Assembly (NCBI RefSeq): GCF_000497125.1
Contig: NC_090602.1
Coordinates: forward strand, 1 to 64,000
Reading direction: 5' to 3'
DNA: 64,000 bases
Source: Spironucleus salmonicida
Lineage: Eukaryota
Shown here: piece after piece, positions 1 through 64,000 of the stretch
Numbering within the stretch: position 1 is the first letter of the stretch
Layout: every line of letters starts with the position of its first letter
Position numbers and translations under genes: made by a program
Notes under the pieces: generated by a model
Databases searched by the model: none
What the model saw: only the letters and a program-made list of their open reading frames with translations
What the model was told of the DNA's origin: nothing

Positions 1-13339: not shown

Positions 13340-16300
13340 TCATGCTAATTCAAAAATTCGATCTTCAGTCCCGGATAAAAACCCAGAATAGCTTGTTTAC
13401 TAATCATCTTTGCTTATAATAATACCTTTCACACGATAATCAACAAAACTAACAATCAAATTTCGCCTGTTTTTGGCCAAAATTAACCACAAATAAATTC
13501 CTGAAGCACAAAGTATAAATATAACTAGAAAGCCTATTACAATCCCTAATTACTAGATTCCAACATTTCGTTTAATCTCATCTCCAAATACTGGGAAAAT
13601 TAAATGTTCCATATTATAAACCACTAATGTATCCTCACATAATCGTGTTCGTGCATTGAAGTAATCTGATCTACAGTCATTAATGCACTCATAAAAGAGC
13701 CCACTTGGACGAAGTGCGAACGTGCAATTGGTGCATAAATTAGGTTAATCTTCTTCCTAACTAATAAAAGAATCACATTCGCCACCTTGATATGGGTTTA
13801 GAACCATTGACGGTTTCGAAATACATTCGCGCATGCTTGTCACGAATTCAAGTTTTGAGCAGCAAATAATAATTGAACCCACACAAGCTGGAGCCAGAAT
13901 CTTGCGGTTTTATACCATTTTGAACTGCTGATTACTTGCCATTTCCACGCAAATTCCACGCTTAAAATCACCAACAAGAGGTTCCGGGCATGCAAAAACA
14001 CAACCAGAATTAGTTGCAAAGAGTCCATCCTCGCATGAAGGACACTGTGGTGTATTAGGAAATTGCCAAGATGCATTAGTCACTGTTGATGTCGGACATT
14101 CATTTTGCGCTAAGCAACTGAAATCCGCTAAAATTTGGATAGAGGCGCAAAGATTAGGAGCAAAATCAACACATATTGTACCTTTTAAGACAATAATTGG
14201 AGCATCTGGATAAAACTTTTATAAAGATTTGCAGAGATCAGTGCAACGTGGATTCTACGTATCTGGTAGATAAGTATAAGGGTATGATACCAAATTATTT
14301 ACACCACAGTTTGAATCGCAAAAAAAATCGTTTTCTGGAGATAAAAACCACACCTTGCAGGTTGGAGAGTTTAATGAAACACAAAAATTTGAGCTATTGA
14401 TAAACGTATCCTGTGGGCAATTATCCTGGCACTAAACATATATTAATATACTAATTTAATAAACAGGAATAAATCTCTAATTTTTGCAAGATTTTACACA
14501 TCTAAATTATGTTTTCTCATCAATAATAAAAAAAGGCGGTAAACACTCGTCTATCTAGACTTCGAAACATTTACATGACTCCCCAAAACAGTTTACTAGT
14601 TAGCAGGTCTTATTCTCACTATATATAACTTTTTGTATAGGCTTATTTACACATGTATTCTTATAAACGATTTAATCCTCATTACACTTTTCAGAACATA
14701 CCTTCAAGTCAACTCCATTTATAGTTTATTCTAAAACAAAATTATGGAAATCTTAACATGCTCTTTCACAGAAGTAACCATAATAGTTATTGACAACATA
14801 AGTATTAACCAAAAAACCACAAGAATTACTACAAATACTATTAAACATAATAAAATTTTCTTGGTCTACAAGACAAACATCAATACAAAAATTATCTTAA
14901 AATGCCTTTGGTGAACACGAATCAACACATAAACTTGCAGATTCGTTCAAAAAATTAGGGCAAGAATCTATACATTCTGTAATTGTAATAGGTTTTCCAT
15001 CAAGAAATGTAAGAGTTATAATCTAACTGTACTAATTTTTACAATTCCCATCATTACAAATATATATAATATATCCTACTGAACTATCTTTAAAGAGCTA
15101 AAAAGTCATAGAATTACAAAATTGTGATATATTACTATATGCTAAACACTCAAAATATGATGTTGAAAATAGGTCACATTTAATACATTATTTCATATTA
15201 TCTCTAACTTTAACGTAAGTAAAAGGATTAAAACTACAGTTTTCTGTACATTAACCTTGAATATTGAATGGTAAAGAATTTACATTTAATTAGTCAAAAA
15301 TATAGTAAGGTTAATCGTAAATAAAGAATGGACATATCCATCTACAATGAATATCATTGATTAAATACATCATTTAACTACATTTAGAAGTACATTTGTT
15401 ATTTTCAATGATAAATGGACACTTGTCTATACAATTATTATATTAATCAATGAAAAATGTTTGGTTGCAAGATGACTGACAAATATTAGTTTAGTTAACT
15501 TGGTTCATTTTACATGATGGACTACATAATCTATAAGATCTATCAGATAGTGCTAAATAATTAAAAGGACATTCTAATTAACATTTTTGGTTTAAATTCC
15601 ATGTTGGAGCAGGGCAAAATACTAAAGTATAATTTTGATCAATCCTTTGCTCTTTATCTTTAAGACATGTCATATCCGCATAATTTAAGTAGAACCCTTC
15701 CTTGCAGATAGGAAGGCACACTTTTTATTTGCAAGTAACATCACATTCATTAGTCGCTATATTAAAACCACCATAAACACATGGTAAACAAGAATTTTTA
15801 TACCTTACTGTATTTTCACAAACTTTAACACATTATCCCGCCTATAAATATTATCCAGGCACGCAATCAACAAAAACATTATTTACATCGCAGGATTTTC
15901 CATTTTATATATAACCAACAGGGCATTGAGTAACACACTAATTATTAAGTTGCAAACAAGTGATAATACATGTTTCTCCTTACTTCTCAAATCCAATAGG
16001 GCAATTTAATATGCATTTCCCTTCATAAATAAAACCTTGACAAACACAGATTCTACTAATAGACTTATAATTTATTGGGCAATTTAGGAGACAATATTTA
16101 GCAACTATTCCTTGGTAGACACTATACCCTGAAGGACAGCTATTAACGCATTACATTCCAAAATATATTTAATTATAGTCTGGATTGCAGCTAGTGTTCA
16201 AAGTTCTATCATGGCATGACGCCCCAACACATAATTGTGTCATTTTACCATTATTTGAAATACAAAACTAATTTGGCATATCATAACATGGAATATAGCT

Positions 16301-19117
16301 CCCATTAATATACCAAGACGCATTTAATGCGTTTCTTACCTATTTCTCAAAAATAATAATGTCTTATCCTTATTGGTAAACTAATGTTAACTCAAATTTA
16401 TCATAAAGCTTGATAGTTGTAATATTAAGTTTAGTTATATCTTAAATATAATCAGTAAGCTAAATTAATCCGATAATAGACTATAATTGAGGATAGTCCT
16501 CTGAATTTTCATTTAAAGTTAATGTAGAGGATACTTAAACTTAAGAGTTATGAGAAAAAATAGATAATGCAGAAACTTTATAATTACCGCTAATATTAAT
16601 ATTTCCTGAGATATATATTTTTTTGAGCGTTGAATTAATTAATTGACTAAATAAAGCAATATTAATGCTCTAACAACCAGTAGTATCTAAATTACTGATA
16701 TTTAATATGAAAATTATATTTTCTATACTAGAATTAACCAAATCTATACCTGAAAAATTGCAGTATATACCTTATTATTTTTTAGTAAGACTTAATACAT
16801 TAATAATCTATGAATTAAAATTAAAATGTATATTTTCTGCAGTACAAAATTAATTTAATAAAGGTGTAAACAACTACATGCATCCTTGTGATTTTTTATT
16901 ATGAAAATAATTTTCAAAATCTTACGTTTATAACTCACATATACCATTGTGTTACGCAACACATGAATCTGTGCACTAACCATTTTTCATAATTAAATTA
17001 CATGAAGATGTACAAACTTGGAATTAATCATGATTAGAAGGACATATCTCTAAACAACTAAATTATCCATTTTCATAATTTATAAACTACGAACATAACG
17101 GCTAACAAAAATCCATTGTTATATTTAAAAATGTATTTAAAGGACACTTATATACACATTCTCTCGTTTATAGTACATAATACGTATCACATTTAATAAT
17201 AACTTAACCAAATATTGTATCCAGTCGTGCCTAATAAAACTATCCTCCAGATAGTGATTAGCTGCAATTTAACTATCCATTCACTAAATTATTCATAAAT
17301 TCACAAGAATCCATACATTCATAAGCATTTAATTGAGAATTTAAAGTAATAGCTTTAAACTTACTACACTAATTATTATCAATACAAATTTTCTAAGAAA
17401 TTGCATTTAACTCATATTTTCCAAAAGTACAATTATCTACGCACTAACTATTATTTAAAAATTGATTTTTACTACAACTATCTACGCAAAATATGCCAGA
17501 TTTATAAATAGGACAAGTTTTAACACATCTATCTCCAAGTAAAAATCTGTCACCATTGCAGTGAGTAACACACTAAATTTAACCAGAATCTAGTTTAATC
17601 TGACTTTAACATTCATCACACTTTGAGATACAGTTTGTGCTATTTTCTGATAAAATGGAGCATAGTTATGTACATTTTGATTAAATTGGATCAAAAAGTC
17701 TACATTAGACGCATTAAAAACTAATAATTTCATATCCAATATTACAATTATTGATACAAATTGAGTCTTAATAAACACCAGTTAAGCACGGTGTCTACCA
17801 GATATTATGTATCGCTAAAAAGAAGCTTATTGGAGGTGAATTTATACACAGCCCGCTGTATCCAGCAAATTCCGTGGGACATACCAAAAAGCATTGTTTT
17901 TAATGCAAAAATTCGTTTAAATTACATTTTTCTTTCCATATTCCATTAGAAATGACTTTATTTCCATTTAAATTTGTGCAGACAAAATTAACACTGCCAA
18001 AATACAAATCACAAACCGGCTAGCAATAAATTTCCTGCAAAACAAAAGGTTGAGGACAAACTTAGACCCACTTATTATTGAACAAAAACAATCCAGCCTT
18101 TGGAGGATATGAAATGCAAATATTCGAATCTACATCTAATCCAAATTTATTAGAGCAGCTATCCATACAATGATTTCCTTGAATTACCTTCCCTAAATCA
18201 CACTTTTCCACCCATACAAAGTCTTAAATTAGTGAAAAACTTGCATTCGGAGAACTTGAGAAGCAGTAATTGTTATATAATGTAGCAAACCCAAACTCGC
18301 AGCTTTTAACGCATTTAACACCTTGAATAAAGCCAAAATCGACTCCACAGACAGTAACCCAAACATTTTCTTAGATAAAACCATCACCTGTCGTGCTACA
18401 GATTGTACCCCCGTTATCGCCAAAATCGCCAGAACATGCGTCAACGCAGAATTGACCCTATGACTTTCCAGGACAGCTTTCGACATAAAGTCCATCCAGG
18501 ACGAAATCGCTAGAAATAGTGCAAAACCCATCTGAATCTGCACCGATTTCGCATTTCTCTATGCAGAAGCTTCCCTTCCTAAAATGCGCACAGCCGGACT
18601 AGAACTGGCCGTCGATTCCAATCAAATTTCCAACACTGGAAACGCAACTTCCGCTGTAAGAATTTGTCATCTCGGGGCAACTTTTCACGCACGAAAAATT
18701 GAAGCGAAAACTCAAACTGTCGCAGGAATCTACGCAAACATCGCCGTTTTTGAACGCAGGAGCGCAGGAAACGCACTCGCTACCGACCAAAATGCGATTT
18801 GAGCTACACGTTGAAACGCAAAATTTGTAATCGCCGTCTTGCGAAAAAAACTGCGGACAGGCCTCGACTTTTGCGCCATTCAGCACGAACGCGCCCTTTG
18901 AAATTTAGCACGTGTGCGACACATTGATTTTCGGGAGGGTGCATGCTGGAACGCAGACGTTTTCATCTTTCAAGTCGCAGGACGTCTCGGGCTGGCAGTA
19001 AAAATTCAGAAAAGGAATTTGCCCAGCCGGACAAATGAGTTCACAGCCCGCATTCGTAAAAATGAGAGGTGGGTTGCAGCGGGGGCAAGAAAACATAGAC
19101 TGGAATATTAAGATCAT
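13340..19117 (-). CDS. Cysteine-rich membrane protein (CRMP/HCMP-like surface protein), about 1925 aa
   Basis: Starts MILIFQSMFSCPRC and carries dozens of CxxxC/CxxC repeats. A non-Cys central domain lies at about 16300-16900. C-terminal TM helix LGIVIGFLVIFILCASGIYLWLIL, short tail, TGA at 13340. Start and stop are in frame; the interior was only spot-checked. Confidence 0.85.
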
Positions 19118-22100
19118 TTTGGAGGGACAAAGTAAGCTAGATAATAAAATAATAAGTTATTGAAAATTTGCAAAAGTGAATTATATGATAATATACTATG
19201 AATATATATTTATGATTTTCAGTTTGTTTAGTAATTCTGTAATTAATATAAATAGTGTAGTTAAAGTTTTAGAAAATGTGATCTGTACAAAAAAAATAGT
19301 TATTCTATAATGGTAGAATAGTCAATAAGTTTGTTTTGATTCAAAGTTAAAAGTTGATTTAACTCAGTAAAATAGTATAATATCGGTCCTTATATTTGTT
19401 GAGAAGAATTAATTGTATTGGCAATGATATAAACACATTTATCATGTTAATTAATATAAAATTTATCGAAAGAAGCCAATATATTCTGAATCGTTAAAAC
19501 AAATATTTGATAAAATAACAAGACATTTTAATAAAATTTAATGCTACCTACACTCAATTATCTAATTATTTTATTAAATTACGAGTATTATGAATAAATT
19601 TTAATACAACCAATATTACAGAATTCAGATCATAAGCCACTAATAATTATTAATCATATAATGTAGAGCATCTACATTATTATTGTTATAAGTGAAACAC
19701 ATAAATCTATAATTTTCCATGATTCTGTATTCCTGGATAAAGATAGAAGATTAAGTAATAATTTTCACCAATAATTAATTAAATACAAGTTTTCCTTTAA
19801 CTCCATTTATGTTATATAAATTTACATCTTAATTTATCAATTATTGAAAAGTATATTGAGAAACTCAAGTAGTCCTGGATATGTACAAGATTATGACGAT
19901 AGGTATATATGTCTAATCTTTAATACATTTGTATTTTAATAAACAGAATACCCAAATGAAGATACTTATTAAATTGAACCATCCACTATCAGTAGTAACT
20001 GTTTTTTCCACTATGCTAAAACTAGTGGTTGTTGAATTATGTTTTATAACCTCAATGTTTAAAATCTATGCAGATTCATCTAATAATAACGCTATTAGGT
20101 TAAATTAAAGTATTATATAGCTAAAAATAACAGTAGAAGCAAAATCAATGGCAGTTTTATATGTTTCTATTATTATACAATATCTCATGTTATGTTGCTA
20201 ATATCCATTGGTAGTAAATATGGTATAACATATTAACTTCTATCATCGCTTAGATCTAAAGATATAATATTTCTATTAAAATTAAATCTTATATTGCTAT
20301 GAATAAAATCATGTAATGAATTATAGTATAGCTCCTATGTTATACTTTAACATTTAAAATCATCCATAGAATAATACAGATACTACAAATGTTCTGATTA
20401 ACTTTAAGCAAAAATATACTTATATAATCTTCAATAATATTAGAACCCTTGTCGCAATAGAAATATTGATTCTTAGTATTTTAAGAAAAATAAAACTAGT
20501 GCGAATAATGAATATGGTGTATTGTCCATTTAACAACTTTAATTTGAGTATATAGCATTGTAAAGTCTGTTTCAATTATAGATAGCTTATATTCGTTGTG
20601 ATGGTCCCATTTTCTACTTAAGCTCTATGTTACAACAAAAAATACGGTTTTACATAATCTAATTATGTGACGTTATTCTAACTTGTTTGAGCAGATTGAC
20701 ATATCCTTTTCTATTATAATATATTTAAGCCTATTATTTCTAGCTTACTAACAAAAACTTATAATAAAATTATTGGATATACTACAAATATTTTTAATAT
20801 TTAACAACATAAATAATACTATCAGCATCCCAAATTATACCTTATACGTTATGTTAGATGTTGTATAGAGGTAGTATATTTTATGGGATCATAATATTAT
20901 TTAATTCTATTATGATAACAAGTTATAAACATAATTTTATATTATGAGTATATATCATACCTATTTTGTCGCATAGCCCAGCCTAATTAAGCATATTAAA
21001 ACTTGGTTTTTAATTAAATCATTAATACACCAAAATACATATTCCATCTAGTTATAGCTGTTTAATTACACTATCTCTAATTTGAGCAGTACATTAAAAA
21101 TGGTTCGAATAGCTAGATATACTTCATTTTTAATGAAATTACAATCTTTAGAATTGTTGTTAACTCAAATTAAATTTAAAAGTCATTAGTAAAACGCAAG
21201 TTTAACTTATTAGATAAAATTGAAACAACTAAATATTATTATAGACAATAAAACAATACTTCACTGTATGCTAAAATTTTGATAGTACTATAAGTTAATT
21301 TTTGTTATTCTTAAATAATGTATCTATTATATAATTTCAAATTCAATTGTAATTACACATATGATACAGTTTATATAATTTAGTTATCTTTTCTTTTTTT
21401 GGAAAATCTATCAATACTATAAAATAATTTATTATTAAGCAAAAATAACTTTTTTTAACTGTTGAAACATCGTAAATTAATATTTTTTTCTAATATACGT
21501 TATTCTAACTTTAATACTGTTAAACCTCATATGTTCTACATTCATTTGTTAACTATTCTGGATAATAATTTGGTAATAGTTATCTACGGGCTAAATATGT
21601 ATGAATACCTTCGTATCCATACGTCAATCAGAAAATTTTACCAATATCATTAAATAAATCCGAAAAAATTATTTCTTTTATTTTTTGCAAAATTTTAACT
21701 CTATTTAACATTGTTTTAACTATATATAACTTACCTCGGTAATAAATACTAAAACACGTTTCAGCTATTTAATTATTGCATTAACAGCAAAGAGCTAATT
21801 TATTTTATAAAATATTGACATCTATCACGCGAAATTCATCTATAGTAATTCTAATTTGTTCATAAAAAATAAAATTGCAGAGATTGTATAATGTATAATG
21901 TGTAATGTTCGCATTATGTTTTTAATATTAAAAATAATATATTAATCACATATATCATTAAAAATTAATATTTTTTTTCATTGAGTAAGCTAATAGAAAG
22001 ACTGAATTGGTATTAGTATTAAGCACTAGCATTCATAGTTAATTAATGATAATCAAAATGTTTTGATTAAATGTCATGTTGTTAGAATCTAGAATTCACT

Positions 22101-22348
22101 AAATTCCCTTAGAATCATTATAAATTATACTCAAAATACTCACATTTAAATCTCTATATATCTTAAGTTTTGATGGTTATATTCCAGTCCATGTTAAAGT
22201 ATACAAGTCAATATCCTTAAAGTTCAAATATTTTAATGAAATTTTAACAATTCAAAAGATCTTCAGGATTAATTACTTTTATATCTATTAATGTCCTGAT
22301 CCGTATCTTACTTTTTTTCTAAACAATCTTTAGTTTAATAGATTATTA

Positions 22349-23494
22349 TCAGTGGAATGTCTTCTCCAACATTGTCTCTATTAATTTCTCGCCGTGCTAT
22401 ATTAACTTTTTATCCATAGTTAGTTATTATATACCTGTTTTTCCTACTGTACACTTTATATCATTTATTAAATCAATAAAAACTGTACCCTATTCGTATC
22501 CTAAATACTCTTTTATTTCATTTTGTGCATCCCTAATTTTATTAGTCAAGTCTTCGTTTTATAGTTTCTCCTTTTTGTAATAATTTAACTTTTTCTAAAT
22601 TAGTAAATCTTTTTTATTATTGTATATTAAATTTGGCTGATAGATAAAAGTATTATCTATAAATTAAGAAACATCACAAATATTATATCTAGCACAATAC
22701 TAGTTTCTTGATTGAAATAACTTATTCTATAAAATTATATTGACAGTTGGTCGATTACAAAAATTTTTCTCGAGCATTTAAGTAACCAGATTACAGAACT
22801 CAGAAGATAGTTAGTTGGTCAAAGGATGAAAGCCTGCATTCTGTATTTGATTGTATAACTCATTTTTGCATCTGCCATTAAAAGGGTACATGCCAGTTGC
22901 ACATTTATATATTAGAACTCCAAGAGCCCATATATCGACACCAAATCCATATTATTATTAATACAATATCTCCGGTGCCAAAAACATCGGTGTTCCATCC
23001 AAATTATCTGTAGTATCCTTTATCTTTCTAGACAGGCCAAAATCACAAATAGTGAATCTCCCAATCTTGTAGTTCTTATCTGGCATAATAACGACGTTAG
23101 CAGGTTTAATATCTCTATGAACTATATTATTCTAATGAAGATAATGGAGTCCTAATAATATATGATGAGTAATTGTTAGTAGTACTTTTTCAGACAATTT
23201 ACCACCTTATTTTGCTAACTATAGTTCTAAATCCCCAAATTCTGCTAATTCCTAAACTTAGTAAATTGAATTATCTTTCTAAAAAAAATCTAGCTGCTAA
23301 ACAATAAAAGGATGTTTTAGTTACGAAATTAGATGACATTCATCTATAACTATTTATTTATGATACTCTGTAGTCGACTATAGCGTTATTTATTTTAATA
23401 CAACTTTTGATTAGCTAGATAGGTCATATGCTTCATATGTACTACCTTAACTTCCATTACCTAATAAGGAAATCATCTGATAGTTATCATACAT
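22349..23494 (-). CDS. Ser/Thr protein kinase, NEK-like (381 aa)
   Basis: LGNGSQGSTY, VVLK, HRDIKPAN, DFGLSR, GTPMFLAPE and DIWALG motifs under code 6. Confidence 0.9.
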
Positions 23495-23582
23495 TAATGA
23501 AGTACAAAATAAGCTGGCAACCCATAAAACTGATGTCAAAAGTTCAAATATATTTAATTATATATAGTTATATGAATAAAAC

Positions 23583-23945
23583 TCAGAAGTTATTTTCAAA
23601 TTCTTATACGTAGATTAATTAATAACTTAGATCGTTATAAAGCAAAATGTTTGTGTGTTCAATTCGATTAAACTTAGTTTCATTAAGTAAGATAAACTCT
23701 TCAGGTTATCTATTAGACGCAGTTGAAATCAACCAATGTTCAAACGATTTAACCTGCTTTAACAGACATTTTTGAAACAAATAATAGGCTGCGTTTATAA
23801 TTATTGATGCACATTCACCAAAACTTTCAAAAAGGGCTTCGTACGCAAGTCTTTTCTGCTCTATTGTAATATCATTCTGCAATAAGATTTCGAGTGCGTT
23901 AAGTTTACTTGGGTTGGAATACTTAAGTTTTCGTGTTAATTTCAT
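23583..23945 (-). CDS. Hypothetical protein (120 aa)
   Basis: ATG 23945 to TGA 23583 (MKLTRKLKYSNPSK...), filling the gap between the two kinase genes. Confidence 0.6.
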
Positions 23946-23976
23946 TTTGCAATATATTATACATATTATATAATTT

Positions 23977-25005
23977 TCACATAAAGCCTTCAAATAATTT
24001 ATTGATACCAGCTTCTGTTGTTGGAATATCTGCACATTCGCCAGCATCTTTCATATCTTATATTTCAACTTCATCATCAACTAATTCTTCGGCTGCATCT
24101 GCCCAAAATTCTAGATCTTAATCATTTTTAACCACTGGTACAATAGGAGGTTTTACTAACTTTTTCTCAATGTATCCCCAATTAACTCCTGTAAAAAATG
24201 GATGACCCTTGATATCTTTTGTTCCAGTCAATACATTTGAGCCTAAACGCTTGTCCTTATCTTATTATAGTAATTTCAGTATAAAATCAACAGCATTTGG
24301 TTCGATTCCCTTTGGAAATGCTATTTTTCCAACTAGAATTTTCTTACATACTGCTTAAGCATCATCATCATAAAATGGTGGTACTCCACATAAAAGTTCG
24401 TATGTCAAAATTCCAAGACTCCACCAATCTGTTGATTTATTATGTCCAATACACTTAATAACTTCTGGTGAAAGATATTCTGGTGTCCCAAGCAGTGTAA
24501 ACGTTAAATTCTAGGTTTGTTTAGCGAACCCAAAATCAGACAATTTAACATGTCCTTTCTTGTCTAGTAATACATTTTCTGGCTTCAAATCTCTGTAAAT
24601 ACATCCAAGCTTATCATGGCAGTTCCCCAGTGCAACAACTAATTCAGCAATATAAAAACGGGCAACTTCGTTTGTAAACTTTCCAAACTTACGTAAATGG
24701 TAGAAAAGCTCACCACCAGGAACAAATTCAAATACTAAATGCACATGTGTTGATGTTATTAAGGTCTGATATAGCTTTACTATAAATGGGCTAATCGCTT
24801 ATTTCAGCAAATTTGCCTCATTTTATGTATTTGTGACCTAGTTCATCATAATAAGCTTGATTTTATTAAGCGACTTCATCGCATAAATTGCATTATTTGC
24901 AGTATTTCTAACTAAATTAACTTTTCCAAAGGATCCGGCTGCTATAAGTTATATGACTTGATATGACTCGAGTGTTGAATCTGATGGAGGGGCAGGCGTT
25001 GCCAT
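23977..25005 (-). CDS. PKA-C: cAMP-dependent protein kinase catalytic subunit-like AGC kinase (342 aa)
   Basis: [61 protein letters not shown] and the C-terminal hydrophobic motif LFEGF. Confidence 0.9.
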
Positions 25006-25184
25006 TAAAATGAAGTGGAGATTTATCCATATATAAAAATAATAATTTAGCATGCATAAAATTCAAATTTTATTATAATATAATATTTATACTAATTTAA
25101 AATTTACAATAAGAATAATGATAGTAAATAATATTAAATAATATATTTCCCAGTAATAATACCAGTTGGGTCGAAATTAATAAA

Positions 25185-25730
25185 TCACCATCTCAAACCA
25201 TGGAGCTGACGTTTACGACCCTTGCATCCAGAACCGTGGCCCTTAGCTACAACTGAGCTAGAGATACCAGCGGAACCGAATTTCTTATAAGTTGCTCTGT
25301 GAGAACGCTTACCTTATACCATGAAGACGTTTTCCATCTTAGGATTTTCGAGGATGAGATCATCAAAAGTGATACACTTACCGCCGAATTTTTCGATGTG
25401 AGCTTTAGCAGTAGCAGTGAACTTAAGTGCACAAACGGTCATCTTGGGGATTTCGATGACACGGGGGTCATTTGTAACTGTAGATACAAGAACTAAAGTT
25501 TTACCTTGCTGGTTCTTGGAGATGGAGGCAAGACGAGAGGTTGAGACAGAAGGTTAATTAGTCTGAGACTGACACATACGCTTAGCAATGAGAGCGATGT
25601 CCTTGTTCTCAACTTTCTCAGCAGCCTGGGCATACACAGACTGGATAACATTCTTATAATGGTTATCAGTGTGAGGAGTAGTACGCTTGATAGTACGTTT
25701 ACGATCACCGGATTAAAGTTAAATACCCAT
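25185..25730 (-). CDS. RPL18: 60S ribosomal protein L18 (eL18), 181 aa
   Basis: MGIQL...KRMCQSQTNQPSVSTSRL...KTLVLVSTVTNDPRVIEIPKMTVCALKFTATAKAHIEKFGGKCITFDDL matches the eL18 pattern. Biased, GC-richer codon usage. Confidence 0.93.
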
Positions 25731-25802
25731 GCGCGAGGAGTGGAAATAAAAAATTAAAATAAATAAATATTATTATAAGTATAAAATATTATTATAATAA
25801 AA

Positions 25803-27389
25803 TCATTATTTTTTTTCGTTACGATTAAATATTCCCTCCATCTTAATCTTCCAGAACTCTACCTAAAAATTTTCAAATTCATCCAAAAATGACTCTGCCA
25901 AACTTATTCCAAACGAGTAAATTTTTTTCCTGTAAAATACAACCTAAGGGAGCAATCGCTTATAAAACACTCGACTCTCTAAATCCATGATTCTATTATT
26001 CTGACAATCAACCAATATACCGCAAAAATACTCCAACCTTCCTATAGAATCTAAAATCATATCATCTGATTTAGTGAATGTATTATTTTTTGCAGCATAA
26101 ATGAACATCACTTTGTCAGTATTTTCATCGTTTCCAATGATGAATAATTATTTATTAAAATAATACACATTGGTGAACTCAAGAATTTCAGAAAAGCCTT
26201 ACGCCTTTGAAAACAAGTTTCCTTATAATATGTATAAATTAACAACATCCTGTTAAGCAAGTATATAAAGTTGCTTATTTGCAATGAAGTATTAAAAGAA
26301 ACAGTTTTAAAATGGTAAATTACAAAAAAGCTTTAAATTTTCATCGAATATCTAGAAATTACTAATTCCAAACCGCTTTCCGTCAATTACGAAATACTCT
26401 CTTGGTGCTTTTTATCCCAACACCTCCATACTGGAAATCGAGCCCAAATCGTTGATTCCCAAGAAGTAGCGATCATAAACACCATAGAATAATCCATTTA
26501 AGTAAAATTTAAAGTTAAAATACTCAAAATTTACCAATTAGCCGATTTTCACCTCCGAAACTATATTAATTGCGCACTCATAGTCAATAACTAGTGGTCG
26601 CGGGATGTTAGGATTAGTCTGCAAGAAACTTCTTGAAAACTGTATATAACTAGAACGCTCGAAGAGACTCGATTCCTGCATCAAAACCAGCTCCTTCTGG
26701 ATCTCGACTTTGGACTTCTTCTCGTCGAGCATTTTGCGGTAAAACGCTATTTTGTCGAACGATATGAAGCACTGTGCGCTGTAAACGAAGTGCCGGGATA
26801 CGTCCTCCTTCTCGATTTGGTCTGATTTAATGCGTTACAGGCTGTCAAGGTTTAGCGGCTGTTTGAAGTTCTCATCCAAGAGGAGCTGGTCCACCCGATG
26901 GCACAAGGTGCTCTCGTAAGTGCAGGAATTTACCATGGTAAATGTCGCATCCAGCTTCACTACCGTAGCTCCGTCTACTAAAATAAAGCATTCGGAATCC
27001 GTGAATACCTGCCGAGGGGCAAGCTCAATGCTACGTAAGAACACCAGTGCACTTTCCTCTAGTACGAAGCACTTGCGGCCTATGAAGACGAAAATCCCCC
27101 CGTTCAACTGCGCCAGAATCGCGTTTTCGGCTACCTCGCAAATGCGAATATCGGATGTTTCTGTGAGATGGAAAAGTGTTGTTTAGTTGAAACGGTCGCG
27201 GCCGATTGTGAATGTCCCTGCCTCGCCCACGATCGGTTCGTTGTAGATCGAAGTGCCTGAAAACAGATCAGATTCGGTGGTATTCTGGACATTAAGCTGC
27301 AAATCTAGGTGGTAAATGTGGCCGCTGTTGTGCGCCGAAAATGCACCGTTGGAGTATATCAGGTTAGAAAATTACTGTGGTGAAATCAT
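25803..27389 (-). CDS. Hypothetical protein (528 aa), beta-strand-rich
   Basis: ATG 27389 to TGA 25803; the track ORFs 26835-27107 and 26538-26732 are in frame. Confidence 0.75.
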
Positions 27390-27507
27390 TTTTTATAATA
27401 AATAATAATATTAGGATAAATACATAATAAATGTAAATTTTATTTTCATAGACTAATATGAGAATTTGGAAAGAGACTGCACTTGGATAGTCGTTAAAAT
27501 CAAAGTT

Positions 27508-30500
27508 TCACTCGTTTTGATAAACTGATATTTTTCCAGAACTATCCCAGCTGCAAATAAACTGTGAATCTTAGCTATAGCAGATATTCTATGCCTCTAT
27601 CTTCTGTTTATTTATTCTAAAGCTGGAGAGATTATACAAGCTACCACTGATATCATAGAAATAATTTTATAATAAACCCTTTGGTTTAACTTTATATTAG
27701 CTAATAATGTTATTACCATCAAAAACTGTACCAGTATCATCTATTTTAAACAATTTATTATCTAATAACTTAATGAACTTAAAACTTTTTGTTTCATTCT
27801 AAACTATTAGTTCTGATCGGCGATCATACACATGTGTAAATCCTTTACCTGTAACTGCTATTAAATTTTAGGTAATAGATTAAGAAATAGCTTTGTCTGG
27901 CAAATTACAGCTAAATACTTATCTGTCACTTAAAATATCATAAATTTTCAATTCATTTTAACTGAATATTGACATATTATCTAACTAGTCAACCATATAA
28001 GAGTTTTGATGCTATTATAATTGAGATTGAAGTTAATAATTGCGCAAATATATATCAGTTCTCGATTTAACTAAGTTTATGTTGTTCTTCTCTGTTTATA
28101 TCTTAGCATACAAGTCAAATACTGGGAGAGCTGATTTCCAATTAAAATCTAACTATTATTCTTTAATAAATGGCCTAAATGAACTAATTTATCTGGTGTT
28201 GTTGACAGAATATGGATTAGAAAGAATTGAATATTTACCATCTAACTCTTATATACCCATTAACTAAAAAGTGGTATTCGTATTTATAAAGTTTGTATCA
28301 AATATTTACATGTCAAAATTATTTTTAGAAATTGTACATAACTGATTATCGAAAATATTGATATCTTGACTATTATTTAACAACTTTTAGCAATTGTTGT
28401 CAATATCAGTAGTACTATAGTATTGGTTTTTTTGTATTAACTTACAAAGATAGCAATTTTATGAGCATGTCTCTAAATCTCTGATATAAGATGCATAATG
28501 AGAATACACATTATTAGACTTAGTTTTCACAAATTGATACAAAGATTAATTGTTTTTAGGTATATCATTATGATTATGAGATTGCTTAAAGTAAAATAAT
28601 TATGCTTAATAATCGCCTCTAATTTATTATGGATCAATTTCATTAATAGATAGCTTTTACAGTACAGAAAATATTTAAATTTTGTTCTAATAAATAATTA
28701 TAAGATAATTTAAAGTCGGATGAAATTTTACCATTTTAACTCCTGAATCAACTTAAAATTGCCAAAATAACTTAAATTTCTAATTGGTTTAATATTTTTA
28801 TATATTTGTTAGCCTTTGTAAATAATTGAATTGTTATTTAAAATTTGCTTTATATTAATCCTAAATCTATAGATCTTATACACTACTACACTATACATAA
28901 TTTTCTTCTGATAAATTAGAACTAATTTGACCGATTAATTAAATACTAGATTGCTTTTTCTATTAATTTAACATTCCCAGACCACAAAATCGGTTGTTTA
29001 TCTTTAATTATTTTTTAATAGTATTATTCTAATAATGATATTCTAAATCTGTTGCTACTGACTCATATTCTGAGCAAAATGATGATTATGAATCTACTTT
29101 TTGAAGTTAAGCTGCTGACTAAACTCTAGATCGCTATTTTATAAAATTATCGTTTTAAACAATATGAAAATTAATTAAATTATCTTTATTCTAATAAATA
29201 ATACGATATAATGATCGTCCGAATATAGAATGATATTTTTTAGAAAATTATGGATTACAATAGAACATTTATTCTAGTTCAGGGAAAGGTGCTGTTAGAT
29301 TTTGCTAGTATTATTTAATTATCATCTATTAGTTAATAAGCTAGCCACTATAATCTTTTTTACCTAATAATTATCCCTATAAAGCTCTATCTCTATATAA
29401 AACTTTAACATCTCTAGTTGGTTCGAAATAAACTAATACTTTATTATCTTTCTTGTTTTCTTTTGACATTAATATGCTACAATGCTGGAGTAATGGGGTT
29501 TTTACTGCAATTCTTCGGCACATATCACAAGAATGGTCAATTGGTATTAAATTGGACATTTCATCTTAATATATGGATAAATTTTACTAAGAAAATGATT
29601 AAATGTGCTAAATTGGATTTTAAAATAGTTTCTATGATTTGGATGTATTATAGTTTTAATTAAATTATTAAAATATTTTTCCATCAGATAATGCACAATT
29701 AATAGTAGATAATGTAGGCTTTAAAATTAAACTCAGCATACTTTCATAATCAAACCTTTTAGCAGCCTAATACTATTATGTTCTTACTTTTAATACAGAC
29801 TCTGATAATTACTACATAATAGTTATAGGAGAACCATTTTATACCATATAGTGTTGTGCTAAATCACACGGTAAACTAAACATATAAGACTGACATACGT
29901 TTACAATACACTATTATAGTTGTAAACTAGCACAATATTTTTCAAAATTTATATACTTTTTATAGTTCATTTCTAATTACTTTAAATTTTTAATCTAAGC
30001 ATTGCAACCAGAAAGACTCTTGACATTTTATTATTCTGAAGTTACTTACTATACATTTTCTAAACTAGTAATAAGTTAATTAATACTAAATTATTTATCT
30101 TATTTCAGATCCAGAGCAAATAGTTCTTCTTTTTAAGAATTCGTTATATTAAATATATGTCGCTAAGTTTCTATATCTTATTTTTTAAGTTGTGCATCAA
30201 TACTACTGAGACTAATATTTGAACAAATTTAGCAATGAGATGGCGAAGGTCTTGTTGAAAAAACACCATCCTATAAAATACTTAGTGTATTGTGGGTAGG
30301 ACATCCTCTTATAATTTTCTTCTAAGTAGTAGCCAACTAAACTGATTGTGCTAAAACATTAGAAAAAATATTAGGCTATGAAATTGAACGAATTGCTAGA
30401 TTAAAAATAGGAGAGCAAACATCTTGAAATTAAGAGAATAGAAGATTATTGAAGAATATATTTGAAAGATTTTAAAATATGTGTATATCTTCCTAAATTG

Positions 30501-33333
30501 TAATTGTGGATTCATACACTTATTTATAATAATCTTCATCTTTATTGTTAATGTTAACATTCTTTTTTTCTTCTTAATCAACTACTAATTTGTCATCTGT
30601 TATTTAAATTGCAGGTAACTCTGATGTTTTAAATGTGATACCTTTAATTGTTCGTTAGCGTCTAACAATTGGTTTGTAATCCTCAGATAGAGAAGATGAC
30701 TAATCATATTCAACCAGCTAAGATTCAGGAGCTAAAGATTATTTAGATTGATGATTAGTTGATTAGTTAAAATCGGTGAATGATCTCTTAAACTCTCGCG
30801 ATTTCATTAACGAAGATTAACCTAAGCTTATAGGCGAAGCACTTGGTTGTTATTATGAGCCTACATCTATTTTTATAAATTTACTATCAAATATGGCCGA
30901 AATATTATTTAGTGAAACATTTTACTATGACACTAAGGTAACTAATTAAGTAAATTACGCTTCTTATATTTCGTATTTGGTCATCATCATACATTTAATT
31001 TACAATCCTTACTCTTATTGATTTTAGTATAAAGTAGAAAAGCCAGATAAATTATTAAATAAATTTTTTGCCATTTTGCTAATAATGATTTATGGGTCGC
31101 TTTAGGCAGTGAATAAAGCATGAAGTATTTCTTTTGAACAAATATCATCATTATTTAAAAAACTATCATCTGATTGTGGTCTACCAAAATAACTGATTAC
31201 AGATTTTAGCTTACTAAGAATGATTTTATTAATTATTTATAATGACTAAAATCTAATCAAAGGTGAACTTTCATCTATTAAATATTTGCAAATTAGTTAA
31301 ATAAATGACTGAGCAATACTATGTTAAAGAATATCTTCATTTTCTTTTGATAAAAAATTAATTTAGTATTCGTTGTTAGACTTCAAAAAATCTGGTAATA
31401 GTAAATAAATAGCTTAAAGAGCTGCTGCTCTTACCTCAACTGAATTATCACACTTTCCAGAAATTATTAAGATGCCTAATAACTTTTAAACATCTTCCCA
31501 TATTTATATATCATTATATAATACCAAATAATCTTTAGACCCTTATTATTACGCAGTATTAATATTTCCAAATGACTTTCCCTATTTAATCGTAGTAATA
31601 GTTTAGTCTTATCTGATTACTACTTCTTATCCAAGATTTCCAAAGAGTAATAGCGTCCAAACTCTTAGCTAAGATGATGAAGACTATAGTAAAGTCTATA
31701 ATATAACTAAAGATCCATTTTAATATAGATTCTATCTTAAATTTATTACATATTATGATACATATAATATAGTTTCATCTTATAAGCACATCTAAATATT
31801 ATTTGAAGTTAGAATAGTAAGAATTTATACTATATATAATCTTACTTCAATTGGTGTTTATGGTTTAGTAAGTTACTTTAAAATAAATTCTTCAAATTAG
31901 AATGGAATTTTATTTTCATTCGCAAATACAATAAAATCATGTATTGATTAGGTTGAATTTTAAATCATTTTACTTAAAATAAAGACTATATTTCTAAATA
32001 TTTCCTAAAATAGTTCATTTTCAACTAATTTTTAAACTTTAATAATTCTATTCATTAATTTGTGTCCTAATCCTAAAAAAATTACCTCTTCTAGATTCTC
32101 ATTAGAATAATCAATATATTTTGAAATTAACTAGTAAGCCTTAAGATAATAAGTTTAATCTTTAAGTAAGTGTATGACGATTGGTAAATTAGTAGGGTGA
32201 GAATGAGAAAAACTAATCTGTAAATTAAATGCATCTAATTATTATTCTATAAACAAAATATCTTTCTCAAATCTAACTGCTTTATGTAGTACTGCGTCAA
32301 AACTACTCCAAAGTGGATCTTTACTAGAATCCGATATATTTAATGAACATGAAGTTTTAATATTAAATGAAGATAATACACGTTATGCCACCAGATAATT
32401 TCTTATAAGTCCACTATTAAAACTATTACTGTTATAATATGTTTAATAATCACTTCTATTTAAAGCGGAAAATGCTATATTTTCGCAAATTGCATCCATT
32501 ATAAGTTATATTTACTTAAAATCATTTTAATTTTATATTTTTTAATATAATTAATAGACCTGCATAAAAGTATTATACTGGCTTTGATTTGTTTAAGACT
32601 AAAATCTCTAGATGAAACTAATAAACAACCCTAATAATGGTGTTGTCATGGTAAGAGTAAATATATCTGTTGGGCAGAGCCTTTTTTAGCTCCTTAAATA
32701 AGGTAATGTCTAATCAATTGATGTAGCACCAAATGCTAATACATCATTCATATCTTCTTACCTAATTTTTTAAATCAAATTTCCTGCAAAATTACAATCA
32801 AAAATAAATACTGTTCTTCTTCCGATAGATTTAATAATATCAGTTATTATGATAGGCTGGGCTTTACACTCATCTGTCTAGAGTATTATACAATCAGAGA
32901 GTTACAAAGAAGTATTCCTAGAAATATAATGAAGTAATATATTACTATTAAATGATTAGCTAAATTTGCGAAGATCCTAATATGTTTATTTAGGTAGTTA
33001 CTTAAATGCTAATTTTTTAAACCCACCATAATAATCCTACACACCTTTATTTAAAATTACACTAAGATTTTCCAGAGGTTAGTTAAGCATTTCTATACCA
33101 GCTTCCACCCAATAAGAAGATAATAAATCTTTTGTTAATTCAAATGAGGAAATAACTGTAGCTGCTTAGACTTTTTCTTAAACTCCTTATAATATATGCT
33201 TTTTTAGGGGTTATTTTAATAATCTTTAAAGAGGTTGAGAGTATATAAATTAATAATAATTTACTGTATACTCTTTATTTACATCATCATACGCTTGATA
33301 TATCTAATTATAAGATCTAGAAATCTAATTCAT
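27508..33333 (-). CDS. RPTOR: Raptor/KOG1, TORC1 subunit (about 1941 aa)
   Basis: RNC-domain motifs LLHYIS, VFIFDCNFAG, DIFTLTMTTPL, DAICENIAF, RNYLVAQRVL, FIEQQLDAF and PTNLPIVI. C-terminal WD40 segments (VKFHPTLNYLII; SWDSSGKISVY). Stop GAGTGA. Interior frame spot-checked. Confidence 0.9.
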
Positions 33334-33381
33334 AATGATTTTAAAGTGGGAATTAATTAATATATATTAATAAAATAATTA

Positions 33382-34416
33382 TCACTATCCGACTTTATCA
33401 ATTAAACTTATTCTCTATCTCTATTTTTTTAATTGAAACTCCCCGCTGCACCAAATACTTTTGCTTATATCAAGAAGCTTCTAGAGTAAAAAAGTAGCTA
33501 GAAAATTTTTATTAACCAATATTTTTTCTGTTAATTCAGGTGGAATTTCCTAACCAGCAAATTCTATAAATGTTTTATAGAAAATTTTCACGGAAACTAA
33601 AATTTCCTGTTCGTTTAGAGACACACTACTTATTTACTCAATAACAACCCATACACATGTCATTTATGATGTAAAATCTGATAAATCATAGACAGACCCT
33701 TATTCTTAGAAAAGAATTATGATATTGTCGTTCCCAATATGGCGCTTTTTAATTAATTATTAATCATCATTATTGACATGCTTCAGCCAAGTGGATACAT
33801 GAAATGCCAGCTCAGTATCTAATAAATGTGTATATAGTACATCGCCATCGCGTCCTTTAGCATCTAACCCACCTGTATAGTAAGTCAAACCATTAGTAAT
33901 TTAAATACGCTGCCCCAAAATAGACAAAAATTACTCAAAATTTTCAAAAGATCCCGTGTTTTGTAACATTTACTATTCAGTATTTTAATCACATTTTTGA
34001 TACAAGATACCTATTTTACGTTATTTTTAAGAATTATTCTCAAATTCTAAAAATTATTGTAACACTACAATCGATGGAGATTTAATCTCCTTAAAATCGT
34101 TCATTTAGATAAAGAGTGCTTTTTGAATCTAATATTACTTAGGTTTCATGAATAATCTTTAAAATGCCGTTAAAATTGGTTTAATTGTGTATTAAGTTAT
34201 TCCATTATTAGATAATAATATTATATCCCAATATTTATCCTGCAAAAATATGTACATGAGGCAGTTACTGCCTTTATCTGTATACTTGTATGTGTATAAT
34301 AATAAGCTATTAGAAATTATTGCCTATATTTTTTAATTGATTGAAATATCATCTTGTACAATTGAACGGTGTACACCTAAGCATTCTTCTTTGAAGAAAG
34401 TATTTTATAAAATCAT
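33382..34416 (-). CDS. Rap/Ran-GAP (Rap1GAP/TSC2/RalGAP-type) domain protein (344 aa)
   Basis: KIGILY, FEQFLSILG, YTGGLD, AFHVSTWL and KKRHIGND (Asn-thumb) motifs. Confidence 0.9.
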
Positions 34417-34463
34417 TAAAAATTATAAATTACTATAGTATACATATATAATTATAAATGCGT

Positions 34464-36422
34464 TCACAATTTTGAAATAAAATCCATTTCTTTTTCATAC
34501 CATTATTAAATTTCCAGGACTCTTCTTCTGGTTCTTTCGAATTCACACTATTAGATCATTTTAATTGATGTCTCCACTAGGTCTTTTTAACTTGCAATAA
34601 GACCATCTTCTCTAACTTCTACCAGACCTTATTTATGCTCATGCGCATTCATTGCTGCAGTTGTAATTGATCCTTTATCTTTCAACAGATTTAGGACTTA
34701 TGGCGACATCTCAGCAGGTAAAAGATTTTAAACATCCTACTACTGTGATCCTGGCATTTAACCTTGATTTTAACTAGTTAAATCTACAGCGTCTGCAATA
34801 GTATCATCGTTCTAATCTTGATTTTAAATTTATTATTAAGATTCTTTCCAGAGTTTGAGTTCCAACGCCTTATTAAGTAGATCTTATACTTTTTCGTGAA
34901 GTTATAATAGAAGTGATTTGAATGACTAAAATCCTGCCTGAGCAACTTCGGCGGTTTTATTTTATATAGTAGTCAATGTATTTGTAAGGGTGTCTAGATT
35001 TTCTTAAATCTCATATTAAACTTCTGATTCTAAAGCATTTAACATCTTTTTGGCCTAATTGAGTATATTTAAAATAAAAGTTTTCTTTAAATTCTCTACT
35101 TAAGTATCACCAGCAGGTACATATTATGATTGATCAACTTTCTAATTTTTATCTAAATCACCTAACTATAGCGAAGACTCTAACTAATCAACCTAGTTAA
35201 TTAAATCATCAACCTCCTACTTTTCCTCATTTTCCTAAAATGATTACTCTTCTGCCTCCGCTTTTTACTCACCCACTAAATCCATTTCTTCTGCAACATT
35301 TTTTTACTTTCTTTATAATTCTCTGATTTCTCTTTGTGAAATTCTCATTTCCGCTTTTCCATTCAGAACAAAATCTTTACCTATGTAATAATCCGTAATA
35401 ATGCTTTTAGTTTAACCAATTAAGTCATCTAATACTATTTAGTAAAATTCTTCGAATTCGCAAATTTCTCCTTAGCGAATTATCCTTCTCCTCCTCATAA
35501 TCTTACTAAACTATCTCAATGTTGCAATTGCCTCTGTCCTAAACCATCCTACAGCCTCCATTTTAATCGCTGGTATTTAAAATATCTTCTCGTTTGCATC
35601 TCCTGTTAAAATATCAGTGTCAACCAAAGTATCAAAACCCAAGCAATCTGATGCTGCATCAATTCTAATTTATTTCGTTTTAACTATAGCTTGCTATACA
35701 GCCTTTATTTCCAGTTGATTTTTCTCTTCAAGTGTTATGAGCTCGGTTTTATATGCATCTGTTGCCTTCTATCGCTCATCTGGAAGAATGACAATAAAGT
35801 CTAAATATTTTAAGGAAGGTAAGTATGCCACAGTTTCTTTTCTATAAATTGAAAGGTTTACTTTTGATTCTTTCGAAAATTCATTATTAGATAAAACTAA
35901 AATTCTTAGTTATTTAAATGTTTATAGTATTTTAATAGTATCTTTTAGAGGACCTGGTAGGGAATTATTAGCTAGATTAATTGATTACAGTGAATGAGAC
36001 GACTATGCTAATCCAGTGAGTCCTTTATAATTATCTTACAGTTTTAATAAACCGCTAATATTAGTAATTTAATTGTTATTTGCAATTAAGTCTGTTAGCT
36101 TATTTAACTTATCAATTCCATCTAATGAAGAAAGTTTATTAAAAGAAACATCTAGAACCTCTAAATTTATTAACTAGTCTAAACCAGTGAGAATCTCAAT
36201 TGAATTATTTGTGAGAACTAATTTTGATAACTATATAAAATCATTAATGTTGGAGATTGTACAAATATTATAATTAGGTAGTAGAAGTGTCCTTATTTAA
36301 GGAAAATCATCTTCTGTATAATTATTTCTAGAATCTGCAATTAGAAGAGCCTTTATTATAAGATCTGAAGTAAGCATCTGGTAGTCCTTATGGAACCCTG
36401 GAAGAGTTGATAGATCAGTCAT
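34464..36422 (-). CDS. DRC3: Leucine-rich-repeat plus coiled-coil protein, dynein regulatory complex subunit 3-like (652 aa)
   Basis: SDS22-type LRRs (LEVLDVSFNKL), LRR cap VAYLPSLKYLD, and C-terminal KDKGSITTAAMNAHEH...REDGL...ERTRRRVLEI resembling DRC3/LRRC48. Confidence 0.75.
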
Positions 36423-36479
36423 TAAGAATTTGCGGAATTAATAATATACTATTATATATATTATTATAAACTTTTGATA

Positions 36480-36734
36480 ATGACCGAATAAAAAAGAACA
36501 GGCCAACCTAAGTTAATTGATATACACTCTCTCTAAGCGGTATCATTTTTAACTGATAGCTCTATAGTTTTCGATCCCGAATCTATAGATCTGCTCAATA
36601 GTTATACATATAATTATATGGATTTAATTTTATCAAAAGCTGAGTAATTTATAGATCCCCAGACAAGGGTTTTAACTGAAGACATATTGAGTAAAGTTAT
36701 GAATATTCTGAATATTAGTAAGGAAATTTAATGA
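36480..36734 (+). CDS. Small putative histone-fold protein (84 aa)
   Basis: ATG 36480 to TGA 36734. DPESIDLLNSYTYNYMDLILSKAEQF...RVLTEDILSKVM resembles the alpha2-L2-alpha3 part of a histone fold. Confidence 0.55.
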
Positions 36735-37759
36735 ACATATTTCTTTTTTATATATTTGTGGTTACCAATTGTTATCAATATTGGTAAAAAAATGATTACT
36801 TATATTAAAACAGATGAAGTCATTCTAAAATAAATATTAGTAAACCTTTGTAGTTTGGTGATTGTAGGGTTGATTCCTCTTTTTGGCATATGATCTTACA
36901 TGGACAATAATGTATAATCTAGTAAGATGTGAGTCTTTTATTTCTAAAAAATTATCTGACTCACCATATGCTTTTACACATAATAATATTTATTCATATA
37001 TACTAATACTTAAAAAATATATTTATTTAAATTATCATGTAACAATAATTTATTCTACTCTATTGTATTAGGACTATGATCTATTAACGTTATTTATAAG
37101 TTAAAAGTTATTAGAACTAGTTTATTGATTATATTAGTATATTTAAAAAACTATGTCTATTTATAAATATTTAGCTAATTCAACTGTAGTACTTAAAGTA
37201 GTGGTCACATGCAATTGTTTTAATTGGATATTACATTAAATAATTTAATGTTAAATCTTAATCATAAAAATATATGTAATAGGAGCTAAGAAATAAAAAT
37301 AGTTACTATCATAAACTTTTTGTTTTTATTTTAGGAAATTATTTGATACTATAACTCCATTTTTAATTATAACACAATGAAATACAATTTGATATCGAAA
37401 ACTCAGTCTTATCATGTTTATTCATTCTCTGATTAATAAAAAAACATTCTATTAACCATATAAATTAAAACATCTGGCATAAGTTAATTGCAATTACTGT
37501 CAATGATAAAAATAATATTTTACTCAAAAGTATCATAAAGAGTAAGAAAAGTATATATAACCGAAATAATTTGCTTATTATAAGTTTAATACTCATTAAA
37601 ATCAGAGTAATTTTAATTGTAAGAGCAAATACAATTTAATATAAGCTAAATTCTGTAATAAATTAAAATATACTTTATATTATAAAATCAATATATGTAT
37701 TTTTAACATATCATCTATATCTACAGATATTATTATATAATAATTTTTTTAATAAATAA

Positions 37760-38164
37760 ATGCTGACGGATACCATCTTTCTTGAATAATGTAAGCAACA
37801 CTTTAATCTAGATGAATATCTAAGTCTCACTGAACAAAGTAAATTAAACTGGCGATTCACGAATCTTCCTAATATGGATTATAATCAATTGATGGCATTT
37901 TTTGAATATTGCATTGAACCTGAAGAAATTAGGAATGGCTACATCTACAATATCGAAGGAGATTTTAAGGAAGCTGAATTACGCTAATTATAACTATCAG
38001 AAGAACTTGATTAAATCACACAATAATAACTGAAATTACAATAATAACTTGCTAAAAAAGAATAAGAATATAAAAATTTTTAATAAAAACAACATAATTT
38101 AGACACCACATGGAAGTTAGAGTAGGAAGTAGATAAAGATGCATTCGACGAGCTCATGGAGTGA
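37760..38164 (+). CDS. Hypothetical coiled-coil protein (134 aa)
   Basis: Open under code 6, Q/E/K-rich heptads, stop GAGTGA. Confidence 0.7.
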
Positions 38165-38975
38165 TCAAGTTTATCCAGCCTGTCCTGTTCAGTTCTATTT
38201 ATACACGTTCGAAAGCTATAAGCAATTAGTTATCTTATAGTTAAATAGAGGAAAACTTTAATATTTTAATATATTCTAATATCTATTTTTCTAATATAAC
38301 ATACAAGTCTAAAATAATATTAATTTATTAACGGAAATGTTCTACAAATGAACGTTCAGAATAAATCGATGACAAATTAGTTCGTGCTATTATACCTGCA
38401 CGCTTATGGCAGCTAATAACTCTCGGAATTTTTAAATTGTTAAAGCTACTATGAATACTTAGTATACCAGCCATATTTGCTGGGTAAAAATCAAAAATTT
38501 TATCCAAAATACACAAACACTATTAACGCATACATGGTATCTTTAAGATTTACGTTTTCAATAGGTTGCATTAAAGCCATTTTTTATGATTTACAAGCCG
38601 GATATTTTTGGTAGCTATAAAGTCATTTTGACGAAAGTAATTAATTTCAGATAACTGAAACTCTCGCATTTACTTTAATTATTTTCTACCTTCTGCAAGT
38701 TATTGCTTAAGCTAAAAGTTGGTAGACTATTACATTAATACAATAGGAATTTTTTCAAATTCTTAACATGCTTCAGGATATGTTAAAATAAGCTTTAGAA
38801 GCCAATTTGCATTAACTGTTAAGTCAAAATTATGAACTAAAAAGTTGAGCTTTTGTGCAAAAATCAAAGAGTTAAACTGTGATTTACATATAAACTGCTA
38901 TAATTTAAAAGTATTAACATAGGTGAGAGGTATGTTTTCCATTAAGGAAATATATGCTGATTTTAGCCATGACAT
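38154..38975 (-). CDS. Hypothetical protein (273 aa), head-to-head with the TERT-like gene
   Basis: ATG 38975 (MSWLKSAYISL...) to TGA 38154; the track ORF 38328-38516 is in frame. Its 3' end overlaps the convergent gene by 11 bp. Confidence 0.7.
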
Positions 38976-39014
38976 GGAATATAATTATTTAATATATAAT
39001 ATAATAAATTAAAA

Positions 39015-40685
39015 ATGAGAGTTAAATTGAATTATTTTTTTCCCTTTTTCGAAGCAAATATTTTAATTAATTCTGATGATTTATGGTAAATTAAATTAAT
39101 ATCTAATTAAAATTTGCAATCTTGTAAAAATTTATCCTATAGTTAATTTTTGATTAATTCTGCGTTAAATAATCCACTAAACTGTTTATTCAATTATATT
39201 AATCCAAAAACTATAAATTATTTAGAATAATCAGGTCATATTCTATTCACACCACAATTCATACGGTTTTTTCACCTATATGGGTAGTAGTTATAGAATT
39301 TACTTAGTTCTAGATTATATCTACTTAAGTCAAAGATTTACCAATTCACAGGACGTATTGATTTTACTATTTAGCATAATATTAAGAAGCATGTTGCTTC
39401 CTTAATAAATAAATAGTAATCGATTACCGTTTAAGGTCAATTTAAAAAAATTAAGAGGCACGTTATTCATCGAATCAAATTATTTTAAGTTTTGCTAGAT
39501 AATTAAAAGTTGATAATAGAATAAAGAGTTATCTAATAAATATTGCATAAATTTTTTTATCCTGTATTAGGCAATTTTTAGAAAATAAATTTTAAGTAAC
39601 TAATCAAAAAATTTGTTTTCAATCAAGAATTAGATAAAGTAGAGAATGAAATTGTCACTGAGATTATTGCTCCTTTAATGTCATAATATTTACTATTCTC
39701 TTAAGATATGTATATTTAGCGTAAATTGGTTTCCCATTCTAGTTTAAAAATTTATTCAGAGTAAATATCCACATCGAGCTATATTTAGTCAGTTTTAATT
39801 CCTATGCCAAAACGAAACCAACAAGTTAGACCACTAATTATGTCATATGACTAGGATTCTATATTACCTATTATAAGATATATCTTTTAGGATAAAAATT
39901 TTTCCACTGTTAAATAATGTTTAGATGATATAAATTCAGGAAAATATACAGATGTTCTCAATGCATTTAATTTGGTTAATCAATAAGAAATATATTAACT
40001 TGTTATCAATAAAATTAAAAGCTTTCCTGAGTATTTTTAAACTATAAATTGGATAAAAATTTAAGATATTATGTATCCTCAAAAAATTACTCTAATCAAA
40101 AACATAGATCTTCAAAGATTAGTAAAAGAACACATTTTAAATTTTAAGTTTTTTGATATTGTATCGTGTACAAAATTTCGATTAATTCAAGGTATTCCAT
40201 AAGGCGCCCCCCTCTCTCCATTTTTATTTTTAGTTTGGATGGATTATAAAACTACTAAATCTCTAATTTCTTTTGTAAAACTAAACAATAGAAGCATAAT
40301 TGTTAGAAGATATGTTGACAATATTGTTTCATCCGAATAATTTACGATTTCTGGTGTCGATACAAGATAAACATAAGATTTTTGTGGTCATTACGATAAT
40401 TTTTATCAAGAAATTTTATTTCACTAGGAATTTACTGAAAAGAAAATTTTGATGAAACTAAAAATTATTTAAAAGCTAGATATTGGGCATTTGGAAAAAT
40501 TGGGTTATAAATATTTATTATTAAGGTTAGCAAAATGCAAGCAAATAAGTATTTTTAATAAAAAGCTTATTGCAATTTAAGGTATATTATCTAAATAGTT
40601 TCCATAGTACTTCTTGTTTATTTATGGTATTTTTATGTAATCTTAAATGAATTATTATCATAACAATTTTATCATAAGTAAGTGA
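39015..40685 (+). CDS. TERT: Telomerase reverse transcriptase-like protein, minimal (556 aa), motif C = YVDN
   Basis: Code-6 ORF with motifs in TERT order: GQ-like IYQFTG, QFP-like (LHKFFYPVLG...KQLIKKFV), degenerate T (EIIAPLMSQYLLFSQDMYIQRK), motifs 1/2 IPMPKRNQQVRPLI, A YTDVLNAFN, about 75-aa A-to-B' insertion, B' QGIPQGAPLSPFL, C RRYVDN, E FCG. Stop AAGTGA. Confidence 0.85.
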
Positions 40686-40800
40686 ATATTATAAATTATA
40701 AATTATAATAATTTCTAATACAATATTATTACTAATTATTACCTAAAAAACTGGTTCAAAAAATTTATTTATTACTTAAGTTTAATGTATGGAATTGATT

Positions 40801-40815
40801 TTCCCATTCCATCAA
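40801..40815 (+). promoter_or_regulatory. C-rich element just upstream of the start codon (example of a recurring motif)
   Basis: TTCCCATTCC precedes ATG 40816. Similar CCA(C/T)TT elements follow an AT-rich tract upstream of 42154, 44146, 47057 and 59515, and on - upstream of PKA, RPL18 and Raptor. Confidence 0.55.
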
Positions 40816-41178
40816 ATGGGTTGTGGCGCAACAAATTCACTCGATAACAAAAAACCTCTTGCTAAGTCTTTTGACTGCATGGTTGTCAACAAATCTGACA
40901 AGTTTCTCAATATTTCTTGCATAACTGGTTCAGGATCAACAATTGAAGCTCAGACTGACTCTGTTATGAAGAAATTACTAAAAGAGTTAACTAAACATAA
41001 TATGAAAGCTACTAACGTTGTTAAGCTTGAGTGTCTCCTTAGCGACTTGTAGAACTTTGCAAAGTTTAACGAAATTTATGGTGCTGCTTTAGATGGGTGG
41101 AAACCTGCTAGATTATGTGTTTAAGATAATTTAGCTTCTGGCATTCTTGTGTAACTTAACTGTATTGCTACTGATTGA
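40816..41178 (+). CDS. RidA/YjgF/UK114 family protein (120 aa) with N-terminal MGCG acylation motif
   Basis: TIEAQT, NVVKLECLLSDLQNFAKFNEIY, KPARLCV (family Arg retained) and LVQLNCIA. Confidence 0.85.
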
Positions 41179-41262
41179 TCTTTACGATATGATAATTCTT
41201 GTGGTTTATCTTTATAAATATGTATAAAAATATACTATACATTACCTACAATAATTCCTTAA

Positions 41263-41907
41263 ATGATACCTTTGGACCCGTAAAATTATTTGCTTTAACT
41301 TATTTTAATTTTATTGACTACATGCATTAACGCATTCTTTTCTGGATATTTCATCTATAGCATGCATACGTTAAACTCAATTTTTTCGATTATATTTCTT
41401 AATTTGGCAGACATCGTGTCTCTTTTAATTTCTAGCTCGAAATACTGTATATCTAAGTAAATATCAACACCTTTACTCGGTACTTAACGTGGAATTACAA
41501 AAATTTAAAAGCTATATAACTTTGAGGAAATATTTATTTTGATTGCAGCATGCTTTTTAATTGTTAATTAAAATTAAATTTACATTACAATCCCAATTTT
41601 TATTTTGTCTAGTTTGTTAGTTTTTAAATAAAGGTTTTCGTTTATCTTAATATAACTATCATCATTATCCATTATTTTGATTTCCTACTTTTTGTATTAA
41701 TCATGGCAAGTTATTATTATTTGTTGCTTAGCTTGTGTCTCCATATCTCTTAAAATTAACTTTAACACTTAAATATAGATTAAGACTCATAAAAACTCTA
41801 GACTCTAATTATATACTCCTAAAAGCAGATTTGGAAAGGAGGACTTATCAACATTGATAAATATTTTTGCAAAAGGATTAATTCTAGTTAAAATGTTTGT
41901 TGAATGA
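41263..41907 (+). CDS. Hypothetical multi-pass membrane protein (214 aa)
   Basis: Open code-6 frame with several long hydrophobic stretches. Confidence 0.6.
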
Positions 41908-42153
41908 TTTATTATTTATTTTTATGCATTAATATTGTTTTTATCTATGAGACATAGCTTGGACTCTAATTGTATACTAAACATACAAAGGTGTAATTTT
42001 AAAACTTCCAAAACTTTTATTAATTTTTAGTTTCAATATGAGATATAAATTCATATCTATATATTACTATACATTTTTGAAAAATAGATTATTAGAAATA
42101 AAAATATAATAATATAAATTTTATCATTGTACCACTTCATTATCCAGAAATTA

Positions 42154-44070
42154 ATGACTGAGATTTTTAATATTGCTTTATTGATAGATAACCTTAAACA
42201 TGAGGAAGTTAATGAAAGATTAAGATCAATGTAATCATTAGATAAAATTGCTACAGCCCTTGGTACCAGACGTACTGCATAGGAGTTACTACCATTCCTT
42301 TGTGATTGTGTCGATGATGACGATGATGTTTTATTATAGTTACTGTAATAATTAAAAAGATTCCCATCTTTGGCTGGATCTGAGCAACCACTTATTCCAG
42401 TACTCTAATTATTAGCAGTTGGTGATTCTAAAGTTGTTCGAGATTAAGCAGTAGAATCAATTCTTGAGCTAAAAGAATCTTCTATAATTTTACCCGTAGT
42501 TGAATAGTTACTTGACTCTGAGTGGTATAACTATCGCACATCTGGGCTTGCTTTATTAAGAAGATATTTATAATCAGTATAGGCACCTGAAAAAAGAGCC
42601 AATGCTCTTAAATAGGTAAGAACTTGTTCTACTGACCCTTTGCCTATGGTTCGGAGAGCTGTTGCTGAATCTCTTGCTGAATTTGTGAAAGAGCTTAATT
42701 TATAAGAAATGCAAACTCTTATTAAACCTTTATTAAAACTCTTATCCGAGGATAGCCAAGATGCTGTTCGTGCAGTTGCTATTAGAGCTATTGCACCTGT
42801 CCTTTTATAATTCTCAAAACTAGCAAAGGAAAATCAAGCACAATTAAATGATATAAACGTCTCCAGAAAAGAAATATATTAAAGATTTATTATAAAGTAA
42901 TGTAGTGAAGAGTCTTGGCGTACAAGATATATATGCGCTGACGTATTTTCTTCTATAATTGAAGCCTATTTAGGATTTTCTGAATTTTCACCTTTATATA
43001 CTCTTCCTAAAGAAACATAGGATGCTCGTGAATGCGACGAAGACGTAGACCCCTTTAAAGGAAATTCTTTAAATTAAATTACACCATCAGTAGTACCAGA
43101 CTTCAATAAGCAAATCGTTAAAAATTCACCTGAATTACCGGTAGGTCCAGATTTTGATGAAGTAAAAGCAGCGTAAACATTTGCCAAATTATTAGCGGAT
43201 AAAGAACCAGAAACACGCTGTGTTGCCATTCAGCGTGTAATTCGCGTCTCCAACAGGCTTCAACAGTCATCAATTTAATCTCATATATTGCCTTAATTAG
43301 AGGAGCGCGCTATATCCGATGATTCTATTTTTGTTCGTGTGACCTTGGCTCGACATATATCATACATTGCACCGTTATTATCGAAAGATATAATTCTAAA
43401 ACAACTTGTATCTGTTATTTTAAAGCAATTGGACGATAAGGATGCAAATGTGCGTGTATTTGTACTTAAAAATTTGCTTCCAGTTACATAAGTTGTAGGA
43501 TTAAGTGTATTTGGTGATAAAATATAGAATACCATTGTTGTTCTCTCCGAGGAAGCTGATTGGCGTGTTCGTGTCTAGGTGATCGAGAGCTTAGTAGAGA
43601 TATCAAAACTTATCGAAAGTTCCATTTTTGACTAGAAATTTAAAAATTTGGCTATCAATTATTTGAATGATCCAGTAAACTATGTAAGGAGAATAGCAGC
43701 AAGCAGTCTAGTACAAATTGCGTTAGCTTTTGGTATTGAATGGGCAAGAAAAGTAGTTGTTGGATAGATTAGTGATATGAGTAAGAAGTAAAACTATTTA
43801 CAGAGAAATAACTGTTTATTTTTGGCTGAAGAACTAGCGTTGGTTTTGGGTAAAGATCTAGGCTAGGATTTATAGAGCATATTTATTCAGCTCTGTGAAG
43901 ACTAAGTACCTAATATCCGTTTTATGGCATGTGAAGTCATTGGAAAAATCTCTAAGTCTGTGCCTGAATCAGTCAAAACATAGCTGCTTTAAAAGGTTAA
44001 TAGTCTATTGAATGATGCAGATAAAGATGTTTAGCAATTCGCTTAGGCTGCACTCAAAGCTGCAAAGTGA
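42154..44070 (+). CDS. PPP2R1: Protein phosphatase 2A scaffold subunit A (PR65), 638 aa
   Basis: IALLIDNLKHEEV...IATALGTRRTAQELLPFL...DDDDDVL, PMVRRA, SWRTR, DWRVR and DQVPNIRF HEAT motifs. Stop AAGTGA. Confidence 0.95.
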
Positions 44071-44145
44071 AAATACTATTAATTAATTTTAATTTTAATT
44101 TAATATTTATATAAGTGTATAATATTTATTACCATTTTCACGCAA

Positions 44146-45162
44146 ATGAATTAGTCAAATAAACTTTTAGAGTAAGTGGATAGAAAAATTTCCAATCTCC
44201 GGACACGGCTACAAGATACACCTAAAACATTGGATTTAACAGAAAATTATACATTAATACACGTGCAAAAGTCACCATTTAACCCATTGCCAAAAGTTCT
44301 TCCTCGAGCTAAGACTTAGGCTGACCAAAAAAATCTTACAAATGCAACAAAACGGTAGTTATGCATTAAAACACTTTAGTAGCATTAATTACTTAAACGA
44401 GAGCTTGACGTATTAAAAAAACGCACAAATTAATACTCTTCTCCGTAAAGATCTACAAGTAGTATTTCATATAGTTATGAAGAAAAGCCAAATTATAGAG
44501 AATAATATGAATAAATAAAACAAAATGATATATAGCAAGCTAAAATCAAGCGTAGGGCAGTAAAAGAGTTAGAATTTAAAGCTAGATTAGAAAAAGAGAA
44601 AAATATATTACAAAAAAATTTAGAAGCATAAGATATTAAGGTTTTAGAAGATGAAATAAGAGTCAGAAAGATGGAATAAAAGCTGGAACTGGCAGCGTAT
44701 ACATAAAATTTACGTGCTAAGTAGTAAAATTGGAAGGAAGTTTCCACTATTAAGAAGCAACAAAAACAAATAGAAATTAGTGAAAAATACAATGAAGAAA
44801 TGGATAATCTGGTTTTAGAAGTTATTGATAAGGAAGATGAGATTAGGTAAATGCAAAAAGAGATATAAGAACTAAAAACTAAATTATATGGAGAATAGTA
44901 ATATAATAATTAGTAATCTCATAATGAGTAATAAGACACCAATATTATTAATAATATTGACCCTAATTAGTAATAATAATATAGCATTGAAGTATTAGAA
45001 GAACCATAAGAATTTATTTCAGATTAATAATTTTAATAATAATTATAAGTGGAATAATTAGAATAAGTACAGTATTCTTAAGAAAGCCTACCTATAGAGT
45101 TAGTATATAGTTCCTAAAATGAATAAGTTGCAGCAAAAAAAGTAAATGAATAATATGAATGA
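44146..45162 (+). CDS. Hypothetical coiled-coil protein (338 aa)
   Basis: Open code-6 frame, E/K/Q-rich heptads and an acidic Q/E tail. Confidence 0.75.
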
Positions 45163-45166
45163 TCGT

Positions 45167-45382
45167 TCAAAATTCATCACTACCCAGGTCATCATATCCT
45201 GTAAATTAAACTGCTGGAATTTCACGTATCTATACTCTTCTTTAGACTTTCGCATTCGTTGCATCAGTTCGTATAAAATGAAGATATTACTAAGGTGTAA
45301 CTATATGCTTTAAATCCTCTTTGGTAATATTGTTATAACTATTTTCAACACTCCAGCTGCCACTGTGACTTTCCTCAGTCAT
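45167..45382 (-). CDS. Small hypothetical protein (71 aa)
   Basis: MTEESHSGSWSVENSY...GSDEF*, exactly filling an intergenic gap. Confidence 0.45.
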
Positions 45383-45416
45383 TTAGTAATTTTCAAGTTT
45401 ATAGTTATCTTGTGTA

Positions 45417-45737
45417 TCACTTAATATATGAAATATATCCTATAATAATCAACAACCCCGATATTATTAAAAGTGTATACTAAAGAATAGTCTTTATAAA
45501 AATATAATTTACCACATACTTAAAGGAATACCATCTCCTTAAAATATCATATTGTGTATTAACTTTTAAGTTAACTTAATTATTATTCTGAAATATTTAT
45601 TAACTGACAGAATCAAACCCCGGTTCTGCATATAACACACCTTCCTTTAAATTAGACTTAATATATTTATCACGATACCATCTATACGCTTTGGAAAACT
45701 CATCCATTATTTCAGGCTCGTCTTCTACTCTTTACAT
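45417..45737 (-). CDS. Small tail-anchored membrane protein (106 aa)
   Basis: C-terminal TM segment YTLLIISGLLIIIGYISYIK*; stop AAGTGA. Confidence 0.6.
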
Positions 45738-45784
45738 TATATAACTAATTTAAATAATATCATATAATATTAATAATATTAAAA

Positions 45785-46912
45785 TCAGTCAAAAATTGTC
45801 TTAAATACAGTAAGTACATCCTCATATTTAGCAGCAACCTCAATAATGACTCTAACAGCACTTCCACCACCTACAACCTCTATTACACTTTTCAACCTAT
45901 CGAGGACTTCTCCTCCGCGTTTTTAATTAGAACCAAAAACAACCTTCAGCTTATTCCCACTCATGTTAAAAACACACGCATTCTAATATTCTTTGAGCAA
46001 ACTTGCTAATAATGGTTATATATCAGCATTTTCAAGTGAAATTGACTGCACAAAAATCGACTTAAAATCCTTCAATTCAGTCACATTTTCACACATAAGA
46101 TATCTACTGAGCACCTTCAAAACCTCAGAGTTACGCTTCTTGGTAGCTTTCAGTTCCGCTTGCATCGCTTTGACGCTCTCGAAAACGTCGAATTCGCCAG
46201 TCGTCAGATGCTTAGAAATTCGAAGCAGTTCATTCCTGGAACTGTTTAGTTTCTAAATAGCTTGACCACCAAAAGAGAACTCAATCTTGATACCTGCTTT
46301 AACATTTTCAACAGATAAAACTTTACAGATCTACAACTCGGAAATGTCGCTAACGTGCGTCCCACAGCATCCACAGGAGTCCAAGCCGATAATACTGACT
46401 AGCCTGAACGGAAATTTCAATTTTCCACTCCTATACTCTTAAGGAATTTCATCAGATTCCTGCGTAAATACCTTTATTTCAACTCCTGCTCCTTTTGCAA
46501 TTTTCAAATTCGTATTTTCCTCAACTTCATCGATCTATTTTTGGCTTAATTTGATGTTTAATTCTATTGTTGCGTAGTCTTCAAATGCGGTGAAGGAGCT
46601 GCTTTTTGCGTTGTGCATCCGTTCAAATTCAGCGCTCAAAAGGTGCTGGCCGGTGTGTAAAAGAGACGAATTCCTGCGGCGGTTTTCAGAAATTTTTACT
46701 ATTACAACCCCAGATATGTCTTTATCCATGAGTATGCTATCGCCAGAAAATAAGGTAAACGGTATGTCATTTATAGTTCCACAGTCTGGAAGCTGTCCAC
46801 CACCGCCAGAGAATAGAAAATTAGGTACTAATGAGATAGCAAACTTGTCGTTTTGTGGTATCGAAGTAGCAGTAGCTTCAAAAGTATAAATATTTTCTGT
46901 ATAAGCAAACAT
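45785..46912 (-). CDS. AlaX / AARSD1-type free-standing alanyl-tRNA editing protein (375 aa)
   Basis: GGGQLPDCG, HTGQH (HxxxH) and CCGTHV (CxxxH) zinc-site motifs. Confidence 0.9.
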
Positions 46913-47056
46913 TGTTAGGGAGGGAACTCTATGAGAAGATGTGAATAACCTATTATTATCTGGTTAATAATTTAAATTATAACGCTACAGTATAATGGAT
47001 TTATATTATTATACTTTTAATATTAAAGACTATATTACTTTACCATTTCAAAAATC

Positions 47057-48181
47057 ATGCCTAACGCGACGTTTAATATTAAAGGTATAAATTTTATCGT
47101 CCCTGACCATTATAACATCACAAAATTGTTAGGGCAAGGGGCTTATGGTACTGTTGTTGAGGCTATAGATAAACGTAATAACCAACATGTGGCTATTAAA
47201 AAGCTTGAAAAGGTTTTCGGCCATTTAGTTGATGCTAAACGCATTTTGCGAGAAGTCGCACTATTATCATATTTATAACACGAAAATGTTATCAAATTAC
47301 TGGATATACTTCCTCCTACAGATTGCAACGATCTTGATGAGATTTATATGGTTTTTGAGTATATGCAAACTGATATGTACAAGATAGTGTCAAGCCGCCA
47401 AGAACTTTCCGACGAACATATTCAATATTTCTTGTATCAATTATTGCGTGGTATGGCTTATATTCATTCGGCTGGAATCGTCCATAGAGATTTAAAGCCA
47501 TCAAATCTCCTATTAAATGCTGATTGCACGCTTTAGGTTTGCGACTTAGGTTTAGCCAGACTTATTCATGAAGTTTCCAATTCAGACACAAAAATGACAG
47601 AGTATGTTAGTACTCGTTGGTATCGTGCTCCTGAAATCATATTAGGTGATCCTAAATACGGCTAGCCTGTAGATATATTTTCTATTGGGTGTATTTTTGC
47701 TGAATTAATTTTAAGACGGCCTTTATTACCTGGAAGAGATTACATTAATTAGTTACATCTCATTATGGACATTCTTGGCACACCAAGCAAAGAAGTATTA
47801 GCAAGGATTGATAATAAATCTGCTAGAGATTATGTGGAATAATAACCATTATAACAGCCTATAGATTTAAAAACTAAATTTCCTACTTTATCAACTGAAG
47901 GTGTAGACATCATGAGATTGATGCTTAAAATGGATGCTGATAATCGTCCGACGGCTGCTGAGGCTATGAAGCATAAATATTTTGATGGATTATGGGAAGA
48001 AGGTGACCTTATTGAGTATAATGGTAAGTAGATTCATTTATTTTTTGAAGACTATGATCTCACCAAAGAACTTTTAGAGCTTGGATTTTTGAACGAGATC
48101 AAAAAATTCCATAAGGAGGTTGAACCAGAGGTATAAAAGCGTGCAAAGGCTCTTAATATTGATTATTCCAATTTGTAATGA
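47057..48181 (+). CDS. ERK1: MAP kinase, ERK1-like (TEY), 374 aa
   Basis: [32 protein letters not shown] and [14 protein letters not shown]. Confidence 0.93.
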
Positions 48182-48191
48182 GTCAAAAATT

Positions 48192-49043
48192 TCACTTAAA
48201 ATTAAAATCATACCCTTTAATTAAATTACCAGTTTTATTCATTTTATCTATATTTTAATCTAATTTCATAAGCATTCCAGGTTATATATCTCCACCTCTA
48301 CTTACTTTTGGATATCTCTATCTAGCCTATGTAATTCTGATCGTATCTTCGTTTTATACACGTGAAGTATGAATAGTTCTACAAAAATCTTCAATATCTT
48401 TTCCTTCTTTCTAAAAAGATTAAAATTATTAAAATGCCTTCTTATTTTTAGTTTTTAACCAGCTAGGAGTATAAAATTCGGCAATGAAGTTATCCTTTAA
48501 TATATGACCCGCAACAAGTTACTTTTAGGTAATATCTTCTAAAAAATATTCATTTTTGCTATTTGATACTAAAAATGAATCTTATGCAGATATATGTAGT
48601 CTTCTTGGAAGCGGTAATTGTTTAATTGGTTATTTCTATTACATTTACATTGGCATACATTCAACAGGCAGTGTGATCGTTCTTGAAGCAGTCTCTTCTA
48701 ATCTTTATTTAACTTTTTCTAAATACATTGGATCCTGAGTGTCAAATTCAAGAAGAATATCTTCTACTACTCCTTTAGCTCTATCCTTAGGAGGTGGATT
48801 TATTCTAGGACCTGAAATATCTTTTGTTGCAATATCTTCAGTATAGTTATGATAGATTTCTTTTGCGATTCTATATTTAACAGGGTCGATACGCTTTTGT
48901 ATTGGTTGCAATTCTTCTGAAGAAGAATCATCTTATTATTAATCAGCATTATTTTCCTCAAACTAATCTAAGTCATGGTAAGTTTCTATTCTATCAATTA
49001 GACGCTTGGAAGCGTTTATTTCCCTCATGTTATTAATAGGCAT
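48192..49043 (-). CDS. Hypothetical protein (283 aa)
   Basis: ATG 49043 to TGA 48192 (AAGTGA); the track ORF 48705-48911 is in frame. Confidence 0.75.
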
Positions 49044-49591
49044 TATATGCGCCAATTAATTCGATTATAATATATATAATTCGTAAATAATTTCAATTAA
49101 AAATAAAATCGATTCATTTATTCATTTTGTATTATTTGCTAATATTATAGCAGCTTAAATAGTATCACAAATGCATTGTTATATAATTAATATATTTTCA
49201 TCCTCTTATAAATGTAAACAAAATAAATTTGTTTAGGTTTAAGCTCTGATATTTTAAATTATTTTGTATTATTTTTCAACACTGAGTTATACTTAAAAAT
49301 TATATGACTCTAATTAGTCAAATGAAATAGGCATATAAAGCTGCGTTTTAGTATTTGGTATTTTTATCATTTTAATTAAATTAACAATGATATGTTATAA
49401 TAGTATATCATAAATACAAAAAATATGCATTCTAAAATAATGCGTTAGTGGGTTTTTTCAAGTTTTTAGCATCTATTTATATCATAATTACTTTCAGTAA
49501 CCATTATATTTCAAAAAACTGATATTTTTAAATATCTCTAACTTAACAAATATATATATTTTATTATGTTCTAATATATTTTTCTGAAATA

Positions 49592-49933
49592 ATGACTATC
49601 CAGCTTCCGGCAATAAAAAGAAATAAATCCTTTACTGATAACGAAATACAGGCAAAAAGAATAATCACTGAATCTATATTAGATATCCTGAATCCTTAAC
49701 CAATTGATCCTATTTCTAAAGTGCCAGAAAAATAAAAGGCTATAATTAGACTTTTTGGGAATACAAATCTTTATACAACTTCCTTTGTTAAACTATGCAA
49801 TAGAAACTATGGATTACCTGTGAACAAGGAGCAAATATTTTAAAACTAAAAAGTAAGGTAATAGCTACTGAAAGAAAAATTTGAAAGTAGTGAACAGAAG
49901 CGTAAAGAGAAAATCTATAATCTGAATATTTGA
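49592..49933 (+). CDS. Hypothetical protein (113 aa)
   Basis: Open code-6 frame MTIQLPAIKRNKS... Confidence 0.65.
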
Positions 49934-49964
49934 TTTTATTATATAATAAAATATTACCTACAAA

Positions 49965-50969
49965 ATGAAAATATAAGTTTACTCAGTGGATTAAGAGATT
50001 CTATCACCAGATCAATTTGATAGTTTAACTCCAACATCTAATATTCTCATAAATGATTATATTTATTTTAAGATACTATTCTCACTACATACAGATGTAA
50101 AATCAATTGTGCTTACTATTCAATCAGATTCACATTCATCGTAGCCATATACACTGAATCCTATATTTAACTCAGGCTAAGCAGATTTTTATAAATTAGA
50201 ATTTCAATAACATGACCCATTGCCAGGTAAAATATTCTAAGGATTTTTTATTATCACAAACTTCTCAAATGATTTAATCCTAGAAAAAAAAATTCATATA
50301 TCAATCTCCTCTCCAATATTTTTGAATCTTGTATCATTAGAAAACGAAATTCTCGAGTTCTAGATGAAATCTTAAAAATCCCTTTAAATTATCTCCTTTA
50401 TTATGTAGTCAGGTAACATTACATAGTCTCATAATTCAATAAATGATTAAAACTTTGACATAAACCTAACACACCGTGATTTTGTGTCACTTAATACTTA
50501 ATTTTATAATTAAATTAGTGAAAAAATAACAGACTTTACAATTACCGTAATATACCGCTTTAACAACTAGCTTAACAATCTAAAGTTTGGGTTCGACCTT
50601 TCCGAGTTTTTTTAAAAAATGAATTCAAAGAAATAAGCAAATTTACTACAAATAAGTGCCTAAATTTCCTCTCAAATACCCAACTCTCATAATGACTTGA
50701 GCAAAAATAAGGCATATTTTATTGTATAATTAAAAGTAAAGAATACATCTCCCCTAGATATGCAAAATATTTAGATCAAAATATTCGACATCCCACACAA
50801 AGTTCAAGCGATTACTCAGCTTATCAACATTCCGATAATTCCTGCCAACAGTACAACTACACAGTATATTGAACTCTACACATATCTAACAACATTTATC
50901 TTACCAAAAATACGCCTGAAATCAAACCAAATCGAGCATTTTTATGACGAAATTGTGCTGTTTAAATGA
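49965..50969 (+). CDS. Hypothetical beta-sandwich protein (334 aa), weakly TRAPPC13-like
   Basis: Open code-6 frame. The C-terminal IVQLKVKNTS...IPANSTTTQYIEL...LPKIRL...HFYDEI segment recalls the Ig-like TRAPPC13 C-terminus (tentative). Confidence 0.6.
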
Positions 50970-50984
50970 GTGATATAATTCAAC

Positions 50985-51572
50985 TCACATACTAATTTCG
51001 CTCAACGAAACCTACTCGCTCTGCTACTCAGATACAACGTTTAGCAGCTTATTTTGGCTCTTGTAGTACCGTTATCTGGCCCGTAAGAGAGAATCGTTCG
51101 GGAGCAGCTCCTCAAAGACATATCCCGTGACTCGGGCCAGAACCACTTCTGGGAACAACGAGCGGTGCAGGGCCCCTAGCACGTCAGCCTGTGCAGATGC
51201 GACAGTTACTAAAGCTTCAAACTCCAATTTTGCCTCTGGAATGTCGAACTCTGCCCCCTTGTTCTTGAAGAACTTCGAGGCCACGAATGAAACAAGGTTT
51301 TTGCCCTGTCGCTGAGCAGTATGCACATGAGGATGCAAGATCACAAAGTATGCATTCTGCGCGTCAAAATCGTAGTACCGGACCTTAAGCTGGAACTAGC
51401 ATGACTCCCAGTTTGAGCACCTATACGTTTCCACAGTCATGGCAGATGAGTACTGCTTTCCGCGCGGAAGCGAGAATCGAGATCCTGTGAATAGCTCGTG
51501 TGTGAAAATAACCTACATAATGTCAGATTTTGGTATCTTGAGACCAATCGGCTTGTTATTTTTCTTTTCCAT
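50985..51572 (-). CDS. WRKY/GCM1/FAR1-superfamily zinc-finger protein (195 aa)
   Basis: YRCSNWESC-x23-HVH gives C-x5-C-x23-H-x-H at 51321-51419; the track ORF 51072-51344 is in frame. Confidence 0.7.
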
Positions 51573-51632
51573 TAATAATATATAAATATTATATATAAAT
51601 ACTATTAATTATGAATTAGAAAATTTCATAAA

Positions 51633-51887
51633 ATGGATAATTAACAAGTCCGCATGAACCTTCCATCGGCAAACGGAACAACAATAGATTTAATATATGA
51701 AGATGGATATTGGAAACTGGTATCAGATTAAGGTGCGGGGTAAATGTTAAAGACTAAAAGGGATGCGGATTATTTGAAAAAGGAAAATGATGAACTTCGT
51801 CAGAAACTAGATAAGTGTATGCGTCATGCATCATATCTTACACTTGATAACTAAAAGTTGTTAACTATGGTAAAATCTAAATAATGA
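51633..51887 (+). CDS. Chibby-like basal-body protein (84 aa)
   Basis: MNL...LIYEDGYW followed by the coiled coil YLKKENDELRQKLD, paralleling Chibby LKFENGQW...LEEENNLLRLKVD. Confidence 0.6.
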
Positions 51888-51969
51888 TCAAAATTTTTAT
51901 ATATAATTATTTTATCATTTACATAGGAATAGATTTAATCTAATAAAAATCAATTTCACAAAAAATAAA

Positions 51970-52479
51970 ATGTTTGGTGCATTGATTCCTCAACGATTAG
52001 TAGATACAAATTTTTCATAAATAAGTCCAAATATTCTGCAATTAGTAGTATCAGAATTCCATTTGGTCAAATTCATAACAGTATTTGCTATTAATCCTCC
52101 ACCATTATAAGACAACTGTGGATACTCTGTGTATGTATAACCATAAAATAAGAAACAATACTATTTAGGTTAGATAACTAAAACTGCATTTTCTATATCC
52201 AAGGCTGTTAATTTTCTTTAAAATGATCAAGAAGCCACTTGCAGAATTTATATTGTTATGGAAGACCTCAAAAATAGTGAACTTCCTGAGGACGAGTCGA
52301 TGAAATTGCTTTAAGTTGGAGTAGCGTTAGTTAATGATTTTGAAAAATTTATCTCCAGCTTCGATGATATTTATCATGAAGGAAACCATTACGTAGACTC
52401 ATAATGTGTTGGATGTTGGATATAATCTGTAGAGAGTAGGGTGAAATTAAATCAAAGGTTTTGGGACGGTGTAGAATGA
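51970..52479 (+). CDS. HIKESHI: Hikeshi/OPI10 (Hsp70 nuclear import carrier) homolog (169 aa)
   Basis: MFGALIPQRLVDTNF, ITVF, GYSVY, YLGQIT, FEKFISSF and W...RVKLNQRFW. Confidence 0.8.
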
Positions 52480-52714
52480 GTGTAATTTAAATAGTATGTT
52501 AAAACATCTTTAATTTATTACGATTGTACTCACAGAATTAGTTAGCTTTCAATCTATTTATATCGGATTAGTTTACTTGATTGATTAAATATATGATGAT
52601 ACTTCTTTAGAGAATCCTTATTATACATACAGAATAAACTTTTCAAGTATATTTGCGTGCAATAGTTTTTATTGAATATTGGAAATTCATAATTGAAAAT
52701 AATAATAATAATAA

Positions 52715-55700
52715 TCACTTTAACTCTATAAATGCTATTAGACGTCTCCATCCTTTTCTGATTTTTACTTAGAACTAGGAGTTATTTACCTGTAACTGTT
52801 GTATTTTATCAGATCTCCATGTTCTGCTAACTTCATTAAACAGTTTTAATAACTATTCTTGAGAGACTTATATCTAATCAAAATTTACCATGTGGCATGT
52901 ATTTGTAATTAAGATTTTTATGAAATTTGTTGCATACTATCCTTTAAAGCTCTTCATGGACTTTGAAATCATTGTATTAATAATTAAATTAACTGCATCC
53001 ATCAATACTTAATCATCAACTATTGTATCTAGTTTGCACCGGGTACAATAGTTCTAAACTGATTACAATATTGTGGTGAAAAGATCATAGTAAAATGTAA
53101 TACAATCCTCATTATCCTACAAATATCTATTTACCATCTATGGAATGAAATGTTCACAAAACTAATGTATTTAACAATCTATCTTTAAAAGTGCTTAAAT
53201 TGTGCCAGTTAATAACTTGATATGAACTTTTGGCATCTATAATATATTTAATAAATAATCATGTGTGTTATTAATAAAATTAAGAAATATTCCTTATGAG
53301 TCATTTTTTATATTAAGTGTTTGATCTATGTAAATTTATGTATTTTAAATTTATTAATTTTGTAACGAATCATCAATCATGAATAAGGACTATAACAATG
53401 GGTTTGACTAAACATTTTTACTTATTTAAAATTACTACTTAAATCTAAACTTGCTATGCTTTTAATAAGAATATGCCTACTAGATTTTACTAAGTGCTTT
53501 ATTTAAGCAACTACAATAAAGAATGAATATGTCTTGTTCTGTTAAAATATCAATAGTATAACATTTTGACTAGAGATCATCAAAATATCCATTGAAAAAC
53601 AATAATGTCGCATGCGAATCTATATCAAATGAATTAAACATAAGTAAACATATAAAAATTTATAATTTAATTTAAATATCATCTATATAAATAGATATAT
53701 TTATTAGTTGTTTAGTAAGAATTAATGAATCTATAACTCTATCATTAAATTTTGGTTTATAATTTACTTTCAAAAGCATTTTAGAAAATTTTTAAATTAT
53801 ATTTTCGTATTATGTAGGTTCACATTACTGTAGTTACCGAATAGTAAAGCGAATTAATAGTTCTAAACCAAAAAGTTCAGATAAAATCACAATATACTCT
53901 GAATCTATATCATTTTCTTAGGTTTACATAAAATAATCATCATACTCATATATTTTTTATAACTATGACTTATGAATCTATGAAATATTAAATTTTTATC
54001 TCTATTCTCTATGCGAAAATAATGGATCATATTTGAAATTAATCAATGCAAAATCTTACTACACTTATTTTAAAGCATCATCAAAAATATCTACTATTGA
54101 AGTAGGATTTTACAAGATTGATAAATATAATAGTAATTCAAATTACTTAATATTCTTTATACTTATTGATCTCTTTTATGAGGCCAATCTATAGTGAACC
54201 TATAATAATTTGCATTACTAAAGTATGATATTATAACTATTTTCAAATTATTAGTTTATATTCTCTATTTACTCAGTAAAAACTTTCAGCATTTAATTAT
54301 CAAGATGGTCTTAATCGTCAATACAAAAAGATTATATTTTGTTGCTCACTAACTATGAAAATTAAAAAATTGATAATATCTTAAAAAAATTATAATTCTC
54401 TAGTATTAAAATAAAATCAATATGTTGGATTTAATCGAAGCAAACAAAAAGAATATTGCTTATAATAAGAAACTCAATTGCAGGCAGCTATTATAATAAA
54501 TCCAAAGATCTATAAGATTTTTTTGAAAACTTATTAACTAATGTAAGCTCGTGAAGCTAACTAGTATAACAACTAAAAAATACTTTGTACAATAGTTAAA
54601 ACTAAAAATATGCATCAAAATAGCTTTCATTGCTCTGTTTAAATAAATTAGATAAATTAGTATTTGGATACAATTATTAATAAATTAACATTTTATTAAT
54701 ATTATCTGATTACTGTTGTTTATTTATAACTTATTTTTGAATTTGCCATGTCTATGAAATTTAGTAACAAAATTCAATAAATTCTATATACAAATTTTTG
54801 TAATTGAAAGTATATTTTAATAAACTAACTGATTTTAATATTATATCAGAAAAAATCAAGACTAATGGAGAAACACACATTGATGTAGGCGCACTCTAAA
54901 CATTATCCATTAAATTAGGTATTATACCATGCTAAACTAAATTATTTGTATAGTTAATATCAAATATTGTGGATGATGATTCTAATTATAATTAAGCACA
55001 ATTGATAAATAAATACTGTTAATATCTAAAATCTAATAGAAAAGATTTGATAAAACCCTATGATTATAATATTTAAAATAATGACGTTTAATTATCTATA
55101 ACAATTAGATAACACAAATCATCATCTATACTTAAACTACTAAGAAGTAGCAAATAGCAGTGTCTTGTTAGATCCATGTCAGCTTTTTCATTTTAGCAAT
55201 ATAAATTACCACAAACTTCATTCGCTATGAATTTTAAATTAATATTAGAATTTTACCTAAAATCAACTGTCTAATCAATAAACTATAATTTTTTCTCTTT
55301 TCTAGGTTGGCATCCTTTAAAACAACTCAATAATAATTTAGCTAAAAAGATTTTACCCAATATATATGAATTTAGATTATAAAATACACCTGGCCATACA
55401 AACATTAAATCATACACGTTTATACTATAATTTGCTTGGGTTAATAGTACAAAATAAAAATTGTCAATAAGATTGCCTATTTCCTCGTTTTTAATATTTC
55501 TACCATTAATAAGTTATTATATTGATAAAACTACATAAAATAAATAAAAGGAAACATCAACATGTTATGGGAAATTACCAGTTAATAATTTTCTAACGAT
55601 AATTTCCTAATTAGCAGGATCTAAAATTACTTCTTTAAATATCCACTAAAAGCCAAATTAATATTATTAATACAATAAACTTCCTAATAGTGAACAAATA

Positions 55701-57862
55701 GCAAATATGATATCTTAATCATAAATCATCTCATTTTATTATTTTTATACATTATCTTTGGTCTAACCTAACAAAGCATCTGTTTAAACTAAGGAAGATA
55801 GACATTGCAGTTACTAAGAAAAATAAACAGCTGCATCTTCAATTAAGAATACAATTTTAGATATAACCTAACATAAATACACCAAAATTTACTAGCTAAT
55901 AACTGCGTTAATAAATTAATTACTAATAGTAAATTCTAAAGCACTATTTAAAATATTATAGTAACTAATATTACTTATCGAACTTAACCAGCTGATATCT
56001 TCTTTCGACATTAATTCTACATTTTTAAATTTTATAATATAATTAAAAATTTAGTTTAAGATTGAAGCTATTTTAATATTTGTATTGTTTTCTAAATTAG
56101 CAATTTAATTTATCGACAAGATACGAGTTAATACATCAATAAATTTAATGGTTAATAATTTTTAAATAAGAATTGATCCTGAGTATATTACAACTCTATT
56201 AAGTAATGATATAAGCATAATAAAACTCTAAGTTAATGTATCATAGTTAACATCGACATCACAATCATCTTTACTATAAAATGTTGTAAACCATTCTAAT
56301 ATTTCAAAAATAACTTTCCAAAAATCAAATGATACTAAAGATAAAGTTTTAAGAGTCTAAGGTTATTTCCTAAATCTATAAATCACAGATAAAGATGAAA
56401 TAAAGCCTGGGTGAGTAATTAAATTATAATATTATTAATATGTATTTAGATCTTCCACTGTAAATAAATTAAGTATCAAAATAAGAATTGAAGATGGCAA
56501 TTCTGATTTAGAGTAAAACTATATTACTTATCCATACTCAGGAAGTAGTTCATCCAAACTAATAATAAGTTTACAATATTCTAATTACTATTAAAGAGTA
56601 TTACCAAAAGATGTGGTCAGAATTTTATTTTCCAATTATTTTATTTTTTAACTGGAATTAACCTAATATGTAGTACCAGATGTTTTATTTTCTTATCGTT
56701 CATCTAATTCTTCCTTACTCTAATTACTATTAAATTTTGATACTAGCATAAGGCTATCTATATTTTATTCATTATAGCTGATTGAATCTGGTATATTAAA
56801 TTAGGATACATTTTTAAAAGCATTCGGAAGAGTAATCTTATGATGAAAAAGATAATCAACAAATACTAAATATTAATGAATGAAATTTTATAAATATTAC
56901 TTCGTTTCTGTTTAGAACTCCTATGATAAATATACATCATTCACTTTTTAAAGAAGCAAATTGAAAAAATTAGAAAAAATATCCTATTTATATAAGATAA
57001 AGGTAAAATCTTTTAGAAGCGATAATTATTTCATAATTAAACATGCAAGGCTATAAATTAAACATAGAACCTCTTCATATTATGTGTCAACTGAAAATCT
57101 AAGAGCAAATAGTAAGCATTCTAGAACATAATTTAATGATGTGTCTTATATATTATCTTATAATTCAACTCCAATATGTAATAAAATAATGAGATGCTAT
57201 AGGAACTGTATCAAAAATCCTAAATTTTCTTATTACAGTTAATTAAATGAATTGAAAACACCATTTATTAAAGTACTAGCATAAGACTTAAGATCTTAAT
57301 CTACAAGTTATTTCTCTAATAATATTTTAGCAGACTGTATCTTAAATTATAGCGAAGATATCTATAAAATTTCTATTAATACAATAGTTAGTTCTTCAGA
57401 AATGTAATTAATATTCTATGCAATGAACAATAAAATCTAAGCATAAGAATCTATAGAAAAATCTAGTTAGCTATCATCACTAAACATATCATCTAATATC
57501 GATTAACAATAGTACTAAATATTCTATGGTTGGTATTTCTGTATAACGTATATCTACGTATGAATCAAACTAAGTTAATCCTAAACTGTATATTGATTAA
57601 GGATCTACTCTTAGATTGTTCGATTTATGAGCTATGAAAAAATTGAATACGTAATTTATATATTTTTATTATCTGCTGCAATTTAGGGAAGCTACTTAAA
57701 ATCATAAATCTGGAATAATAATTTATCAAGAACTGACAGAGTATTAGAATCAAATTATTCAATAAACGTGGTACAAAGGTATTCTAAGTTTGTATTTATG
57801 GTATTTTTATCGAAAAAATTTGATATAATTTAAAGAGCTATCTCTTCAATTGAAGATGGCAT
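52715..57862 (-). CDS. Large hypothetical protein (1715 aa), likely alpha-solenoid
   Basis: Frame read through with no TGA found between ATG 57862 (MPSSIEEIALQII) and TGA 52715 (AAGTGA). L/I/F-rich helical composition; no family recognised. Confidence 0.8.
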
Positions 57863-57978
57863 TTTGTAATACCTTATTCTTATCTATCTAATACTAATAA
57901 AATAAAATTTTTGTATAACAAAAAATATTTTATATACCATATAATAAATTGTTTTTCATTTTTCATTTTATTTTCAAA

Positions 57979-59439
57979 ATGAAGAAATTATCAAAAATAT
58001 CAGATACTCCTTTACCACCCCCATGCTCACCTCCTACATAAGATGAAATTAATTTAGTATTAAAACAAATTCCTTCTAACATTGTTCAACATACTGGTGA
58101 ATAAATTTAAAAGTCCAATGTTCATTCACTAGATTATCATTTAGCATACACTCGATAATTTATATTAGACTTGCTGAATGTAAGTATAAAAATTTTATCA
58201 TAGGAACCAAATATTGTATTACTGACAGCTCCAAACACTACAGACTCACATTCTAGTCCAAAAGAGCTTAAAATCACTTCCCCAAATATTGGTGTAATCG
58301 GCGACTTACATGGAACATTTTTTTCATTATAATAAGCATTAGAGCTGAAGTCTGATCAATATGTATTCACCGGAGATTACGTAGATCGTGGAGCTAATTC
58401 TGTAGAAATTATTGTAACTCTTCTTTGCCTTAGATTATAAGATCCTTTAAAATATACTCTTTTACGTGGAAATCACGAAACTGAGTCCATCTCATAGTCA
58501 TATTCGTTTTATGCTGAAATTTTCATGAAATATGAAAAACCATTAGAAATTTTTAAAGAATTTGTAAAACTATTTTAAGCTCTTCCTATCTGTGCAAAAA
58601 TTGATACTACTCTATGTCTTCATGGTGGAATCTCCACGTAGTCGCTGCATAAAATGAACTGTCTTAATAGATTCAAAGAACCAACCACTGGTTCGGCTCT
58701 CGCTAACATTTTATGGTCAGATCCTGTCGATCACGGAACTTTTACATAAAATTTTTAAAGAGGAATTGGCCTCTTATATGGCCCAGGTCTTGTTAATCCT
58801 TTCTGCTAAAGTTCAAATTTAGATTTTATTGTACGTTCTCATACCTGTGTTGATGGAATCGAAATTATAGGAAAAGTCATTACCGTTTTTTCAGTTGCAA
58901 AGTATAGTGAAGGTAATCATGGTGCTTATTTATAACTCTGCTCCAATAATGAGAAATCAGTTGTTTATTATCATAAGTTTCTTTCTGAAGATAAGGATGC
59001 AATTGACGCTTAATTTTTCTAATCACCTCCGGATATATAACATTTGAACGAAAAATAACTCATTTGTGCTATTTTGTGCAATCTAGTGGAAACAGATTAC
59101 GCTTTTCCAGACGGATAAATTAGTGCTTTAAAAGCGCTTAACGGCACTGTATAGTTGCCGAAAATGAGCGAAAATAGATTAGGTAAACTGGTTATGGAAT
59201 TAGAAGCCCTTTGTGAAGAAAAGGAGGTTAGCACTTTGGCTGCATTTGGTTGTTTCGAGGAGGATGTAATTGCTGAAATTTTGCTTGTTGGTGAATTAAC
59301 ATTAAAAGAAAGAGGATTTACTGTATCAGAAGGAGTATTTTAAAGATGCTTTACAGTCGAAGAGCTAGAGAAGATTGTTTAAAAGGTCTGCTTCTAGGGT
59401 AAGATAGCTAAGAATAAAGGTAAAAAGATCTAGAAGTGA
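57979..59439 (+). CDS. PPP-family Ser/Thr protein phosphatase (PP5/PPEF-like), 486 aa
   Basis: GDLHG, GDYVDRG, LRGNHE, HGG, ILWSDP, IVRSH and VITVFS motifs. Stop AAGTGA. Confidence 0.92.
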
Positions 59440-59514
59440 TGAAAAGGAAATATATTGTATAATACATAATAATTAAAAATATAATATTTTATCTAATTCC
59501 ATCTCTCTTTTATC

Positions 59515-59808
59515 ATGGAGATTACAGTTATTTTGAATGATGGTGGATAATAGTTCATTATCGGGGTATCCCAAGAGGCTACCGTGATGAGTTTGATAAG
59601 TGACATTGTCTAGGGAATATTCCACTAAAAATGCAGATTGTACGTGGTATTGGAATATAAGGGTACTATGTTTAAGGACCTACATTTAAAAGTATCTGAG
59701 TTGTACGATAACTCTTTAATTCCACTCCATTTTCATTATGTGACCCCGGAAATGATATAAAACTATCCTATAACGTAGGAATACTATAAATAGATAGTAA
59801 TCGAATGA
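59515..59808 (+). CDS. Small ubiquitin-like-fold protein (97 aa)
   Basis: MEITVILNDGGQQFIIGVSQEATVMSL...LEYKGTMFKD resembles a beta-grasp fold. No C-terminal GG. Confidence 0.55.
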
Positions 59809-59831
59809 AAGTTTTCCGTTCCTTTTTATAA

Positions 59832-60125
59832 ATGAAAGTCTTTTCATGTCTTAAGTGCTCAAAGCCACTATTTCTTGAATCCTAGGTCAAAGAACACACT
59901 GATTTAGTTAAGAAATTCAAGTCACATTAGTCGTGTAACGTATTTTTGGATAAACAGTCTTCCTGGATGGACTGTGAACATAAAGAGGGTACCATCTACT
60001 GCCCACAGTGTACATAGAAACTTGGTCAGTTTTGTTGGCATGGAAATACCTGCTCCTGTGGCGAGCTGGTGATTCCGTATATTGCATTTACTCCCAGTAA
60101 GCTATTGATAACAACCGTACAGTGA
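59832..60125 (+). CDS. Stand-alone Yvh1/DUSP12-type zinc-binding domain protein (97 aa)
   Basis: FSCLKCSKPLF...H...C...WM...EGTIYCPQCTQKLGQFCWHGNTCSCGELVIP with no phosphatase domain. Alternative in-frame ATG at 59805. Confidence 0.85.
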
Positions 60126-60136
60126 ACATGCCATTT

Positions 60137-60547
60137 TCACTAGATTCTGTTCAAAATCCTTAAGAACTCACCCTCGCCAACACTAGGTGCTACCATATTT
60201 AACATATCCTGCGCTTCTTCAATAGTCAAATCAAGCCCACATGCATTTCCAGCCTGCGTCAGTTTTCGAACTGTTAGTACACCTTCCTGACTATCATCCA
60301 AAATCTTAAATGCTTTTACTTGATCGTCAACATTATCACGTTCAGCTATTAATGGCTAGAAAAATTCTAAAAATTAGTCTAGATTAATTGCTGTTTTTGG
60401 TGGATGCTAGTTCGGTATATCCAGAGTGAGAATAATATTATGAATATCTTGTGGTTAGATAAGCTTATTTGATGGCGCAAATGAGTTAAATGCAAAAATA
60501 AGCTCTTGTCTTTGGGGTAGAGTCAGTAGAGAAACATCTGACTACAT
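60137..60547 (-). CDS. Degenerate centrin/calmodulin-like EF-hand protein (136 aa)
   Basis: LTLPQRQELIFAFNSF, ERDNVDDQVKAFKILDDSQEGVLT and LTIEEAQDML. Stop TAGTGA. Confidence 0.8.
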
Positions 60548-60594
60548 TTTAGAAATTTGATATAATATCAAATATTAATAAAATTTACTTTTTA

Positions 60595-61590
60595 ATGAAA
60601 TATCGAATAGATTCTGATAAATTTGCTGTTATTGCAGCTTTAGAAGATAGGGGATTTAGTAGAACTTATGAAGATGATTATGATATATATTGGGCTCCTG
60701 TATCTGCAGTTTAAACGTTTTATAAGAAGTATTCTAAGTAGCTATTTTCACACTTTCCTTCATTTCATGAATTGACTAGAAAAGATTTGATGGTTAAGCA
60801 TTTAAAATACTATAAAAAGATAAATCCATCACTATTTGTTAATTTTCCAGTAGTTCCATTAACCTATTTATTACCACATGAAAGTGCAATTTTAGCTAGA
60901 GAACTACAATAGATGATCCCTCTTATAATGAAACCTGCTGGTCGGTCTCAAGGGAAAGGAATACATATTGTTAGAAATATATAATAGTATCGTGTATTCT
61001 AGCAGGAGCACTAGTAAGAGCTTTATATTGCATCAAAATACATCGATAATCCACTTCTTATTTAAAATAAAAAATTTGATATGCGAATATATGTACTAGT
61101 CACTTCATTTAGACCTATTACTGCATATATTTATTAGCAAGCATTTTGTAGATTTTGTTCATCTGTTTATGATAAAGAAAACGATGAGCTGACATCTCAT
61201 TTGACAAATGTGGCAGTTAATCAAAAATTTGATTCTGGTACTAAACTATCATTAGAAAATTTGTTTATTTATCTTAGACCTAGGTTAGGTATAGAAAAGT
61301 GTCTTAAAATTTAAGAAGGTATTATAAAATGTATAATACTCACTCTTTAGGCAGTTTAGCCTTCTATTGGTTACTCCAATACTGCGTTTGAACTTTATGG
61401 TTTTGATATATTAATCGACGATTAGCTATAAATTTGGTTAATGGAAGTTAATGCTTCGCCTAGTTTAAATGTTAGTAGTGACTAGGATAGAATTTTGAAA
61501 TGTTAACTGCTTGATGATTTGTTTAAAGTTGTTCTTAAAGAATAGGGTGTTGGAGATTTTATGAAAATCAACTTTCCAAATATGTAATGA
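60595..61590 (+). CDS. TTLL1: Tubulin polyglutamylase TTLL1-like (331 aa)
   Basis: HFPSFHELTRKDLMVK, IMKP...SQGKGI, YIDNPLLI, KFDMRIYVLVTSFRP, HLTNVAV, FELYGFDIL and EVNASPSL. Confidence 0.9.
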
Positions 61591-61617
61591 ATCTATATCT
61601 TTTTTATAAATATTAAT

Positions 61618-63501
61618 TCACTCATTAATTAAGGAAAATATAGTATCTATAACATCTTTCTTAAATTTTACCATCATATGACTACATTTTGGCAAAACAA
61701 CTCTCTTTACTACGAATTTTTCAGGTGTACAATCTGATAATGCACTTGGCAATAAAACCAAACCATCGCCGCTACTATAACTGAATTTGCTTTTTCCACC
61801 ATCAAAAAAAGTATGATGTGATGTAGCTTTTCTGGATCCAGAAAATGATATAAATTTGTAATCAATATCTTCCTATGGATAATAAACCGTTTTTGCTTAA
61901 TGGTCTAAATTTGTCAAATCAGTTTCATACAGCACATGTTCTAGAGTTCCTGGAACAGTAAGAGATGACAACAATTGCTATATTGGCTTTTCTTCTTGAG
62001 CTAATTAAATTTTTGCCTGTTTAAGGGCTAAATATTCCTCTCTCATAAGTTCTGCTTAAGCATAAATTAGCAAACTCTAATCTGTTGCGGCTCTTGGAAT
62101 ATTAAACCCACCAGAATTAAAAAATTCTAAAATTTCTGGTGGAAATACCAACTTACCATCTTCCCCGACCGAACATAAATCTTTATTTCTCTGCCTCTTA
62201 CTAAAGTAGTAACAAGTATATTTTTTAAATTTCAGATCTTTCAGATCCTATTAATCGAATTAAGGTATATTTTGTGTTATCTACCCAGACTATAAGTCAT
62301 GTCCATCTATGTCTATAACTTCTCTAATATCATCATCTCTAATATGATTAAGAGTGTCAAAACTTACCACCTCCTCAGTTCCGAACTAAAATGTATCTTC
62401 TTATTCAGGACCTTCTGCAAATTTAGTCTTAAAAACTTATAATTTACTCTTGGCTGAACACATTACGTAAATACTTTCGCTTGTGCTCACGGCACCTTTC
62501 TTACATGATTTCTACAGAGTTCTAATAACCTATGATAAATTATGATCAACTAAATTTTTAGTTAATATATGTCTTAATATGACAAATGCGACATCAGGCA
62601 CTTAATTCCCATAAACAGTTTCATCTAAAATCACTTTTTCGATTTCTGCAGTTGGATTTTCAAAAATAATAAGTCCATCATGTTTTCTTGAAGAATAAAA
62701 TAATCTCACGTGAGATTTAATACTTTATTGACGTTCTACACCAAAGCAACAACATACTGGCGTATTAATAAGTGTAGATGTATCACCATAATAATCAGGA
62801 AAATCTCTTGGCAAAAGCCCTGCAATACCTGGGCATTTGCTTTCAAACCCACGACCTATATTCGTGGGTAATGGTAAATTCATCATGAATCCTTCAAAAA
62901 AACAGGCAGTAACTCCTCCTGATGATCCGTCAAAAGGAACAGTCAATGCGCAAAATCTCCTAATAAACTTCCACCAATCATTCTATATCATGAAAGATTT
63001 CACTACTAAACCGCCCATTGAATGTGCAATTAGAGATACTTTCTAATTATTATTTTATGACATTGCGAATTTAATAAGTTTCATGAAAGGTTTCTATATA
63101 ATTGGATTTGATACGTCTTATCTCCAATCATAAGAATATGCAAATAAATTAACACCTGGCGTATAACCTCTAGAAATAAAATAATCTACATAATAATCAA
63201 AATAGTAGCAAATATGTAAAGCCGATGCCAATTTAGTTTCAGTAAGCTATGTATCCATTAAACGATAACAACCATTGATTCCCTCTACAGGTGATACTGT
63301 AGCATAGCCGTAATACTCTTACCATGATTTAAATACTCCGTTCTCAGTGACACCCCACATATTTTTGATTATTGATTTACAAAGTGAGGAAACTGAATAA
63401 TTTTATGGAACCCATATATAATATGGTTTTGAACCCGGTTTAGTACTTTATGACCAAAGTTTCGAGCCAGCTACTCCTGGAACTAAAATTACTGGTTTCA
63501 T
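61618..63501 (-). CDS. LCAT/PDAT/lysosomal PLA2-family acyltransferase (627 aa)
   Basis: KPVILVPGVAGSKL, YDWR, LIAHSMGG nucleophile elbow, VPFDGS, GDGLV and a C-terminal His. Stop GAGTGA. Confidence 0.9.
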
Positions 63502-63544
63502 TTTATTTATTAATTACTTTATTTAATATAAATATGTCACTAAA

Positions 63545-64000
63545 ATGTTTAGGAAATTAATAAACAAAATTTCATTTCCAGCAGATGTTCCATAGCAGAA
63601 CTACATCAAATTATATCCTGATTATGTATAGTAACATGAAATCAAAATTAGTAACGCTAAGAGGAGTATTTATTCAGCTTTTGTCCCGTGTAAAACTAAG
63701 ACATAGAAACTCATTATATATGCACATGGTAATGCTGAAACAATTTATCACACCATACCATTGATGGAAGAATATACAGAGAAGTTTTAATGTAATTTTG
63801 TTACATTTGATTATGAAGGGTGCGGTTTGTCTGATGGTAAACCATCAGAATAAGCTTTAATTAGAGCCTCAGAACTAGTCTTTTCTAAATATAGCAATGA
63901 CTATTAAATTATAGTATGGGGAAGATCGATAGGATCAATACCAGCTGCATATTTAGGCAAAAAATACTAGTTAAGGACTATTATTTAGTCTGGGTTAGCA
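63545..64000 (+). CDS. ABHD17/ABHD13-type alpha/beta hydrolase (partial, runs off the window)
   Basis: IIYAHGNAE, FDYEGCGLSDGKPSE and WGRSIGS. Confidence 0.88.

What the first reader, a model, noticed from the sequence alone, without database searches (positions are those of the whole stretch)
39015..40685. Minimal telomerase RT with a YVDN active site, hidden by the alternative genetic code
Seen: a 556-codon code-6 ORF, absent from the ORF track, with TERT motifs in order. Motif A Asp313 and motif C Asp435 are present. The third catalytic Asp is Asn436 (TAT GTT GAC AAT at 40311-40322), and the usual AYD/AFD of motif A is AFN (Asn319). Established: TERTs and nearly all RTs use a D...DD triad, and mutating motif C aspartates cripples human, yeast and ciliate telomerase; GDN occurs naturally in non-segmented negative-strand virus RdRPs. 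Inference: three readings are possible - an active telomerase with non-canonical metal coordination, a catalytically dead TERT paralog acting as a scaffold, or telomeres maintained by another route. A 2.3-kb telomere on the same chromosome arm shows that something maintains them.
Basis: partly seen in the sequence, partly recalled or inferred. Interest (0 to 1): 0.9.

Follow-up and report, generated by a model that had tools for sequence, protein, structure and literature searches.

The report
Divergent reverse transcriptase with YVDN site
A Spironucleus-type protist carries a real, single-copy, very unusual reverse-transcriptase gene whose active site has an asparagine where such enzymes normally need an aspartate; it may be the cell's telomerase, but that is not shown.

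Summary
The sequence facts hold. Under code 6, 39015-40685(+) is a 556-codon ORF with 41 TAA/TAG read as Gln. It carries Asp313, Asn319, Asp435 and Asn436, and TAT GTT GAC AAT lies at 40311-40322. The AAT codon is unchanged in contigs of two DNA runs and two runs guessed to be RNA, so it is not an assembly slip.

The frame has 0 TGA against 7-13 in the other five frames. Several reverse-transcriptase (RT) models match motifs A-C: PADLOC RT E 2e-6, Pfam RVT_1 E 0.002 (below its cut-off), TIGR04416 E 0.003. The gene is single-copy, lies between housekeeping genes and has no mobile-element features. It is not hidden: the exact protein is already in NCBI/UniRef.

TERT (telomerase RT) identity is not shown. 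No Telomerase_RBD, TERT_C or TEN hit appeared at E<=10, whereas 8 of 8 control TERTs hit Telomerase_RBD. TERT profiles built here score only motif B', at shuffle level. The tree and AU tests do not discriminate. No relative was found among 1.84 billion proteins.

YVDN has a natural precedent in nematode Bel/Pao elements.

Odds: reduced TERT about 0.4, other domesticated RT about 0.33. The whole genome could not be searched for a second TERT.

The parts
39015..40685 (+). 556-codon ORF (code 6, TGA stop) for a diverged RT-family protein. It is identical to a protein already in NCBI/UniRef.
39015..39797 (+). N-terminal extension, residues 1-261. It has no recognisable domain, is about the size of a TERT RNA-binding domain, and has a weak coding signal.
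39798..39848 (+). Residues 262-278, IPMPKRNQQVRPLIMSY. This is fingers motif 1/2 as read by eye (Lys266, Arg272). The older gene model starts at Met264, inside it.
   Evidence: motif reading by eye
39951..39971 (+). Motif A, DVLNAFN: Asp313 is present and the usual AFD/AYD Asp is Asn319.
   Evidence: inside the PADLOC RT match at residues 293-438
40188..40229 (+). Motif B', QGIPQGAPLSPFLF. This is the only part that TERT, non-LTR and group-II-like profiles all align.
40311..40322 (+). Motif C, Tyr-Val-Asp435-Asn436 (TAT GTT GAC AAT).
   Evidence: unchanged in contigs of 4 runs
40431..40508 (+). Probable motif D (Lys476/477) and motif E (KLGY at 495-498), assigned by spacing and by eye. Only 58 residues follow, so the thumb is very short.
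   Evidence: by eye, no statistics
40051..40486 (+). Stretch covered by low-depth contigs (3.4 and 4.19) of two runs guessed to be RNA, with no differing letters.
1..2290 (-). Telomere, (TAGG)n read on the minus strand. Units counted: 487 CCTA, 27 CCCTA, 25 CCCCTA. It is context only and lies 36.7 kb from the ORF.

Best explanation
The ORF is a real, single-copy host gene of a Spironucleus-type diplomonad, and this much is shown. It encodes an extremely diverged, shortened reverse-transcriptase-family protein. The protein has a roughly 260-aa N-terminal extension, fingers/palm motifs 1/2, A, B' and C, probable motifs D and E, and a 58-aa tail. Its palm truly has Asp313 and Asp435 but Asn436, and also Asn319.

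My most likely specific reading is inferred, not shown. The protein would be the lineage's reduced telomerase catalytic subunit. Its N-terminal extension would hold an unknown RNA with a CCUA-type template, and the palm would add TAGG repeats to chromosome ends. Asn436 would be a weaker or substitute ligand of metal A. A slow enzyme could suffice, because only a few repeats are needed per cell cycle.
For: Real gene:
- The frame has 0 TGA against 7-13 in the other frames, with P about 4e-4.
- The ORF frame has the best codon score of the six in 5 of the 6 windows over 39615-40514, although the score is weak.

RT family:
- PADLOC RT PDLC01607 matches residues 293-438 at E 2e-6, and five further RT models match.
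- Pfam RVT_1 matches at E 0.002 and TIGR04416 at E 0.003.
- Six of 6 control TERTs have the same two PADLOC models (PDLC01607, PDLC01136) among their three best hits; they rank first and second in 4 of the 6.

Host gene rather than mobile element:
- It lies inside one 57,969-base contig at ordinary depth (211, against 153-172 for other contigs of that run).
- There is no paralogue in the window and no telomere repeat beside it.
- There are no LTR or TIR repeats and no endonuclease, gag, integrase or RNase H domain.
- The neighbours are Rap-GAP, an LRR protein, RidA and PP2A-A.

Telomerase is expected in this organism:
- The 2.29-kb telomere has variable G-runs, as a slipping templated enzyme would make.
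- Spironucleus salmonicida has (TAGG)n telomeres.
- Giardia has an active TERT that lacks the T motif (passages of PMC10999387).

Other points:
- The AU test does not reject ORF+TERT as one clade (p 0.36).
- YVDN occurs in intact nematode Bel/Pao elements, so Asn here need not kill an RT.
- Contigs of two runs guessed to be RNA cover 40051-40486.
Against: - No Telomerase_RBD, TERT_C or TEN_TERT hit appeared at E<=10, either for the whole protein or for pieces. All 8 of 8 control TERTs hit Telomerase_RBD, at E 1.4e-6 to 7.1e-47.
- No TERT and no other protein matches among 1.84 billion representatives or in the PDB.
- A full TERT HMM scores 4.7 bits, the same as the best shuffle. A TERT core HMM scores 10.8 bits, and one of 2000 shuffles scores higher. 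A T-motif HMM gives no signal.
- The spacings are shorter than in every TERT measured: motif 2 to A is 41 aa against 71-108, A to B' is 83 aa against 117-194 (94 in one TERT-like ORF), and the tail after motif C is 122 aa against 164-439.
- Asn replaces the third catalytic Asp, which all 8 aligned TERTs keep (invariant D431 and D432). Such mutations inactivate retroviral RT (passage of PMC554778).
- The codon-usage score is only 0.024 per codon against 0.034-0.131 (seven of eight at 0.074 or more) for the eight long ORFs used to train the score, the same level as a shadow ORF.
- The same genome is reported to hold other RT genes.
Confidence: 0.4

Rival explanations
1. It is a domesticated RT-derived host protein that is not telomerase. 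Its ancestor would be Penelope-like, non-LTR or another retroelement. The protein would be kept for nucleic-acid binding or a weak, specialised polymerase activity, and a canonical TERT would lie elsewhere in the genome.
For: - The open frame is maintained.
- RT models hit it but no TERT-specific domain does.
- The B' motif has the 'LSP' seen in the non-TERT RTs fetched here.
- The small non-LTR profile scores it higher (14.7 bits) than the TERT core profile (10.8 bits).
- The spacings are shorter than in TERTs.
- Two conserved Asp residues are Asn.
- Other RT genes are annotated in the published genome.
- AU tests do not reject grouping with non-LTR (p 0.36) or non-LTR plus group-II-like (p 0.46).
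Against: - It is single copy with no mobile-element remains.
- No similarity to any retroelement RT was found among 1.84 billion proteins, a library that holds this organism's own NCBI proteins.
- Domesticated RT genes are rare, whereas every telomerase-using eukaryote has a TERT (established knowledge).
- The profile scores all rest on motif B', the motif the control loci were selected for.
Confidence: 0.33
2. It is a decaying relic of a retroelement or of a former TERT and no longer functions. The Asp-to-Asn changes would be G-to-A decay in AT-rich DNA.
For: - The gene has the lowest GC of the eight genes compared (0.233) and a weak codon score, the same as a shadow ORF.
- A 557-codon shadow ORF shows that long TGA-free frames do occur in this window.
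- The guessed-RNA contigs have depth 3-4 against about 500 for the next gene.
- It has no relatives.
Against: - Eight TGA codons are expected and none is seen (P about 4e-4). A sequence that drifted beyond recognition should have lost its frame.
- The intergenic spacers are tight, about 40 and 100 bases.
- The RT motifs are still in order and are still scored by RT models.
Confidence: 0.1
3. It is a catalytically dead paralogue of TERT that acts as a scaffold beside an active TERT.
For: The evidence is the same as for an RT-family host gene with a degenerate palm.
Against: - No TERT-specific feature is detected.
- No second copy was seen in the window.
- The genome could not be searched.
Confidence: 0.07
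4. Asn436 is an assembly or sequencing error for Asp.
For: None.
Against: There are no differing letters over the codon in contigs of two DNA runs (depths 211 and 9.3; one sample, possibly the source) and of two runs of another study guessed to be RNA. Asn319 is a second, independent Asp-to-Asn position.
Confidence: 0.01

Closest known systems
Telomerase reverse transcriptase (TERT), including Giardia TERT (960 aa, four domains, no T motif; PMC10999387, passages) and the short insect and nematode TERTs (recalled)
   Same: - It is a single-copy host gene in an organism with short G-rich telomere repeats.
- It has an N-terminal extension before motif 1.
- It has a PK...RP motif 1/2, DVxxAF-x-V, QGIPQG and R-Y-V-D, all read by eye.
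- The RVT_1 match starts at profile position 106, as in the 8 control TERTs (104-115).
   Different: - No Telomerase_RBD, TERT_C or TEN is detected.
- There is no motif 3 (41 aa between motifs 2 and A).
- The A to B' insertion is short (83 aa) and only 58 aa follow motif E.
- The triad is D, D, N instead of D, D, D.
Penelope-like element RTs, the sister group of TERT (abstract of PMC8557442 in the listing)
   Same: RT core with RYVD-type motif C and a GxPQGxPLSP-type motif B, by recalled consensus. In the tree it sits unresolved next to the one PLE fetched, L036.
   Different: - It has no GIY-YIG domain, whereas L036 has one.
- It is single copy and has no telomere repeats at its ends.
- The join with L036 is a flagged long-branch join.
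Nematode Bel/Pao (Belpaoviridae) RTs: Cer7-Cer13 and Atlas virus
   Same: The same natural YxDD to YVDN substitution in the polymerase site (passages of PMC554778 and PMC9094657).
   Different: Those are LTR elements with Gag, protease, RNase H, integrase and Env. None of these is present here, and there are no LTRs. The shared tetrapeptide is convergence, not kinship.
Single-copy domesticated RT-related genes (rvt genes, the Prp8 RT-like domain) - recalled, not tested
   Same: A host gene derived from an RT and kept as a single copy. Prp8 has lost catalytic Asp residues.
   Different: No similarity was found to any protein in the libraries searched. The size and architecture differ.
GDN motif of non-segmented negative-strand virus RdRPs
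   Same: Asn follows the catalytic Asp of palm motif C.
   Different: That is a different polymerase class and template. The Bel/Pao case is the nearer precedent.

Membership tests
Reverse-transcriptase superfamily (RVT_1-type fingers/palm) | Profile match over motifs A-C | tested here: met
   PADLOC PDLC01607 at E 2e-6 (26.1 bits, residues 293-438) plus five other RT models. RVT_1 at E 0.002 and 18.3 bits, below Pfam's 29.6 cut-off. TIGR04416 at E 0.003.
Reverse-transcriptase superfamily (RVT_1-type fingers/palm) | Catalytic Asp of motif A and the YxDD pair of motif C | tested here: not met
   Asp313 and Asp435 are present, but the second Asp of motif C is Asn436. The sequence is confirmed in contigs of 4 runs.
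TERT | Telomerase RNA-binding domain (Pfam Telomerase_RBD, PF12009) | tested here: not met
   No hit at E<=10 for the whole protein or for residues 1-264, and none in upstream ORFs of other frames. Control: 8 of 8 TERT ORFs hit it. An undetected, very diverged domain is not excluded; 3 of 4 giant ORFs of this window also have no Pfam hit.
TERT | T motif upstream of motif 1 | tested here: inconclusive
   By eye, 'IIAPLMSQYLLFSQD-MYIQRK' (217-237) resembles the PL..FYxTE...YRK of the control TERTs. A T-motif HMM from 7 TERTs ranks the protein 718th of 1347, which is no signal. Giardia TERT lacks the motif and is active.
TERT | Motif 3 and the insertion in fingers (IFD) between motifs A and B' | tested here: not met
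   Motif 2 to A is 41 aa against 71-108 in 6 TERT ORFs. A to B' is 83 aa against 117-194 in 10 TERT ORFs, 94 in one TERT-like ORF and 59 in 2 non-LTR RTs. The IFD is named as a TERT feature in PMC5855555.
TERT | C-terminal extension (thumb; Pfam TERT_C) | tested here: not met
   No PF21399 hit. Only 58 residues follow the probable motif E. Control: 6 of 8 TERTs hit TERT_C.
TERT | Groups with TERTs in an RT phylogeny | tested here: inconclusive
   It is the longest branch (3.56) and is unresolved outside the sampled TERT clade. AU tests: with TERT p 0.36, with non-LTR p 0.36, with non-LTR plus group-II-like p 0.46. The test with the bacterial group did not finish.
TERT | Binds a template RNA and adds telomere repeats | not testable with these tools
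   This needs biochemistry. No telomerase RNA is known for diplomonads (PMC10999387).
Penelope-like / non-LTR / LTR retroelement | Endonuclease or integrase domain, repeated copies, terminal repeats or target-site features | tested here: not met
   No such domain. Only chance AT-rich repeats. No second copy in the window. One contig at ordinary depth. The rest of the genome was not searchable.
Group II intron / bacterial RT | Full-length match to the RT/maturase model | tested here: not met
   TIGR04416 scores 15-17 bits against a cut-off of 300, over motifs B-C only.

The most novel reading that the evidence does not exclude
This 556-aa protein is the only telomerase catalytic subunit of Spironucleus-type diplomonads. 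It would be the most reduced TERT known, and it would maintain 2-kb (TAGG)n telomeres with an Asp-Asp-Asn palm. If so, the third carboxylate of the RT triad is dispensable in a cellular telomerase.
Probability: 0.3. Interest if true: 0.9.

Novelty: new variant of a known kind. Interest (0 to 1): 0.6.

Why it matters
If this is the cell's telomerase, it would be a natural experiment on two points taken as fixed. One is the D...DD metal-binding triad of reverse transcriptases. The other is the minimal domain set of TERT. It would also open the search for the still unknown diplomonad telomerase RNA, by pulling down the RNA bound to this protein.

If it is not telomerase, it is a rare single-copy, domesticated RT-like gene in a compact parasite genome. 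That is of moderate interest.

Either way, the gene's annotation can be improved: the older model starts inside motif 1. No paper in the library searched describes a Spironucleus telomerase.

Tried and rejected
- **Sequence searches.** Searches with the protein found nothing but the protein itself:
  - word-seeded search of 5.8 billion proteins, on the whole protein and on residues 375-450
  - phmmer against 1.84 billion representatives
  - PDB phmmer with the whole protein and three parts
  - metagenome loci
  - plasmid tblastn
- **TERT profiles built here.** I used metagenome ORFs verified as TERT. They aligned only motif B':
  - full HMM
  - core HMM and three other RT-group HMMs
  - hhalign, with 17-38 columns aligned and probability 8-59%
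  - T-motif HMMs
  
  All of these control loci were chosen by a B' pattern, so their B' scores are biased.
- **Tree and AU tests.** They were uninformative. The test against the bacterial group did not finish.
- **Last protein search.** Run with a TERT alignment, it listed only fungal TERTs among its best 120 of 851 hits, so it could not show whether a diplomonad TERT exists.
- **Handle for whole-genome tools.** A try through the RidA neighbour found nothing.
- **Whole genome.** It is not held.
- **RNA.** No listed holder is on record as RNA. Two runs are only guessed to be RNA and cover 40051-40486 at depth 3-4. Parts of the ORF without cover in those runs say nothing.
- **Earlier notes of this scan.** None concern this genome.
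- **Rejected readings.** These are assembly error, LTR or terminal repeats, an upstream TERT N-terminus in another frame, and 'FCG' as motif E (spacing).
- **Structure.** No structure model or structure search was made, so the fold of the N-terminal extension is untested.

Full report
**1. The observation**

- Under NCBI table 6, window 39015-40685 (+) translates without a stop into 556 residues. Forty-one TAA/TAG codons are read as Gln.
- The residues are D313 (GAT), N319 (AAT), D435 (GAC) and N436 (AAT). TAT GTT GAC AAT lies at 40311-40322.
- The window starts with 2,290 bases of (TACC)n. The units counted are 487 CCTA, 27 CCCTA and 25 CCCCTA.
- Table 6 is the right code. Neighbours read this way give Rap_GAP (6.8e-32), LRR, RidA/L-PSP, PP2A-type HEAT repeats, tRNA_SAD and Raptor_N.
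- A (TAGG)n telomere is what PMC9509377 reports for Spironucleus salmonicida (passages). The exact protein sits on a 1,610,267-base contig in NCBI. I therefore treat the organism as Spironucleus-type.

**2. Whether the ORF is more than chance**

- With TGA as the only stop, long open frames are common here. The ORF is only the tenth longest, and a 557-codon shadow ORF lies inside a 1,746-codon gene.
- Even so, the frame has 0 TGA against 7-13 in the other five frames. Markov simulations give P(0)=4e-4 and about 0.1 such ORF expected per window.
- The codon-usage score is weakly positive at 0.024 per codon. The eight long ORFs used to train the score give 0.034-0.131, seven of them 0.074 or more. 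The ORF frame is the best of the six frames in 5 of the 6 windows over 39615-40514.
- Independent RT models hit it:
  - PADLOC PDLC01607 at E 2e-6 over residues 293-438, plus five further RT models
  - Pfam RVT_1 at E 0.002-0.0045 and 17-18 bits, under the 29.6 cut-off
  - TIGR04416 at E 0.003
- The gene is real and RT-related.
- It is not unknown to databases. The 556-aa protein is in NCBI/UniRef/nr, and a 293-aa model starting at Met264, inside motif 1, is in EukProt.

**3. Whether Asn436 is real**

- A 57,969-base contig of DNA run X1 (depth 211) covers the whole stretch with no differing letter. A contig of X4 covers 39056-41100 likewise. Both runs come from one sample that may be the source.
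- Contigs of two runs from another study, guessed to be RNA, cover 40051-40389 and 40130-40486 at depth 3.4 and 4.19 without differences. The next gene has a depth of about 500.
- Assembly error is therefore very unlikely.
- These are contigs, so they do not prove transcription.

**4. Mobile element or host gene**

- The ORF lies in one contig at ordinary depth.
- The window holds no paralogue and no telomere repeats beside the ORF.
- Only chance AT-rich repeats flank it.
- No endonuclease, gag, RNase H or integrase domain is found.
- The spacers to its neighbours are about 40 and 100 bases.
- All this points to a host gene.

**5. Whether it is a TERT**

- *Pfam.* No Telomerase_RBD, TERT_C or TEN_TERT appears at E<=10 in the protein or its parts. 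None appears in upstream ORFs of other frames.
- *Controls.*
  - I fetched 114 metagenome loci with a motif B' pattern.
  - Eight of the 8 long ORFs tested are TERTs. They hit Telomerase_RBD at 1.4e-6 to 7.1e-47 and RVT_1 at 2.5e-4 to 5.7e-14, and 6 of the 8 hit TERT_C.
  - A ninth ORF, L036, is a Penelope-like element with GIY-YIG.
- *Profiles from these TERTs.* They do not recognise the protein beyond motif B'.
  - The full HMM (11 sequences) gives 4.7 bits, equal to the best of 2000 shuffles.
  - The core HMM (36 sequences) gives 10.8 bits, beaten by one shuffle.
  - The small non-LTR, group-II-like and bacterial profiles give 14.7, 9.1 and 2.9 bits, all resting on B'.
  - hhalign aligns only 17-38 columns.
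- *T motif.* A segment seen by eye at 217-237 gets no support from a T-motif HMM.
- *Spacings*.

| Interval | This ORF | TERTs measured | Other |
|---|---|---|---|
| Motif 2 to A | 41 aa | 71-108 | |
| Motif A to B' | 83 aa | 117-194 | 94 in one TERT-like ORF; 59 in non-LTR |
| Tail after motif C | 122 aa | 164-439 | |

- *PADLOC.* The protein's two best PADLOC models are among the three best of 6 of 6 control TERTs, first and second in 4 of them. They are also the best two of the PLE and the non-LTR control. The hits therefore show 'RT', not which RT.
- *Tree.* The protein is the longest branch and is unresolved. AU tests reject neither TERT (p 0.36) nor non-LTR (p 0.36) nor non-LTR plus group-II-like (p 0.46).
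- *Last database search.* Run with a TERT alignment, it listed only fungal TERTs among its best 120 of 851 hits. It said nothing about diplomonads.
- *Caveat.* This organism's proteins are very diverged; 3 of 4 giant ORFs have no Pfam hit. Giardia TERT lacks the T motif yet is active. A missing hit is therefore weak evidence.

**6. The YVDN site**

- All eight aligned TERTs keep both Asp residues of motif C.
- PMC5855555 describes three Asp as the TERT triad.
- PMC554778 notes that mutating either Asp inactivates retroviral RT. It also notes that C. elegans Cer7-Cer12 carry YVDN.
- PMC9094657 calls YxDD to YVDN a distinguishing feature of nematode belpaoviruses, including intact elements.
- Asn at this place is therefore rare but not without precedent in apparently working RTs.

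**7. Verdict**

- Shown: a real, single-copy RT-family host gene with a true D...D-N palm.
- Inferred, at about 0.4: it is the lineage's reduced TERT.
- Main rival, at about 0.33: a domesticated non-telomerase RT, with a canonical TERT elsewhere.
- Smaller rivals: a dead relic (0.1), a dead TERT paralogue (0.07) and sequencing error (0.01).
- The decisive test, a table-6 search of the whole genome for a second TERT, could not be run. No structure model was made.
- No paper in the library describes a Spironucleus telomerase. I searched Spironucleus + telomerase, Spironucleus + TERT, diplomonad + telomerase reverse transcriptase, and SS50377 + telomer. I read these as search listings only, and supplements were not visible.

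Noticed in passing
window 1-2290: The telomere units are not uniform: 487 CCTA, 27 CCCTA, 25 CCCCTA and a few longer C-runs. On the G strand this is TAG2-4, as expected from a templated enzyme that slips on the G run.
   Followed up: partly
window 39804 (Met264): The older 293-aa gene model held in EukProt starts at Met264, inside fingers motif 1 (IPMPK). The 556-aa NCBI model includes the full motif and the N-terminal extension.
   Followed up: yes
window 54741-56414 (+): A 557-codon TGA-free shadow ORF lies inside the 1,746-codon gene on the minus strand. Its codon score (0.033) is like that of the RT-like ORF, so length alone proves nothing under code 6.
   Followed up: partly
window 40789-41178 (+): A RidA/L-PSP gene lies directly downstream (Pfam 6.8e-13). 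It is covered at depth of about 480-540 in the two runs guessed to be RNA, over 100 times the RT-like ORF.
   Followed up: partly
window 13343-19321 (-): A 1,993-codon Cys-rich repetitive ORF ends in a hydrophobic stretch and has no Pfam hit. It looks like the cysteine-rich membrane proteins described for S. salmonicida.
   Followed up: no
window 36400-39000: About 2.6 kb has no recognisable gene. The minus-strand ORF 38154-38975 (273 aa) has a weak codon signal and no Pfam hit.
   Followed up: partly
L036:349-4152 (-): This metagenome ORF of 1,268 aa has GIY-YIG at residues 271-349 and RVT_1 at 880-1105. It is a Penelope-like element with the endonuclease on the N-terminal side.
   Followed up: no
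L113:2784-3935 (-) and L033:395-3151 (+): Two compact TERT-like ORFs came from metagenomes. L113 has only 94 aa between motifs A and B', and an 'LSP' in B'. L033 has its TERT-like frame broken into pieces on a 7-kb gut contig of 40% GC.
   Followed up: no

What the first reader, a model, noticed from the sequence alone, without database searches (positions are those of the whole stretch)
39015..39790. Extreme compaction of the TERT N-terminal half: short TEN-like domain, almost no linker, collapsed T motif
Seen: only about 260 aa precede RT motif 1. A GQ-like IYQFTG ends near aa 113 and a QFP-like block follows. The T-motif position reads EIIAPLMSQYLLFSQDMYIQRK, where the consensus is FFYxTE-(hairpin)-YxRK, so FYxTE is degenerate and the hairpin appears deleted. 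Established: CP and T motifs bind telomerase RNA, Giardia TERT was reported to lack a recognisable T motif, and Tribolium TERT (596 aa) lacks TEN. Inference: this protein would be shorter than Tribolium TERT while keeping a TEN remnant, implying an unusual or very small RNA partner.
Basis: partly seen in the sequence, partly recalled or inferred. Interest (0 to 1): 0.7.

Follow-up and report, generated by a model that had tools for sequence, protein, structure and literature searches.

The report
Shrunken telomerase candidate in a diplomonad
This single-copy gene is probably the telomere-building enzyme of a Spironucleus-type protist, shrunk to about 60% of the Giardia enzyme and lacking one of three normally invariant catalytic aspartates, but the proposed layout of its front half is only weakly supported and a similarly compact enzyme is already known from nematodes.

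Summary
The ORF is real: 39015-40685 (+, genetic code 6), 556 aa, single copy, intron-free by its signals, with about 260 aa before RT motif 1. It is a very divergent reverse transcriptase with no detectable relative. It is probably TERT (about 0.75): it carries a TERT-type helix just before motif B', it is the only non-LINE RT among 24 G-h-P-Q-G sites in the genome, and the genome has (TAGG)n telomeres. Folding did not resolve the N-terminal half. Compaction is not confined to the N-terminus: fingers, IFD and thumb are also short, and motif C reads YVDN, where 44 of 44 reference TERT loci have DD. Caenorhabditis TRT-1 (540 aa) is a published precedent for a shorter TERT with TEN-like and odd T motifs, and its RNA is of ordinary size, so a very small RNA does not follow. 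Verdict: new variant of a known kind, moderate interest.

The parts
39015..40685 (+). 556-aa ORF (table 6), divergent reverse transcriptase, probable TERT (P0001)
   Evidence: single copy; the full-length protein is a public record; RT profile hits
38976..39014 (.). 39-nt AT-rich spacer ending in a run of A before the ATG; probable short promoter/initiator, shared with a divergent ORF
   Evidence: sequence; promoter role inferred from PMC3916229 passages
39216..39359 (+). aa 68-115, GQ-like block ending in IYQFTG (possible TEN remnant; in the rival reading its end is the Gly of QFP)
   Evidence: best GQ-profile site, 20 of 1000 shuffles, 17 of 236 control windows
39519..39644 (+). aa 169-210, QFP-like block (in the rival reading aa 193-221 is the T motif, with E205 as its Glu)
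   Evidence: best QFP-profile site, 99 of 1000 shuffles; rival from alignment A3 and spacings
   Evidence: present in sequence; not above chance alone, 717 of 1000 shuffles
39789..39845 (+). aa 259-277, RT motifs 1 and 2
   Evidence: best site of the motif 1-2 profile, p about 0.15 alone; P265, K266, R272 fall on invariant columns
39933..39998 (+). aa 307-328, preferred motif A with D313 (nt 39951-39953); D293 and T298 are rival registers
   Evidence: pattern and spacing by inspection; profile scores do not decide; MAFFT prefers the other registers
40107..40244 (+). aa 365-410, TERT-type last helix of the IFD and motif B' (GIPQG)
   Evidence: z 8.4 against shuffles; helix 13.9 bits, above 54 of 54 bacterial-type RTs and the genome's LINE RT, 0 of 5000 shuffles; hhalign E 8e-5
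40296..40334 (+). aa 428-440, motif C, YVDN: D435 kept, second Asp replaced by N436 (nt 40320-40322)
   Evidence: contigs of 3 of 4 runs cover the codon with no other letter
40392..40514 (+). aa 460-500, motif D (K477) and motif E (G497)
   Evidence: alignment columns; C-to-E spacing 62, reference median 62.5; weak on sequence alone
40515..40682 (+). aa 501-556, short basic C-terminal extension (thumb remnant)
   Evidence: 59 aa after G497 against a reference median of 191, partly truncated references included; pI 10
40681..40685 (+). AGTGA: stop codon fused with the polyadenylation signal
   Evidence: signal described in PMC3916229, passages
1..2290 (-). (TAGG)n telomere, the presumed product of the enzyme

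Best explanation
The ORF is the organism's telomerase reverse transcriptase, reduced along its whole length. Shown: it is an intact, single-copy RT with a TERT-type IFD-end helix in a genome with simple (TAGG)n telomeres. Inferred: the basic N-terminal 260 aa bind the telomerase RNA, most likely as a TEN remnant (to aa 115) joined almost directly to a cut-down RNA-binding domain (QFP-like 169-210, degenerate T 211-244); fingers, palm and a short thumb close around a short RNA-DNA hybrid; D313 and D435 hold the metals, N436 standing in for the third ligand, and K477 is the motif D lysine; it copies a template of a little over one CCUA repeat. Loose control of alignment and template boundary would explain the extra G runs in the telomeres.
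For: RT: PADLOC RT profile E 3.2e-6 over aa 293-438, Pfam RVT_1 E 0.002-0.004 on sub-regions, group II RT E 0.004. TERT rather than another RT: IFD-end helix at the canonical distance before GIPQG scores 13.9 bits, inside the range of the 32 TERT references (11.4 and up; they are the training set), above 54 of 54 bacterial-type RTs (best 9.7) and the LINE RT (3.8), 0 of 5000 shuffles; A-to-B' distance 80 aa against 48-50 in LINE and group II RTs; chain GQ>QFP>T>motif 1-2 reached by 1 of 400 shuffles and 0 of 225 control windows, and GQ>QFP>T is the best of 6 orders. Host-gene character: single copy, GC 23% like neighbours (25-38%), unlike the LINE ORF (48%), pI 9.7, the value given for Giardia TERT (PMC10999387). 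Need and exclusivity: 9 chromosome ends with 2.2-3.5 kb TAGG arrays were analysed among 18 ends read; of 24 G-h-P-Q-G coding sites in the genome only this gene and 6 LINE copies have RT context. YVDN occurs in intact belpaovirus RTs (PMC9094657, passage), so it need not mean a dead enzyme.
Against: A whole-length TERT HMM does not detect the protein (best stretch 2.1 bits; shuffles reach 3.5). The B' core scores higher on the bacterial-type profile (23.8 bits) than on the TERT profile (12.5). No Pfam TERT family on the whole protein or its N-terminal pieces; no relative in three protein searches and one library-wide search (one search did not list it either). The canonical T consensus is absent; single N-terminal motifs are weak and the chain loses strength against real proteins (up to 10 of 83 windows); I chose that chain after seeing that CP and the upstream TEN block failed. 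N436 breaks a pair that is DD in 30 of 30 aligned references and 44 of 44 loci. Motif A is not fixed by any score. No Penelope-like control could be obtained.
Confidence: 0.62

Rival explanations
1. It is TERT, but without TEN: the 260 aa are a normally spaced RNA-binding domain of the Tribolium type. IYQFTG is the Gly block of QFP, the T motif lies at aa 193-221 with E205 as its Glu, and the hairpin is degenerate rather than deleted.
For: Alignment A3 is near-collinear in this register and puts E205 on the invariant T Glu. Spacings fit the references: P54 to G113 59 (median 58), G113 to E205 92 (median 91), E205 to P265 60 (quartiles 58-60), Y7 to P265 258 (range 245-448). TEN loss is common in protostomes and protists (PMC5405514, PMC2943602, passages).
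Against: A whole-TRBD profile is not better than control proteins (33-74 of 135 windows score as high; 3-26 of 200 shuffles). The anchor residues are common letters and G113 was chosen by eye.
Confidence: 0.2
2. It is not TERT but a domesticated or stranded RT of another class (endonuclease-less Penelope-like element, or an old bacterial transfer); the true TERT is elsewhere and undetected.
For: Best library hits are generic or bacterial RT profiles; B' core fits the bacterial-type profile better; B' followed by PLSP and C as RYVD recall Penelope-like RTs (recalled, no call); TERT queries find nothing in the genome, this gene included, so those searches cannot exclude another divergent TERT.
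Against: TERT-type IFD-end helix and long A-to-B' insert; ordered N-terminal chain; single copy, host-like GC, no room for an endonuclease; no relative among bacterial and archaeal genomes or viral contigs; no other non-LINE G-h-P-Q-G RT in the genome.
Confidence: 0.18
3. It is a TERT orthologue that has lost catalysis (N436, and no Asp at motif A if the T298 register is right) and is kept for a structural role, telomeres being maintained by recombination or another polymerase.
For: DD in 44 of 44 reference loci; the three aspartates are called invariant (PMC2943602, passage); MAFFT and the TERT motif A profile slightly prefer the register that puts T298 at the catalytic position; short thumb.
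Against: The T298 and D293 registers leave only 28-33 aa between motif 1 and A, shorter than in any RT compared here; D313 begins an ungapped D-h-x-x-A-F-N-x-V pattern like that of the genome's LINE RT; YVDN occurs in intact retroelement RTs; telomere arrays are long and about 95% pure TAGG (5862 of 6172 units have a 2-G run).
Confidence: 0.12

Closest known systems
Caenorhabditis TRT-1 (PMC1361356, passages seen)
   Same: About the same size (540 aa in that paper); GQ/DAT-like N-terminal remnant; unusual T motif lacking conserved residues; N-terminal motifs invisible to BLAST; very short C-terminal domain; the same guess of an unusual RNA was made there.
   Different: TRT-1 was given a CP motif and no clear QFP; here QFP is the better and CP the missing one. 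TRT-1 is genetically proven. Its motif C was not seen here; no sequence of it was available for comparison.
Giardia TERT GL50803_16225 (PMC10999387, section 6 and passages; PMC5405514, passages)
   Same: Diplomonad, single exon, pI 9.7, T motif absent or degenerate, short G-rich repeat (TAGGG), RNA unknown.
   Different: 960 aa against 556; described with four domains; its putative T motif has eight extra residues rather than a deletion; activity shown by TRAP. It was not detected as a relative.
Tribolium castaneum TERT (PDB 3du5, 596 aa; PMC2943602, passages)
   Same: Compact TERT; model for the TEN-less rival reading.
   Different: Lacks TEN outright and keeps D251, D343, D344; this protein is 40 aa shorter, has N at the third position and may keep a GQ block.
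Nematode belpaovirus RTs with YVDN (PMC9094657, one passage)
   Same: The same Asp-to-Asn change in motif C in an intact RT.
   Different: LTR retroelement polyproteins, unrelated architecture; shared motif is convergence. Activity was not shown in the passage seen.
The genome's own LINE-like RT (L002, 1075 aa, 6 copies)
   Same: RT core; similar motif A and B' wording; 26% identity over 110 aa.
   Different: Multi-copy, GC 48%, YADD, 48-aa A-to-B' distance, zinc-finger and endonuclease-like flanks; no TERT-type IFD helix.

Membership tests
TERT | RT palm motifs B' and C | tested here: met
   palm modelled at pLDDT 70-84 over aa 401-468 apart from one loop, but with a TERT alignment supplied
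TERT | Motifs 1, 2, A, D, E in order | tested here: inconclusive
   1-2, D and E align on conserved columns but are weak alone; motif A has three registers
TERT | Three invariant catalytic aspartates | tested here: not met
   D435 yes, D313 probable, third is N436; DD in 30 of 30 aligned references and 44 of 44 loci. Hence filed as probable orthologue and variant, not as a proven member
TERT | Insertion in fingers domain between A and B' | tested here: met
   80 aa (TERT references 118-134; LINE 48; group II 50) ending in a TERT-type helix, 0 of 5000 shuffles
TERT | Canonical T motif (FYxTE, hairpin, YxRK, W) | tested here: not met
   no site above chance, 717 of 1000 shuffles; two candidate degenerate sites (aa 193-221, 211-244). 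Accepted TERTs of Caenorhabditis and Giardia also depart from it
TERT | CP and QFP motifs of the RNA-binding domain | tested here: inconclusive
   QFP 99 of 1000, CP 366 of 1000 shuffles; PF12009 not hit
TERT | TEN domain with GQ motif | tested here: inconclusive
   GQ best at aa 68-115, 20 of 1000 shuffles, 17 of 236 control windows; upstream TEN block absent; region not folded
TERT | C-terminal extension (thumb) | tested here: inconclusive
   59 aa after motif E, helical in the model; PF21399 not hit
TERT | Single-copy host gene without endonuclease, in a genome with simple G-rich telomeres | tested here: met
TERT | Binds a template RNA and adds telomeric repeats | not testable with these tools
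   needs RIP/CLIP and TRAP; Rfam finds nothing in the window
Penelope-like element RT | GIY-YIG endonuclease and multi-copy element structure (features recalled) | tested here: not met
   single copy, no Pfam domain (which also missed the RT), 59 aa after motif E; endonuclease-less forms exist (recalled)
Penelope-like element RT | RT profile closer to Penelope-like RTs than to TERT | not tested
   pattern scans returned no Penelope-like reference
Non-LTR retrotransposon RT (the genome's LINE family) | Zinc fingers, C-terminal endonuclease, poly(A) tail, repeated copies | tested here: not met
Bacterial RT (group II, retron, DRT) by recent transfer | Detectable prokaryotic relatives and a 50-aa A-to-B' distance | tested here: not met
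   0 of 97 pattern matches in genomes and 0 of 8 in viral contigs confirmed; no hit; distance 80 aa

The most novel reading that the evidence does not exclude
A working telomerase that has shed about 40% of the Giardia-size enzyme from every domain, keeps a TEN remnant fused straight onto a miniature RNA-binding domain, and polymerises with only two aspartates (D313, D435) plus an asparagine, copying a template with a very short alignment region that stutters on G. It would be a natural minimal TERT showing which parts are dispensable, and the handle for finding a diplomonad telomerase RNA.
Probability: 0.3. Interest if true: 0.7.

Novelty: new variant of a known kind. Interest (0 to 1): 0.45.

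Why it matters
If it is TERT, it supplies the telomerase gene that standard profiles miss in a hexamitid diplomonad, and a bait for the diplomonad telomerase RNA, which a 2024 review lists as unknown for Giardia (PMC10999387). It would be a second, independent origin of a roughly 550-aa TERT, and would test whether the third 'invariant' aspartate is needed. The N-terminal compaction by itself is less surprising, because Caenorhabditis TRT-1 already shows it.

Full report
Setting. The window starts with 2.3 kb of (TACC)n, a (TAGG)n telomere, and long ORFs appear only when TAA and TAG are read as Gln. With stops lying in AGTGA, this marks a hexamitid diplomonad; the same repeat and signal are published for Spironucleus salmonicida (PMC9509377 and PMC3916229, passages), and earlier notes on this genome use that name (unchecked AI notes). 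Motif names follow PMC1361356 and PMC5405514 (passages); the consensus used to fish for references was recalled.

The gene. The ORF 39015-40685 encodes 556 aa, pI 9.7. It is single copy and exists as a full-length public record whose name is withheld; a second public model starts at M264 and drops the whole N-terminal half. Extra 5' coding sequence is unlikely: an in-frame TGA lies 14 codons upstream with no Met between, the spacer to the divergent ORF is 39 nt, and no CTRAC branch-point motif occurs between 37764 and 40894. Expression at the 5' end was not observed; contigs of four guessed-RNA runs of one study cover only 40005-40486, without differences, and 3 of 4 include the N436 codon.

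It is a reverse transcriptase, and very divergent. Pfam finds nothing on the whole protein and no relative exists in the searches run. Generic RT profiles do hit aa 293-438: PADLOC E 3.2e-6, RVT_1 E 0.002-0.004, group II RT E 0.004. I read motifs 1-2 at aa 259-277, A most likely at D313, B' at G393, C at D435-N436, D at K477 and E at G497. Motif A is my choice on pattern and spacing; scores do not separate D313 from D293 or T298.

TERT or another RT. To get real references I scanned metagenomes with a T-motif pattern (119 loci) and added 12 proteins; the profile finds solved TERTs first. The set looks fungal, algal and ciliate, with no metamonad, insect or nematode member, so its profiles are harsh on a divergent protein. 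A whole-length HMM fails (2.1 bits; shuffles to 3.5), and profile comparison matches only aa 360-408 (probability 61%, E 8e-5). The best class-specific sign is the helix ending the insertion in fingers domain: 13.9 bits at the canonical distance before GIPQG, within the TERT range, above 54 of 54 bacterial-type RTs and the genome's LINE RT, reached by 0 of 5000 shuffles. Against this, the B' core itself fits the bacterial-type profile better (23.8 against 12.5 bits), and no Penelope-like control was obtained. Context favours TERT: host-like GC (23% against 48% for the LINE ORF), no endonuclease, 9 ends with long TAGG arrays analysed among 18 ends read (a tenth passed the filter but was not parsed), and, of 24 G-h-P-Q-G coding sites in the genome, RT context only here and in 6 LINE copies. 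A TERT with another B' wording would escape that test. I put TERT orthology at about 0.75.

The N-terminal half, the subject of the finding. Alone they are weak: 20, 99 and 717 of 1000 shuffles score as high, and 17, 44 and 140 of 236 windows from 23 other long ORFs of the window; CP (366 of 1000) and the upstream TEN block (980 of 1000) give nothing. In order they do better: GQ>QFP>T 0 of 600 shuffles and 4 of 236 windows; with CP included 2 of 400 and 6 of 236; with motifs 1-2 added 1 of 400 and 0 of 225. Over four parameter sets the chain is reached by 0-3 of 200 shuffles but by 1-10 of 83 windows, and it is the best of 6 orders. I chose the three-motif chain after seeing the single results, and control windows overlap. 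The register needs heavy deletion: 152 aa from the GQ Gly to motif 1 (reference minimum 258, n = 20), 20 from QFP to T (minimum 57), 35 from the T Glu position to motif 1 (57-60 usual). A rival needs almost none: a TEN-less RNA-binding domain with CP near aa 54, IYQFTG as the QFP Gly block and E205 as the T Glu fits four reference spacings, but its sequence scores are no better than controls. Four alignments gave four registers. Folding did not decide: without an alignment pLDDT 36; with TERT rows over aa 355-556 only, the palm formed and the N-terminal half did not, and fold searches found no clear match. So a TEN remnant with a collapsed T motif is a little more likely than not given TERT, and is not shown.

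Compaction runs through the protein: motif 1 to A 48 aa (references 81-141), A to B' 80 (118-134), after motif E 59 (median 191), while B' to C (42) and C to E (62) are normal (n = 20). Motif C is YVDN; references have DD in 30 of 30 aligned rows (9 rows lack the region) and 44 of 44 loci. The three aspartates are described as invariant in TERT (PMC2943602, passage), but YVDN is a feature of intact nematode belpaovirus RTs (PMC9094657, passage), so activity is plausible.

How it most likely works. Inferred from TERT structure as reviewed in PMC2943602 and PMC5855555 (passages): the basic N-terminal half holds the RNA, fingers, palm and a short thumb ring the hybrid, D313 and D435 bind the metals, and a template a little longer than CCUA is copied in 4-nt steps. 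One product-side hint: over 9 ends, G runs number 43 (one G), 5862 (two), 191 (three), 72 (four), 2 (six) and 2 (twelve); independent one-base errors would give about 6 four-G runs. This fits stuttering at a CC with a very short alignment region, a mechanism known from Paramecium (PMC5855555, passage), but long-read error was not excluded.

Comparison and novelty. Caenorhabditis TRT-1 is 540 aa, with GQ/DAT and CP homology, an unusual T motif and under 30 aa of C-terminal domain, and the same guess about an unusual RNA was made for it (PMC1361356, passages). Its RNA proved of ordinary animal type and size (PMC12921731, passages), so small protein does not imply small RNA. Giardia TERT is 960 aa (PMC10999387, section 6) and a putative T motif with eight extra residues was reported for it (PMC5405514, passage). 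PMC6759080, PMC1805757, PMC8211666 and PMC12133305 (passages) added nothing on diplomonad TERT. Five searches listed no paper on a hexamitid TERT, but most subscription papers and some supplements are outside the library and the database name was not visible. Because the canonical T motif and the third aspartate are not met, I file it as a probable TERT orthologue and a new variant, not as a proven member.

Verdict. Observation partly confirmed; interpretation partly supported; interest 0.45. The most valuable points are the gene itself as bait for a diplomonad telomerase RNA and the YVDN site, more than the N-terminal compaction.

Noticed in passing
window 1-2290; L246, L250-L252, L254, L255, L257, L261: Telomere variants are mostly extra G: 191 three-G and 72 four-G runs against 43 one-G among 6172 units, about twelve times the four-G count expected from independent errors, plus long G runs. 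Stuttering or sequencing error.
   Followed up: partly
window 40320-40322: Motif C second Asp is Asn (YVDN); outside the finding's coordinates, and arguably its most unusual feature.
   Followed up: yes
window 39804-40685 (P0002): A public 293-aa model of this gene starts at M264 and omits the whole N-terminal half, which would hide its identity.
   Followed up: yes
L002:1-3228 (G000 C3 and C34, 6 copies): Intact-looking 1075-aa LINE-like ORF with zinc-finger-like, RT and endonuclease-like parts and a poly(A) run, in an internal cluster.
   Followed up: partly
window 38154-38975 (-) and 38348-38848 (+): Two overlapping ORFs (273 and 166 aa) upstream; the minus one starts 39 nt from the TERT candidate's ATG. 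Neither exact sequence is in the protein collection and neither has a clear Pfam match.
   Followed up: partly
window 40789-41178 (+): RidA/L-PSP family gene right after the candidate (Pfam E 7e-13), covered by contigs in 4 of 4 runs.
   Followed up: no
window 41263-41907 (+): Hydrophobic 214-aa ORF covered by contigs in 4 of 4 guessed-RNA runs; not identified.
   Followed up: no
window 2291-2315; L255, L252; L246, L257: Different chromosome ends share near-identical AT-rich sequence at the telomere junction, in at least two types.
   Followed up: no
window 8643-9669: Three tandem copies of a 343-bp unit, 90% alike, in the subtelomere.
   Followed up: no
window 33382-36422, 41947-44070, 45785-46912: Ordinary neighbours by Pfam: Rap-GAP, leucine-rich repeat, PP2A-scaffold-like HEAT and tRNA-editing (SAD) proteins.
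   Followed up: no
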